Of a stretch of DNA of 64,000 nucleotides, positions 1 through 64,000 are shown piece by piece (the stretch's first letter is position 1; every line of letters begins with the position of its first letter). Source of the DNA: an uncultured bacterium (lineage in GTDB: Bacteria; Myxococcota_A; UBA796; CAJQPC01). The notes under the pieces are model-generated. The model did not search any database, was not told the DNA's origin, and was given only the letters and a program-made list of their open reading frames with translations. Both the position numbers and the translations under genes were made by a program. Location of the stretch: assembly GCA_905480105.1 (NCBI GenBank), contig CAJQPC010000113.1, positions 26,705 to 90,704 of the forward strand. Reading direction: 5' to 3'.

Positions 1-2
1 GC

Positions 3-794
3 TTGGCCAACGCCCAAGCGCGCCACGCCGTTGAGACCGGTCTGAAAGGCCCTGGGCTGGAGACGTGGGCAACCGCCTCATGGCTTCGGGAGAGCAACAA
101 CGTGGTCGTGCTGCTGGTCGAGGACTTGGCCCAGCTCTCCCAGGCCCTGGTTGCCCAGTGTTCGGTGATCTCAGTCCCCGAGAGTTCCTTGCCAGCGCCA
201 GTAGCAGCCGTCTCTGAGCCCACAGCGGATGACGCAATGGCAGAAGTCGAGGCCGCCTTGTCTGCTGCAGGTTCGGACAGCCCGGACCCTCTCTCTTTGA
301 GCAGGGGTTCCTCGGAGCCGCTCGCCGATGATCGGCCCATCGAGCCGCTAAAGAACGTAGAGGAGCAGCCGGCACGCGTGATGGACGCCGAGCCATCCGG
401 TGTCGCACCGGCCATCGCTGAGCCCGCGAGGCCCACGCCAAGCATTGACGGCGCCCTACGCCGGGCCATTCTGCGGTCGCCCAAGGGGCCTTGGCCGCAC
501 TGCCTCCCTGGCCGCGAGGCTCTGGCGGAGGTGCTCCAACAACGGGCCCCGCAGCACTTCGGAGCGCTCAGCTTCGAAGTGGTTGACGACCAGGTGCGCT
601 GCTCTGGTCTTGGCGCCGAGCAGTTTGAGACCTGGTACCGCGGAGACATTGCCGTAGACGCGGCTATCGGCATGGCGCTGGGAGCACTAGAGCCGCCTGC
701 CGCAGGTTTTTCGGAGGAGACCCTGCCAGTGCTCGCCTCGCCCGCGATACGCGCTCTCAACCGGCGCATCGACAAGTATCTGAACAGCCTCTAA
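3..794 (+). CDS. hypothetical protein, 5' end outside window
   Basis: ORF is open to the window edge with no start seen. Ala/Pro/Glu-rich, no motif I can name. Ends ...RRIDKYLNSL*. Confidence 0.5.
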   Translation: MANAQARHAVETGLKGPGLETWATASWLRESNNVVVLLVEDLAQLSQALVAQCSVISVPESSLPAPVAAVSEPTADDAMAEVEAALSAAGSDSPDPLSLSRGSSEPLADDRPIEPLKNVEEQPARVMDAEPSGVAPAIAEPARPTPSIDGALRRAILRSPKGPWPHCLPGREALAEVLQQRAPQHFGALSFEVVDDQVRCSGLGAEQFETWYRGDIAVDAAIGMALGALEPPAAGFSEETLPVLASPAIRALNRRIDKYLNSL

Positions 795-835
795 GGCCTG
801 AGCGGCGCCCAGCCCTGAGCTGTGGCGGTTTAGGC

Positions 836-1786
836 CTAAACCTTGTGGTAGTCCCGGTACCAGTCGACAAAGCGCTGCACGCCCTCTTTCAGTCCAACGG
901 AGGGACGGTGGCCTGTGGCCAGCAGCAGGGCTTGTGCATCTGCCCGAGTGGCCGGTGCATCCCCGGGCTGCATTGTGAGCATCTCTAAGTCCGCTTTGCG
1001 GCCCAGGGAACTCTCCAGCGTCGCGATGAGCTCCATTAGGCCTACGGGCTGGTTGCCGCCGACGTTGTAGACCTGGACCCCGTTGGGGTGGCCGAGCACG
1101 GCCAAGATGGCCTCTACGACGTCTGAGACGTAGCTAAAGTCCCGCTGCATTTGCCCATGACCGAACACGGGAAGGGGCTCTCCAGCCAGGATCTTCCGCG
1201 TAAACTTGTACAAGGCCATGTCCGGGCGTCCCCAAGGGCCGTAGACTGTGAACAGGCGCAGGCCGGTGCATGCAAATCCGTTCAGGGTGCCGTAGGCATG
1301 GGCCATCAGCTCGTTGCTGCGCTTGGTAGCGGCGTACAGGTTCAGGGGGGCATCGGCGCGGGCATCTTCGCGAAAGGGCAGCGGGTCTGCGCCGTACACC
1401 GAGCTGGAGCTGGCGTAGACCAAGTGCTGGATGCCGGCGGTCTTGGAGGCTTCCAGCACTGAGAAAAAGCCCACCAGGTTGTCCCGGACGAAGGCTTCGG
1501 GGTCCTGAAGGGAGTGGCGGATTCCGGCTTGGGCGGCCAGGTGCACGACCTGGGCAGGAGCCACGTTCTGGAAGAGCTCTCCCGCGGAGTCCACCACGTC
1601 TGCCTGTACGAATCGCCAACCGGGATGCCGGCTGAGCTGCTTTAAGCGGGCCCGCTTGAGCGCCACAGAGTAGTACGGGTCCAGGTTGTCCACGCCCACG
1701 ACCGAACGGCCCTGAGCAAGCAGGCGCTCGGCCAAGTGGTAGCCGATGAACCCTGCAGCACCGGTGATCAAGACGGGTTTGGACAT
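836..1786 (-). CDS. NAD-dependent epimerase/dehydratase (SDR), UDP-glucuronate 4-epimerase-like
   Basis: Rossmann motif VLITGAAGFIGYHL, LAAQAGIRHS, catalytic YAATK (YxxxK), and the FTVYGPWGRPDMA block typical of this SDR subgroup. The ORF track starts at GTG 1795; I prefer ATG 1786 (MSKPVLITG). Confidence 0.85.
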   Translation of the reverse strand: MSKPVLITGAAGFIGYHLAERLLAQGRSVVGVDNLDPYYSVALKRARLKQLSRHPGWRFVQADVVDSAGELFQNVAPAQVVHLAAQAGIRHSLQDPEAFVRDNLVGFFSVLEASKTAGIQHLVYASSSSVYGADPLPFREDARADAPLNLYAATKRSNELMAHAYGTLNGFACTGLRLFTVYGPWGRPDMALYKFTRKILAGEPLPVFGHGQMQRDFSYVSDVVEAILAVLGHPNGVQVYNVGGNQPVGLMELIATLESSLGRKADLEMLTMQPGDAPATRADAQALLLATGHRPSVGLKEGVQRFVDWYRDYHKV

Positions 1787-1826
1787 AGCCTGCACCCTAA
1801 CGCAAGCGGCTTCATTAGCGGCGCCA

Positions 1827-2033
1827 TTAGTAGTGCGGGGGGACCTCGTCCTCGAGCTTGTTCGGGGTGTCCGAAGGCCGCTGGGACAGCTGTGCCCGAA
1901 GTTCGCGGTTCTCGTGCCGCAGCAGGTCGATCATGCGGCCCTGCTCTTGGAGCACCTCGTCCAGTTGACGGAGGTTTTCCTCTTGAAAGGCGTAGCGCGT
2001 CTCCAGCTCTTCGATGCGGCGTTCCAGATCCAT
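1827..2033 (-). CDS. slyX: SlyX family protein
   Basis: 68-aa coiled-coil protein with LERRIEELETRYAFQEENLRQL and a C-terminal PPHY, which is the SlyX signature. Confidence 0.75.
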   Translation of the reverse strand: MDLERRIEELETRYAFQEENLRQLDEVLQEQGRMIDLLRHENRELRAQLSQRPSDTPNKLEDEVPPHY

Positions 2034-2246
2034 GCGCAGCTCCTTGTAGGCACGGTGGCCGTGCCCGAGGCACCCTATCTGGTGCAGCCTTGTTGCGGGT
2101 GATTGTGGACGCCTTCCATTGGCGTTGCTCCTGCCGCGGTTTCTGGGGTGGACCTGATGGCCTTTGGTTTCCCTCTCTTTTCTGGAATCTCCTAGGTCAT
2201 GGAAGCGGACATCGCTGAGTCGGCTCTGCGCTTCGGTGCTTCTGAC

Positions 2247-2275
2247 AACCCTGTGAACAGACTACTCACAGGGTT
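2247..2275 (-). terminator. 10-bp perfect hairpin straddling the thioredoxin gene stop codon
   Basis: AACCCTGTGA (2247-2256) and TCACAGGGTT (2266-2275) are exact reverse complements around a 9-nt loop. There is no U-tract on the minus-strand transcript. Confidence 0.3.
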
Positions 2276-2793
2276 TCTGGCGTTCGTTTCAAGGTCGCCA
2301 AGCTGGGGGCCATGCTCGCCGGGCTTAGATCGGTCCACTTGTCACCACTCATCCCACCGTCGATGGGATCACCCTGTGCATCCAAGACAAACCAGTGGGG
2401 GATGGCCACAACCTTTACTCCGGCGGCCGAGAGTCCAGGCATGAACTGGTCCACGTCCAGCTCTAAGATGCGCACGCCGTCCAGAGCCTGGATGATTGCT
2501 GGATCACCCTTTTGCATCTTGAAGGCTTTGCAGGGCCCACACCAGCGGGCACCCAAATACGCCACGGGAATCTGGCCATCGGCGTGGGCTTGAGCCGCGT
2601 AGGTCGCTAGCTGTGCGTCCAGCTCGCCGTTGTTCTTGTCCAGGTTCACCCAGTCCACCCCGACCGCGACTGCGTCCGGCTGCGCAGGCGCCGTGGGGAG
2701 TTCGACTGCGGGAACAATGGGCTCAGATTCCAGAGCTTCGGCGCTGGCGTCTGAGAGTCCACTGCAGGCGGTCAACAGCAAAAACAGCGGCAC
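2266..2793 (-). CDS. thioredoxin-fold lipoprotein
   Basis: Lipobox LLLTAC|S and WCGPC active site (GARWCGPCKAF). Last gene of a three-gene minus-strand run. Confidence 0.75.
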   Translation of the reverse strand: MPLFLLLTACSGLSDASAEALESEPIVPAVELPTAPAQPDAVAVGVDWVNLDKNNGELDAQLATYAAQAHADGQIPVAYLGARWCGPCKAFKMQKGDPAIIQALDGVRILELDVDQFMPGLSAAGVKVVAIPHWFVLDAQGDPIDGGMSGDKWTDLSPASMAPSLATLKRTPETL

Positions 2794-2808
2794 GGGTCGT
2801 CTCCTTTG

Positions 2809-3798
2809 TCACTCTGGACGCAACACATAGGGTTGCGTTGCATCTTCCGTTGTAGCCGTCTCAAGAGCCTGGGCCACTGCGTCGTCGGCTTCGGCGGCCA
2901 GTGCTGCAAACCTTGGCTCGTCAGGAAGTTCCGGATCCAGATCGATCTTGCGGTCCACGATCAGACCGACCTGGTCCCCGTCCAGGCTCAGGCGGAGCTC
3001 TCCCAAGCGCATGGTCTGGTAGTGAGAGCGGACCCAGATGGCGTCGCCAACCGTGTCTGGCGCAAAAAAACCGCGGTGCATGTCTGCGTCTATGACCACG
3101 TCCAGCGCGGGCACATCGCGCGCGATCTGGGCGGCGACTTGGCTGCAACCATAGGACATCAGAACTTGAACGTCCGTGCTCTGGCTCAACTGGCGGATTG
3201 CAGCTTCGGCTGGCGCGTAGGGGTCCAAGATGCGGTGTCCGGGTACGGGCTGAACGCCAAAGCGCGTGATGGCGACCACACCGACCCGCACCTGATCTCT
3301 CTCCAAGACCTGGGTGCTGATCAGCCCCTCAGTGTTGGTGGACATGGCCCAGTCGGGCAGTACCTCCAGGTCTAGGACCCCGGGCAGATCGCTGTAGCCT
3401 ACGTTGGCTGCGTCCACGCCCATTGTCTCAAAGGCCCTGGCCACGTAGGCGTTAGCCACCGGTGCCTGGGGGGAAGGAGAGCCATTCGGGGAGACGGGGT
3501 TCATCAGCCAGTCTCCACCCATCAGCACCAAGTCACGCTGTGTGGGGTGTGCCTCTCTCGAGGCTTGAATGTAGCTGGCCATGCGTGCCAGAGATCCCCT
3601 GGGTCGGTCCGGACACCCACAAGGGCCCAAAGAACCGCCGATCTCTCCACCATAGAACAGCACCAGATCCGCATCGGGGGCCTGAGCCCGCTCCAATGGG
3701 GTTCCGCGAATCACCAACTCCCCAGCTCCCATCTGCATGGACGCAGGACTCTGCTGCTGCACTCTGGGGGCGCAAGCCAGCAGCCAGAGCAAGCCCAT
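2809..3798 (-). CDS. lipoprotein, 5'-nucleotidase/metallophosphoesterase-like (degenerate), contains GPCGC motif
   Basis: Lipobox LWLLAC. The block LVLFYGGEIGGSLGPCGCPDRPRGSLARMASYI resembles the xEPCGC...GGLARRA N-terminus of deltaproteobacterial UshA-like proteins, but the DxH/GNHE metal motifs are not visible. Family call is weak. Confidence 0.4.
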   Translation of the reverse strand: MGLLWLLACAPRVQQQSPASMQMGAGELVIRGTPLERAQAPDADLVLFYGGEIGGSLGPCGCPDRPRGSLARMASYIQASREAHPTQRDLVLMGGDWLMNPVSPNGSPSPQAPVANAYVARAFETMGVDAANVGYSDLPGVLDLEVLPDWAMSTNTEGLISTQVLERDQVRVGVVAITRFGVQPVPGHRILDPYAPAEAAIRQLSQSTDVQVLMSYGCSQVAAQIARDVPALDVVIDADMHRGFFAPDTVGDAIWVRSHYQTMRLGELRLSLDGDQVGLIVDRKIDLDPELPDEPRFAALAAEADDAVAQALETATTEDATQPYVLRPE

Positions 3799-3800
3799 GG

Positions 3801-4892
3801 CTATTCCAACACGCAGCTGTTGGCGGCGCAGGAAAAGTTGGTGCTGCTGCTGCCCGTGTAGGAAGTGCCGCCCTTGCCTTCGCTACCGGTGCTGTCGTGG
3901 GCGAAAATGTCCTGGGGCGCGTTGCTCTCGAAGGTGCAGTCCGTGCCGTTCACCGTCGCGTTTACGTAGACGAAGAGCCCACCGCCCAGGGGAGAGGTGT
4001 TGCCAGCGAATGTTACGCGGGTCAGCTCTGCGCTGCCAAACACCAGGAGCCCGCCGCCATAGGCAGCGCCCGAGTTGCTGTTGCCAGAGAAGGTGGAGTC
4101 CGTCAGTGCGACGGTGCTCTCGTACACCCACATGCCTGCTGCAAAGCTGGTGGCCACGTTGTCGGCGACGGTCAGTCGCGTTCCGGTCAGGGTGCTGTTG
4201 AACAGGGCCACTCCGCCACCGTCCAGGGAGGTGTTCCCGCTGATTTCCACGTCGCTGAAGTTGGCCGTGCTGTTCCAGAGTGTGACCGCCCCGCCGTCGT
4301 CCTCGGAGAGGTTGTTCGAGAACAGGCTGTCGCTCACGTCCAAGGTGCATTCTCGTGCGTAAAGAGCTGAGCCGTCGTTAGCGAAATGATTGGTGAACGC
4401 TACGTTATTCACGTTGACGATCCCTTGTTGAGCGCAGTAGAGCCCGCCACCGCCGGAGTTGTGGTCGGGATCGAATCCCGCGCCCCTATCCAGAGTCATG
4501 TTGCTCAGGTTCACTGTCACGTCCGGTCCGGACACATCCAGAATGGTGCCCTGCTCGCCTCCAGACAGAATCGTCTCCCCGCGATCTGTGCCTAATCCTA
4601 CGAAGTCCACGTTCGCGCGGATCAGCACCCGGGCGAACCACTCGCCTGGACAGACCTGGACCGTGCCGGGTTGGGCCAGGGTGAAGTACTGGCCGCTCTT
4701 AAAAAAGTCGGTCAAGTCTTGTGACTGACCAGCCTCCGATTCGAAGGTAACCTTTGGTTCAGCGCATGCGTCAGGCGCTCCAGTGTCTGTGTCCTGGGTG
4801 TCCTGGGTGTCCTCCACTTCGGTGGAGGAGTCCTGGGAGTCCCCTGTCTCAGGGTCGGTGCAGGCAAATAGCAGGGGGAGTAGGAACAGCAT
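3801..4892 (-). CDS. lipoprotein with polymorphic-membrane-protein (Pmp)-type right-handed beta-helix repeats
   Basis: Repeated GGG(L/V/A) ... FxxN units (GGGLYCAQ..VAFTNHFA, DGGAVTLW..FSDVEISGN, GGGVALFNS, YGGGLLVF..FAGNTS, GGGLFVY). I chose start MLFLLPLLFAC (ATG 4892) over the ORF-track start 4976 because it gives a lipobox. There is a 2-nt gap to the next gene. Confidence 0.6.
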   Translation of the reverse strand: MLFLLPLLFACTDPETGDSQDSSTEVEDTQDTQDTDTGAPDACAEPKVTFESEAGQSQDLTDFFKSGQYFTLAQPGTVQVCPGEWFARVLIRANVDFVGLGTDRGETILSGGEQGTILDVSGPDVTVNLSNMTLDRGAGFDPDHNSGGGGLYCAQQGIVNVNNVAFTNHFANDGSALYARECTLDVSDSLFSNNLSEDDGGAVTLWNSTANFSDVEISGNTSLDGGGVALFNSTLTGTRLTVADNVATSFAAGMWVYESTVALTDSTFSGNSNSGAAYGGGLLVFGSAELTRVTFAGNTSPLGGGLFVYVNATVNGTDCTFESNAPQDIFAHDSTGSEGKGGTSYTGSSSTNFSCAANSCVLE

Positions 4893-5006
4893 CTTGAATG
4901 ATCTCGGAATCAGGTTCAGGGCCGAAGTGTAGCGCTTTGTGTTTGGGGGTCTTGTGCTTTTGCGCCTTGTGGACAAGACTAAAGGGAGATTTGACGGGAG
5001 CGCAGC

Positions 5007-6557
5007 GTGATCTGGACCCTAATTTTGGGCTGTATTGAGACCGAACTGGACACAGGGGAGACCCAAGTTCCAGAAGATCGCGTTTTTGCCTATGTGATCA
5101 CAGCGGACCAGCTGACTTTTGGTGATCAACCTGTGGATGAGCGTGTGGAGCGCGAGCTGCGCATCCAGAACACGGGCAACCTTCCTGTGTTGTTCATCGA
5201 CATGGAGTACACGCAAGGAATTGGCTTGGAGGCAGGCCCAGCCCCGGGCCCAATCATCCAGCCGGGCAACACCATGGCGATTCCAGTGACTTGGGTTCCC
5301 ACCGCCACGGGTGATTTAATCGGCGAAGTCACGCTCAAGCTTGCTGAGGATCCGACGGTCCCAGAGACCATCCTGGTGCCAGCAACCTTGTCCAGCCAGG
5401 GGCCCGAACTCTCGCTTAGCTCTGAAAGCTACGACTTTGGCGAGATTCCTGTCGGCTGTAGCTCGGAGTTCTCCCTGACCCTCAGCAACACTGGCAACAC
5501 GGAGCTAATCGTGGACACGATCTCCCTGTTTGGTGGCAGCTCGTATGTGATGGAAGACCATCCCGATCCCTTGCCCTGGGCCATCGCTCCGTTCAATTCT
5601 CAAGAAGTGACGGTGCGGTACTCGCCGCAAGCCAACAGCACGGAGACCAGTTCGCTCTCCTTTGACAGCAATGACGGTCAGCACGTCATCAGCATCGCTG
5701 GTTTTGGCCAAGTGGACGGTGCCAACACGCTGACTTGGGTCGTCGGCGAACGGTCGCGCTCCACCTTCGTTTTCCACGCCAACGAATGTGTCATCGCCGG
5801 CAACTATGGAACCTATTCTCAGCAGCTCGAGGACAGCCTGCCGACGTTTTATCAGGCGCTGCTGGACAACGCGAGCCCCTTCCGTGTGGCTTTCATCTGG
5901 AACCGGGATGGCATGGGCACAGGCAACGTCTCGTACATCGACGAGTCATACACCGCCGCCCAGGCCACTGCTGAGACCTTGGAGATGATCACGGCAGGCG
6001 CCAATGCGGGGGACAACGACGCTTCCTACGACACCTTGCTCGCTGCGCTTCGCGAAAACGGGGACTGGCTCTTCGAGGACGACGACTGGAAGGACTCCAA
6101 GCTCAACCTGGTTGCCCTGAACCGAGATCAAGAGCAGAGCGCAACGGCCGGCACCGTCGGTGTCAGTACCGCCCAGAGCTACAAGGACGACCCCGACAAC
6201 GTCATATTCCACGCCATCGCCGGTCCACCACCCAGCGGTTGTGGAACGGCCGAGTCCTTCGCAGGCTTTAAGACCGCGGTCGACGCAACGGGCGGCACCT
6301 TCTCCAGCATCTGTGAGCCCAACTGGGACAGCAGCATGGAGAAGCTGGTAGCAGGCTCTGTTGCGGGCGCGGAGTACTTCGCCTTGAACGGCACCGTGCT
6401 GACCTCCTCGATCACCGTCAAGGTGGACCAAGTCAAGATCACCAGCGGCTGGAGCTTCAACAGCTCTCTGAATGCGGTGGTCTTTGACCAGGACGTCTAC
6501 CCGGGAAGGGGCAGCGAGGTGGAGATCTACTACCTCAAGTCGGATGCTTGCGGCTGA
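5007..6557 (+). CDS. secreted/lipoprotein with ASH (choice-of-anchor-D-like) beta-sandwich domains
   Basis: GTG start 6 nt after GGGAG. Very short MIWTLILGC lipobox-like leader. Repeats of the type FGDQPVDERVERELRIQNTGNLPVLF and FGEIPVGCSSEFSLTLSNTGNTELIVDTISL. The C-terminal half is unassigned. Confidence 0.55.
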   Translation: MIWTLILGCIETELDTGETQVPEDRVFAYVITADQLTFGDQPVDERVERELRIQNTGNLPVLFIDMEYTQGIGLEAGPAPGPIIQPGNTMAIPVTWVPTATGDLIGEVTLKLAEDPTVPETILVPATLSSQGPELSLSSESYDFGEIPVGCSSEFSLTLSNTGNTELIVDTISLFGGSSYVMEDHPDPLPWAIAPFNSQEVTVRYSPQANSTETSSLSFDSNDGQHVISIAGFGQVDGANTLTWVVGERSRSTFVFHANECVIAGNYGTYSQQLEDSLPTFYQALLDNASPFRVAFIWNRDGMGTGNVSYIDESYTAAQATAETLEMITAGANAGDNDASYDTLLAALRENGDWLFEDDDWKDSKLNLVALNRDQEQSATAGTVGVSTAQSYKDDPDNVIFHAIAGPPPSGCGTAESFAGFKTAVDATGGTFSSICEPNWDSSMEKLVAGSVAGAEYFALNGTVLTSSITVKVDQVKITSGWSFNSSLNAVVFDQDVYPGRGSEVEIYYLKSDACG

Positions 6558-6714
6558 AGGGAGTGCGTCCTGTCGCTGCTCCTGACCTCTTTAGTCTGCC
6601 TGATCAAGGTTAGCCCTCAGTTTTGGAATGGTTCTGAGGCCTTGGCAAGGTTCTCAGGCGTTGGCCTGCGGAAACGCCTTTAGGGGTTTACGCAACTCCT
6701 TTTGACTTGCTCCA

Positions 6715-7665
6715 TCACTCGCAGATCTGCAGTTCCTTGTTGCAGGTCAGTCCCTCTGGACACTCCTCGTCCGTGAAGCAGGGGGTAAAGCCGTCTACGT
6801 CCACGGCCATGAGCACAGGCGAGAGGACCCTAAAGGCCATACAGCCGGGGTCCAGATCTACCGAGTCTGTGGTGTGTCGCTCCAGAGCCCCGGAAGGAAA
6901 GCCGGTCACGCCTGCCTCCACTAGAGTCTTGGTTAGGGCGCCACTGACCGTGGCTGCGCCATCGTCTTCGAAGGTGCAGTACAGCGAGGCCGGACTGGCA
7001 CCGTGCACGTCCATGTTGATGCGCAGGTCGATCGAGCTCCGTACGACCTGGGTCGTAGGGGGATCCCAGGTGATCTCCAAGGGCTCTCCCTGGGTGATAA
7101 ACCACTCCTCCGCATCCAAGCTCAGGGGTTCCACGGCCACCCCATACAGTACCTGTGGGCCATAGGCGCCGCCGCCCGTGTTCAGGGTCACCAAGTCTCC
7201 AGCCGTGTACATGGGGTAGGGCAGGGAGGTGTCGTAGTAGGTGTTGCCTATGACAGGCTCCATAGACACCGCTTGGACCAGCCCCTTCACGGTGACCGTA
7301 CCCAGGTCCTGATTGCTGGGCTCCGGCACGCACTGGCCGTCAAAGTCGCAGGTCGTGCCCACATCACAGCTCGGCGAGCAAAAGGGCAGGTTGCGGCGTA
7401 GCAGTTTGCAGTCGCCCTCCGATGCAATCTCCTCCAGCTCCGACCAGGGCCAGATGCTGTCGGAGACTTTGCCGTCGACCCCGTTGCTGTTTGCGTTTGT
7501 AGACGCCTGTACTGAGAACCCGCCCCAGGCTTGGTCCAAAGGGCAGGCCCCGGCCAGAACCACCGTCGCCGGGTCTGGTGCTTCTTCTGTGTTGGTGTCC
7601 ACGGGAAGGGAGTCTGCGTCAGTTCCTTTGTTGCATGCGAGGGTGAGCAGCAGGGAAATCAGCAT
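6715..7665 (-). CDS. hypothetical Cys-rich lipoprotein
   Basis: Lipobox LLLTLAC at the internal ATG 7665, with GGAG 7 nt upstream. ATG 7686 is also possible. Acidic linker; ends in a Cys-rich tail CFTDEECPEGLTCNKELQICE. Confidence 0.5.
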   Translation of the reverse strand: MLISLLLTLACNKGTDADSLPVDTNTEEAPDPATVVLAGACPLDQAWGGFSVQASTNANSNGVDGKVSDSIWPWSELEEIASEGDCKLLRRNLPFCSPSCDVGTTCDFDGQCVPEPSNQDLGTVTVKGLVQAVSMEPVIGNTYYDTSLPYPMYTAGDLVTLNTGGGAYGPQVLYGVAVEPLSLDAEEWFITQGEPLEITWDPPTTQVVRSSIDLRINMDVHGASPASLYCTFEDDGAATVSGALTKTLVEAGVTGFPSGALERHTTDSVDLDPGCMAFRVLSPVLMAVDVDGFTPCFTDEECPEGLTCNKELQICE

Positions 7666-8018
7666 TGGGGACTCCGAGGAGGTCATTCTAGCCCTGTTGG
7701 CTTTTGATTGCATGCCTGCGTGCACCTTAGCTTGGCTGCTCGTGGGCGCCCCCCACCCAAGCCATGCCACAGTCAGCGCTCGCTTTCGCGGTGCGTGCCA
7801 TGCACAGGGATTGGCTCGCGCCCGTGGATTCCCGCTCTCCTTGCCCCCAGTCCCTTCGGGCTGCGTTGCTCAACCCTCGACGGGCAAGGCGCAGGCTCTA
7901 CCGGAGACCCATCTGTGCGATGAACGGGGACAGGTGGGCGGTTGATTGAGTGCCATTGGGCCTATATTCCGGACATTGGCACGCTAAAGCCTGCTATCCT
8001 GCTCATTGGAGCCTACCC

Positions 8019-8972
8019 ATGTCCTTCCTGCTGATCTTCGCCTGTTCGGGCCCTGGAAACAACACCGTTGAACCGGAGCCAGAACCCGTCGTGGAACCGG
8101 GATCAGAGCCCACTCCCTACGTGGTGGTCGACGAGGCTTCGGAGGCGGACCCACTCACGCCAGATGTTCTGGCTGCAGGCATCACCGAATCGATCCGTGC
8201 TCTGCTCCACGTGGATCCCTTTCCTTTTCACGAAAAGTACGAGGGCTTGCGGGAGGGAATGGACGATGGCTACTGCCCCTACTACTACCCAGATTATTAC
8301 GAAGATTACGGGCAGTACTACTGGATTGACAGCTGCTCCAGTGACTCGGGGGGTAGCTTCGCGGGCAACGGGCGCTCTTACCTGAAGGCACCGTATGTCA
8401 ACGGGGAGTACGAGTATCAGTACGTGGGCTACTTCTACGGCTCGGCGCGAATCGAAGGCGCAGACGGCGAGGTAATGTCCGCGGCTGGCTACAGCAATGC
8501 ACAAGAGTACCTGCACTCTGGCAATGGCTACACCTACTATTACCATGACATGTGGGGAGAGTTCTCGGCGGAGAACCTGGAACTTGAGGACACATGGCTG
8601 ACCACGAACTGGCGGTTGGACCACACACTCAGCGCGAACATCTCCCCAACAGGGGGGAAGTACATGTATTTAAACAGCGCATTGTCAAACATGGAAGGCC
8701 CCATCAACGCAGCGGTTCTGGAAGGGGTGATGGTCTACGACGAGCTGCGCGGCTCTCCCTGCCCCCAGGAGCCCAGCGGTCTGTTCTCTCTGCGAGATTC
8801 CGATGGTCGTTGGTATGAGATTGAGTTCGACGGCCTGCCCAGCGGCGGCACGGCGATGTACCCGCCGGACTGCGATGGATGTGGGGAGGCGTGGCTGGAT
8901 GGTGTGTCGGTGGGCAAGGTTTGCCCCGACTTCTCTGCGTTGCTGGATTGGGAGGGACGGCCATGGAAATGA
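8019..8972 (+). CDS. hypothetical Tyr-rich lipoprotein
   Basis: Internal start MSFLLIFAC|SG with GGAG upstream. Acidic linker, then Tyr-rich blocks (CPYYYPDYYEDYGQYYW, YEYQYVGYFYG, YTYYYHDMW). Overlaps the next gene by 10 nt. Confidence 0.5.
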   Translation: MSFLLIFACSGPGNNTVEPEPEPVVEPGSEPTPYVVVDEASEADPLTPDVLAAGITESIRALLHVDPFPFHEKYEGLREGMDDGYCPYYYPDYYEDYGQYYWIDSCSSDSGGSFAGNGRSYLKAPYVNGEYEYQYVGYFYGSARIEGADGEVMSAAGYSNAQEYLHSGNGYTYYYHDMWGEFSAENLELEDTWLTTNWRLDHTLSANISPTGGKYMYLNSALSNMEGPINAAVLEGVMVYDELRGSPCPQEPSGLFSLRDSDGRWYEIEFDGLPSGGTAMYPPDCDGCGEAWLDGVSVGKVCPDFSALLDWEGRPWK

Positions 8973-10609
8973 CCGCCAAAACGACCTGCTGGAGCGTGGT
9001 CGCTCTGTTGGCCCTGAGCGCTTGTGGCTCTCCGATTGAGACCCCGATTACGCCAGAGCCTGCGATGGTGGAGGAGGTGGAACTCATCCCCTTGGACTCG
9101 GTGGCCCTACTCTCCCGCATCTCCATAGACCTGCGCGGTGTGCGCCCCTCCGTAGCCGAGGTCCTGTTGGTGGAGGAAGACCCCACTTTGCTGCCCGAGC
9201 TGGTCGACGGCATGCTGGATGACCCCCGCTTTGGCGCCCAGGTGCGTGCCCTGTACGCCAACGTTCTTCTGACGCGCCAGGACTCCTGGACGGTGGACAC
9301 CAGTGACTACTCCCTTGACAGCAGTCTACAGCCCCAACTGGCCGCCGACGTGGGCGAGGAGACTCTGTGGATCTTCTCGCGAGTGGCCACCGAAGATCTG
9401 CCATACACCGAGGTAGTGCGCGGCGACTGGACCATGGCTACGGCCCTGATGGCCGAGATGTGGCCTTTGGATCGCCAGGACGGGGAGGGATTCCAGCCCG
9501 CCCAGTACACCGACAAGCGACCCGCGGCGGGCATCTTGGCCACCAACTCTTTTTGGTGGCGCTACATGTCCAACGCCTCAAATGCCAACCGGGGTCGAGC
9601 GAACGCGGTCTCTAAAACCCTGCTCTGCACGGACTACCTCTCCAAGCCCATCGAGTTTGAGCGGGACGTGAACCTGCTGGACGCCGATGCGGTGAACGAA
9701 GCCTTAGCGACCAACGATGGCTGCGTGGCCTGCCACTACAGCTTGGATCCCCTGGCCAGTTACTTGTGGGGCTTCTACTTCGTCGACTACAACTCGGCAG
9801 CGGACATCAGCACCTTCCACCCGGAGAGGGAGCGCCTCTGGACCACCTACACGGAGGTTGAGCCGGGCTACTACGGTGAGCCTGGCGGAAGTTTGGGGGA
9901 CCTGGGCCAGATGCTGGCCGCTGACCCGCGTCTGGTCACCTGTGGTGTGGACCACATCTACACCGGTCTGTTGCATCGGGACATAGAGCTCGGGGACACC
10001 GCTACGCTCACGGACCTACGTGAGGTCTTCCTGGGCGAAGGCCTGCGGCTTAAGCCTCTGTTTCGGGCTGTGGTGGATACGCCCGCTTATCGAGCGGCCC
10101 CCAGCGAAAGCATTGGTCCTCGCCTGATGGGAACGGATCAGCTGGCGTCTGCAATAGAGGACATCACGGGCTTTCGCTTTATCGATGATGGCTACGACAT
10201 GATGCGCACCGACTCCCGCGGCCTGCGCACTCTGGCAGGCGGCGTGGACGGAAACTTCGTGACGGAGCCGGCCACCGGACCGACCACTACGATGGTCCTG
10301 GTACAAGAGCGATTGGCCCAAGCGGCTGCGCACTATGCGGTAGCGCAAGATCTGACCTCTGATGCGCCCACGCTCTTTGTGCACGTGAACTTCTCTGAGA
10401 CGCCCAAGTCCCAGCCCGATTTGATGGCGGCTCAGGTCCAATACCTCCACCTGCGCATCTTCGGAAAGCAGGTCGCCGTGGACGGACCCGAGGTTCAGGC
10501 GAACCTGGAGCTGTGGCAGACCCTGTTTGAGCTCGAAGGCAGTGGCGAGGCGGCCTGGACGGGCCTGCTCTCGGTATTGCTCCGCGACCCCGATTTCCTG
10601 TTGTACTGA
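8963..10609 (+). CDS. lipoprotein with CxxCH motif, DUF1800/DUF1588-like partner of DUF1501
   Basis: Start ATG 8963 lies after GGAGGGA. Lipobox LLALSAC. Motif NDGCVACHYSLDPLASYLWGF (CxxCH followed by DP) is like planctomycete/myxobacterial DUF158x proteins. Sits directly upstream of a DUF1501 gene. The exact family is uncertain. Confidence 0.5.
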   Translation: MEMTAKTTCWSVVALLALSACGSPIETPITPEPAMVEEVELIPLDSVALLSRISIDLRGVRPSVAEVLLVEEDPTLLPELVDGMLDDPRFGAQVRALYANVLLTRQDSWTVDTSDYSLDSSLQPQLAADVGEETLWIFSRVATEDLPYTEVVRGDWTMATALMAEMWPLDRQDGEGFQPAQYTDKRPAAGILATNSFWWRYMSNASNANRGRANAVSKTLLCTDYLSKPIEFERDVNLLDADAVNEALATNDGCVACHYSLDPLASYLWGFYFVDYNSAADISTFHPERERLWTTYTEVEPGYYGEPGGSLGDLGQMLAADPRLVTCGVDHIYTGLLHRDIELGDTATLTDLREVFLGEGLRLKPLFRAVVDTPAYRAAPSESIGPRLMGTDQLASAIEDITGFRFIDDGYDMMRTDSRGLRTLAGGVDGNFVTEPATGPTTTMVLVQERLAQAAAHYAVAQDLTSDAPTLFVHVNFSETPKSQPDLMAAQVQYLHLRIFGKQVAVDGPEVQANLELWQTLFELEGSGEAAWTGLLSVLLRDPDFLLY

Positions 10610-10619
10610 AGGCATAAAC

Positions 10620-11891
10620 ATGATCACCAGACGACAGTCGATTCAAGCAATGGCCGGGGCTTTGGGGCTCAGTGGCTTGGCCTCTGTGGGCCTGAGCGGG
10701 CGGGCTTTGGCCGCCAGTACCGGCACCAAGAAGCTAATCCTGGTCTACAACTACGGTGGATGGGACCCCACACGGGTCTTTGCCGGCGAGTTCGACAACG
10801 GCGCCGTAGACATGGAGCGCCAGGCTCAAGCGGGCACAGTGGGCGACCTGGTCTTTGTGGACCACCCAGACCGTCCCGGTGTGCGCAGCTTTATGGAGCG
10901 GCACGGGTCCAGGGCGCTGATCCTCAACGGCGTGTTGATGCCGTCGGTGGCTCACGAAAACTGTCTACGTCTTTCGCTGACGGGCTCTTCGGCTGATGGT
11001 GCACCCGATTTTGCTGCGGTGGCAGCCGCTCACTCCATGGCCGATTTTGCTCTGCCGCATCTGGTGGTCGGTGGACCCAGCTTCCCCGGCCAGATGGGGG
11101 CTGCAGTCACCCGTGCGGGCTCCTCCGGTCAGCTTGAAGGCCTGCTCAGCGGTGACATCATGACCTGGGGCGATAAACCTGCTGTCCCGCCACTTAAGCA
11201 AGCAGAAGATGTGATGGATGCCTACCTGGTTTCCAGGTCTCGGGCTGCTCAGTTGGCGGCCACACCGGGCAAGGAAATGGAGTTGCTCGCCGCGTACCAG
11301 GCCAGCCTGGAGCGGTCGAGCAGCCTGGAAGATCTCCTGCACGTGATGGACTGGAACGGCGGCTCAGACCTAAGCTCTCAGGCCCGCATGGCTGTGGACG
11401 CGCTGTCCTTGGGCATCTCCCGCTGCGTCACTTTGGGCTTCTCCGGTAGCGGCAATGGATGGGACTCCCACACGGACAATGACCGGATTCAGTCCAACAA
11501 CTTCGAGGCTCTGTTCGCAGGGGTCTCCGAGCTGATGGACCGCTTGAGCTCTACACCAGGCGAGGTGCTTCCGACCCAGGCCGATGAAACCCTGGTGGTC
11601 GTCATGTCTGAGATGGGGCGCACGCCCAAGATGAACGAGTCCCAGGGCAAGGACCACTGGCCTTACACCAGCTTGCTTATGGTTGGACCCGGCATCTCTG
11701 GTGGCCGCACTGTCGGTGGGCTGGACAGCTACGGCATGGGTAAGCTCATCGACTTTGCCAGCGGCGAGGAGGACCGGGAGGGCCAGGAGGTCCAGGCGGC
11801 CAACCTGGGCGCGACGCTCCTGGCGATGCTGGATATCGACCCGGAGACAGTGCACCCCGGAGTGCAGATTGTGGACGGCTTGTTGGGGTAA
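10620..11891 (+). CDS. DUF1501 domain protein (sulfatase-like fold, Tat signal)
   Basis: Twin-arginine leader MITRRQSIQAMAGALGL...ALA. Motifs SGNGWDSHTDN and SEMGRTPKMNESQGKDHW match the DUF1501 signature. Confidence 0.8.
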   Translation: MITRRQSIQAMAGALGLSGLASVGLSGRALAASTGTKKLILVYNYGGWDPTRVFAGEFDNGAVDMERQAQAGTVGDLVFVDHPDRPGVRSFMERHGSRALILNGVLMPSVAHENCLRLSLTGSSADGAPDFAAVAAAHSMADFALPHLVVGGPSFPGQMGAAVTRAGSSGQLEGLLSGDIMTWGDKPAVPPLKQAEDVMDAYLVSRSRAAQLAATPGKEMELLAAYQASLERSSSLEDLLHVMDWNGGSDLSSQARMAVDALSLGISRCVTLGFSGSGNGWDSHTDNDRIQSNNFEALFAGVSELMDRLSSTPGEVLPTQADETLVVVMSEMGRTPKMNESQGKDHWPYTSLLMVGPGISGGRTVGGLDSYGMGKLIDFASGEEDREGQEVQAANLGATLLAMLDIDPETVHPGVQIVDGLLG

Positions 11892-11993
11892 GGAGAGTAC
11901 AGGGGGTACTCGCTCAGGCAGACCGACCAGGCGGCTGGCGCGCATGAGAGCCGGGTGAATGACCACCGGTCCACGTAGGACGGGACCTTGGGT

Positions 11994-14213
11994 CTAAGAG
12001 CGCCGTCGCATCATGGCGGCCAGACCCAAGACCCACAAACCACCACCCAGGCCACCGCCACATCCCCCGCAGCCTTCTGGGTCCCGGCTCCAGCTCGGTC
12101 CGTCGCTGTTGCTGTCGGGTTCTGAGTCCTCTTCATCGCAGATGATAATGTTGGGGTCGGTGTCGTCGCAGTCGTCCCCCCCAAATGCGTTCGTATTTTC
12201 GCCGTCCCCGTCTTGGTCAAAATCGGAGTCGCCGCGACAGTCGCCGTCCACGCCGTCGTACCAGATCTCGGGGGTCTCTGGGTTCACATTGGGGTCTGTG
12301 TCATCGCAGTCGTAGCGCGTGTCCCAGCCGTCCTCATCGGCATCGGCCAGGATGTCCAGTGGGCCGCCGTGGTGGCCAATGTCTGAGCGGCTGCCGTCGC
12401 CGTCCAGCAGTGCGGGGTCTCCGGCGTCGATCAAGGGGCTGCTGGGGCTGAGCACGATGCGGTCGTTGGCCCAGTCTCCGTCCTGGCTCCATCCCATTAT
12501 GCCGGCGTCCAGGTCGGTCAGGTTGCCAGCCTCGTCCAGCTCTTCGGGCAGTAGTTCGCCGCTCAAGTGGCCGCCCTCGTTGTCCACAAAGGCGCTGTAC
12601 TTGAAGGTGGAGTAAAAGCCGCTGTTCGTGTCGTGGGCGTAGAGGGCCGCGGCACCGAAGTTGTCTGCGAAGAGCAGGTTGGTAAAGTCGCCGTGGGTCT
12701 CGTAGAGGCAAAGGGCGCTTCCTGTGTCCAAGGCTTGGTTGCCAAGAAAGCTCATGTTGGTTGCGGTGAGCAGCTCGCTGGCCACCCAACATCCGCCGCC
12801 TCCGATTCGGGCCAAGTTCTCTTGCACCAGGACGTTGGTCCAGTCAGCTGCGACGCTGGTGGCCGTGGCGTAGAAGCCGCCCCCGTAGTAGGCCGTGTTT
12901 CCGGCGATTCGGGTCTCGTGAAGTGTTGCGGTTTGTACGCCGCTCATGAACAGTCCGCCTCCGAACAGGCCTTCCTCGCCGCCGTTGTTCATTAGGTCAA
13001 CGCGGTCCAAGACCAACTGGTCGGTGTAGCGTAGCCACAGGCCCCCTCCCTCCAGATTGGCCTTGTTGTTGGCGATGACGCTGTCCTGGATGGAGACGGT
13101 TGATCCGCTCCAGATGTAGTAGAGATAGGCGCCACCGCCGCTGTAGTCTTTGGACTTGTTGCCGCTGATCTCGGTGTTTTGGATGTTGGTGCTGCCGTAG
13201 GCGTATTGGTAGACGCCACCCCCGTGGTAGCGCGCGGTGTTCCCGGAGATGACGCTGTCGATCAGGGTTAGGTCCGCGTAGCCATAGGCGAAGATGCCGC
13301 CGCCGTGACCCTGAGGTGACTTGCCATTGGCCACCGTGCAGCCCGTCAGACTCAGGGGGCCATAGGCGTAGTACATGCCGATATGACCCGCGTTTCGGTA
13401 GGCCTTGTTTCCGTCGAAGGCGCAGTTCTCAAGCGTCACGCCGACGTTGGTCTCGCCGTAGATGGCGCCGCCATAGCCGTAGGTGGCCTCGTTGTCGGTG
13501 AACTGCACCCCATTGCCGGTGACGCTGGACTCGGTCAGGTAGACGGCTCCTCCATAGCCATCGTAGATGGCGTTTCCGGAGAAGGTGGCGTTCCCTAAGT
13601 TTGCGCTGCTCTCGACTAGGTAAAGGGCACCGCCGCTGGCAGCGGCCTCGTTGACCACAAACTGGGTGTCGGCCAAGGTGAGCGTGCTGCCGCCGTAGAG
13701 AGCGATAGCGCCGCCGTTCTCATCGGCGGTGTTCTCGTCGAAGAGGCTGCCCTGGATTTCAAGCACGCTGGAAGTCGCAGCGATGGACCCGCCGTCTTGA
13801 GAGGACAGTCCGCTCAAAAAACTACTGTCGATCACGGTGAGCGTCGACGAAGCCACGTTGATCTGGGCTCCCCAGTCGCCGCGCCCGCCATCGATCACAA
13901 CCTGGTTCAAGCTCAGGGTACCCGAGCCCATGTACAAGGCCCGGCCCGTGCCTTCGAATCGCAGGCCGTCCAAGTCCAAGTTGCCACGATCGGCCCAAAT
14001 AGCGGTCTCTCCGCTGTTGGAGATCAGAATGGCCCCTTCCTGGCCGACGATGCGTAGGTCCTTGCCAGAAGCGTCCGCGTGGGCGGTCCACTCGCCGGCT
14101 GGCACCTGGATCTCGTCCCCACTGGCGGCCTGGGCCACGGCTTCGTCTACGCTCAATGACAAAGAGACTTGGTGGGTGGCGGCCATAGAGAGGGAGCTTA
14201 GGAGCAGAATCAT
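11994..14213 (-). CDS. large Pmp-repeat beta-helix surface protein with MopE-type metal-binding motifs and MYXO-CTERM-like anchor
   Basis: Signal peptide MILLLSSLSMAA. More than 10 GGA(I/L/V)Y...FxxN repeats. C-terminal DEDGWDTRYDCDDTDPNVNP and GGDDCDDTDPN. Tail EGCGGCGGGLGGGLWVLGLAAMMRRRS. Confidence 0.7.
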   Translation of the reverse strand: MILLLSSLSMAATHQVSLSLSVDEAVAQAASGDEIQVPAGEWTAHADASGKDLRIVGQEGAILISNSGETAIWADRGNLDLDGLRFEGTGRALYMGSGTLSLNQVVIDGGRGDWGAQINVASSTLTVIDSSFLSGLSSQDGGSIAATSSVLEIQGSLFDENTADENGGAIALYGGSTLTLADTQFVVNEAAASGGALYLVESSANLGNATFSGNAIYDGYGGAVYLTESSVTGNGVQFTDNEATYGYGGAIYGETNVGVTLENCAFDGNKAYRNAGHIGMYYAYGPLSLTGCTVANGKSPQGHGGGIFAYGYADLTLIDSVISGNTARYHGGGVYQYAYGSTNIQNTEISGNKSKDYSGGGAYLYYIWSGSTVSIQDSVIANNKANLEGGGLWLRYTDQLVLDRVDLMNNGGEEGLFGGGLFMSGVQTATLHETRIAGNTAYYGGGFYATATSVAADWTNVLVQENLARIGGGGCWVASELLTATNMSFLGNQALDTGSALCLYETHGDFTNLLFADNFGAAALYAHDTNSGFYSTFKYSAFVDNEGGHLSGELLPEELDEAGNLTDLDAGIMGWSQDGDWANDRIVLSPSSPLIDAGDPALLDGDGSRSDIGHHGGPLDILADADEDGWDTRYDCDDTDPNVNPETPEIWYDGVDGDCRGDSDFDQDGDGENTNAFGGDDCDDTDPNIIICDEEDSEPDSNSDGPSWSRDPEGCGGCGGGLGGGLWVLGLAAMMRRRS

Positions 14214-14264
14214 GGTTTGATTCTACACCCTTGTGCTTCCAATTGAACCACCATGCGAGTGGAC

Positions 14265-15986
14265 TCAGCTTGCTGGAGAGGGAGCGCTCTGAGCACCGCG
14301 GATCAGTCGGCCGGGCATTGCACCTGTGGGCTGGCCATTCTCAAAGATGATCTCGCCTGCACACAAGGTCATCGTGTAGCCATCCGCGCGCTGGATCAGC
14401 CGGCGTCCGCCTGCGGGCAGATCGTGTACAAGCTGGGGAGGGCGTAAGGCAAGATTGTCGTAGTCAATGACGTTGATGTCGGCGCGGTAGCCCGGTGCGA
14501 TTTGTCCGCGGTCTTTCAGGCCATACAGAGCAGCGGTCTCGGTGGTCTGGCGACGCACGATCTCGGAGAGCTCGATGTGGTCACCGCGGGTACGGTCCCT
14601 TGGCCAAAAGCTGATCATAAAGGTGGGCATACCGCCGTCACAAATGGCGCCGCAGTGCGCGCCCCCGTCGCTCAGGCCCATGCGGGTCTGAGGATGAGTG
14701 TGCAGAGTGTGCAGCAAGTCCAGGTTCTGATCGCTGTAGTTGAAGAGCGGGAAGTAGAGAAAGCCGCTTCCGTCTCCTGCCATCATCATGTCGTAGGCCA
14801 ACCCACGGGGGTCCACGCCCTGCTGCGTACCCAGCGCGCCGATGGAGGTCTCGGGTGCAGGCTCGTAGTCTACGCCGCCACGCATGGGAAACATCTTCTC
14901 GAAGGACTGGGTGACCCAGTCCTCGAAGGTGCCGATTGGGATGGGCGTATCTGCCAGCATTTTGGCCCGTGTCTCAGGTGTCTTGAGCTGGGCCAAGGCC
15001 TGCTCCCAAGGCAGTGCTTGAAGGGCTTGCCAAGTGGGGTAGGCGACAAAGGGGTGCGCGGTAACGCGCCAGTTCATCAGGATTCCGATGGGGCGGCCAG
15101 CGACTTGAGCCACCATGGGTACGCCGTCTTTGTGGGCCTGGGTCAGTTCGGGCAGGATCTCTTCCCAGAGCTTGGGGGCGACATCGGACTGCGAGAGGTT
15201 GAAGCTGACGGGCCTACCGGTCCATAGGGCCAACTCGCGCATCCAGGGAATCTCTCTGGGGACTTCTACGTGCTCACAGGCCAGCTGAAACACGCCTTGA
15301 CCGGTGTCCTTGAGCGCCTTGCCAATGCCAAAGAGCTCCTCGCGACCGGCGAAGGTTCCGGGAACGGGTACGCCCTCGATGCTCTTGTGCAGCAAGGTGC
15401 GCGAGGTGGAGAACCCCAGGGCGCCGGCCTCCAGGGCCTCGGCCACAAGCTCGCCCATCTTGGAGACGTCCTCGGCCGTGGCGACCTGGTTCGATGCACC
15501 GCGCTCGCCCATCACGTAGGCGCGCAGAGAACCATGTGGGATTTGGGTTCCAAAGTCGATGGCGTGGGGCGTGGAATCGATCGCATCCAGGTACTCGGGG
15601 AAGCTCTCCCAGTTCCAGTCGATGCCCTCGGCGAGTGCGGCGCCGGGGATGTCTTCGACCCCTTCCATCAGGCCGATGAGCCAGTCGTGCTTGTCAGGCC
15701 GTGCCGGGGCAAAGCCCACGCCGCAGTTGCCCATGACGACCGTGGTGACCCCGTGCCAGGAGCTGGGGGAGAGGTAGGGGTCCCAGGTGACTTGGCCGTC
15801 GTAGTGCGTGTGCACGTCGACAAAGCCTGGCGTGATCAGCTGGCCAGCGCAGTCGATCTCTTTGGTGCCGGAGAGGTCGGCGCCCACCGCTGCGATGGTC
15901 TTGCCAACAATGCCAATGTCTGCGACAAAGGAAGGACTGCCCGTTCCGTCCAGAATGGTGCCGCCTTTTAGGACCAAGTCGTACAT
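14265..15986 (-). CDS. N-acyl-D-amino-acid deacylase (D-aminoacylase) family amidohydrolase
   Basis: MYDLVLKGGTILDGTG...ADIGIVGKTIAAVG...ITPGFVDVHTHYDGQ, then the long family-typical body. Start ATG 15986 is preceded by AGGAG. The longer ORF-track start 16082 is rejected. Confidence 0.8.
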   Translation of the reverse strand: MYDLVLKGGTILDGTGSPSFVADIGIVGKTIAAVGADLSGTKEIDCAGQLITPGFVDVHTHYDGQVTWDPYLSPSSWHGVTTVVMGNCGVGFAPARPDKHDWLIGLMEGVEDIPGAALAEGIDWNWESFPEYLDAIDSTPHAIDFGTQIPHGSLRAYVMGERGASNQVATAEDVSKMGELVAEALEAGALGFSTSRTLLHKSIEGVPVPGTFAGREELFGIGKALKDTGQGVFQLACEHVEVPREIPWMRELALWTGRPVSFNLSQSDVAPKLWEEILPELTQAHKDGVPMVAQVAGRPIGILMNWRVTAHPFVAYPTWQALQALPWEQALAQLKTPETRAKMLADTPIPIGTFEDWVTQSFEKMFPMRGGVDYEPAPETSIGALGTQQGVDPRGLAYDMMMAGDGSGFLYFPLFNYSDQNLDLLHTLHTHPQTRMGLSDGGAHCGAICDGGMPTFMISFWPRDRTRGDHIELSEIVRRQTTETAALYGLKDRGQIAPGYRADINVIDYDNLALRPPQLVHDLPAGGRRLIQRADGYTMTLCAGEIIFENGQPTGAMPGRLIRGAQSAPSPAS

Positions 15987-16019
15987 GTGGACTCCTGCAA
16001 TCTTGCGCGTTCGCTGTGA

Positions 16020-16690
16020 ATGATGCACACTGTGAACATGATTCACGCTTCTGGTCAAGGCCGATCTGCACGGCGCGCGCAACGTATCGAAGAATTTCTA
16101 GACGCGGCGGAGCGTGTGGTGATCGCCGAAGGGGTGGAGGCGCTGACCATGGCTCGCTTGGCCAGGGAGTGCGATGCAGCAGTGGGTGCGGTCTATCGCT
16201 ACCTGCCTGGCAAGTCGGCCTTGCTTGGCGGGCTGCAGCTACGTTCGGTTCGAGTGCTTGCGGACCTGGTCGAGCTGCGGGTCGCAGGGATCGCCGATCC
16301 CATTGAGCGTATCCAGCTGGCCTTTGGGACGTGGTCGGTGTTCTCGCTGGAGTCACCGGCGCTGTTTCGGCTCATCGACGACAGCCTCAGTGATCCCAGA
16401 CACATCTGGACCCGGATGATCGCGACCAGGTCCAGCAGTTCTTATTTCCGCTGCTCGGGCGCTGCGCCCAGTTGATCGAGGAGGCTGTGGAGTCGGGAGC
16501 GCTGCGGCCAGGAAACGCCCAAGTCCGAACCTACGCCTTGTGGGCAGCGGTGCACGGCGCACAGCACTTGGGTCGAAAAGTACCGCCTGTTAGCACGCTT
16601 GAGGAGAGTGATCTCGGCGCGCAGATGGTGGCTGATCTCCTCGCTGGCTGGTCGCCTCAAGTCCAGACGGATCACCGAAGCGTTTCTTAG
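16020..16690 (+). pseudogene. TetR family regulator, interrupted by a frameshift (or assembly error)
   Basis: The HTH LTMARLARECDAAVGAVYRYLPGKSALL is in the frame of ORF 16020-16475. The TetR-like C-terminal half (DPDDRDQVQQFLFPLLGRCAQLIEEAVESGALRPGN...WAAVHG) continues in the frame of ORF 16472-16690, which is open from 16394. Adding one C to the CCC run at 16395-16397 would join the two halves. Confidence 0.7.
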
Positions 16691-17625
16691 AGGCCCTCCT
16701 CGACATAGACAACCATGGGCCAGGAGAGAATCACAGTGGTTCCATCTGGAGTCGGTGGAAAGGCCACGCTCTGAAGGGCTTGAGCCATGCAGTCTTGGGT
16801 CGGGCCATGTCGCATGGTGGTCTTGCGCAGCTCAGTTTTCGCCACGCTCCCGTTCTCTGTAACGACCAGCTTGATCTCTACCTTGCCCGAGTGCGGTGCG
16901 GACTGGGCACACTCCTCCAAGGCGGACTCGGCTGTGGCGATGGCTTTGGACGCATCGGCGATCTTCATGGAGCCCAAGAGCGTGGGCTCTCCCTGGACAC
17001 GAACACGGTCACTCCGGTCCCAGGTGAGCTTGGCCGCTGCCCAGTCGGCATCGCTGTTGGCCATGGTCAGGGCTTCCACCCCAAGCGCCATGCCCATGCC
17101 CATTTCCAGCTTTTGCTGGTGGCTCAGATCTTCTCTGTCGGGTCTTTGAAGGCCCGCCAGCGCTGCGTTCTTGGGTTTCGCCGGAACCGGTGTCTCCCAG
17201 AGCACCACGGTCATGGTTTTTTTGACCTTGAGCTTGGAGACGCGGGGTTCTCCTTGTGCGACCACGACTGCCAGTTGTCCAAAGCCAGCTTTTGCTGCGG
17301 TAATTTTGAGCTGCTCTTGCGTATCCAAAGGGAGTCTGGAGTCAATCACGGCCAAGACAGGGCGCTTGACTTGACAGTCCAAGCAGCCGGCAGCCGCCAA
17401 GGGGATAAAAAGTGGGAAGATCACGCCCCGGCCCAGGTGCTCTGTAGAGACTTTCCCCTGCTCCAACTCGGTGAGAATCTCGCCGTTGAGGAAGATGTGG
17501 TCGGCAGTTGCGACGATGACGGTATCTTGTGCCAGATCCGAGCGGTCCAACAGCACGCCGTCTCCAGTGGGAAGCTGCAGGGGACCTACACGCAGGGCGC
17601 TCAAAGCGAAGATCAATGCGAACAA
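16687..17625 (-). CDS. secreted protein, possible TonB/AgmX-PglI-like C-terminal domain
   Basis: TTG start 5 nt after AGGAG. Signal-like MFALIFALSAL. The C-terminal block KVEIKLVVTENGSVAKTEL...CMAQALQSVAFPPTPDG looks like a TonB-C/AgmX-type beta-alpha-beta module. Weak call. Confidence 0.35.
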   Translation of the reverse strand: MFALIFALSALRVGPLQLPTGDGVLLDRSDLAQDTVIVATADHIFLNGEILTELEQGKVSTEHLGRGVIFPLFIPLAAAGCLDCQVKRPVLAVIDSRLPLDTQEQLKITAAKAGFGQLAVVVAQGEPRVSKLKVKKTMTVVLWETPVPAKPKNAALAGLQRPDREDLSHQQKLEMGMGMALGVEALTMANSDADWAAAKLTWDRSDRVRVQGEPTLLGSMKIADASKAIATAESALEECAQSAPHSGKVEIKLVVTENGSVAKTELRKTTMRHGPTQDCMAQALQSVAFPPTPDGTTVILSWPMVVYVEEGL

Positions 17626-17759
17626 GGGAACTCCTGTGGGTCTCTCTACACTGCATAGGGGGCAGGGGCGGAAAAGGTGTAAACGGCAGGCACAAAGATT
17701 TCATTGCCAGCTTTCCCCTCGGGGTGTTCTAGAGACGCGACAAACTTGGAGCTTGAACT

Positions 17760-18497
17760 ATGGACCCCTACCGTCCCCCAGATTCGAATATGCAGCTGTC
17801 TCAGAAGGGCACCGCTGTAGGAGGCGATCCCTTTCATGGCGATACTTGGCAGGTAGGAAGTCTGTTCAGCGCCACCCTGGACAGGGTCAAGGAACAGGTC
17901 GGTCCCTTTCTGATGTTGGGCGTTGGATTCGGCGTAGTAAACGTCTTCTTCAGCGTTTTGAACCAGGTCATCTCGGTTGCAGGACCAGAGAGCGGTATAG
18001 ACACCAGCCTGTTCATTGCGCTCTCTGGCTCAATGTCCATGATCGGGGGCATCGTCCAGTTCCTGCTGGGCTTGGTGGTCATGATGGGGGCCATGAAGAT
18101 CGCACGCGGTCAGGCGCTCTCAGTCTCAGAGCTGCTGCCGTCGGGGAAGGTCGTGGTGTCGGCGATCTTGGGGGGCATTTTGGTGACCTGTGCCCAGACC
18201 TTTGGGTTCTTGCTCTTCTTCTTTCCCGGCGTCATCCTGTTCTACGCTGTATTTTTCTACAAATGGCTCATCGTGGACCAGGAGATGGGGCCCATCGACG
18301 CCATCACCGAGAGCGTGAGCATGACCAGTGGTCACAAGATGCAGCTCTTCATTTGGACGCTGGTGCTCTTTGGCCTGGGTGTCGTGAGCATGGTGTTGAC
18401 CTGTGGTTTGGGCTTGTTCTTGCTCTTGCCCTTTGGGCAGGTCGCCAGCGTTCTGATCTACGACAACATCCGCCTTCGGAGCGGCTTGACCGACTGA
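17760..18497 (+). CDS. hypothetical polytopic membrane protein
   Basis: MDPYRPPDS N-terminus, then 4-5 hydrophobic helices (FLMLGVGFGVVNVFF, IGGIVQFLLGLVVMMGA, FGFLLFFFPGVILFYAVFF, LFIWTLVLFGLGVVSMVL). Confidence 0.5.
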   Translation: MDPYRPPDSNMQLSQKGTAVGGDPFHGDTWQVGSLFSATLDRVKEQVGPFLMLGVGFGVVNVFFSVLNQVISVAGPESGIDTSLFIALSGSMSMIGGIVQFLLGLVVMMGAMKIARGQALSVSELLPSGKVVVSAILGGILVTCAQTFGFLLFFFPGVILFYAVFFYKWLIVDQEMGPIDAITESVSMTSGHKMQLFIWTLVLFGLGVVSMVLTCGLGLFLLLPFGQVASVLIYDNIRLRSGLTD

Positions 18498-18501
18498 TTG
18501 C

Positions 18502-19611
18502 TTGGAGCCTGGGCCAGGGCGTCTACGTTTGATCATGATGACTCTTCTTACCTTGGCCTGTCTCTCTCCTTCAGACCTTCTAAGCGGCCCTCTGGGGGGC
18601 GCCTCTGCCGAAGCGCGCGGGGTTACACCTCTCAGCCAGAATGGCCTTCTGGAGACCGAACGCAACAGCGTGGACGTGTTCGCTCAGGCGGCCCCGTCCA
18701 CGGTGTTCGTGACCCAGTCCCAGCTCGTGCGGCGATGGGGGGGCTCCGACCCCGTAGAGGTCCCGGCTGGAACTGGAAGCGGTGTGATCTGGGACACCGA
18801 GGGGCACGTGGTGACCAATTTTCACGTTGTAGATGGGGCCAGCTCTCTGGAGGTGGCCCTGCACGACGGCAGCACCTGGCCCGCCCGGTTCATCGGTGGT
18901 GAGCCGCGCAAGGACATCGCGGTTCTTCAAATCGATGCACCCAAGGACCTTCTCGCTGCTGCGGTCCTACCGCCGGTAGGCACGGGGCTTCAGGTGGGCC
19001 AGAAGGTGTTGGCTATCGGCAATCCATATGGCTTGGACCACACGCTGACCGTCGGTGTGGTCAGCGCCATTGACCGCGAGATTTTGGGCTATGGCGGGGT
19101 CAGTATCCGGGGGGTCATCCAAACGGATGCGTCGATCAATCCGGGCAACTCTGGTGGCCCCTTGCTGAACTCTAATGGGCAACTCATCGGGATCAACTCT
19201 CAGATCGCCAGCGCCTCCGGGGCGAGTGCCGGTATTGGCTTTGCGGTCCCCGTGGACACGGTGCGTCGGGTGGTCTCCGAAGTGGTCGAGTTTGGCCAGG
19301 TCCGACAGGCCGGTATGGGCGTGCGCTTGGTAGACGACCGTCTGGCGCGTCGTGCCGGCATCCCCGCGGGCGTGGTGCTGCGCAGTGTGGTCGCCGGCTC
19401 TCCAGCGGAGAAAGCTGGGCTGATCGGCCTCCAGGACGACGGTCGCGTTCCGGGTGACATCGTGGTGGGGGTCAACGGGGAGCCGGTGGCTGACTACGAT
19501 GACCTATACAACGCCCTGGACGGACGGAAGGCTGGAGAGGAGGTCACGCTCCAAGTTCTACGGAATGGGGAGACCCGCGAGGTCATCTTGTCCCTGATTC
19601 TCCTGGAGTAG
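18502..19611 (+). CDS. HtrA/DegP-family S1C serine protease with one PDZ domain
   Basis: Triad context TNFHVV, DIAVLQI, GNSGGPLLN. PDZ-like GMGVRLVDD...GDIVVGVNGEPV. A likely lipobox start is MMTLLTLAC at about 18535. Confidence 0.85.
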   Translation: MEPGPGRLRLIMMTLLTLACLSPSDLLSGPLGGASAEARGVTPLSQNGLLETERNSVDVFAQAAPSTVFVTQSQLVRRWGGSDPVEVPAGTGSGVIWDTEGHVVTNFHVVDGASSLEVALHDGSTWPARFIGGEPRKDIAVLQIDAPKDLLAAAVLPPVGTGLQVGQKVLAIGNPYGLDHTLTVGVVSAIDREILGYGGVSIRGVIQTDASINPGNSGGPLLNSNGQLIGINSQIASASGASAGIGFAVPVDTVRRVVSEVVEFGQVRQAGMGVRLVDDRLARRAGIPAGVVLRSVVAGSPAEKAGLIGLQDDGRVPGDIVVGVNGEPVADYDDLYNALDGRKAGEEVTLQVLRNGETREVILSLILLE

Positions 19612-19634
19612 GACCGCAATACCGTGCGATGAAC

Positions 19635-20666
19635 CTACCAGTCGATCAGGCTGGCGCCCCAGGTAAAGCCGCTTCCAAATGCGACACACGCGACCTTCAT
19701 GCCAGGCTTAAGGCGGCCGGTGCGTACCGCTTCGTCCATCAGCAAGGGGATGGTGGCTGCCGTGGTGTTGCCGTAGCGGTCGATGTTGTGGAGCAGTTTC
19801 TCTTCCGGGATGCCCAGTTGCTTGGCCACGTACTGGTTGATGCGCATATTGGCCTGGTGAAAGAACCACAGGTCGATGTCTTCGCCCTGAATTCCCTGTT
19901 CTTGACAGACCCGAAGCACTGCGAAACACATGCGCTGTACGGCGTTCTTGAAGACCTGGCGGCCATCCATGTTCGCGTAGAGCTCCTCCCTGGGGATGAT
20001 GCCGTTGCCGTCTTTGTCTAGGCGGATGAAAGGGCGCCTGGAGGTGTCCCAGACCCGCTGGCGCAGCACATCGGCGCCGCGACCGTCCGAGCCCAGGTGC
20101 CAGTGGCGGATGCCCTTGTCTTCTTCGGTGGCCGAGACGATGACCGCCCCCGCGCCATCGCCAAACAGGGTCGATACAGAGCGCCCGCTGGTGCTCAGCT
20201 CAAGGGCCGCGCTGTGCAGCTCTGAGCCGACGACCAAGACGTGCTTGCAGGCACCACTCTGAACCATCGCGGTGGCCGTGCCCAGGGCGTACAGAAAGCC
20301 GGAGCACTGGTTGCGGATGTCCATGGCTGGCGCAAAGGTCGCATTGGGGCCGTCGCACAGGCCCAGCTTTTTCTGGAGGTAGACACCATCGCCCGGGAAG
20401 CTGTGCTTGGGGGACAGGGTGGCGTAGATCAGCATGTCCAGGTCGGTGGCCTGGAGACCCGCCATCTCCAAGGCGCCCAGGCTAGCCTGCAGACCCATGT
20501 CCGAGTTCTCCATGCCCTCTGGCGCAAAGCGGCGCTCCTTGATGCCCGTCCGCTTCTGGATCCACTCGTCGGTGGTCTCGATGCCGTAGACCGATACCAG
20601 GTCATCGTTGGTGACCACTTGGCCCGGTACGAAGGACCCGGTCCCGGAGATGGTTGCGTTCGGCAC
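19635..20666 (-). CDS. fabH: 3-oxoacyl-ACP synthase III (KAS III, FabH-like)
   Basis: Active-site blocks NQCSGFLYAL, FFHQANMRI, YGNTTAATIPL and FGSGFTWGA. Confidence 0.75.
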   Translation of the reverse strand: MPNATISGTGSFVPGQVVTNDDLVSVYGIETTDEWIQKRTGIKERRFAPEGMENSDMGLQASLGALEMAGLQATDLDMLIYATLSPKHSFPGDGVYLQKKLGLCDGPNATFAPAMDIRNQCSGFLYALGTATAMVQSGACKHVLVVGSELHSAALELSTSGRSVSTLFGDGAGAVIVSATEEDKGIRHWHLGSDGRGADVLRQRVWDTSRRPFIRLDKDGNGIIPREELYANMDGRQVFKNAVQRMCFAVLRVCQEQGIQGEDIDLWFFHQANMRINQYVAKQLGIPEEKLLHNIDRYGNTTAATIPLLMDEAVRTGRLKPGMKVACVAFGSGFTWGASLIDW

Positions 20667-20707
20667 GTTCAGACTCCCTGATTCTTCGTCCTTAGCGCCC
20701 CCTGTCC

Positions 20708-22039
20708 CTATCGACCACGGCGTAAGGAGTCGGGACGCACCTGACTGGGGTTCTGGGGAGCCAGCATTCGGGCGCGCAGGATGGGGTCGGCCTGTTTCAG
20801 AAGGCGCTCCCAGATGGCCTCGTTGACGTAGACGACGTTGGGTCCCAAGGCGGTCACATTGCGGGAGTTGGGGAAGTCGTCCGCCTCAAAACCAACGGCT
20901 ATCCTTCCGATTCCCCCTCTCTCTAGTTCAGCTTCTGGGGCCCAGGCCATCGCCTCGCCACCGGTCTCGTAGTCGTAGAGAAAGTTGAACCCCTGGTGTG
21001 CGATCAGCAGGGTGGGCTGTTCTGGGATGCGTTGAATCTGCCGTCGATAATCGGGGTAGGGGGGATGGTCTTTGGGTGCGAATCCAAGGGTTGCCAGGGG
21101 CAGCAGCAGGACCCCCCACAGGCTGCTCGTGCCGATCTTTCCCGCCAAAGGCCAGACCAGCACGGGACTGATCAGGACCAAGCGGTAGCCCATGTCCAGC
21201 TGATTTAGGTCCCAAGGCAGCAGCAATACGACGGCCAGGGGCGGTAGAAGTGGCCAGGCTTTTCGACCCATCGCAGCGACGACGAAGAGCCCGGCCCAGG
21301 CCAGGGACCACTCTGCGAGCTGTACTGGGTTGGTGTACCGGAGGGTGGCCAATGGCCAGGGTTGGGGGAAGTGAAGGCTCAGGTCAAAGGCACCCTTTAG
21401 CCGGTCCAGGTCTTGAAGGTGGAGAAGCCCGGGGACCGCTTGAGAGAGCACTCCAAAGACTAAAAAGGCGCCCAGGGCACCCATGATCAGCCGCCGGTCC
21501 AGCCGCGCCAGGACAGCGCCGCCAAGGCTCAACACCACGATGGCCGCGCCCAAGCGGTGGGCCCAGGCTGCCAAGATGCCACCCAGGACGGGCAGCACCC
21601 AGCCGCGCCAGGTCTTGGCCGGGGCGAGCAGTCCCCCAAGCCAGAGCAGCAACGGGGCGACCATGCCCAAGTTCTTGGCAAAGTCGCCAGCCAGGTGGGT
21701 CAGGGAAGGGGAGCAGGCGGCCAACAGGGCCACCACCATGCCGCCTCCGGGCCGCACCCGCTCTCCGGCCCACCAGCCCGCGGGCACGCAGAGGGCGGCC
21801 AGCGCAGCACCTCCGACCTTGTGGGCAGCGATTGGGTCCAGCAGCCAACCCAGCGCCCCTAAGAAGCGTAGTACCCAGCTGGAGTCTGGAACATGCAGAC
21901 CTTGGCCGGCGGACCAGTCTGCGATCTGGACCACGTAGTAGTAGCCGTCGGTACCGGTGGGCTCGGGTGTCTGTCCGAGCCACCACAGGCGTACGAAAAA
22001 CGCCGCCAGGGTCAGGACTGGGAGGATCGGGGCTTTCAA
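20708..22039 (-). CDS. polytopic membrane protein, GT-C (ArnT/PMT-like) glycosyltransferase-like
   Basis: About 10 hydrophobic helices. N-terminal loop FVRLWWLG...GTDGYYYVVQI resembles the first-loop acidic/aromatic motif of GT-C enzymes. Soluble C-terminal domain. Weak call. Confidence 0.4.
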   Translation of the reverse strand: MKAPILPVLTLAAFFVRLWWLGQTPEPTGTDGYYYVVQIADWSAGQGLHVPDSSWVLRFLGALGWLLDPIAAHKVGGAALAALCVPAGWWAGERVRPGGGMVVALLAACSPSLTHLAGDFAKNLGMVAPLLLWLGGLLAPAKTWRGWVLPVLGGILAAWAHRLGAAIVVLSLGGAVLARLDRRLIMGALGAFLVFGVLSQAVPGLLHLQDLDRLKGAFDLSLHFPQPWPLATLRYTNPVQLAEWSLAWAGLFVVAAMGRKAWPLLPPLAVVLLLPWDLNQLDMGYRLVLISPVLVWPLAGKIGTSSLWGVLLLPLATLGFAPKDHPPYPDYRRQIQRIPEQPTLLIAHQGFNFLYDYETGGEAMAWAPEAELERGGIGRIAVGFEADDFPNSRNVTALGPNVVYVNEAIWERLLKQADPILRARMLAPQNPSQVRPDSLRRGR

Positions 22040-22057
22040 CTCAGACCCTCGCCCAAG

Positions 22058-22768
22058 TCAAACAGGCCGTGGGGTGATCTTTTCAGGGTCCAGCAAGCGC
22101 TCAAAGCTGCCTAAGGTGGACAGCATTCGAGATTGGAGGCCGCCTCCAGGGCCACGCTGCAGCATCCAGTACATCGGGCGTTCGCCGACCTGAATCCGAA
22201 CGCAGAAACGTCCAGCCTGTTGCAGTCCATAGCTACGGTCCACACTCAGGGACTCGCCCTGCTCGATGTGGTGTGCAAGCTGTCGTAGCAGTCGCAGGGA
22301 CTCCAGTGTGTCGGAGGCGGCGTCTGCCAGCACCGACACATTGCGTTCGTTGAGAGCCTGCACCAGAAGCCAGACGAAGGTCCATGCCTCTTTGGACTCG
22401 GGCAGCGCCTCAAAGCTTGGCGGCGCCGAGATGGCGCCTTCCACGAAGAGGTGGGCCACTTGGGCATTCTTGGTCAGACCCGCCAACCCGGAGCCCGTAT
22501 CGAGCAGGTGCAGACCGGCCAGGATGTGCTCCTCGCCTGCCTGGTCCACGCGCAGCAGGGGTACGGCAATGGCGGTACGTCCGTCTTGCTCAGCGAGCAC
22601 GACCCCGGCGCCTAAGAACAGGCCCTTGCGGACGGCCTGCTTGTAGAGCGAGCCCGGTGTGTCCTGGTCTGCGGACCAGCCCCGTGGCGTGCACTGAGCT
22701 TGGGCAGCGGCCTCGTCTTTGCCCGAGATGGCCTGAGCGAAAGCATCCGCTCTTCTCTCCGCGCTCAT
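22058..22768 (-). CDS. hypothetical cytoplasmic protein, coupled partner of the DUF4157 giant protein
   Basis: The start ATG overlaps the upstream stop as ATGA (22765-22768). No signal peptide or TM helix. No motif recognised. Confidence 0.5.
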   Translation of the reverse strand: MSAERRADAFAQAISGKDEAAAQAQCTPRGWSADQDTPGSLYKQAVRKGLFLGAGVVLAEQDGRTAIAVPLLRVDQAGEEHILAGLHLLDTGSGLAGLTKNAQVAHLFVEGAISAPPSFEALPESKEAWTFVWLLVQALNERNVSVLADAASDTLESLRLLRQLAHHIEQGESLSVDRSYGLQQAGRFCVRIQVGERPMYWMLQRGPGGGLQSRMLSTLGSFERLLDPEKITPRPV

Positions 22769-25700
22769 TCACCCACCATTCGCTTGAACTCGTCTTTGCG
22801 GTCACCGTCCAGCTCCCCGCGCACATCGTCCTTGTCTGCCACGGCCAAGACCGCGTTCAGGTCACCGGACGCATTGGAGAAGCGCAGGATTTCAATCATG
22901 GCGTCCTGGTCATCGCCGCCGGTCCAGCCGCTCATCAGCTTCTTGAGCATCTCACCGCGCTGGGTGGCGTCGGCCAGCTTGTGGGCGTCGTTGGCCACAG
23001 CCTCGCGCACCTTGTCGTCGCCGGAGAACAGGCCCCAAAAGCTCTCCCACAGGGAGGCACCAAAGCCGGCCATGTCGGAGACGGCGTCGGCGATCCAGTC
23101 GGTCGCGATGCTCGCCAGTTCTCCGCCAACGACCAAGGCAAGCTTGATGCCTTCCAGGGCGTCGATGTTCACCGAGACCTTGGCGCCCAAGCCCACACCC
23201 CAGGTGGCGTTGGCCCCCCAGGTAAAGCTGAGCTTACCCCCGGAGAAGCCGACCTTGGCGCTGATCTGTGCGCCCACGCCCAAGCTGCCCTCGCCGGTGC
23301 CTTCTACCCCTAGAACTGGGATTTCTCCCTCGGGGCCCCAGGTCAGCACCGAGGTGATCAAGCGCTCAACAACCTCGTCGGCTCCCACTTGACGCATCAC
23401 CCAACCGAGTCCTGGGACGGCGCTGGATGCGGTGTCGATGCCTGCCGCGATGGTGTTCTCCATCTTGGAGCTGTAGGCACCCTGGTCCTTTTTGTGCCAG
23501 TTCGCAGCTAAGCCTGCGCCCAGACGAACCTTAGCGCCGGCAAAAGCACCCGCGCTCGCGTCGAGAGTCGCGCCGACCCCACTGCTCTTTTCTGCCTCTG
23601 GGCCCGAGGCTACGGTCTCCGTGCTCCCGTCGGCGCCCGCCTTGGTCTGGGTGTCCATTTCGGAGAGGATTTCGTCGCCATCGATAGTACGGGAACCCTT
23701 CGAACGCTTGATGGAGGCGGTGATGCTGGCCTTGGCCTCGGCACCCACGAAGGCGTCGATGCTCACAAAGAAGGTGCCGGAGAACTCCTCTCCGAGCAGT
23801 GTGTACTGCTCGGTCTGCCACTCCCACTTCTGCTTCCATTCAAAGAGTTGGGCCCGAGCCTCGACCGCGGTCGCCAGCTCCACTCCAGTGGTGTCTACCG
23901 TCAAGCTTGACTTGCCGCCGGCCTCGAAGCCCAGCACGTCGTAGCTACCCGAGCTGGTGCTGCCACCCATGCCATCGGTGTTGCTCCAGGCATTCCCGGC
24001 TACGCTGGTGTCGGCCCAGATGTTGTTGGAGCTCTGCCCGTAGAGTCGCGTTTGTTTGGCTGTTCGGTCCCAAGCGTTGTTGCGCTTGGGTGCGCCGTAA
24101 ACGCCGGCAAGCTGCCGGTCGGTGCGCTCGCGCAGGTCCTCATCGGAGCTGCCTCTCGCGCCCCAGATCACCACCTTGCGTCCGTCAGCTCCGGTGGCCA
24201 CGGCATAGCGGCGACCGTCTTGAGCTGTTTTGAAGTTCTGAATGTGGTCTCGGCCCGAAGTTGGCGTGGCGCTTGTCCCGCTGGAAGCACCGCCCAGGTT
24301 GACCGCGCCTGTTTGAGCGTTGTCCGCTTGGCTGCCCGCACCCAAAGTGTTCTGGCTGTAGGTGTTGAACAGCGCCTGATTCCGGCCCCCGTCGGTGACC
24401 CCGCCCAGTCCGCTCTGGGACATGAGCTCATTGCGCGCGGCTATGAAGGTGACCAGGTTGACAGTGTCGGGCTCTACGGGAGCCCAGGTCCCGCCGGCGC
24501 GTCGGTAGCGCTGGGTGCCGTTGTCCGCAAAGACCATGGAGCGCAGCGCCTGTTTGCTTGCCCCGCTCAGATCGGGCGCAGTGGCGCTGGGGGTGTGGGC
24601 GCTGATTTGAGTCTGTTGAGGGGTACCGTCTTGGGCTGCGGCGTTGCGATTGGCAACGCGCTTGTCTGGGGTGGGGGTTGCCGAAGGGGTCATTTTATTC
24701 GGCGCGCGCATGTGCTTGGGGGTTCCGCCCACGCCCATTTGGCGCAGTCCAACCCCCGGTGCGCCCGGCTTTAGGCCTGAGCCTTGGCTGGTTCCCAAGG
24801 CATCGCCGAGCTGGCGAAGCATCTTGGTGGGTACGGTGTTCTTGAGGGTCTGCAGGGCACGACGGGGGTGGTGCTGGCGGCCCTGTGCCTTGGCTGGCGT
24901 GAGGGTTTCGCCGAAGGTGGCGTCGACCACCTCGAGCAGGCCACCGCTTACAGCGCCGTCTGCAAAAGCACGTGCCTTGCGCTCGTGGTCATCGCCCGGC
25001 TGGGAGACGCCTGGCTTTCCACCGCCCAAGACCGCGTGGTGCAGTTCCTCGGCGATGAGCGTCTTGGCGGCGTTGCCGGACTCGCTGAAGGTGCCGGGGG
25101 CGAAGTAGATGTCGCGGCCTACCGTGACGGCGTTCGCTGCGACCCCCACGGCAAAGTCTGCGGCGGCGCTGTCGGTGTGAATGCGCACTGAGTCGATGCT
25201 GCGACCCAAGATCGGGCGGAAGGCTTCCTTGAGGGAGTTGGGCAGAGACTGTCCGCCGCCGCTCGGACGCTCGCTGGTGGCTTCTCGGCCCATGGCGCCA
25301 GAGGCGTTTCGGTGCAGGGTCTCCCGTGTGGGCCGGGTCATGCGCTTCTCTTTGGTGGAGGCGCGCCCGGGCTCCTTGTTGCGCCCCTTAAAGAAGTGGC
25401 GGTCGATGTAGCCCCACGCGCCCTTTTGGTCGCCGTCCAGGACCTTGACCTTGGTCCAGCGCCGCATGGGCTTTTCTACGCCCAAGTTGGTTCCAGCTGC
25501 TAGCTGACCTGTCCAGTGTTTCTGCAGCTTTTTTGGGGCGTTCTGGAGGGCGGCTCCGTGGGCCTTGACCGCGGCGGTCTCCAGGCCATGCAGGGCAGCG
25601 TCTTCCTGCTCGTTGTCTGCCACGTTGGTCGCGGCTTGGTCTTCGGTTGGGCCGGTCTCTGTTTCGCTATCCGGAGTCTTCTCGGCGCCGGCATCTCCAC

Positions 25701-27345
25701 TCAGCTTCGCGCTCAGTGCATCGGAGCGCTCGCTGAGCGTGGAAAGGGTCTTTTGAAGTTGGCCGGCATCCAGTTTCTTGCTGTCTTTTAGCGCGGGCCC
25801 TTCCTTCTGGTCCTTCACCTGTTTTAGGTCGTTCACACCGGCGGTCAGTTCCTCTATTCCCTCTAAGAAGAGGGTCATCGCGTCTTGGAGCTTGCGGGCT
25901 CCTTCCAGGACTCTGCCCAGGGCTTGTGCCCCAAAATCCACATCGGCGTCTCCGCCGATGGTCTCCTGGACCCAGCCCACAATCGCGGTGAAGCGGGGCT
26001 CGCTGGGGTCGCTGTTGTCCTTGTTTTCCTTGGTGCGCTCGTCTTTGACCTCGCCGGTGCTTGGGCCGGAGTCGCCCAGCGCCCATCCGACCAGGGAGAG
26101 CAAGCTGCCCACGGCCTGGAGCTTGGCGCCGAGCTTTAGTCCCGCCTCGCTGGACTCCAGGGCGGCAGCGATGGCCTGCAGGGCCACCTTGGTCAGACCT
26201 AGGACGGTGGCCAGTGCTTCTCGCCAGAGGGTCTTGCGCTCCGCCTCTCCCAAGGTATCCCACAAGGAAATGCGCTCGCCCAGGGCCTCCATCCTCTCGT
26301 TCTGGGCCTTGATGATGGACTTCCATTCGCCCAGTTCTTCCAGGGACTCCTGGTCGTTCTGACGACCGTCCACTTGGTCCTGGTTCTGCTCGCCCCCTTG
26401 AGATTGTTTGTCCAAGGCGCTGTTGTCGTCGTCACGGGAGCGCATCGCCGCGCTCTGTCCCGTCTCGCTGCTCTGCGTGCCCCCCTCGGCGCTCTGCACG
26501 CCCAACTCCATGCCTTGGCCCATGGAGAGCTCGGCGTCCATCGGTGCCAGGATGCTGCCATCCAATTCGGGAAGCAGGCTGGTGGCCATGTTCTCCGCTT
26601 CCAGCTCCACGGCGTCCGTCGGGCTGGAGACGGCCATGCCCCCTTCGGTCTGGTTGGCGCCCGAGTTGGCCCTTAGGCGGCCCTCCATGTGCTGGACCAC
26701 ATGGGTGAGCTCATGGATCAGCAGGCGCAGGTTTCCCCGATCTTGCAGGTTGTCGTAGCCGTGGCCCAAGTACACGCTTTGGCCGACGGTGTAGGCCTTG
26801 GCGTTGATCGCCTTGGACGCCTGGTTTGCGGCGCCGTCGTTGTGAAGGCGGACCCCGCTAAAGTCCACGCCACCAAAAGCAGCCTCCAAACGGCTGCGTG
26901 CGAACTCGGGCAGGGGCTTTCCGCCGCGCGCTGCGGCGGCTTTGACCCTGGAGTCGGCATCTCGTGCAAAGACTTCGGGTGCGGGCAGGGCGTCCCGTGC
27001 GGCCAAATAGGCGGCCACGCTACTGTTGGACAGCATGCCGCTGTTGGCAGTGTCGGGGCCCAGTCCTGCGGCCCCCATCGTGAGGGCCTCGCTGATCAGC
27101 GGGGCAGGGCCGTCCAAGGAGCCGGCAAGGGCGCTCTGGATCAAGTTGTTGCCGAAGCTCTCCTGCAAGGAAGAACTCAGCGCGGCGTGGGACTCGGTCG
27201 CGGGCTCGGGGCGGGTAGCAATGTTGGAGGAAACACGCTCCTCATCCCGATCTCCACGGATATTTCCTGTGGGCTTTTTCACTACCGCCGCAGGCCGCAC
27301 TTTGTCTTCGCGTGCGCTGTTGGCAGCGGAGTCCGTCCGAGCCAT
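22765..27345 (-). CDS. 1526-aa protein with two DUF4157 (eCIS-core/HExxH-like) modules and an unassigned C-terminal region
   Basis: AAGGGAG lies 6 nt upstream of ATG 27345. Module 1 (aa 142-219): GKPLPEFARSRLEAAFGGVDFSGVRLHNDGAANQASKAINAKAYTVGQSVYLG...LLIHELTHVVQH. Module 2 (aa 697-773): GQSLPNSLKEAFRPILGRSIDSVRIHTDSAAADFAVGVAANAVTVGRDIYFAPG...LIAEELHHAVLG. No signal peptide. Confidence 0.75.
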   Translation of the reverse strand: MARTDSAANSAREDKVRPAAVVKKPTGNIRGDRDEERVSSNIATRPEPATESHAALSSSLQESFGNNLIQSALAGSLDGPAPLISEALTMGAAGLGPDTANSGMLSNSSVAAYLAARDALPAPEVFARDADSRVKAAAARGGKPLPEFARSRLEAAFGGVDFSGVRLHNDGAANQASKAINAKAYTVGQSVYLGHGYDNLQDRGNLRLLIHELTHVVQHMEGRLRANSGANQTEGGMAVSSPTDAVELEAENMATSLLPELDGSILAPMDAELSMGQGMELGVQSAEGGTQSSETGQSAAMRSRDDDNSALDKQSQGGEQNQDQVDGRQNDQESLEELGEWKSIIKAQNERMEALGERISLWDTLGEAERKTLWREALATVLGLTKVALQAIAAALESSEAGLKLGAKLQAVGSLLSLVGWALGDSGPSTGEVKDERTKENKDNSDPSEPRFTAIVGWVQETIGGDADVDFGAQALGRVLEGARKLQDAMTLFLEGIEELTAGVNDLKQVKDQKEGPALKDSKKLDAGQLQKTLSTLSERSDALSAKLSGDAGAEKTPDSETETGPTEDQAATNVADNEQEDAALHGLETAAVKAHGAALQNAPKKLQKHWTGQLAAGTNLGVEKPMRRWTKVKVLDGDQKGAWGYIDRHFFKGRNKEPGRASTKEKRMTRPTRETLHRNASGAMGREATSERPSGGGQSLPNSLKEAFRPILGRSIDSVRIHTDSAAADFAVGVAANAVTVGRDIYFAPGTFSESGNAAKTLIAEELHHAVLGGGKPGVSQPGDDHERKARAFADGAVSGGLLEVVDATFGETLTPAKAQGRQHHPRRALQTLKNTVPTKMLRQLGDALGTSQGSGLKPGAPGVGLRQMGVGGTPKHMRAPNKMTPSATPTPDKRVANRNAAAQDGTPQQTQISAHTPSATAPDLSGASKQALRSMVFADNGTQRYRRAGGTWAPVEPDTVNLVTFIAARNELMSQSGLGGVTDGGRNQALFNTYSQNTLGAGSQADNAQTGAVNLGGASSGTSATPTSGRDHIQNFKTAQDGRRYAVATGADGRKVVIWGARGSSDEDLRERTDRQLAGVYGAPKRNNAWDRTAKQTRLYGQSSNNIWADTSVAGNAWSNTDGMGGSTSSGSYDVLGFEAGGKSSLTVDTTGVELATAVEARAQLFEWKQKWEWQTEQYTLLGEEFSGTFFVSIDAFVGAEAKASITASIKRSKGSRTIDGDEILSEMDTQTKAGADGSTETVASGPEAEKSSGVGATLDASAGAFAGAKVRLGAGLAANWHKKDQGAYSSKMENTIAAGIDTASSAVPGLGWVMRQVGADEVVERLITSVLTWGPEGEIPVLGVEGTGEGSLGVGAQISAKVGFSGGKLSFTWGANATWGVGLGAKVSVNIDALEGIKLALVVGGELASIATDWIADAVSDMAGFGASLWESFWGLFSGDDKVREAVANDAHKLADATQRGEMLKKLMSGWTGGDDQDAMIEILRFSNASGDLNAVLAVADKDDVRGELDGDRKDEFKRMVGE

Positions 27346-27452
27346 GTCTGCTCCCTTTCAGTGCCGACTTGTAGTTTAGCAGACTTAGGCCCGGTGTTCC
27401 CCGGCGTTTTTGCCTGGCTCCAGGAAGGGGCCTAAAGCTAAATTCCAACCAC

Positions 27453-27767
27453 TTAGAAGCAGGCTATTTCTGAGCCGATCTCGTCGTCGCCCTGCACGAA
27501 CTCCACCTGCTGACAACTCTGGGTGGGCTCCTCGCAGACGAAAGGCTCTCCGTCCTGTTCAGTGCAGAGGTCATGGCACTCGCGGTCGCCTACAGGCTCC
27601 TCGCAGACGGTTTTTCCCGCCATTTCCTTGCAGACGTAGACGAAGTGGCAGATTTGGTCGGATCCGCAGTCGCTGTTGTCGCAGCAGGTCCGACCCTCGT
27701 CCTGACACTCGGTGACGGGATCGTAGGGCGCTTGGGCACAAGCAAAAAAGAGAAAGAGTGGAATCAT
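27453..27767 (-). CDS. small Cys-rich lipoprotein (104 aa)
   Basis: Internal start MIPLFLFFAC|AQ. The ATG overlaps the upstream stop as ATGA (27764-27767). Many Cys in CxxxxC-type spacing (CCDNSDCGSDQICHFVYVC). Confidence 0.55.
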   Translation of the reverse strand: MIPLFLFFACAQAPYDPVTECQDEGRTCCDNSDCGSDQICHFVYVCKEMAGKTVCEEPVGDRECHDLCTEQDGEPFVCEEPTQSCQQVEFVQGDDEIGSEIACF

Positions 27768-36732: not shown

Positions 36733-37668
36733 GTGGCCGGCATCGGTGTCATCACCAACCCACACTCTCGCCGCAATCGGCGCAACCCGAAGCTGGCCCA
36801 GCAGTTGGCCTGCATTCTGGGGGAGCAGGGTACGTTGGAGATGCCGCACGACCTGGCCGCCTTGGACAAGGTCGCCCGGCTTTTTTTAGAGCGGGAAGTA
36901 GAGGTGGTGGCCATCAACGGTGGCGACGGCACAAACCACCGGGTGCTCAGTGCGCTTCTGCGGGTCTATGGAGAGCACCCACTTCCAATCATCGCAATGC
37001 TGCGTGGGGGCACGATGAACACTGCGGCTCATGGTTTAGGAATCACCGGCAGGCCCCAGGCCTTGCTGGGGCAGCTCACCAGCCTTTATGCCGGCGGCTC
37101 TCCCCTGCCGCTTACGGAGCGCAACTTGGTGTTGGTGGACGACAACGCCGGATTTATCTTTGGCAACGGCTTGGTCAGCCGTTTCCTGGAGGCCTACTAC
37201 GAGGGCTCGGAGCCCTCTCCAGCCAAGGCAGCTTGGCTCTTGACCAAGGCGGTTGGATCAGCGTTGATTCAGGGCCCCTTCGTTCGCCATCTCACGGCGC
37301 CGATACATGCCGAGGTACACTTGGATGGGCACCTCTGGCCGACCCTGCCTTGGACGACCATCGGCGTGGCCACGGTCGACGACATCGGGCTAGGGTTCCG
37401 CCCTTTTCATGAGGTGGTCCAGCACCCGGGCACCCTCCAAGCGGTTGGCTTTGGCTGCTCGCCTATGCGCTTCGCCAAAGCCCTGCCGTCGGCCTATTGG
37501 GGGCGGCCCATAGATGACCCGGCGATCATCTCCGGCTTGGGGACGGAGCTGGTCATCTCGGCTGAAGGTCCCCAGTCCTACATGATCGACGGGGACTTTC
37601 ACCACGGGGGCCAGAGGATCCATGTGCGGCTTGGGCCCCGGGTGCGCTTGGTGACTTTGAGAGCTTAG
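36733..37668 (+). CDS. diacylglycerol/lipid kinase catalytic-domain (DAGK/NAD-kinase-like) protein
   Basis: GVITNPHSRRN, AINGGDGTNHRV and MLRGGTMNTAAHGLG match the DAGK_cat pattern. GTG start lies 23 nt from the divergent C26 gene. Confidence 0.65.
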   Translation: MAGIGVITNPHSRRNRRNPKLAQQLACILGEQGTLEMPHDLAALDKVARLFLEREVEVVAINGGDGTNHRVLSALLRVYGEHPLPIIAMLRGGTMNTAAHGLGITGRPQALLGQLTSLYAGGSPLPLTERNLVLVDDNAGFIFGNGLVSRFLEAYYEGSEPSPAKAAWLLTKAVGSALIQGPFVRHLTAPIHAEVHLDGHLWPTLPWTTIGVATVDDIGLGFRPFHEVVQHPGTLQAVGFGCSPMRFAKALPSAYWGRPIDDPAIISGLGTELVISAEGPQSYMIDGDFHHGGQRIHVRLGPRVRLVTLRA

Positions 37669-37814
37669 GGTGAGCGCCAAAAGGGAGGTCGCTCATGCTG
37701 TTGGAATGAGTCGGGCCTGCGGCTTATTTTTCGACTTGGCGCTTGGGCCTCATGTTCACGGCGGGAGATTCCGCATTGTGGGCTGTAAGGCAATTCCGCC
37801 ACGAGGACCGTACA

Positions 37815-38861
37815 ATGAGTCTCCGAATTGAGCCCCTCGTGGAACTTGACCAAGCCCGTGCCCTTTCGCGGTGTGTGTATGAGACCTGCGGTCTGACCCA
37901 TCACAGACGCTGGCTCTACGAGCCGCAGCAGGCGCTGGCCTACAATCAGGCCGGGTACGTCACCAGCTTCGTCGCGATGGAAGGGGACCGCTGCGTGGGC
38001 CATCTGGCTGCCATTCGTCCATTCTTTGAGTTCGATTCTCTGGCGCCGCCCGTGGTGGAGCCCAAGTACCGGGAGATCGGACTGAGCATCGTGGCCGACT
38101 CTCACCCTGCTGGAGAGGTGCGGGCATTGTTAACGAGCGCACTCTACGGTTGGGCCATCGAGGCGGGCTTCGAGGGCTTGGTCAATCGCTGTGCCACCCA
38201 CAGCCCAGAGGAGCAGGTCTTGGAGCGTGCCATGGGCGGGGTGCCGACGGCGATGCTGTTGGGCTCTGTGCCCCTGGCGACCGGCGGTGAGATGGACGGG
38301 CGCTCGCTGAGCACTTTGGTGAGCTGGGTGCCGATGCGAGGAACGAAGCCCCAAAAGGTCTACATTCCGCGTATCGACCGGGACCTGTATGCGGCGATCT
38401 ATGATGAACTGGGCGAAGACCGCGAGATCTGCGAGGCCAGTGATCTGCCATCCATCGGGCCCAGCACCCAGCTGCGGGTTCACTTCGACCCAAACCGGAA
38501 GGTGGGTCGGGTGCATGTACTCGATGCGGGGCCGGACTTGGCTCGGCGGGTGCTGGAGCAGGTGGAGTGGATGTTGGGTGGGAACATCCAGCATGTGGCC
38601 GTCTACTCTCCGATGACTTCTCCGTTCACTGCCCGGGCGTTGCTTGAGCTCAAGGGCCACGGCCTTTGCTTTGGCGGCATGGTGCCAGGAGTAGATGGCG
38701 AGGACCTGATGGTGCTCCAGGGTCTGAGAAACCTGGACATTCGAGAGGAAGCCATCCACGTGATGGAGCCGCTGGGCCAGCGCCTGCTGGACCGGGCCTT
38801 GGCCGACTGGCGCCAGAGCCGTGGACTGCAGCATCGACCCCGTTGGATCGAGGCGGTTTAG
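37815..38861 (+). CDS. hypothetical protein, possibly tandem GNAT-like fold
   Basis: Start MSLRIEP (ATG 37815). Acetyltransferase-like strand-helix text (FVAMEGDRCVGHLAAIRP...GLSIVADSHPAGEVRALLTSALYGWAIEAGFEGLV). No clear Q/RxxGxG/A motif. Weak call. Confidence 0.35.
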   Translation: MSLRIEPLVELDQARALSRCVYETCGLTHHRRWLYEPQQALAYNQAGYVTSFVAMEGDRCVGHLAAIRPFFEFDSLAPPVVEPKYREIGLSIVADSHPAGEVRALLTSALYGWAIEAGFEGLVNRCATHSPEEQVLERAMGGVPTAMLLGSVPLATGGEMDGRSLSTLVSWVPMRGTKPQKVYIPRIDRDLYAAIYDELGEDREICEASDLPSIGPSTQLRVHFDPNRKVGRVHVLDAGPDLARRVLEQVEWMLGGNIQHVAVYSPMTSPFTARALLELKGHGLCFGGMVPGVDGEDLMVLQGLRNLDIREEAIHVMEPLGQRLLDRALADWRQSRGLQHRPRWIEAV

Positions 38862-39111
38862 GCCTGTTCCACGGCTTGAGCGACCAAGGCGCAGAAATCC
38901 ATGCCTGTGAAGGGGCTTGTGTCGGCTTGGCTTTTGGGGGGTAGGTGGCAGTCGCACTGCGTGTAGGGGACGCGCGGGTAGAAGTGACTTGCGGACTGGC
39001 CGGGATTTGGCTTGAACCCAACAAGAGAGGTCAGCCTTGGCCCCCCTTTTAAGGGGTCGGTGTTGGAGCACCCAAGGGGGCCGAATCTTGACCCCCTCAG
39101 CGCGCCGGCCC

Positions 39112-42033
39112 CTACCTCAGTTCAAAGCGGTAGACCCCCACTCCAGCCATCAACTCGTCTCCGGGCTGGATCTGTATCGGGCGCCCGTCTTGGGGAAGTG
39201 TCTGGAAGCTTTGTCCAGGCTTACGCTGGAAGAAGGGAGCGAACAAACCGGAATCTAGCTGGTAGCTCTCCAGGTAGTTCATGATCTTGGCTCCAACGCC
39301 GTCGAAGTGGAGGGTCGCGACGATGGGACCCAAACGCATTCGGTGCTTTGTTCCCAATGGCAAGCCCTGAGTAAACAGGCTGGCCACAATGCGGTTGCTT
39401 AGATCGATGGCCAGCAGTCGACCCCGTGGATCGGGGACCTCGGTCTTGGGCTCCAATTCCAGCTGCACGGCAAAATCTTCGTCGCCGTCCTCATCGCGTC
39501 TGATGATCTCGATCAAGACCTCGTCCAGCCCCTTGGCTTTGGAGATCGACTCCCCGTGCCGGCTAAGCCTGGCCTGGTCCGCGGAGAGCAGCTCGATGTT
39601 GCCGCGTTGGCCACGGACGCGCAGGCTGCAGTAGGTCTGCTCCTCGAAGAGCTGACCGGCTTGCACCTGATTTTCGGGTACCACCACATCACAGCCGTGG
39701 TGGTTGCCGATCGTTACCTCGCCACTCAGGGCCCAGCCGATGTGGACCAAGCGCGCGGGGCTAGCCAGCTGGTGTTGGATCTCATCCTCGTCCACGATGG
39801 CCACGCCCACCTGCTCAGCGATGAAATCCTGCACATCATGTGGGTTGAACACAGCAGAATCGTCGCGCTTGGTGCCCGCCAACGGGTCCGGGCGCTGCGG
39901 TGTCTCTTCTTCGTCGACCTGTAGAACGCTTGGGCTGTTCGGGTCCAAGCCCATCAGAGAGTCGTAGCCGTGGGAAGTGATCCTGGGCATCTCTGGGGGG
40001 AGCCCCTCTTCGCCCAGACCTGCAGCTGCTGGGAGATCCGTTGTCTTGGGGGCCTGTGATGGATTGAGCAGTGGATCCAAGGATGGTTTCGGGGCGCTCG
40101 ACGGCGGCCTGCTTGGACTCTCAAGATTGGGGGTGTCTCCGGCACCACTGCGAGCGTTCAAGATTTCATCGATCAGGCTTGCGGGAGGCTTGCTGCTGCG
40201 GTCGGCGCGGCGACGCTCACGGTCCAAGGTGTCTTCCTTGGTGGAGTCTGCCCAGCTGTCACCGTCCGCGGCTTTGGCCAGGCTCGCGGCGGTGAATGTT
40301 TTCTTGGGAGTGTTTTCACCCTTGCTGCCGTAGGAGACGCTGAACAGGCAATTCCCGACCAGGATTTCGTCGCCGCTCTGCAAGAGCAGAGTGCGGTTCC
40401 CGTCTTGTTTGGTAGGAACCAAAGGGTGTACCTGGCCCTGGCGCCGCACGTAGGTGTAGCAGTGCTTGGCGATGCTGGTCAGCTCTGGCTCGTTGGCCAA
40501 GTCAATCTCGGCGTGCTTTGAGGCCACCATGATCGAGTCGGTGTAGAACTGGTTCTTGTTTATCTCTCCAGATCGGGATCGAATGACCCCGGAGCTGCTG
40601 TTGTCCAGCCAGGCGATGTTGTCGTTGTGGGGCTCGTCTGGAAGCTGAACCTTGTTCTGGCGGTCCCGGCCGATGCCGTAAGTACCGCCAAAGATCATGT
40701 GGGTTCTGGTCGCTGGGCGCAGTATCTCCCCCAGGTAGGGCCAGCCGGGCGTCTGGGTGCTGCTCAGGTCTCGGTATTGCAGAACGTGCGGTCCTACCTG
40801 GAGACTCAGGTCGCCCAATATTGGCTGAGGGGTCTCCAAAGCTATGGTGGTTCCGTCCACCCGGACCTGGGGCTTGTGTACGACAAGGCTGACTTGGTTG
40901 GCCCGCACTTGGAAGGTTGCTGCGCGGTCTAAGGTGCGGGTGGTCAGAGCTCCATTGCCGCTTACGTATACGTCGTAGCCTTGCATGAAGTTGTGAAAGT
41001 GTACTTTTTGGAGCAGCGCGCCACTCTCCCGTAGGGTGAAGATGCGCTGTTGAATCGACTCCGGAACGATGGTCTTGTGACCCATGGACTCCAGGCTGTC
41101 TAGGCCCGTGAAGCTGGGCATGGGTTCGGCCAATACAGGGGTGGGCATAGCGATGCCCGGCAGGGACGTCGCCGAGGAGGGGGCGGATGGCTCCTCGGAG
41201 ACGACCGAGTCCAGTAGAGCTAGGATCAAGTGGGCGATGACCTCGCCGTTCATGTCCATCAGGGTCAGGACATTGGCTCCGGCTTCTTGGTCGGAAACCA
41301 CCGAGTACCGTGCCTGTAGATCCGGGTCGATAATGTGGACGAAGCTGCCGTCTAAGTACTGCTGAAGCCGGTACAGACCTGGCTCTTTGAAAGCAAAGTG
41401 GCTGAAGTTATCTAACCAGTGGGTACCAAGAGTGAAGCTGACTTGATCGGAGTAGAGCCGGCCAACTTCCTTGTAGCCCTCCCAGACATCCGGCAGGTTC
41501 AGGTGTACCGCTACGACCGGACGCGAGGTCTCGCTGGGCCCGGTGTAGTGGTTGGGCAGCAGGCCGGTGACGAACTCCCCAGGCTCCAGACCGTAGCTTT
41601 CGCCGGCCATCTCGGGGCCGCCGTCTGCGATAAGGTGAAAGCAGAGGCCTCGGGCGGCGAAGAGCAGGGGGAACGCCTCGTCCGTTGACAGCTGATCGAG
41701 CTGCTTGTCTAAGGCGCGGGCGGCGGTGTCTGTCCACGGCTCCTGGAGGTGAGTCAGACTGCGAGACCAGTCCGCACTGTTGATGACGATCAGAACATCG
41801 GTGAAGTCGGCTGTGGTGTCGCGTGTCCGGGAGCGCAGATGCGAGGCCAACCCGGAGCCGCTGGCCGGCTGCCAGATCAAGGTGGGATCGGCGATCAGGT
41901 CGCCATCTGCGCAATGTCTCTGCAGGCGTCCGTCAAACCAAGCTGCATCGGGCTCTAATCCCGCAGATTCTCCCGAGAGACCCTGGGCGTTTCCAGATGT
42001 GAACAAGCGCGAAATCCAATCCGATACAGCCAT
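39112..42033 (-). CDS. 973-aa multi-FHA-like cytoplasmic protein
   Basis: The ORF track extends to 42681, but that part is antisense to DUF1015. ATG 42033 follows GGAGGA (short spacer); ATG 42084 is an alternative. FHA-like text GIGRDRQNKVQLPD...VASKHAEIDL...LLLQSGDEILVGNCLFSVSY, a second VTIGNHHGCDVVVPEN...SLRVRGQRGNIELL, and a terminal IQIQPGDELMAGVGVYRFELR. Confidence 0.6.
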   Translation of the reverse strand: MAVSDWISRLFTSGNAQGLSGESAGLEPDAAWFDGRLQRHCADGDLIADPTLIWQPASGSGLASHLRSRTRDTTADFTDVLIVINSADWSRSLTHLQEPWTDTAARALDKQLDQLSTDEAFPLLFAARGLCFHLIADGGPEMAGESYGLEPGEFVTGLLPNHYTGPSETSRPVVAVHLNLPDVWEGYKEVGRLYSDQVSFTLGTHWLDNFSHFAFKEPGLYRLQQYLDGSFVHIIDPDLQARYSVVSDQEAGANVLTLMDMNGEVIAHLILALLDSVVSEEPSAPSSATSLPGIAMPTPVLAEPMPSFTGLDSLESMGHKTIVPESIQQRIFTLRESGALLQKVHFHNFMQGYDVYVSGNGALTTRTLDRAATFQVRANQVSLVVHKPQVRVDGTTIALETPQPILGDLSLQVGPHVLQYRDLSSTQTPGWPYLGEILRPATRTHMIFGGTYGIGRDRQNKVQLPDEPHNDNIAWLDNSSSGVIRSRSGEINKNQFYTDSIMVASKHAEIDLANEPELTSIAKHCYTYVRRQGQVHPLVPTKQDGNRTLLLQSGDEILVGNCLFSVSYGSKGENTPKKTFTAASLAKAADGDSWADSTKEDTLDRERRRADRSSKPPASLIDEILNARSGAGDTPNLESPSRPPSSAPKPSLDPLLNPSQAPKTTDLPAAAGLGEEGLPPEMPRITSHGYDSLMGLDPNSPSVLQVDEEETPQRPDPLAGTKRDDSAVFNPHDVQDFIAEQVGVAIVDEDEIQHQLASPARLVHIGWALSGEVTIGNHHGCDVVVPENQVQAGQLFEEQTYCSLRVRGQRGNIELLSADQARLSRHGESISKAKGLDEVLIEIIRRDEDGDEDFAVQLELEPKTEVPDPRGRLLAIDLSNRIVASLFTQGLPLGTKHRMRLGPIVATLHFDGVGAKIMNYLESYQLDSGLFAPFFQRKPGQSFQTLPQDGRPIQIQPGDELMAGVGVYRFELR

Positions 42034-42141
42034 TGATCCTCCGATAAGGACATCGTCTGTTGAACCTATTCTGTCGGGGCTCATTGTCGCAAAGACCGAA
42101 AGGCCTGGAAGGGTTATCCTGGCCCACTCAGGAGGCCTCCC

Positions 42142-43356
42142 ATGGCTCAGATCCGTCCCTTCCGTGGTGTTCGCGCCAACCCTGGGCACGCTGCCGCAGT
42201 GGTTGCGCCCCCCTACGACGTGCTGGATGAGGCCGAGGCCCGAGCCATCCTGGCGCGGCGTCCCGAGTCTTTCATTCAGGTGACCCGTCCCGAAGTGAAC
42301 TTGCCTCGTGGAACGGACTCCCACAGCGCAGAGGCCTATGCGGCGGCACATTTGGCTCTGCAGACTTTGTTGGCCAAGGGGATCCTTGAGCGGGAGGACA
42401 AGCCGAGTCTTTACCTGTACGGCCAGCGAATGGGCGAGCACCGGCAGACGGCGCTGATGGCTCTTTGCCCGACCGCCGACTACGACGCCGGGCTGATCAA
42501 GAAGCACGAGTTCACCCGTCCCGATAAAGAGCAGGACCGGGTGGACCACATCACCGGCGTAAACGCGCAGACGGGCCTGGTCTTTTTGGCCTATCGCCAG
42601 CAGGAGCAGGCCAAGGCGGCCCTGGACAGCGCCACAGCGGAGCACCTGTTCACGGTCACGAGCGAGGACGGGGTCGAGCATTCCCTGTCCCGGATCTCAG
42701 ATTCTGCTGACATCCAAGCCATCCAACTTGCTTTTGGAGGGATGGATGCGCTCTACATCGCCGATGGTCACCACCGCTCCGCCGCAGCCAGCCGAGTCGC
42801 ACAGGCCAGGAATGGCCAGGGGGAGGCGGGCTGGTTCCTGTGCGGAATCTTCCCAGACGACTCGCTTTATTGTATGGCTTATAACAGGTTAGTAAAGGAT
42901 CTTGGTGGGTTATCTCCGGCATCTCTCAAGCGAGAGTTGGCCGAGAATTTTGAGATTCAGGATGGCGTAGAAGCGCTTCCGACCGTGCGTGGCAGCTTTA
43001 CGATGTATTTGGATGGTATCTGGTCCCTGCTTACTCCCAAGGAAGGCGTGGTAGATCACAGTGACCCGGTTGCTCGCATTGACGCTGCGGTCCTTCAGGA
43101 TCGGGTGTTGGCTCCTCTGCTGGGTATTGAGGATCCAAGGCGCGACAAGCGCGTGGGCTTTGTGGGCGGCATTCGCGGTGCCCAGTACCTACAGGACGCC
43201 GTGGACCAGGGCCGAGCTGCCGTTGCGTTTCACATGTTCCCCACCGGCTTGGACCAGCTCTTCTCGGTTGCCGATGCTGACCGAGTCATGCCCCCTAAGT
43301 CCACTTGGTTTGAGCCCAAGTTGGCCGGTGGAATTTTGGTCCATACCCTGGATTAA
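42142..43356 (+). CDS. DUF1015 domain protein
   Basis: MAQIRPFRGVRANP...VVAPPYDVLDEAEAR, IADGHHRSAAA and MAYNRLVKDL are DUF1015 signature blocks. Confidence 0.8.
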   Translation: MAQIRPFRGVRANPGHAAAVVAPPYDVLDEAEARAILARRPESFIQVTRPEVNLPRGTDSHSAEAYAAAHLALQTLLAKGILEREDKPSLYLYGQRMGEHRQTALMALCPTADYDAGLIKKHEFTRPDKEQDRVDHITGVNAQTGLVFLAYRQQEQAKAALDSATAEHLFTVTSEDGVEHSLSRISDSADIQAIQLAFGGMDALYIADGHHRSAAASRVAQARNGQGEAGWFLCGIFPDDSLYCMAYNRLVKDLGGLSPASLKRELAENFEIQDGVEALPTVRGSFTMYLDGIWSLLTPKEGVVDHSDPVARIDAAVLQDRVLAPLLGIEDPRRDKRVGFVGGIRGAQYLQDAVDQGRAAVAFHMFPTGLDQLFSVADADRVMPPKSTWFEPKLAGGILVHTLD

Positions 43357-43401
43357 GCACCCGATCTGGTTGCCGCTCGGGGACGCTGTCATGTCGCCTT
43401 C

Positions 43402-43426
43402 GCGCCACCCCTCACAGGGTGGGCGC
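43402..43426 (-). terminator. GC-rich hairpin straddling the stop codon of the 43412-44614 gene
   Basis: GCGCCACCC / GGGTGGGCGC form 9 bp with one bulge and a 6-nt loop, in the 55-nt convergent spacer. No U-tract. Confidence 0.3.
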
Positions 43427-44614
43427 GGCCTGCACTGAGATCAACTCTCCCAGTCCTTTGGCGCGTTCCAAGGCATCCACGAATGTTGCGGCGGCGATCA
43501 CGCTGATCTGGACGCCCTGGTTGTTCTGGTACTCCGCGGTCCACAGCCGCATCTCAGCGTTTTTGTAGGCCGTACAGGCCACCGGAGAGAGACGCTCTTG
43601 GGCCGTGTTGACCAGCGTAGATGCTGGTTGCTTCACCTTTTCGGCAAAGGCTCGTGTGCGCGGATTCGTTTTCCGAGTGGCGGGACTCTCGGCTGACCGG
43701 GTCGCAGCCGGTGCCACAACTTGGATTTGCGGCGCAAAGCGCGGAGGAGAAGGGGGTTGACTCAGCCTCTTTTGCCTTGATTTCGCGACGGGGGACGCAG
43801 GTTCTTCTAAGTGCACCGCGGCACGAGACAGAGCCTTGGTGACGCGCGCTGCGGCCAGCGCGCTGTGTTTGGCCCCGTCAGGCTCATCGTCGCCACCGGA
43901 GGCGGCACGGCCGGTGGTGCTTGAGGCGGTCCTGGGCGCGCGGCGCCTGCGGACTCGGCCGTCGCCTTCGACTTGGGGAGGCGGCCTCGAGGTCAAGCTC
44001 GCGGACGGGCTCGCCGGTTTCAGGCCCCGCATCTCTTCACTACGCTCTGCGCTGACCACTCGCCGGCGACGGCTGGTTTCTGGCTCGTCGGAGGCTCTCA
44101 TGACGGGAGCGTCCTCGCTGCGAATCCTACCCAGGGTGTTGGCCAGCTTTAGGGCCCCTTCGTCCACGCGGCTGCTGGTGCGCTCGGGTTCCACTCGGCT
44201 TCGGGTGCGTTTGACCACCACGGTGGGCACGACGGACTCCGAGCGGCTGTAGTGCTCACGGGGCGGGCGTTCAGGCCGAGGGGGCTTGGCTTTTTTCGGC
44301 TTACGCACCTTGGGCTTGGGCAGGGTCTTGGGATTGAACGCTGCGATTTGGCGGCGCAAGCGTGCGCCTTTGACGAGCTCTGGAGTCACTCCAAGATCGG
44401 CTGCCAAACTATCGTCTGGGCAAGAACCCAGTCGATCTGCTGCGTTGAGCAGCTCGGGTGGCTCATTGGTCAAGCCGCAGCGCTGTGCAGCACGGCGTAG
44501 GCGCCTTGGATTGGTGCCAAAGCGCTTGGCCAAAGCCCGTAGGGATTCGTTGCCGTAGAGATGAGTGAACTCTTCCCACCAAGGCTCTTGCTGAGCCGCG
44601 TTGGTTTGATCCAT
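43412..44614 (-). CDS. hypothetical protein: short HTH-like N-terminus, long basic disordered middle, small C-terminal domain
   Basis: ESLRALAKRFGTNPRRLRRAAQRCGL and DSLAADLGVTPELVKGARLRR, then about 230 aa that are R/K/P/S/A-rich. Folded-looking end CTAYKNAEMRLWTAEYQNNQGVQISVIAAATFVDALERAKGLG. Confidence 0.45.
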   Translation of the reverse strand: MDQTNAAQQEPWWEEFTHLYGNESLRALAKRFGTNPRRLRRAAQRCGLTNEPPELLNAADRLGSCPDDSLAADLGVTPELVKGARLRRQIAAFNPKTLPKPKVRKPKKAKPPRPERPPREHYSRSESVVPTVVVKRTRSRVEPERTSSRVDEGALKLANTLGRIRSEDAPVMRASDEPETSRRRRVVSAERSEEMRGLKPASPSASLTSRPPPQVEGDGRVRRRRAPRTASSTTGRAASGGDDEPDGAKHSALAAARVTKALSRAAVHLEEPASPVAKSRQKRLSQPPSPPRFAPQIQVVAPAATRSAESPATRKTNPRTRAFAEKVKQPASTLVNTAQERLSPVACTAYKNAEMRLWTAEYQNNQGVQISVIAAATFVDALERAKGLGELISVQAAPTL

Positions 44615-44840
44615 CTGTGCTTTCTCTCTTCCGACGTGGAGTTCCCGCGTCTGGTTTCGGTGGCGGCGCCTAATGGGTCTCTTGGGAACTTTGGATGCTG
44701 CGTTCTTACACGGTCGATCCGCTGGCCCTCAGCTCATGACTCTCACGTTCAGCGTATGTCGTCAATGCGGAAATGCACGCCCTGTCTGCTTCGCTGACCA
44801 GAGTGCATTGCACAACTCCTCTTCCTCGGGTAGTGCGCGA

Positions 44841-46448
44841 ATGTCCGGAGGACCTGTGGCTTTTTGTGTGTTTCTACTCACCCTTCTCTTTCCAGTGGCC
44901 CAAGCCCAGGGGCTTCCAAGTTGTGAGAGTCCAGCTCAGGCCGCCGATACCCTTCTCGCCCTGCTCCAGGCGAACGACTACCGGCCCAAGGAAGCTGCGG
45001 CGTGCTTGAACCTGTCCCCAGAGGCTCAGGCCAAGGGGCCCAAGCTGGCTACTCAGCTCAAGGAAGTCCTGGATGCACGTGGCTATTACATCAAGGTGGC
45101 GGAGCTACCGGGGCCCGACGAGGTCATTCCGGCCGACCTAAATAGCTTCATCCTGGTGGACGCCGAGCCGGTGATTTACCTGGAGAGGGTGGACGACCGT
45201 TGGCTCTGGTCCTCGGACACAGTCCGCGCCATCCCTGAGCTGCATGCCCAGACCTTCTCCGGGTTTGGGAGTTGGGTGCGCAATGTGCTACCCGCCAGCT
45301 TCCTGAGTCCACTGGTGGGTCCCCTAAAGCCTTGGCAGTTCGTGGTCTTTGCGCTGCTGCTTCTGGCTGCGTTTCTGGGGGCCTTGCTGGTCAACTTGGT
45401 GCTTCGAAACTGGTTGCTTCGGCTGGTCAAGAGCTGGGGCTTGGCCATCGACGAGCAGACCTTTGAGCGCACACGAGGCCCGGTCCGCGCCCTGGTCTTT
45501 TGCGCAATCTTCTTGGTGGGAATCAGCGAGATGGCCTTGCCTGTGCAGGCAAGCGTCGTGCTTCTCTTCATGACACGGGTTGCCCTGGCTGGCATTGCGG
45601 TGGTCATAGGGTTGCGGTGGACCGATGTTTTCGCGGGCGTGTTTAAGCAGCGCGCTGCTCAGACGGAGACGCGGATGGACGACCAGTTGGTGCCGCTTTT
45701 GGCACGTCTGGTCAAGTTCGTTGTGGCGGCTACCGCCTTGGTCTTTGTGCTCTCCAACCTGGGCATTGATGTCGGTGGGCTGATCGCGGGCCTGGGTATT
45801 GGTGGCATTGCGATTGCCTTTGGTGCCCAGGACACGGTGGCCAACTTATTTGGCAGCATCACAATCTTCGCCGATCGACCTTTTCAGGTTGGGGACTGGG
45901 TGAGGATTGGGAACGTAGAGGGTGCGGTGGAAGACGTGGGCTTTCGCAGCACGCGCATCCGCGCGGTGTCCTCGTCTCTGGTTACCGTTCCAAATCGCAC
46001 GGTGGCCGGCGCCGAAATCGACAACTTAGGACAGCGGTCTGCGCGTAGAACGAGCACTACTTTGGGGTTGACCTACGGCACCGATCGCTTGCGTCTTCAG
46101 GCCTTTATTGATGGGGTAACCCAGGTTATCAATGCTCATCCTGCCACGTTGCCAGGGCCTATCGTGGAGCTCAAGGACTTCGGCGCAAGCAGTCTGGACG
46201 TGATGGTGGTCTTTAGTATGAGAGCACCGGACTACGCCGCTGAGTGCAGGTTCCGAGGGCAGATCTACATGACCTTCATTGCGCTGGGCGAGACCCTCGA
46301 GGTGGACTTTGCTTTCCCAAGTCAGTCTTTGTACTTGGAGAGCACCCCAGAGCGGCCCCTTCAAGGCAAGCAGGGCCTCACTGCGGGGGTGTTGCAGGCG
46401 CGCATCGATGCCTTGGCACCCCTGCCTGATCCAGGCCAAGACGGTTAG
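44841..46448 (+). CDS. mechanosensitive ion channel (MscS family) with periplasmic N-terminal domain
   Basis: Start MSGGPVAFCVFLLTLLFPVAQA (ATG 44841). TM3/beta-domain block TVANLFGSITIFADRPFQVGDWVRIGNVEGAVEDVGFRSTRIR. Confidence 0.85.
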   Translation: MSGGPVAFCVFLLTLLFPVAQAQGLPSCESPAQAADTLLALLQANDYRPKEAAACLNLSPEAQAKGPKLATQLKEVLDARGYYIKVAELPGPDEVIPADLNSFILVDAEPVIYLERVDDRWLWSSDTVRAIPELHAQTFSGFGSWVRNVLPASFLSPLVGPLKPWQFVVFALLLLAAFLGALLVNLVLRNWLLRLVKSWGLAIDEQTFERTRGPVRALVFCAIFLVGISEMALPVQASVVLLFMTRVALAGIAVVIGLRWTDVFAGVFKQRAAQTETRMDDQLVPLLARLVKFVVAATALVFVLSNLGIDVGGLIAGLGIGGIAIAFGAQDTVANLFGSITIFADRPFQVGDWVRIGNVEGAVEDVGFRSTRIRAVSSSLVTVPNRTVAGAEIDNLGQRSARRTSTTLGLTYGTDRLRLQAFIDGVTQVINAHPATLPGPIVELKDFGASSLDVMVVFSMRAPDYAAECRFRGQIYMTFIALGETLEVDFAFPSQSLYLESTPERPLQGKQGLTAGVLQARIDALAPLPDPGQDG

Positions 46449-46472
46449 GAACTCCAGGGCTGACCCACCAGA

Positions 46473-46500
46473 GCAGTGACTGTTTGGCAGTGACTGTTTG
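46473..46500. repeat. exact tandem duplication of a 14-nt unit
   Basis: GCAGTGACTGTTTG occurs at 46473-46486 and again at 46487-46500, in the 75-nt convergent spacer between MscS and the caspase-like gene. Confidence 0.9.
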
Positions 46501-46523
46501 TTGGCGACGATTTCAGTAGGGAC

Positions 46524-48251
46524 TCAGTCGGCTTTGCAGGCGCTCATGCTGCCTGCCGCTGACACGCAGAGGCTTAGGGCGCGGTCGCTGGGAGCTCCAG
46601 CTGCCTTGGTGTAGTCCAGCCACTCCCGGGCGTAGTCCAGGGTCACGCCTCGCCACTGGGTGGTCAGGGCGTCGGCTTTGGCGCTGGGATCGGCCACCAG
46701 GTTCTGCTCGGCGTCTTGCCAGAGCTCCGCCGCGGCCTCGGTGCGCAGGCGGTACAGACTGTTGACTCGGGCTTTGTAGAGTTCTCCCTTCCAGTTCTGC
46801 TTGTTCTCCAGGGCGCGGTTGGCCCACACGATGGCTTGCTCGCCTTCTTCCACGCCCGCCTTGTAGAGGTGTAGTGCAAACAGGAAGCAGAGGTCCGGGT
46901 CGGACTGGGTGATATCCAGCAGGTGGCGCTCGACTAGAAGGGCCCATTGGGCCTTGTCTCCACTGGCCTCGGCGTTGGCTATCAGAAGGCGAGATAGCTT
47001 GTCCTGCTCGGTCTGCGGTGCCTTGGTCATGCGCGTTTCAATGCAGGCGATGCGCCCAGGGGAGAAGCGGCCCATCAGGGCATCGGGCTCCATGCCTACG
47101 ATGTCTTTGCAGGTATTATCCGAGAGGAAAAAGCTGGTCGTAGGGGGGCCCTCGACTTTGGCCACCTGGGGTGTTTTAGCGTCCTGTTGGCGCAGCAGAT
47201 TCTCTTTGTCGGCCAGCAGCAGCTTGGCCTCTTCTACAACGCTTATGGGTGGGACCCACTCCACGCTGACCTGGTGCTGGGACCACTGGTCCACGAAGCG
47301 CTCCAGACTGTCAGTCTCCATCCGGCCGGCCTCTATCGCTGCCAACAAGGTCAACAGGGCATCTTCGGCTTGGTCCTGTGCGTAGCGCTCGGCCAGTTCC
47401 ATCCGACGGACCACATCCTCCTTGCCCCAGGCGACAAGCTCCTCGGTCCGGGGGCCGTCTGCGCGCACGCGCTTACCGGAGACCACCCAGTCCGGGAACT
47501 CGGTGCTCAAGTTGGCGCGCTGGGGCCTACCCAAAGAGCGGCTGGCCTGGCGCACCCAGAGCTGGGCTTCGTTCAGGTGCACCAGACCATCGCCGTCCAG
47601 ATCGCCCCAGCCTTGCAGCGCCCCCAGGGCGAGGTAGGTGAACAGTCCATGGCCGCTGGGCTCAAAGCCTCGGGCTCCGCCGCGCTCATCTCCCACCCAG
47701 AGCACGACCTTGTCGTTGGGGTCGTCGCCCCAGTCGATGACTTGGGGCGGGGTCGGTGCGAGCTCGCTGCGAGCGCTCTCATCAAAGCTAGCGTCGATGA
47801 GGATGAAGACCTTTTTTGCGCGGCTGCGGGCGGCTGCCTCCTGGAGGTCGAGCAAGGAGATGCCCGCCATGGGGTCATCGAGCGTGGTGTCGACTCCCAG
47901 CAGGCGGGGCACGCCGTCCACGACGCGGCCCTGGCCCGAGAAGGTGATCCAGAGGGTGCCGTCCTTTCTTACGCGCGCCATGGCCCGATCAATCGCGGCT
48001 TGCATTTCGCGGTTGCTGGGGTCCATCTCCACGCGGCTGCGGCTCTTGCTGGGGCCCCATGTCTCGAAAAGCCAGCTCGCTGCAGCGCTGGCGTCTGCCA
48101 GGGCGTAGGGCACATCGTTCAAGTGATGGTAGTCCTCGACTCCGAGCACCACGATCGCATCCCGCATACTGCGGACCCCCGTGTCAATGCTCTTATCTAC
48201 CGATGGCAGGTCTGCGGCCCAGGCGCTCGCGATCAAAACAGAGGTCATCAT
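46524..48251 (-). CDS. orthocaspase (peptidase C14)-like protein with substituted catalytic dyad, plus helical-repeat C-terminus
   Basis: AIVVLGVEDYHHLNDVPYALADA...LWITFSGQG...KKVFILIDAS...GHGLFTYLALGALQGWGDLDGDGLVHLNEAQLWV parallels bacterial caspase-domain proteins (xYFSGHG / LDaC / GxFTyaLl.gL.G.AD.dgDG.it..EL..Y). It has Q107 for His and S155 for Cys. Confidence 0.55.
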   Translation of the reverse strand: MMTSVLIASAWAADLPSVDKSIDTGVRSMRDAIVVLGVEDYHHLNDVPYALADASAAASWLFETWGPSKSRSRVEMDPSNREMQAAIDRAMARVRKDGTLWITFSGQGRVVDGVPRLLGVDTTLDDPMAGISLLDLQEAAARSRAKKVFILIDASFDESARSELAPTPPQVIDWGDDPNDKVVLWVGDERGGARGFEPSGHGLFTYLALGALQGWGDLDGDGLVHLNEAQLWVRQASRSLGRPQRANLSTEFPDWVVSGKRVRADGPRTEELVAWGKEDVVRRMELAERYAQDQAEDALLTLLAAIEAGRMETDSLERFVDQWSQHQVSVEWVPPISVVEEAKLLLADKENLLRQQDAKTPQVAKVEGPPTTSFFLSDNTCKDIVGMEPDALMGRFSPGRIACIETRMTKAPQTEQDKLSRLLIANAEASGDKAQWALLVERHLLDITQSDPDLCFLFALHLYKAGVEEGEQAIVWANRALENKQNWKGELYKARVNSLYRLRTEAAAELWQDAEQNLVADPSAKADALTTQWRGVTLDYAREWLDYTKAAGAPSDRALSLCVSAAGSMSACKAD

Positions 48252-48780
48252 GGCCGGAGTTTACACCTCGTTGGATTCAAGTTCTGTGACGCACCATTTG
48301 TTCATCCCCGGTCCGGAGCCCGCGCCCGCGTTTCGGGTACCTCTGCGTGAGTTGCCGGCTTACCGCTACCTACCTGGTCATGGACCGCATCCCTTCCGCC
48401 ATCCAGCAGGTCACGCCTACGTTGGGGGTCAAGCGCCCAAAGCGCCACTTTGGGACGCTGCCTTGGTGCCCGAGCAAGATCCCTTGTGGCTCTGGCCGAT
48501 GGATCTCTTTGACCACCGCTACTTCTGGGAAGCGCACGAGGCCTGGGAGGGGCTGTGGCACCAGCTGCCCCGTCAGAGCCGGCGGGCTCAGCTTCTCCAA
48601 GGCCTGATCCAAGTCAGCGCGGCGGTGCTCAAGTCTCACTTGGGTCAGGTGCGCGCCGCGCGTAGTTTGATGACGGCGGCCAGACCTCGTGTGGGGAATG
48701 GGGGCTGGACCGTGGATGGAGAGCGCCTGTTGGCTCGCACGGAGCGCTTCATGAAGGGGGGACCATGGCCTCTGATCTGA
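48250..48780 (+). CDS. DUF309 domain protein
   Basis: HRYFWEAHEAWEGLWHQ...LLQGLIQVSAAVLK is the DUF309 pattern. I chose start MAGVYTS (ATG 48250), which overlaps the divergent gene's start codon. Confidence 0.7.
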   Translation: MAGVYTSLDSSSVTHHLFIPGPEPAPAFRVPLRELPAYRYLPGHGPHPFRHPAGHAYVGGQAPKAPLWDAALVPEQDPLWLWPMDLFDHRYFWEAHEAWEGLWHQLPRQSRRAQLLQGLIQVSAAVLKSHLGQVRAARSLMTAARPRVGNGGWTVDGERLLARTERFMKGGPWPLI

Positions 48781-49517
48781 TCGACGCACGAGGCCAGGCG
48801 CTCCACCTCAAGGCGCTACCGCGGCGCATCATCTCTTTGGTCCCGAGCACCACCGAGAGCTTGTTCGCTCTGGGGTTAGGGGACCGCGTGGTTGGAGTGA
48901 CCCGCTTCTGCGAGAGCCCGGCCCAAGTGACGCAGCTGCCCAAAGTGGGCGGCACAAAGGATGTGGAGCTGGACCGACTCATCGCCCTGAAGCCGGATCT
49001 GGTCATCGGCAACGTAGAGGAAAACAGCGCCCAGATCGCTGAGCAGGTTGGCGGGCACTTCCCCCTGTGGATGGCCTTTCCCAAGTCGGTGGACGACGCG
49101 TTGCAGGACTTGCGTGATCTGGGCGTGATCTGTGGGGTCTCCGGTGCGGCCGAGGAGTGGGTCCGGCGCATTCAGGCCGCCCGGGGAGCCCTGCGGCCTG
49201 TGCCCTTCACCTACCTGTACCTGATCTGGCGAAAGCCCTGGATGGCGGCTGGGCAAGACTGCTTTATCTCGGCCTTGCTCCGAGAGTTTGGCGGAGAGAA
49301 TCTACTGCTTGGGCGCTACCCAGAGCTGACCTTGGAGCAGATGCAGGCGCTGCGTCCCCAGCGCGTGTTGCTCTCCAGCGAGCCCTTTCCCTTCTCAGAC
49401 AAGCACGGTCCAGAGCTGCCGGGTTTACGCACGCATCTGGTCGACGGGGCCCTCTGTTCCTGGCACGGTGTACGCTTGGAGCGCGCATTTGCAGAGCTGG
49501 GTTCGCAGCTGGGCTGA
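48765..49517 (+). CDS. leaderless periplasmic-binding-protein type 8 fold (BtuF/helical-backbone metal receptor-like)
   Basis: RIISLVPSTTESLFALGLGDRVVGVT...KPDLVIGN matches the TroA/BtuF-like N-lobe. No signal peptide. 16-nt overlap with DUF309. Confidence 0.6.
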   Translation: MASDLIDARGQALHLKALPRRIISLVPSTTESLFALGLGDRVVGVTRFCESPAQVTQLPKVGGTKDVELDRLIALKPDLVIGNVEENSAQIAEQVGGHFPLWMAFPKSVDDALQDLRDLGVICGVSGAAEEWVRRIQAARGALRPVPFTYLYLIWRKPWMAAGQDCFISALLREFGGENLLLGRYPELTLEQMQALRPQRVLLSSEPFPFSDKHGPELPGLRTHLVDGALCSWHGVRLERAFAELGSQLG

Positions 49518-49523
49518 GTGGCG

Positions 49524-50264
49524 CTACTGGGTTTGGTAGAGCTGCACGTAGCGATCGGAGACTACGGTGGCGACCGAGGCCCAGTCCATGAAGTTGTCGT
49601 TTCCGCTGCCGGCTTGGTCGCCGACGCTGTCCCGCTTGGTGCCGTTCTTTTCGGCGTAGCCGATGCCTTTTTCTCCCATGCCCACAAGGTGCCCCCAGGG
49701 GTCGTCCACGCGCAGGCCCTTGTCCTCGACCCATTGCAGGCGGATGATGTGGCGGAAGGAGCCTTGCTGGATGCCGAGGGTGGCTTGGGCGCCGGCTTGC
49801 ATGTGCGGGGTGATGTGGGTCTCGAACCACTTCTTGGCCGCGGCGGCGTTGGTGAAGGTTGGGGTGTCGATGGTCTGGGACTTGAGTCCGCGCTGTTTGG
49901 CGTAGCGCTCGCGCTGATCGCCATCGATTCGGCTGCTGTTTCCCTTGCCGTAAAAGTCTTTGTAGATCACCTCCTCACCCTGGGTCGTGGCCGTGTCCCC
50001 TACGTTCATGCCCAGGCCCTCGAAGGCCATGGCCATGGAGGTGAAGTTGCAGGTGCTGTCCGGGCTCTTGCTGTTGTCGCGCTGGTTTCGGTACCGCGGC
50101 GCGGCGTTGAGCTTCTCCAGCAGCTCAATGCGCTCGGAGTTGGACAGGCCTTCCCCAAGGACAGCTTGCCTGGCCGCCCCGATCTGGGTGGGGTCTTTTT
50201 GGGCTGCGTTGACCTGCTTATCGGCCGCCTTTGCAGCCTTGCTTCTGCGCTTAAACCAGCCCAC
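49524..50264 (-). CDS. C39-like papain-fold cysteine peptidase-like protein, no signal peptide
   Basis: YRNQRDN...STCNFTSMAMAFEGLG (Gln, then Cys-x-x-T-S-x-A-M) and RHIIRLQWVEDKGLRVDDPWG (His, then DDP) parallel the Q/C and H..(N/D)DP blocks of peptidase_C39-like domains. Basic N-terminus MGWFKRRSKAAKAADK. Confidence 0.4.
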   Translation of the reverse strand: MGWFKRRSKAAKAADKQVNAAQKDPTQIGAARQAVLGEGLSNSERIELLEKLNAAPRYRNQRDNSKSPDSTCNFTSMAMAFEGLGMNVGDTATTQGEEVIYKDFYGKGNSSRIDGDQRERYAKQRGLKSQTIDTPTFTNAAAAKKWFETHITPHMQAGAQATLGIQQGSFRHIIRLQWVEDKGLRVDDPWGHLVGMGEKGIGYAEKNGTKRDSVGDQAGSGNDNFMDWASVATVVSDRYVQLYQTQ

Positions 50265-50443
50265 AAGTGCTCCATGGAATGACAGGGGTGCGAATCATCG
50301 GTGAAAGACCACGGACAACACCCCCGTCTTCTGACAGCTCTGCGAATTGCGGTACTTCCGGGGCACCGCAATCGCCCCCGGGCCGTGCCCAGCGGCTGGG
50401 TTTCGCCGGCTGACCTTGTAGGAACCCACCTTCGGAGGCAGGC

Positions 50444-51391
50444 TCACTCGCCGATCTCTTCTTCGCCTGAGCAAATCTTGGAGAGGCTCTCGCTGGCTCC
50501 CAGGGACTTGTTCACGGCGTAGTTGAGCACAGCGGGGTCGTCCGGCTCCAGACCTGCACCAAAGGGCTCGGCCCAGACCGCCAGCATACGCAGCGTCTTG
50601 TCGTTGGGTTGCTGAACGTTGAGCTCGATGGAGAAGGCCTGAATCAGGCCGTTCTTACCATCCTCGTCCCACACCGCGTCGGTGTTAAAAGTCAGAATGG
50701 CCATCGCACCAATGTCTTCGCCATCGACGTCGTAGATGCCGTGACGCAGGTCCAGGCGCAGCTCGTAGGGGTCCAAGTCTGCAAACAGCACCTTGGATGG
50801 ATCGGCTTGGTTCTTGGTGAAGAGGATGGACTTCTCGTAGAGACTGTCATCGAAGCCCTCGGAAAAGGGATCCAGCGCGGTGTCGATGGGGTCGAACGCT
50901 GCCGCTGCCGATGCCCCCTGGAACGCGTCCTTGTCCGAAAGGTATTCGCGCTCGTAGGCGTCCCAGTCGCCGCTGAAGACGGCGTCTTGATCCGGGCGGA
51001 TCAGATAGGCTTCGGTCTCGATCCAGTCGCAGTCCATCTCCGCAAGGGACACGACACCCTTTGCACGCGACATGTCTCGGGGACCGGTGATTTCCTCCTC
51101 GCCGTTCAGGAGAAGTTCCGCGCTCAATGGCAGGTTGGCCACGTTGGCGTCGGAGAGCTCGCCTACGGTGTAGGAGTCTGTGTTGGAGCCGTCTGCGCTT
51201 TGACCGACCAGAAGGTAGCCCTCGGCCTCGTACCAAGCCATGAAGCCCTGAACGCCTGCTTGGAAGAGGGGATCGGACTCATAGAAGTTTTCGACCATGT
51301 AGCTGGTGCTGGCGTCTAGACCCTCGGGGGCGGGGGGCGGTGGCTTGCAGCCAAGCAGAGTGCCGGTCAGGGCCAGGGTCAGCATCATCAT
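50444..51391 (-). CDS. hypothetical lipoprotein
   Basis: Lipobox MMMLTLALTGTLLGC|KPPPP. Acidic, no motif recognised. Confidence 0.5.
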   Translation of the reverse strand: MMMLTLALTGTLLGCKPPPPAPEGLDASTSYMVENFYESDPLFQAGVQGFMAWYEAEGYLLVGQSADGSNTDSYTVGELSDANVANLPLSAELLLNGEEEITGPRDMSRAKGVVSLAEMDCDWIETEAYLIRPDQDAVFSGDWDAYEREYLSDKDAFQGASAAAAFDPIDTALDPFSEGFDDSLYEKSILFTKNQADPSKVLFADLDPYELRLDLRHGIYDVDGEDIGAMAILTFNTDAVWDEDGKNGLIQAFSIELNVQQPNDKTLRMLAVWAEPFGAGLEPDDPAVLNYAVNKSLGASESLSKICSGEEEIGE

Positions 51392-51451
51392 GGTTTTCTC
51401 CAGAGGTGGCCTACGATAGCCGCTGCCTGAGGGACTAGTCCACAGCTGCGT

Positions 51452-51820
51452 TTAGGGCATGTCTTGTGGAGTGGCTGGCAGACGCTGGCGAACACGCAGG
51501 GTGTGTGGTCGCACCACCAAACCGATCAGGCCCTGCACGGGGCGCTCCGCTTGGCATACCAGCCAGGGATCCTGTGGCCAGAACTCGATTTGGGTGGCGG
51601 CATTTGCGAAGGCCTCGTCCAAGGCCAAGTCGGGAGCGCTGAAAGCGGGCAGCGTGGCCTGGTTGGCGGAGCGGGCTTGCATGCAGGCTTGGGCCAGCTG
51701 CCCCTTTAGGAGTGCGCGCTCCAAGGCCAAGCCGGCCAGATCTACCCCCACCACCAACACGAAGAGCAGGCAGGGTAGAGCGGCTGTGAGTTCCAGTGTG
51801 CTGAGTGCGCGGCGCGACAT
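51452..51820 (-). CDS. TadE-like (Flp pilus assembly) family protein
   Basis: N-terminus MSRRALSTLELTAALPCLLFVLVVGVDLAG fits the TadE-like pattern (R-x-G/A-x-x-x-(V/L)E-x-(A/T)-x-x-L-P-x-L-L). 122 aa. Confidence 0.45.
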   Translation of the reverse strand: MSRRALSTLELTAALPCLLFVLVVGVDLAGLALERALLKGQLAQACMQARSANQATLPAFSAPDLALDEAFANAATQIEFWPQDPWLVCQAERPVQGLIGLVVRPHTLRVRQRLPATPQDMP

Positions 51821-51887
51821 GCGGGAACCCTACCCCGGCGAGCTGCGCCAAGGTCGGCTAAGGAGGGTGCTTGAACGGAGAGACGTC

Positions 51888-52415
51888 ATGCTGTTCCTGC
51901 TCTGCGCCACCGCGAGTGCCTCCCCAAATATTAGCTTGGTTTTGGGTCCGAACACGGCGGATAACACACCCGTTGGTGACTTTTCTCCAACGGGAAATTC
52001 GTCCTTTAACGCCACGTATTCTTTTTATGGGGATGTAGAGGTGGACGAGGTGGTTCAGGATTTTATTCTGCGCAATGATGGCGATGAGGCGCTCACTATC
52101 GCCAACGGCCAGGTCTGGGATGACGTGGAGCTGCCCCTGACCATGGGGACCTGCGAGGGAGACGTTGAGTTGGCCCCCGACGAGAGCTGCGTCTTTGGCT
52201 TGGGCGTGCTCGCCCAGGCTGCGAGCCCCGGCAACTACCAGTCTCGGGTAGAGTTCTTGAGCAACGACCCCAATGCGTTGACGTGGTCCTTTGAAGGGAC
52301 CTGGTCCAAGCCGGTGTCTGATCAGGGTTGTAGCAGCACGGGGTCCACGCAAGCTCCTTGGGCGCTTTTGGGTGTCTTTGCATTGCTCTTCCGTCGCAGA
52401 GAGCCGGTGGTCTAA
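51888..52415 (+). CDS. small ASH/choice-of-anchor-D-like surface protein with MYXO-CTERM-like tail
   Basis: ATG 51888 follows GGAGAGA. Signal MLFLLCATASA. VVQDFILRNDGDEALTI...CEGDVELAPDESCVFGL. Tail QGCSSTGSTQAPWALLGVFALLFRRREPVV. The upstream 143 codons of the ORF-track call are antisense to the TadE-like gene. Confidence 0.55.
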   Translation: MLFLLCATASASPNISLVLGPNTADNTPVGDFSPTGNSSFNATYSFYGDVEVDEVVQDFILRNDGDEALTIANGQVWDDVELPLTMGTCEGDVELAPDESCVFGLGVLAQAASPGNYQSRVEFLSNDPNALTWSFEGTWSKPVSDQGCSSTGSTQAPWALLGVFALLFRRREPVV

Positions 52416-52494
52416 GGGCACATCTTGAGGCAGGTGCTGGGTTTTAGCACCGCTGAATCTGCGCTCGGCCGTACCCCTTGTTCTGCGTAGGGGC

Positions 52495-52938
52495 CTATGC
52501 GTTGCCCTGGCTTGCCTTGGCTTGGCTGTAGGCCTGTAGGTAGGCCGAGATATCCGACGACTCGAAGAGGGGTTTGCCGTTTATAAACAGGCAGGGCACC
52601 TGTGTACGGCCGGTTTCTTCTTGCAGCTGTGCCCTGGCTTTGGGGTCCTGGCGGGTGTCCCGCAACTCGATGTCCTGGGCCAGGCCCAGGGGCTCGAGCT
52701 GCCGCTGTACGCGTTGGCAGAAGGGGCAGGAGTCAAACTTGTAGAGAACCAAACTTTCTCTGCCAGTCGGTGGCGCTGCGCCTGGAGGGAGGCGGGGCGG
52801 CGTGGGAGCCTTGGGCGCACGAGGGGGGGGGGCTGCACGTGCGGTGCTTGAGGCTGGAGGGTGTGAGGACCCTGTACGCGACCCAGCTCGGTTCCTGGTT
52901 CCCAAGAGACGGTTCAGAAAGCCCATGGACGACTCCAT
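52495..52938 (-). CDS. glutaredoxin-family protein with Pro/Ala-rich N-terminal extension
   Basis: LVLYKFDSCPFCQRV (CPFC) and TQVPCLFINGKPLFESSDI. The N-terminal 55 aa are Pro/Ala/Ser-rich. Confidence 0.7.
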   Translation of the reverse strand: MESSMGFLNRLLGTRNRAGSRTGSSHPPASSTARAAPPPRAPKAPTPPRLPPGAAPPTGRESLVLYKFDSCPFCQRVQRQLEPLGLAQDIELRDTRQDPKARAQLQEETGRTQVPCLFINGKPLFESSDISAYLQAYSQAKASQGNA

Positions 52939-52984
52939 TGTTTGAAAGGAAGGTAGTCACTCCGGTGAATATTCCAAGGCCGGG

Positions 52985-53323
52985 TCAAGGTTGCGCGTCC
53001 CAACGCTGAAGTAGTGCGTCAGCCACTGCGATTCGCCAGTCTTTGTGTTCTCGAAGGGTCTTGCCAAAGACACGCCAGCATCCAGATCCGGTCTCGACCA
53101 AACGGGTGAGCAAGCGCCCCGCGGTTGGGTCGTCCGTGAGCATCGGTAGCGGCTCGTCCAGTCGCACGAGCACTCCTTCGTGGCGTCGAAAGCTGCCGTC
53201 TGGGTAGATCTCTCCCATCTGCAGCTCCCACCGCCAGTTGCGGGCTCGAACCAAGCCCCAAGACAAAGCCCAGACCTTGGGTTTCATGTGAGGGAGTCGC
53301 TGCCAGTGGCTGAGTGGGCGCAT
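52985..53323 (-). CDS. hypothetical protein
   Basis: 112-aa ORF with protein-like Trp/Arg-rich composition and no motif. Alternative start MKPKVW at 53287. Confidence 0.35.
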   Translation of the reverse strand: MRPLSHWQRLPHMKPKVWALSWGLVRARNWRWELQMGEIYPDGSFRRHEGVLVRLDEPLPMLTDDPTAGRLLTRLVETGSGCWRVFGKTLREHKDWRIAVADALLQRWDAQP

Positions 53324-53517
53324 GAAATACCTGAACGCCTGTACAGTACTCTGTTGCCACTTGAGGGGCCAGTTCCTGGATCATTCCCGCTCCGTCCAAA
53401 CAGAAGATCGGGGTATTGACTCGGGGAGCAGTGCAATCCGTAGGTGCATGAATTTAGCGGCTGGCTTTCTTGATTCTCCCTTGGATGATAGACGAAGGCT
53501 CAAGAGTTTAGGCGGAC

Positions 53518-54537
53518 ATGATGTTGTGGTTGTTTTTGAGCGCTTGTGTGTTGTCCCGGGTGGACAGCGGTTCGCTGACAAAAGTGAGTCCGGAGGTGCT
53601 GGCCATCTCGGATGTAGGCATGGCCTGCGCGATGGGCGAGACCACCGTGCCCCTCATGACCGCGATGGACGATGAGAAGCTACGCCGGAGCATCGCCTTT
53701 TCCCTGATTTCGGCGGCAATGTGCTCGGAGATTCGGGTGTGGGATGCGGAGTTGGACCGGCGACAGGCCGTCTACTTGGCTGGGATGAGCAGCGAGCCTG
53801 CGACTTGGTCCGCTGTGGCCACGGATGCGGCCGCGCGCGAAACCCGGGCGCACATAGAGGCGGCTCAGCGCAACTTGTGGGTCTGGGAGGCCCTGGAGGC
53901 CGAGTACGGCACCGTCGGAGAGGAGTGCCCCAAGCTCGCTGAAGAGGAGCAGGTGCTTTATCTGATGGGCTTGGCGTCAGGTTCTCTTGCAGTGCTGCAC
54001 GATGGCGCTGCAGACCATGCGCTCGACATCAACCAAGGGGTCGCCCGGCAGGTGGAGCGGGGTGCAGCCTGTCTGGACAGCGGGAGCCTCTGGGGCGTGC
54101 CGGGTGCAGTCCGCGCATCCGTCTGGATTGCCGTTCCCGGGGCAGGTCCCCAGGGTGTGGATCCTTGGACTCAACTCGAAGCGTCGGCGATGCTGGGTGA
54201 CAGCCAGGGAGTTTGGCTGTCCCGTGCTCTGCACGCACAAGCCGCAGCATCCGCAGGAAACAGCGAGGCCTTGACCGCGGCATTCACTGCCCACAAGCGG
54301 GCCATGGAGAGTGGTGGTAGCCCCGACCACGGCTTGCTCAACGACTATTCCCACCGCATCATCCGCCACGAGTCGGACCGGATCTGGATGTCGGAGACCG
54401 GTCACCGCACCGAGAGCGGACGCTTTGGCGCGCAGCCACACGCGGAGCTCGAAGTGGACTTTGATCTGGATGCGTTCTTTGGCCCCGATGAGCCCGAGAC
54501 GCCCGTTGAACCCTTACAGGAGGAGAACTCCCCATGA
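53518..54537 (+). CDS. hypothetical lipoprotein
   Basis: Lipobox MMLWLFLSAC. Helical Ala-rich body. ATGA overlap with the next gene at 54534-54537. Confidence 0.5.
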   Translation: MMLWLFLSACVLSRVDSGSLTKVSPEVLAISDVGMACAMGETTVPLMTAMDDEKLRRSIAFSLISAAMCSEIRVWDAELDRRQAVYLAGMSSEPATWSAVATDAAARETRAHIEAAQRNLWVWEALEAEYGTVGEECPKLAEEEQVLYLMGLASGSLAVLHDGAADHALDINQGVARQVERGAACLDSGSLWGVPGAVRASVWIAVPGAGPQGVDPWTQLEASAMLGDSQGVWLSRALHAQAAASAGNSEALTAAFTAHKRAMESGGSPDHGLLNDYSHRIIRHESDRIWMSETGHRTESGRFGAQPHAELEVDFDLDAFFGPDEPETPVEPLQEENSP

Positions 54538-55517
54538 ACCGTCGAACTTTGTTGCGTGCCGCCGCTGGTGTGCTGGTGCTGGCTGCTGGTCTGAGCGCTG
54601 CTGCCCCCGCGGTGCAGGCCCAAGACACCAAGACTGTCTGTGTTTACGATCCCAGTGGAAAGAACGGGGACGCCTTTAAGCAGGCAGTCAAGTACCAGAC
54701 CGCTGCCGCTGGAATGGGCGTGACCCTGACACTAAAGCCCTACACGGACGAGGCCATCGCGGCCCAAGACTTCGCCAACAAGCAGTGTGACGCAGCGCTG
54801 TTGACTGGCGTGCGCGCCCAGAAGTTCTCCAAGGCCAGCTACTCGGTCGAGGCCTTGGGTCTCCTGCAGTCCTACGACGACCTGGGTTCTGCCATCAAGG
54901 TGCTCTCTAAGGAGGGCGCCTCCAGGCTGATGGTTTCCGGCGATTACGAGGTGGCTGGCATCTATCCGGCTGGCGCTGTGTACCTGTATGTGGGGGACAA
55001 GAACACGGCAGACTTGCGGGCCTTGGCTGGCAAGAAGATCGCCACCCTGACCTTTGACGACGCGGCAATGACCATGGTGCGCCACGTTGGGGCGACTCCA
55101 GTGCCCGCTGACATTGGTACCTTTGCCAGCCTGTTCAACGAGGGTGGCGTGGATGTTTGCTACGCGCCGGCCACCGCATACAACCCGTTGGAGCTGCACC
55201 GCGGCTTGGGGGAGAGCGGCGGGATCATTCGCTTCCCGGTCAGCCAGCTCACCTTGCAGCTCTTGATTCGCAGTGAGGAGTTCCCTGCTGACTTTGGCCT
55301 ACAGTCCCGTGCTTGGGCAGCCAGCCAGTTCGACACTCTGATGGGCGTCGTGAAGAAGGGCGAGGGCAGTGTGTCTGCCAAGCATTGGATCGAGCTGCCT
55401 GAAGAGGACCACCAGCTCTACCGCGACATGCTGACCAAGGTGCGCGGGGAGCTGACCGCAAAGGGCCAGTACGACCCCACCACGGTGGCACTGCTCGAGC
55501 AGCTCACCGGCCAATAG
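54534..55517 (+). CDS. Tat-signal periplasmic solute-binding-like protein
   Basis: MNRRTLLRAAAGVLVLAAGLSAAAPAVQA. The body alternates beta/alpha like type II binding proteins (KTVCVYDPSGK...CDAALLTGV...GKKIATLTFDDAAMTMV). Family not resolved. Confidence 0.4.
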   Translation: MNRRTLLRAAAGVLVLAAGLSAAAPAVQAQDTKTVCVYDPSGKNGDAFKQAVKYQTAAAGMGVTLTLKPYTDEAIAAQDFANKQCDAALLTGVRAQKFSKASYSVEALGLLQSYDDLGSAIKVLSKEGASRLMVSGDYEVAGIYPAGAVYLYVGDKNTADLRALAGKKIATLTFDDAAMTMVRHVGATPVPADIGTFASLFNEGGVDVCYAPATAYNPLELHRGLGESGGIIRFPVSQLTLQLLIRSEEFPADFGLQSRAWAASQFDTLMGVVKKGEGSVSAKHWIELPEEDHQLYRDMLTKVRGELTAKGQYDPTTVALLEQLTGQ

Positions 55518-55649
55518 CTCTGTTTGTGTCGCCCTCCGGGCCGACGTTCGGCCTTCGCTGAAGCGAACGCATCTCAGCCGAGTCGGCGCCTTGCGGCTTC
55601 TTTGTCGGCCGAGAGACGTCCGACGCCGGCCGAAAGCTGTGTTTCCGTC

Positions 55650-55685
55650 GCGCCAGGCTCGAAGCTGCAGCTTCGAGCCTGGCGC
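55650..55685. repeat. perfect 36-nt palindrome, candidate bidirectional terminator or protein-binding site
   Basis: GCGCCAGGCTCGAAGCTGCAGCTTCGAGCCTGGCGC equals its own reverse complement (checked base by base). It lies 10 nt beyond the stop of the minus-strand lipoprotein gene and 133 nt beyond the stop of the plus-strand gene. Confidence 0.6.
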
Positions 55686-55694
55686 CGGACAGCC

Positions 55695-57203
55695 CTAAAA
55701 GCAGCTTCGAGGGTCCTTGGTGTCGCGGGTCCGAGGGGCATCGCTCTGCTCTGCGACCAAGCCTTCCGGCCAACGGACAATGCCGGCGGTCCACTCTTGG
55801 TTGTTGCTGAGCACCTGGGACTGCTCCAGCTCCAACACCCCGTTGATGTAGTAGCGCAGGGTCGCGGTGGACTCGCCGTCGCCGTTTGCATCGAAGTAGT
55901 GAACGACCACGGGATAGCGGCCGTCGGCTGGCGCGAGCACGTTGATGTTCTCGGGGCCAAAGCCGCCGCGATCATCAATGTCCAGCCGCGGGTCGTCGTC
56001 GGAGCTGGTCAGGGCCCCCCAGTTGGGGCTGCGGTTGCAGAAGCAAGCGTCGTCGGGCGAGTCGAAGAGCTCGGTCTCCTCGTCCCGCAGCATGTGTAGG
56101 TCCATGTCGGCGCTGCTGGTGTTCCACAGCAGCTCCACGTGGATGGCATCCTCTGGGATGGCGTCTATGTCGCACTCAGCCGGGGCGCTCTTGACCCCGA
56201 GCTCGTTGACCACCTGCAGGGTGACCTCGTAGCTGCCCGCAATGTCAAAATAGACCTGGGCGGAATCCCCTACGGTGTCGGTCATCTCTGCGCTGGCGCC
56301 AGATGGCACCCGACCCAAACTCCAGATGTACTCGACGATCTCCAGTCCGTTGGGCTCGTAGGAGGCGCTGCCATCTAGGGTGCGGGTCTCTGGAGGAGCG
56401 ATGTCCGAGGGACAGTCGATCAGAGCCACCGGGTACTGGTAGTCGCCGCCGCCGTTGCCCAGCAGCTGGACGGTGAGCTCGGGTTCATCGGGGTCGTCGC
56501 TGCGCAGAGTCCAGGATCCATTGTCTCCGTCGGTGCTCTCCGGCAGGTAGGAGACGATTGCAGTGGTGCTGCCACCGGCTGAAATGACCGTGTTGTCGTT
56601 GGGTTTTTGGGCGAAAGTGAAGGCACCTGAGCCGGTCTGGGTGCTGTCCAAGATGGTCAGGGGACCGTCGCCGATGTTGTTGATGGTGATCCACTGGATG
56701 ACCGGCTGGCCGGGGGTGACCACATCGAAGTCCAGGGTCTGAGTGTCCAGCTCGATGTCTGGGGTGGGCCCGTCGGAGCCAGTGCCCGTGACCGAGAGCT
56801 CAAAGTCGGCTTGGTCGGGGTCATTGTGGACGAAGCTTAGGGCGGTGTCGTAGTCCTGGTAGGTGCCAGGGAGGAAGCTCACCGAGAGCTGTAGGCGCTC
56901 GTCCCCATCCAGAGTGATGGGGAGATCCAGCGGGATCTCACTTGCCTGAGTTCCGGTGTCCTGCTCCGCCAGCTCCTCCAGGGCCATGAGGGTGTAGGCT
57001 CCGTTAAAGTCGTTGTTAAAGGTGATCTCTTTCAACACCAGCTCCACGCGTCCGCCGTTGATGATCTCCACGACTGCAGACGCCTGGTAGTCCACAACAA
57101 CCTCGCCGAAGTTCACCTCGCCGGGGCTCACCACCAAGGAGGGGTAGAGCTGGGTGATGTTGGACTCGGTCGGGGTGCAGGCGGCGAGCAGGGCCAGCAG
57201 CAT
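55695..57203 (-). CDS. lipoprotein with ASH/choice-of-anchor-D-like domains and a C-terminal beta-sandwich
   Basis: Start MLLALLAAC|TP (ATG 57203, GGAGA upstream). FGEVVVDYQASAVVEIINGGRVELVL and LDFDVVTPGQPVIQWITINNIGDGPLTI. C-terminal DMDLHML...DIDDRGGFGPENINV...VVVHYFDANGDG. Confidence 0.5.
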   Translation of the reverse strand: MLLALLAACTPTESNITQLYPSLVVSPGEVNFGEVVVDYQASAVVEIINGGRVELVLKEITFNNDFNGAYTLMALEELAEQDTGTQASEIPLDLPITLDGDERLQLSVSFLPGTYQDYDTALSFVHNDPDQADFELSVTGTGSDGPTPDIELDTQTLDFDVVTPGQPVIQWITINNIGDGPLTILDSTQTGSGAFTFAQKPNDNTVISAGGSTTAIVSYLPESTDGDNGSWTLRSDDPDEPELTVQLLGNGGGDYQYPVALIDCPSDIAPPETRTLDGSASYEPNGLEIVEYIWSLGRVPSGASAEMTDTVGDSAQVYFDIAGSYEVTLQVVNELGVKSAPAECDIDAIPEDAIHVELLWNTSSADMDLHMLRDEETELFDSPDDACFCNRSPNWGALTSSDDDPRLDIDDRGGFGPENINVLAPADGRYPVVVHYFDANGDGESTATLRYYINGVLELEQSQVLSNNQEWTAGIVRWPEGLVAEQSDAPRTRDTKDPRSCF

Positions 57204-57342
57204 GGGGTTCTCCTCTCTGGCCCCCAGGGTACCCTGCCTGGAGAGGACTTGCCCCTTCACCCTTCTCTGACATGTATCAGCAGGCCGCTGCAGCATCAGG
57301 TTAGGGTACGCTCAGCCCCCGGTTGGGTGAGCTGGAGAGAGA

Positions 57343-58287
57343 ATGACGCGCTTATCCCTGGGACTGCTGGGAACTATGCTGGCTTGCCAGAGCTGCCAAG
57401 GCTGCAAGCCGGAGCTGCCCAACGTCGACACCTCCGAGCCGCAGGACAGTGAGAAAGACGACAGCGACAGCGCCCAGGACTCTCCCGTAGACACCGACAC
57501 CGCACCACCACCGCCCTGTGAGTTCCCAGAGCTGGAGCCCAACAACAACCCCGGTCAAGCGACCGTCGCTGAGCTGGAAGCTTGGGCTTGCGGGGTGTTT
57601 GAAGCGGCCTACGACTTTGATCACTTCCAGGTCGAGGTGCCCTATGCGGGCTGGCTGAAGGTGGACGTTGACGCGGCCGAGCGCGGTAGCTCTGCCGCGC
57701 CTTTTTTGTTTGTAGAGAGCGACAGCGGCTTGGGCTTTGGAGCGGATGCCGGAGCGAGCAGCACGGATCCGCTGTTGGTGGTTCCGATCCCCAGTTCTGG
57801 CACCTTCACCATCCTGCTCACCGACGGCTACAACGGATCTGGCCTGGACTTTGACTACCAAGTCAAGACCAGCCTGACCAAGGCCCCACTGAGTTGGGAC
57901 TACGGCATGACCGACGGCACCTCCAAAGATGCACCGATGAGCATGGACTGGGGGGACCGCGTCTACGGCGTGGTCGATGACAGTCAGACCGTTCACTGGA
58001 TCGAGCTGCCCGTGCCCGAGGGCAAGGCCGATGTGCAGTTCCAGGTCATGGCACACCGCTATGGCAGCCCTCTAAGCAGCACCTTGCGCCTTTTCCCTCG
58101 CAGCGACGGGGAGCTTCCCGATAAGCCGACAGAGTTGGCCAACAGCGACCCAGACTCCAGCTCTTGGGACCCCATCCTACGGTTAAGTGCCGAGGGAGAG
58201 GAGAGCTGGGTGGTGAGCATCAAGGTCACCGAGGGCAGTGGCACCGGTGACCTGTATTGGTTTGTCTTTGAGGCCATTGAACTGTAG
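57343..58287 (+). CDS. lipoprotein with pre-peptidase C-terminal (PPC)-like domains
   Basis: Lipobox LLGTMLAC. ELEPNNNPGQATVAEL...DFDHFQVEV is the E-P-N-(D/N) PPC pattern. Confidence 0.5.
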   Translation: MTRLSLGLLGTMLACQSCQGCKPELPNVDTSEPQDSEKDDSDSAQDSPVDTDTAPPPPCEFPELEPNNNPGQATVAELEAWACGVFEAAYDFDHFQVEVPYAGWLKVDVDAAERGSSAAPFLFVESDSGLGFGADAGASSTDPLLVVPIPSSGTFTILLTDGYNGSGLDFDYQVKTSLTKAPLSWDYGMTDGTSKDAPMSMDWGDRVYGVVDDSQTVHWIELPVPEGKADVQFQVMAHRYGSPLSSTLRLFPRSDGELPDKPTELANSDPDSSSWDPILRLSAEGEESWVVSIKVTEGSGTGDLYWFVFEAIEL

Positions 58288-58359
58288 AGACCGGTTTAGA
58301 GAACGGTTTGTCCGTGCCAGGACGCTGTTGACCCCCAGCGGGGTCTAACCCCCATAGAG

Positions 58360-59388
58360 ATGGAGAATCCCATGACCATGATGCTCTTGCTGGCAGCCTT
58401 TGGCTGCAAGAAGGATGCTGAAGATACCGCCGTGGGAGATGACACTTCGGTGAACGACACCTCCCTTGTGGACGACACTGGAGAGGAGGCCTGCCAGGTC
58501 AAGCCCAGCGAGTTCGCCCCCGAGGACGAGGCCAGCGAGGTCTATTACCGCACGGAGATGAGCGTGGCGTTTACCGGCGCGGTCTCCTCGGCGACCTTCG
58601 AGTTGGCCTTGGCCGACGGCACCAAGCCTATGATGTTGGAAGAGCAATGGGGGGACCCAGCAGACCGAGTGACCCTGCTCTCAGGCACACCCTTGGAGCC
58701 GGATTCCGACTACGCGCTCTCGGTCACCGTCTGCGGTCAGACCTACGTGAACACCTTCTCCACCTCGATCTACGGCAAGCCCCTTGAGGTTGGCCCGGAG
58801 GAGCTGGTCGAGCGCAGCTACCTGATCAAGCTGGAGGACGTGAAGTTCGTCAAGCCGGACAACGTCGCCACCCTGATCAAGACCTTCCTAGACATGCCCA
58901 TCCTGGTCAACGTGCAGACCGTGGACGGCCAGGACATGACCCTGGTCGGTGCCGAAGGTTGGATCGACAGCTCCGGTGGGGTGAACCAGCGCAAGCGCCG
59001 CGACAGTGCCGATGTGCCCACCTGGGATTTTGAGGGCGTGGACTTTAGCCAGCCGCCCTACTTCAAGGCCGACAGCCCCGGCATCGTACTCGTGTACGAC
59101 GGCATCGACATCCCAGTCTACGATTTCCACCTGGAGGGCACCTTTGCGGCAGACGCCAGCAGCTTTGGCGGCGGACGGCTCTGGGGCTTGGCCGACACCC
59201 GAGACACGGCCCCCTTGCTCAACGAGTCGGACCCCAACCATGTCTGTGATTTGGTGGCCAGCTTTGGCGCCGAGTGCGAGCCTTGCCCAGACGGGGAGGT
59301 GTATTGCCTCTTTCTTCAGGGAGAGGACATCACCGCAGACGAGGTCGAGGTGGTCAACACCTTCGAGCGCATCACCCTGGAAGAGTAG
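58360..59388 (+). CDS. hypothetical lipoprotein
   Basis: Lipobox MMLLLAAFGC|KKD with an acidic linker. No motif. Confidence 0.45.
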   Translation: MENPMTMMLLLAAFGCKKDAEDTAVGDDTSVNDTSLVDDTGEEACQVKPSEFAPEDEASEVYYRTEMSVAFTGAVSSATFELALADGTKPMMLEEQWGDPADRVTLLSGTPLEPDSDYALSVTVCGQTYVNTFSTSIYGKPLEVGPEELVERSYLIKLEDVKFVKPDNVATLIKTFLDMPILVNVQTVDGQDMTLVGAEGWIDSSGGVNQRKRRDSADVPTWDFEGVDFSQPPYFKADSPGIVLVYDGIDIPVYDFHLEGTFAADASSFGGGRLWGLADTRDTAPLLNESDPNHVCDLVASFGAECEPCPDGEVYCLFLQGEDITADEVEVVNTFERITLEE

Positions 59389-59404
59389 GTCTTCTTAGGC
59401 CGGC

Positions 59405-60205
59405 TCAGAGCATGCCTAAAATATCGTCTAGGCCTTGGCGAACGGTCGCCAGGTCCTTGTCGCTCATCGGGTCCTTTTGCGTGATCATCCGCAGGTTGAG
59501 CAGGGTCTGCTCTAAGGGTGCCAACATGCCGGAGGGGATGGTGTCCTGTCCGGTGCTGGCAACGTAGGCGCTGAAGTACTCCCCGACGTGGGGGTGGTGA
59601 AACAGTGCGTGGCCTGGGCCGGGGTTGTCTATGGCCTGTAGCCCTTGGGCGATGAGCAGGTAGGCCTGCATCCAAGCGCCTGCCAAGAGCACCGGTAAGA
59701 GCTCGTTGTTGCTCTGGGACTCCATGTTCATCAGCAGCCCTGCGTGAAGCTGATCCAACTGGATGCTGACCTGTGCCGGCGCGGGGTCCTGTGAGAGGAA
59801 GACCAAGAGCTTAGAGGTCTCCTGCAGTCCTAAGCCCTCGTCGTTCAGACTGGCTAATCCTGCTTGGATGCGCTGGACCCTCTCGGCGAGCTTGGCGGAC
59901 TCCGTGACGGGCGCTTCTACCAAGAGCGCGCCAATCTCTGCCCCAGTGCGGGCTGCTGCGATGGTGGAGACGCTTACGTCGGTCTTGTAGGAGACCTGGG
60001 CCGCGTACTCCGCGCAGGCTGCTTGGACCCCATGGGTCTGAAGGCTCAGGGCCACCAAGCTAGGCGCAGGCATCAGCTCCGGATCTTCAGGCCAGGCATC
60101 GAAGGTGGGCAGCTCCGATTCCGTGGACGCTTCCACGACGGGCAGTTCCACTGCATCGGACGCGGGTTCTAAGGCGCCTGTGCAGGCGAAGAGTAGGAGC
60201 AGCAC
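59405..60205 (-). CDS. hypothetical helical lipoprotein
   Basis: The GTG start shares 1 nt with the upstream TAG (60205). Lipobox MLLLLFAC|TG. Confidence 0.45.
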   Translation of the reverse strand: MLLLLFACTGALEPASDAVELPVVEASTESELPTFDAWPEDPELMPAPSLVALSLQTHGVQAACAEYAAQVSYKTDVSVSTIAAARTGAEIGALLVEAPVTESAKLAERVQRIQAGLASLNDEGLGLQETSKLLVFLSQDPAPAQVSIQLDQLHAGLLMNMESQSNNELLPVLLAGAWMQAYLLIAQGLQAIDNPGPGHALFHHPHVGEYFSAYVASTGQDTIPSGMLAPLEQTLLNLRMITQKDPMSDKDLATVRQGLDDILGML

Positions 60206-61296
60206 TAGCGGATCACAACGGTGGCACCCTGCTCTGGGAGCAGCTCAGTCAAGTTGTTGGGAGTGGTCCAGACCTGGCCGGTGTGGTTGATGACCACCAT
60301 GGCGTACTCTCCGCGAGGGAAGGCATCGCCACTGAGAAGGTCTACGCTGCCGTCGGCGTTCGTGCGCTGGGCGACAGGAAGGAACATCAGGGGCAGGGTG
60401 TCCGTGGCGTAGGGCGTATTCACTGCTAACCCATCGGGCAGGCCGGACGGCGATACAAGCACTTGAGTAGTGACCTGGTCCTCCACCGGGTTGCCGTCCA
60501 GGTCACGCAGGTAGCTCAAGACCACCAAAGGCCACATGTCCAGCCCACCCAAGGCCGCCACCTGCGGGTCCGAGAAAGGGTCGGCTACGCCATCGCCGTC
60601 TAGATCCTTCTTCATGACTGTGAACAGAGTGGGGCAGTCTTTCGCGGTGGGCGGGTTCAGGCGGAGCAGGGGGCTCTCAATGCCTGTGGAGCGCAGGGTC
60701 AGGGTCTGGAGAGTGCCGGCCAAGTCAGCGGGGTCCGGTACAATCAGTGGGTCGAAGCTGGGGTTCTCGGTGTCCATCACGTACGCCGGCCGCTCGGTTG
60801 TGAGGGGGGACCCGAGTAGCAAGCTCAGCTCTTCGATGTTTTGGGCGGTCCCTAAGCGCACAGGCAATGGACCGCTGGCCGTCGCCGAGGCCACGTAGGC
60901 GCCCGTCTGGTCTCCACAGGTCGCGCCGCCCGCGTAGTCGCTGATTCCTGGGAAAGGATTGAAATCCCCGTCATTGTCGACCAGGGCGGTGATCAGGTAG
61001 TCCCCCGGGGGCACGTTGGTCATGGACCATGCCGCCGAGGCGACGCCGTCCACGTCTGCATAGGTGGCATAGGACCAGGCGTCTCGGGATACCGTTGAAA
61101 ATGTGGCAGGGGAGCCAAAGCCGGCTGGGGGAGGTGGGTCATTCAGGTCGTAGAGCAGCACGTGGCCCACCCCGGGGCCGCCGGTGGGGGTCCCTTGAAT
61201 GAGCACGAGCTCACCGGAGACCGCGGCTTGGCTGGGGTAGCTGGCGCTGTCCTCGATCAATGGGGCCGTGTAGCAGGCCAGGCTGAGCAGAAGCAT
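60205..61296 (-). CDS. hypothetical lipoprotein (beta-rich)
   Basis: The ATG lies 2 nt after the TonB-dependent receptor stop. Lipobox MLLLSLAC. Confidence 0.45.
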   Translation of the reverse strand: MLLLSLACYTAPLIEDSASYPSQAAVSGELVLIQGTPTGGPGVGHVLLYDLNDPPPPAGFGSPATFSTVSRDAWSYATYADVDGVASAAWSMTNVPPGDYLITALVDNDGDFNPFPGISDYAGGATCGDQTGAYVASATASGPLPVRLGTAQNIEELSLLLGSPLTTERPAYVMDTENPSFDPLIVPDPADLAGTLQTLTLRSTGIESPLLRLNPPTAKDCPTLFTVMKKDLDGDGVADPFSDPQVAALGGLDMWPLVVLSYLRDLDGNPVEDQVTTQVLVSPSGLPDGLAVNTPYATDTLPLMFLPVAQRTNADGSVDLLSGDAFPRGEYAMVVINHTGQVWTTPNNLTELLPEQGATVVIR

Positions 61297-61298
61297 GA

Positions 61299-63824
61299 TC
61301 AGAACCTGTAGGCCAAGGAGGCGGTGTAGCGGGAGCCAACGGGCTGACCCAAGGGATGCTGCTTGGTGGGGCCGGTCAGGTCGGCGGTCCAGTTCCAGGC
61401 GCTCAGGGAGAGGGTCACGGGGGCCGCCGGGGTCCAGGCCAGTCTGGCGGTGGCGATGAGCCGTGAGGGAAGCTCTACGTCTGTGATGGCCACTTGTCCG
61501 GTCTCGTCAAAGGAGCGAATGCCCCATACCTGCCGGTCCACGAACTGTGCGCCCAGGGTGGCGTCCAACTGGTAGGGACTGCGGTAGACCACTTGCCCGT
61601 TGACTTTGTGGCGGGGATTCGAGCGCACCGCTGTGGTCTGTCCATCCAGGCTCTGGTTGATGAACTCCAAGGCGTAGGAGCCCGTCAGGTCCAAGCCGGT
61701 CAGGCCGAAGTAGTCCGCTGAGACCTCGCCGCCTGCAGCCCGGTATGTGGTGGCCTCGTTCACAAAGCTGCTTTCCCCTGCAATGTAGACCCCAGCATCC
61801 GGGTCAAAGCCCGACTCAGGGTAGCCAGTGGTGTCCACCGGCCCCAGATCGATCAGGTCATCCACCTGATACACAAACAGGTTCGCTTCGGCCCGGAACA
61901 CGTCGCTGGACTCGTCCATGTACCCAAGCTCAAATGCGGTGATGCGCTCCGGGCGAAGGTTCTGGTCCCCGATGGTGCGCGCTTGAATACCGTCTGTACC
62001 CGTAGAGAGGTACAGGTCAGCGTAGGACTCCATGTAGGTGGGCGTGCGGAAAGCCGTGCCCCCGTTGACCCGTAGCGCTCTGCCTGGTCCCAGGCTGGTG
62101 ATCACGGCCAAGCGAGGGCTGGCCACTGGGCGCTCCAAGAGCGGGTGTCGGTCCACGCGCACGGCCGCGTTCACCAGCACCGGGTCAAAGCGGCTCTGGA
62201 GCTGGGCGTAGCCGCCCAAGTGGTGCTCTACCGGAGACTGGCCCAAAAAGTCCCAATCTATCTGCTTGTATCGGTAGTTTACGCCCACCAGCAGTTTGTG
62301 TTGCTCGGCTTGCCCAAAGCCAAAGTCACCAGTGAGGGTGGCGTCGGCGATGGTGGAGTCCAGGTTCGCGTTCAACGGGGCCGTGGTGCCGGCTGGCTCG
62401 TACCAGTTGCCGAGCACGCCACCCTGGCGGTTCACGAAGACCCGAGCATAGAAGGGCCCGTAGCCAGCATCCGCACGTGCATAGGACAGTCGCTGGTCAA
62501 AGTAGAAATTCCGCAGCGCGCCGAGGGAATAGAGCTCCACAAGGCCGTCGCTCACGCCGCCAGAGACGCTGGCAAAGCCCCCGTCTCCGATGCGCCAGTC
62601 CAGCTGTCCGTTGGCGGTCAGCGTCTCCATTGAGCGGTCCTGGTTGGCCAGGGTCGAGGTCCAGTAGGGGTCGGTGTCCAGATCGATCTCTCTGCCCCAG
62701 CGGCCCAAGGTGGTGTACCCGGCGCTGGCCCGGTAGCCCACGTCGCCGCTGCGACCGGTGATCACAGTGGCCCCTTGGGTGGTGCCCTTTGTGCCGACCG
62801 TGAAGCGGGCCACGTTCTGGGCGCCGGGCTCGCCAGGGGTCTGGGTGATGATGTTGACCACACCGGCGAAGGCGTCAGCGCCGTAGATAGCGGAGCCGGG
62901 GCCACGGATGACCTCGATGCGCTCGATCTCATCCATGGTGACCGGCAGGGACGCCCACAGGGTCGTGCCCACCGAGTCTAGATAGACTGTTCGGCCGTCC
63001 ACCAACACGAGCAGCTTGTTGCTTAGGCGTCGGTTAAAACCACGGGCGCTCACGTCTGCTTGCCCTGCAGTTAGCTGCATCACGTCCATTCCTGGCACAG
63101 TCGCCAAGAGCTCGGGAATGGTGGTTGCGCCGCTGGCCTGAATGTCTTCTCGCTCGATCAGGGTGACCGCGGCGGGAGCCTCCAAGGGGTCCTGACCAAA
63201 GCGCGATGCGGTGACCACCTTGCGGGCGTAGAGGTCTTTGACCAGACCGCCCTCTAAGCCAGCGCCCTGCTTGGGGAGGGGGCCTGAGCCACCCAGTGTT
63301 GGGCCGTCGGGCTTGTCTGTAGCCTGGGCGGTGGCGGCCTCTCGCTGGGCCAATGCGTCGGCCAGCGCCGAGAGTTCCTGGGCGTAGCGCTGGAGTTGTG
63401 CAATCTCATCGGCGGTCGCGCTGCCCCCGCCCGCTCCGCCCACCGATGGTGTTCTGGGCGCGGTCGGTTGAGCATCGGCCAAGCGAGCCTGCATCAAGCG
63501 AATGTTCGCCTCGACTTCGGCTCGGTCGATGGGCTCGGTCTGCAGGTAGCGTTCAAAGTAGACGATGGCCTGTTTGTAGTCCCCAGCATCCGCATAGGCT
63601 CGGCCGATATTGTAGAGCACCACAGGATGTGGAACCAGGGAATAGGCTCGTTCAAAGGCAGATATTCCACCTTCGTAGTCTCCTTCTGCAATGAGTTCCA
63701 GACCGCTATTAAACGCCCTTCGAGCCTCGTCCTTGGGATCCGCGTGGGCCGCTGGACTCACCAGCATCAGGGCCAGTAAGGTTAACCATCCCGCGGCCTT
63801 CCGTGGGGTGCGTAGCCTGCTCAT
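61299..63824 (-). CDS. TonB-dependent receptor with N-terminal TPR extension
   Basis: Signal ...LMLVSPAAHA. TPR text AEGDYEGGISAFERAYSL and NIGRAYADAGDYKQAIVYFERYLQ. Plug VVTASRFGQDPLEAPAAVTLIEREDIQASGATTIPELLATVPGMDV and GPGSAIYGADAFAGVVNIIT. Barrel ending TASLAYRF. Confidence 0.85.
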   Translation of the reverse strand: MSRLRTPRKAAGWLTLLALMLVSPAAHADPKDEARRAFNSGLELIAEGDYEGGISAFERAYSLVPHPVVLYNIGRAYADAGDYKQAIVYFERYLQTEPIDRAEVEANIRLMQARLADAQPTAPRTPSVGGAGGGSATADEIAQLQRYAQELSALADALAQREAATAQATDKPDGPTLGGSGPLPKQGAGLEGGLVKDLYARKVVTASRFGQDPLEAPAAVTLIEREDIQASGATTIPELLATVPGMDVMQLTAGQADVSARGFNRRLSNKLLVLVDGRTVYLDSVGTTLWASLPVTMDEIERIEVIRGPGSAIYGADAFAGVVNIITQTPGEPGAQNVARFTVGTKGTTQGATVITGRSGDVGYRASAGYTTLGRWGREIDLDTDPYWTSTLANQDRSMETLTANGQLDWRIGDGGFASVSGGVSDGLVELYSLGALRNFYFDQRLSYARADAGYGPFYARVFVNRQGGVLGNWYEPAGTTAPLNANLDSTIADATLTGDFGFGQAEQHKLLVGVNYRYKQIDWDFLGQSPVEHHLGGYAQLQSRFDPVLVNAAVRVDRHPLLERPVASPRLAVITSLGPGRALRVNGGTAFRTPTYMESYADLYLSTGTDGIQARTIGDQNLRPERITAFELGYMDESSDVFRAEANLFVYQVDDLIDLGPVDTTGYPESGFDPDAGVYIAGESSFVNEATTYRAAGGEVSADYFGLTGLDLTGSYALEFINQSLDGQTTAVRSNPRHKVNGQVVYRSPYQLDATLGAQFVDRQVWGIRSFDETGQVAITDVELPSRLIATARLAWTPAAPVTLSLSAWNWTADLTGPTKQHPLGQPVGSRYTASLAYRF

Positions 63825-63833
63825 GTGGGCTTC

Positions 63834-64000
63834 TTAGTCAAAGGGATTGGACTTGTAGCCTGCGGGCGCGTTGTCCTGGGTCGTGGAAGAAGGATCAGCC
63901 GTGACGGGTCTGGCGGCCCGGTCGGCGGAAGGACCGGTCTGGGTCGCAGCAGAATCCGTTTTCTCCGTCTCTTTGACTTGGGTGACCGGCCGGGTCTTGG
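63834..64000 (-). CDS. 3' end of an upstream gene (partial, low-complexity tail)
   Basis: My own translation of the minus strand is open to the window edge and ends ...TTQDNAPAGYKSNPFD* (TAA at 63834-63836), 9 nt before the receptor start. Only 54 codons are visible. Confidence 0.3.
   Translation of the reverse strand, partial: KTRPVTQVKETEKTDSAATQTGPSADRAARPVTADPSSTTQDNAPAGYKSNPFD

Follow-up and report, generated by a model that had tools for sequence, protein, structure and literature searches.

A predicted non-catalytic orthocaspase homologue with a cysteine-containing helical domain, conserved in uncultured Myxococcota

Introduction

Bacterial orthocaspases include many members that have lost their catalytic residues. 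Pseudo-orthocaspases account for 858 of 9,994 bacterial orthocaspases (8.6%), and some of them carry C-terminal TPR repeats (PMC6426788). Known types include an alphaproteobacterial Phe-Ser form with C-terminal TPR repeats (Klemencic et al. 2019, PMC6426788) and a cyanobacterial Tyr-Ser form, to which SyOC of Synechocystis belongs (PMC7889975). The two aspartates of the S1 pocket, exemplified by Asp95 and Asp211 of TbMC2, are reported as conserved in other pseudo-orthocaspases (PMC6426788). The supplement of the same survey has a few deltaproteobacterial pseudo-p20 sequences, for which no link to the family described here was established (PMC6426788), and a full-text literature search for orthocaspases in Myxococcus or Myxococcota returned nothing relevant.

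Here we characterize a gene from a 64,000-nucleotide stretch of DNA from an uncultured member of the Myxococcota (the window) that encodes a 575-residue protein with a predicted caspase-like domain. An earlier sequence-only reading had considered a protein of this type unusual, a view that the abundance of documented inactive bacterial caspase homologues does not support. The protein is another example of the pseudo-orthocaspase class, comes as no surprise in that respect and overturns nothing known.

Results

The gene is intact and its substitutions are genuine

The start of the open reading frame is fixed by an in-frame TAA at positions 48263–48261, 9 nt 5' of the ATG. The translation contains the features picked out by the sequence-only reading, namely the motifs WITFSGQG and FILIDAS, a DLDGDG stretch at residues 217–222 and the N-terminus MMTSVLIASAWA, and the codons assigned to Q107 and S155 are read straight from the sequence (Table 1).

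Table 1 Features of the pseudo-orthocaspase gene and its product (positions in the window)
Feature	Positions	Strand	Basis
Pseudo-orthocaspase gene, complete ORF	46524..48251	-	575 aa + stop codon
Signal-peptide-like N-terminus, aa 1-12 (MMTSVLIASAWA, then ADLPS)	48216..48251	-	Alignment to family signal peptides
Predicted caspase/hemoglobinase-fold (p20-like, Peptidase C14) domain, aa ~30-262	47466..48164	-	AF2, Foldseek, PF00656 in homologues, PADLOC
D53 codon GAC, putative equivalent of first acidic S1-pocket residue	48093..48095	-	Profile alignment to Yca1 ('CIND' Asp), MALT1
Q107 codon CAG, catalytic-His position	47931..47933	-	Aligned to His of 'GHG' (P0046, P0047), MALT1 'YYAGHG'
D153 codon GAC, putative equivalent of second acidic S1-pocket residue	47793..47795	-	Aligned to D of 'LLDMC', 'DACFSG'
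S155 codon AGC, catalytic-Cys position, end of strand beta4	47787..47789	-	Aligned to Cys of 'DACFSG', MALT1 'LLDMC'
EF-hand-like DxDxDG loop, aa 217-228 DLDGDGLVHLNE, between helices alpha4 and alpha5	47568..47603	-	Pattern match
Helical linker, aa 268-357, including ~40-residue helix; then disordered aa 359-376	47181..47450	-	AF2
C-terminal ~200-aa all-helical TPR-like domain, five invariant Cys	46527..47123	-	AF2 and invariant columns

Both codons lie a single nucleotide from a His or Cys codon, as had been pointed out, which would fit errors in sequencing or assembly, or a protease that mutation has inactivated only recently. The observation is correct, and irrelevant given that Q and S are fixed across every independent assembly of the protein and that the loss of Cys is ancient and affects the whole family. 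Twelve public contigs from four sources (NCBI, JGI, Logan and ENA) carry a protein 100% identical to the 575-residue product, meeting the concern about support for the two codons, and Q107 and S155 are kept in all variants at 90% or above that cover both positions. Cys is also absent from orthologues at 84–29% identity. The full-length reading frame is under purifying selection, with a dN/dS against the 84% orthologue of 0.11 overall, 0.10 in the caspase domain and 0.05 in the C-terminal domain; the corresponding value for L006, an orthologue at 67%, cannot be relied on, as dS there approaches saturation. On the strength of the orthologue survey, the dN/dS values and the identical protein on independent contigs we reject sequencing error, and the gene is almost certainly neither an artefact nor a decaying pseudogene.

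The N-terminal region has a caspase fold

The AF2 model has a pLDDT of 91.2. Within it, the N-terminal domain is predicted with a pLDDT above 90 as six strands (residues 32–37, 72–76, 99–111, 147–155, 182–186 and around 256) and five helices, an arrangement that we assign to the caspase/hemoglobinase fold (MEROPS clan CD, family C14). The best Foldseek match in the PDB is the MALT1 paracaspase (E 3e-8), with a TM-score of 0.68 to the isolated caspase domain 3v4o_A; further matches include AtMC9 (metacaspase-9), Yca1 and caspase-9 at E values of 4e-5 or below. Sequence identity to these structures is 10–15%. Residues beyond 262 are all-helical in the model, and nothing there resembles a metacaspase-type p10 domain, the lack of which distinguishes orthocaspases from metacaspases.

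Taken alone, the query matches no Pfam model, even at E ≤ 10, and no NCBIfam model, and a phmmer search of it against PDB sequences gives a chance match alone (E 1.3). A family profile reaches PDB sequences marginally (E 0.04–0.25), which still served to map the dyad columns. Membership of C14/PF00656 holds by transitive homology at the sequence level: 27 of 44 full-length homologues match PF00656 Peptidase_C14 (best E 1.8e-12), and BLASTP aligns the query with the intact, PF00656-positive His-Cys orthocaspases P0046 and P0047 at E values of 3e-17 and 1e-13. A Peptidase C14 profile search, which had been proposed as a check, thus misses the query itself and recovers its homologues. The PADLOC 'caspase' model also matches the query (E 9.5e-4); this generic model was the only one to do so, with no defence-system context. 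The similarity to caspases, on which the sequence-only reading depended, is far beyond chance.

Both catalytic positions are substituted

In the BLASTP alignment 'GTLWITFSGQG' of the query lies opposite 'GTLWFVFVGHG' of a His-Cys orthocaspase, and 'ILIDASF' opposite 'VFLDACF'. The family profile places the same columns against MALT1 'YYAGHG' and 'LLDMC', and S155 is the last residue of strand 147–155 in the AF2 model. These sequence and profile alignments, together with the secondary-structure position of S155, indicate that the columns had been rightly chosen and that both dyad positions of an orthocaspase-like domain are substituted, so that the His-Cys dyad of an active C14 peptidase (a true orthocaspase or metacaspase) is absent. 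No other His/Cys pair could take its place: residues 1–380 contain no Cys, the first in the protein being C381, and the family alignment has no invariant Cys, Ser or His column in the caspase domain.

The sequence-only reading had raised the alternative of a Ser-nucleophile caspase variant, in which Ser155 or another residue would sustain hydrolysis. A Ser does occupy exactly the Cys position in this protein and its nearest orthologues, and the S1 pocket is intact. However, the column holds G, S, P, T, A, D or V across 88 orthologues, and close orthologues already differ at it (A in P0005 and P0014, P in P0007, T in P0013). This variability effectively rules out a Ser nucleophile. The general base has been replaced as well (Q, A or N), and the domain offers neither an invariant Ser, Cys or His nor any Cys before residue 381. 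We consider an active hydrolase very improbable.

The substrate pocket and a calcium-binding-like loop are retained

Aligned positions suggest that D53 and D153 correspond to Asp95 and Asp211 of TbMC2, forming the acidic two-Asp S1 pocket that is typical, although not defining, of pseudo-orthocaspases. D153 lies two residues before the catalytic-Cys column and is invariant in family alignment A1; the D53 column is conserved in at least 90% of family sequences.

Between helices alpha4 and alpha5 the segment DLDGDGLVHLNE fits the loose pattern DxDxDGxhxxxE. A strict PROSITE-type EF-hand loop has 12 residues following D-x-[DNS]-x-[DNS]-G-x-[ILV]-x-x-x-E with the full allowed residue set. This strict pattern fails in the query at position 9 of the loop (H) and at the first residue beyond the loop (A), and is matched in P0046 and P0047, two His-Cys relatives, by the homologous loop.

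Loss of the nucleophile is ancient and accompanies gain of a C-terminal domain

About 30 clusters at 50% identity constitute the full-length members of the family, among the approximately 1,100 proteins reaching E ≤ 1e-30 with the family profile. The survey of orthologues at the dyad columns that had been suggested bears out the substitutions. Cys is found at the nucleophile column in 0 of 88 orthologues, down to 29% identity; the catalytic-His column is H in deeper branches and Q, A or N in the clade of the window protein. This is a conserved family of uncultured Myxococcota in which loss of Cys is ancient and general.

In a wider set, the His-Cys dyad occurs in none of 68 proteins that carry the C-terminal domain and in 28 of the 38 related proteins that lack it; fusion to the five-Cys helical domain and loss of the catalytic Cys are perfectly associated. 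In a neighbour-joining tree the Cys-less family is one cluster that adjoins the His-Cys group and includes the Q clade as a derived branch. The nucleophile was probably lost at the base of this large family, coincident with fusion of the caspase domain to the Cys-containing, TPR-like C-terminal domain, and the His would have been lost later, within the subclade of the window protein. Purifying selection has kept the fold, together with both acidic aspartates of the S1 pocket and the EF-hand-like loop.

The helical linker that joins the two domains is common to His-Cys relatives that have no C-terminal domain (matches to profile positions ~5–370). The C-terminal half is all-helical in the AF2 model, as the sequence-only reading had anticipated for the region after the caspase domain, and its terminal domain has a pLDDT above 95 and invariant Cys residues at C381, C403, C455, C562 and C572. 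No Pfam or NCBIfam model matches this domain, including Pfam TPR models. Foldseek of the C-terminal half gives weak, generic TPR-type matches (best E 0.02, none at or below 0.001), with NatA, LGN, BamD and MamA at the top and TM-scores of at most 0.37, so that the domain is weakly TPR-like in a general sense and falls short of a TPR repeat protein. It recurs at 46–51% identity in stand-alone, signal-peptide-bearing paralogues, which are likely to be secreted.

Export and genomic context

Residues 1–12, which have a pLDDT below 50 in the AF2 model, align with canonical signal peptides of deeper family members (for example, MRPRLPLLLPVLVALGAPAHA followed by AK), matching their h- and c-regions and their A-x-A site; canonical signal peptides are also present in the C-domain paralogues. 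The segment has an h-region and AWA preceding A, and no basic n-region. Homologous signal peptides suggest that the protein is exported, and the five invariant Cys of the C-terminal domain count in favour, but export of the window protein is uncertain because the signal-like segment is 12 residues long and lacks a basic n-region.

Among 44 loci examined for gene neighbourhood, no partner was conserved across the family, and the neighbouring genes point to no partner or pathway. The top neighbourhood 'clusters' from these loci were apparently shadow ORFs of the pseudo-orthocaspase gene itself. Synteny with the window (DUF309, Peripla_BP_2 and MscS) is confined to the 84% orthologue. A FAD-oxidoreductase-like gene, recognized by sequence motif, follows the family gene in the His-retaining branch only. 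Scanning for promoters and terminators near the gene gave no signal exceeding shuffled expectation, and the 64-kb window contains no second copy of the caspase domain or the C-terminal domain.

A probable binding or scaffold function

The protein is best read, with fairly good confidence, as an exported, non-catalytic binding or scaffold protein, and its sequence places it among pseudo-orthocaspases as defined by Klemencic et al. 2019, that is, prokaryotic p20 homologues with one or both dyad residues replaced. Replacement of the nucleophilic Cys by Ser and of the general-base His by Gln is predicted to abolish peptide-bond cleavage. The dead active-site cleft may instead dock a basic (Arg or Lys) residue of a protein or peptide ligand while the helical C-terminal domain holds a second partner, probably outside the cytoplasm.

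Regulation of active relatives would be a different use of the same scaffold. Caspase-fold proteases of the MALT1 type, the best structural match here, function as dimers, and control of an active paralogue by a pseudo-caspase is an established principle, as with cFLIP and caspase-8, where DED domains and heterodimerization are involved. By analogy, the dead domain could pair through the caspase dimer interface with intact His-Cys paralogues of the same bacterium to activate, inhibit or localize them, anchored by its C-terminal domain. Closely related N-terminal domains that retain the dyad abound in similar genomes (28 His-Cys relatives). However, there is no His-Cys paralogue within the 64-kb window or adjoining family members, and pure dimerization would not need conserved S1-pocket aspartates. 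We think this unlikely, and favour the binding or scaffold role.

More speculatively still, and with little weight attached, the joint loss of Cys and gain of the five-Cys domain could be the signature of an extracytoplasmic system specific to Myxococcota, one in which dead caspase domains act as receptors or regulators of the many active His-Cys paralogues, and stand-alone C-domain proteins are further components. If so, these bacteria would have a secreted counterpart of cFLIP/caspase-8 control, perhaps one linked to predation or developmental lysis.

Discussion

The family described here has an unusually clean history: a single loss of the nucleophile with gain of a C-terminal domain, a later loss of the base, active sisters that persist, and a pocket and fold under purifying selection. 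This makes it a convenient natural system for asking why a dead caspase cleft is retained. The analysis also draws attention to a helical, Cys-containing domain, uncharacterized and widespread among aquatic Myxococcota.

The best structural matches, namely MALT1, the metacaspases (Yca1, AtMC9 and AtMC4) and caspase-9, have the caspase/hemoglobinase fold in common with the window protein. MALT1 and the metacaspases also share with it a basic-P1 pocket made of one Asp that precedes the Cys by two residues and another that follows strand beta1. Unlike them, the window protein, at 10–15% identity, lacks a dyad, Ig or death domains and any recognizable metacaspase p10 Ca site. It resembles cFLIP and other eukaryotic pseudo-caspases in that the catalytic Cys is lost and the fold appears to be retained by selection for a non-catalytic role. 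It differs in having no evolutionary link to cFLIP beyond the fold, and caspase-8, the partner of cFLIP, has no counterpart shown here.

The closest active relatives are the PF00656-positive His-Cys orthocaspases of Myxococcota and related bacteria (for example, P0046, P0047, P0096 and P0121), which have the same N-terminal domain, helical linker and signal peptides. Both groups contain the motifs DAAVVIG.EDY, GTLW.YF.G, D.[AT].[FY].G..R and GHGLFTY..GALRGWADG..DG.VT..EAQ. In contrast to the window family, the His-Cys proteins retain 'GHG' and 'D[AT]C[YF]', and their C-termini differ, comprising membrane anchors, FGE-sulfatase-like regions (by sequence only) or long WGDxGD repeat regions.

Known pseudo-orthocaspases are similar in having a p20-like domain in which one or both dyad residues are replaced and the fold and two S1-pocket aspartates are preserved. 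They also have a C-terminal extension that is non-catalytic and, in some types, helical or TPR, and some types have signal-peptide-like N-termini. The dyad positions set the present family apart: the window protein has Gln-Ser, and deeper members have His-Gly or His-Ser, as compared with Tyr-Ser, Tyr-Ala, Phe-Ser, Tyr-Asn or Gln-Cys. The C-terminus is an unannotated five-Cys helical module that is found, too, as a secreted protein family of its own. The host is an uncultured, non-photosynthetic-type member of the Myxococcota rather than of the Alphaproteobacteria or Cyanobacteria, from which the class has mainly been described and to which a large, well-conserved pseudo-orthocaspase family is now added.

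A caspase-like domain with both dyad residues replaced

By itself the 575-residue protein has no match in Pfam, NCBIfam or the sequences of the PDB, so its caspase assignment was reached by other routes. A database search returned 48 homologues, the majority of ~580-650 aa, with PF00656 precomputed on the remoter ones, and Peptidase_C14 was matched by 27 of 44 aligned family members scanned one by one (best E 1.8e-12). The PADLOC 'caspase' profile matches the query directly (E 9.5e-4). The AF2 model computed from the alignment of the family (mean pLDDT 91.2) has the caspase-typical order of strands and helices over residues ~30-262, and its top PDB matches by Foldseek are exclusively caspase-fold proteases: MALT1 paracaspase (E 3e-8; TM 0.68 for the isolated caspase domain), Arabidopsis metacaspases 9 and 4, yeast Yca1 and human caspase-9.

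The sequence-only reading, whose quoted motifs are all found in the ORF, had placed Gln and Ser at the catalytic His and Cys positions, and three independent alignments agree on Q107 and S155. In the family profile alignment, MALT1 'YYAGHG' pairs with 'yfaGHg' and 'LLDMC' with 'vDas'. By BLASTP, an intact orthocaspase (E 3e-17) pairs 'GTLWFVFVGHG' with the query's 'GTLWITFSGQG' and 'VFLDACF' with 'ILIDASF', and a second (E 1e-13) gives the identical Q107/S155 pairing. S155 ends strand 147-155 of the model, and the strand end is the canonical site of the caspase Cys. A different His-Cys pair is unavailable, because residues 1-380 contain no Cys (the earliest is 381) and the family alignment has no invariant Cys, Ser or His column within the caspase domain. 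The start ATG is fixed by an in-frame TAA (48263-48261) nine bases upstream.

Features of the pseudo-orthocaspase gene and protein and of related or neighbouring genes
Feature	Location	Strand	Basis
Pseudo-orthocaspase ORF, 575 aa	window 46524..48251	-	sequence reading
D53 codon GAC	window 48095-48093	-	sequence reading
Q107 codon CAG	window 47933-47931	-	sequence reading
D153 codon GAC	window 47795-47793	-	sequence reading
S155 codon AGC	window 47789-47787	-	sequence reading
DLDGDG loop	window, starts at 47603	-	sequence reading
Long helices	residues 268-357		AF2 model
Disordered stretch	residues 359-376		AF2 model
Compact all-helical domain	residues 377-575		pLDDT >95
Five-Cys helical domain	window 46527-47123	-
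Stand-alone C-domain gene	L056 5362-6612	+
Stand-alone C-domain gene	L066 5152-6603	+
FAD-oxidoreductase-like gene	L042 7671-8855		IIGGGPAA motif alone
1,526-aa ORF, two eCIS_core domains	window 22765-27345	-	PF13699, E 1.4e-40
400-aa basic ORF	window 43412-44614	-

The catalytic Cys is absent across the orthologues

A sequencing artefact can be rejected, since 12 contigs (NCBI, JGI/IMG, Logan and ENA) carry the identical 575-aa sequence and every near-identical cluster member spanning both positions has Q and S. We surveyed 88 orthologues, down to 29% identity, drawn from database homologues and from genes on one-genome-per-species contigs. None has Cys in the Cys column, which holds G, S, P, T, A, D or V. 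The deeper branches have H in the His column (dyad types His-Gly, His-Ser, His-Thr and His-Asp), and the clade of the window protein has Q, A or N. The suggestion of a Ser-nucleophile enzyme is not borne out: close orthologues already differ in the Cys column (S, A, P or T), which excludes a conserved Ser nucleophile, and the domain has no invariant Ser. Relative to an 84% orthologue, dN/dS is 0.11 over the whole gene; the caspase domain has 0.10, the linker 0.21 and the C-terminal domain 0.05. Selection is therefore maintaining the dead caspase domain.

Two family members are odd in having a Cys elsewhere, one a position ahead of the canonical column (locus L029, 'LDCAFG') and one in the His column, with Asp in the Cys column (protein P0070, 'VVIGCGR'). 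Each may be accidental or may mark a reactive residue that has moved.

The acidic pocket is retained

D153, two residues ahead of the Cys position, is invariant in the family alignment, and more than 90% of sequences keep D53, which follows strand beta1 in an 'A..DA' motif. They align with the Asp of 'CIND' and 'LLD.C' in Yca1/MALT1. They thus correspond to the two acidic residues that line the basic-P1 specificity pocket of metacaspases (Asp95 and Asp211 of TbMC2), and other pseudo-orthocaspases are reported to conserve both (PMC6426788). Residues 217-228, DLDGDGLVHLNE, match a loose DxDxDG...E calcium-loop pattern and fail the strict EF-hand pattern, which the homologous loop of two intact His-Cys relatives (P0046 and P0047) matches; the loop was therefore inherited from active ancestors, and metal binding is putative.

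Cys loss accompanies a C-terminal domain

When 1.84 billion representatives were searched with the family profile, 1,094 proteins matched at E <= 1e-30. The best 150 form three groups: full-length members, proteins sharing only the C-terminal ~200 aa, and proteins sharing only the N-terminal domain and helical linker. We tabulated 106 proteins bearing the N-terminal domain. His-Cys occurs in 0 of the 68 with the C-terminal domain; of the 38 without it, 28 keep 'GHG' and 'D[AT]C[YF]' unaltered. A rough neighbour-joining tree (no support values) places the His-Cys proteins in a single cluster. Adjacent to this is a second cluster, the C-domain family, which is Cys-less throughout and contains the Q-type clade of the window protein as a derived branch. 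The simplest history is that Cys was lost once, about when the C-terminal domain was gained, and that His went later in the window lineage and also, independently, a few times elsewhere.

Five His-Cys relatives (P0121, P0127, P0136, P0137 and P0175) have repeat-built C-terminal regions of 600-1000 aa with many copies of 'NDE.WGD.GDA....G......C.A...A...DP.D.EW..K'; others have membrane-anchor or, from sequence alone, putative FGE-sulfatase-like C-termini. This suggests a large, diversified repertoire of secreted orthocaspases in these Myxococcota.

The C-terminal domain has five invariant Cys (C381, C403, C455, C562 and C572) and strongly conserved motifs such as DRSDPDLCF, WADYALENK and REWLDY; no Pfam or NCBIfam model was found for it. 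The proposed helical C-terminus held, the model being all-helical after residue 262, but likeness to TPR-type repeats is weak (Foldseek, E at least 0.02, to scaffolds such as NatA, LGN, BamD and MamA). At 46-51% identity the domain also ends the proteins of a separate, larger family, ~400-500 aa long and from the same kinds of genome; each has a clear signal peptide, then a small Cys motif and a linker of low complexity. In Myxococcota MAGs this stand-alone architecture runs signal peptide, 'C.DGWA.C', low-complexity linker, C-terminal domain. At loci L056 and L066 a conserved TPR lipoprotein gene lies upstream, and genes for a conserved ~450-aa unknown protein and an SBP_bac_5 solute-binding protein lie downstream.

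The signal-like N-terminus noted earlier stood in part: it is homologous to real signal peptides, deeper members having canonical ones ending A-x-A that align with MMTSVLIASAWA|AD, but in the window clade it is cut to 12-17 aa without a basic residue. Export is likely, given this homology, the invariant Cys and the secreted paralogues.

Genomic context

On one side of the window gene (G+C of the window, 59-65%) lies an MscS-type channel gene, convergent with it; on the other side, DUF309 and periplasmic-binding-protein genes run divergently. Only the 84% orthologue shares this arrangement, which is not found at the 48% orthologue. No neighbour conserved across the family was found among the loci compared, and the gene appears to stand alone. 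Beyond the MscS gene, downstream, lies a very basic, Pro/Arg/Ser/Ala-rich ORF without a Pfam match; elsewhere the window encodes a protein with eCIS_core domains (formerly DUF4157), typical of giant toxin- or effector-like proteins. About 20 His-retaining loci (L013-L042) have a ~390-430-aa FAD-oxidoreductase-like gene directly downstream on the same strand, missing from the window's clade.

All related loci come from MAGs with Myxococcota/Deltaproteobacteria titles or with generic or apparently mis-titled names. GTDB-representative titles such as 'Klebsiella pneumoniae', 'uncultured Klebsiella sp.' and 'uncultured Enterobacterales' (L031, L049, L047, L016 and others) look mis-assigned on records of a Myxococcota-type gene. 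The 48% orthologue, P0009, lies on 150-235-kb contigs in assemblies of >100,000 contigs (L003, L004; GCA_024712105.1, GCA_002896315.2), which suggests bacterial DNA within large, possibly host-associated or eukaryote-labelled assemblies. There, and in L001, the family gene has an HDOD-domain gene no more than 5 kb away.

Proposed function and relation to known pseudo-orthocaspases

The best-supported reading is that the caspase-fold module is catalytically inert and that its acidic cleft, which is preserved, would bind a ligand through a basic residue of that ligand. The module is joined to a helical domain for protein interaction, and the whole would act in the envelope or extracellularly. 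The main rival, less likely though consistent with the data, is that the protein may regulate the abundant His-Cys paralogues in the manner of cFLIP.

The sequence-only interpretation is right in substance, although 'unusual' overstated the case: a 2019 survey found 858 of 9,994 bacterial orthocaspases (8.6%) without one or both dyad residues, mainly in Alphaproteobacteria and Cyanobacteria. Their dyads are of the types Tyr-Ser, Tyr-Ala, Phe-Ser, Tyr-Asn, Gln-Cys and His-Ala, and the Phe-Ser type has C-terminal TPR repeats (PMC6426788). For one member from cyanobacteria, SyOC, a knockout shows a phenotype when cells are under oxidative stress (PMC7889975). The window protein belongs to this class by definition. 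It differs from the surveyed proteins in lineage, in its dyad residues and in its unannotated C-terminal domain, and its family differs in the clean tie between domain fusion and Cys loss.
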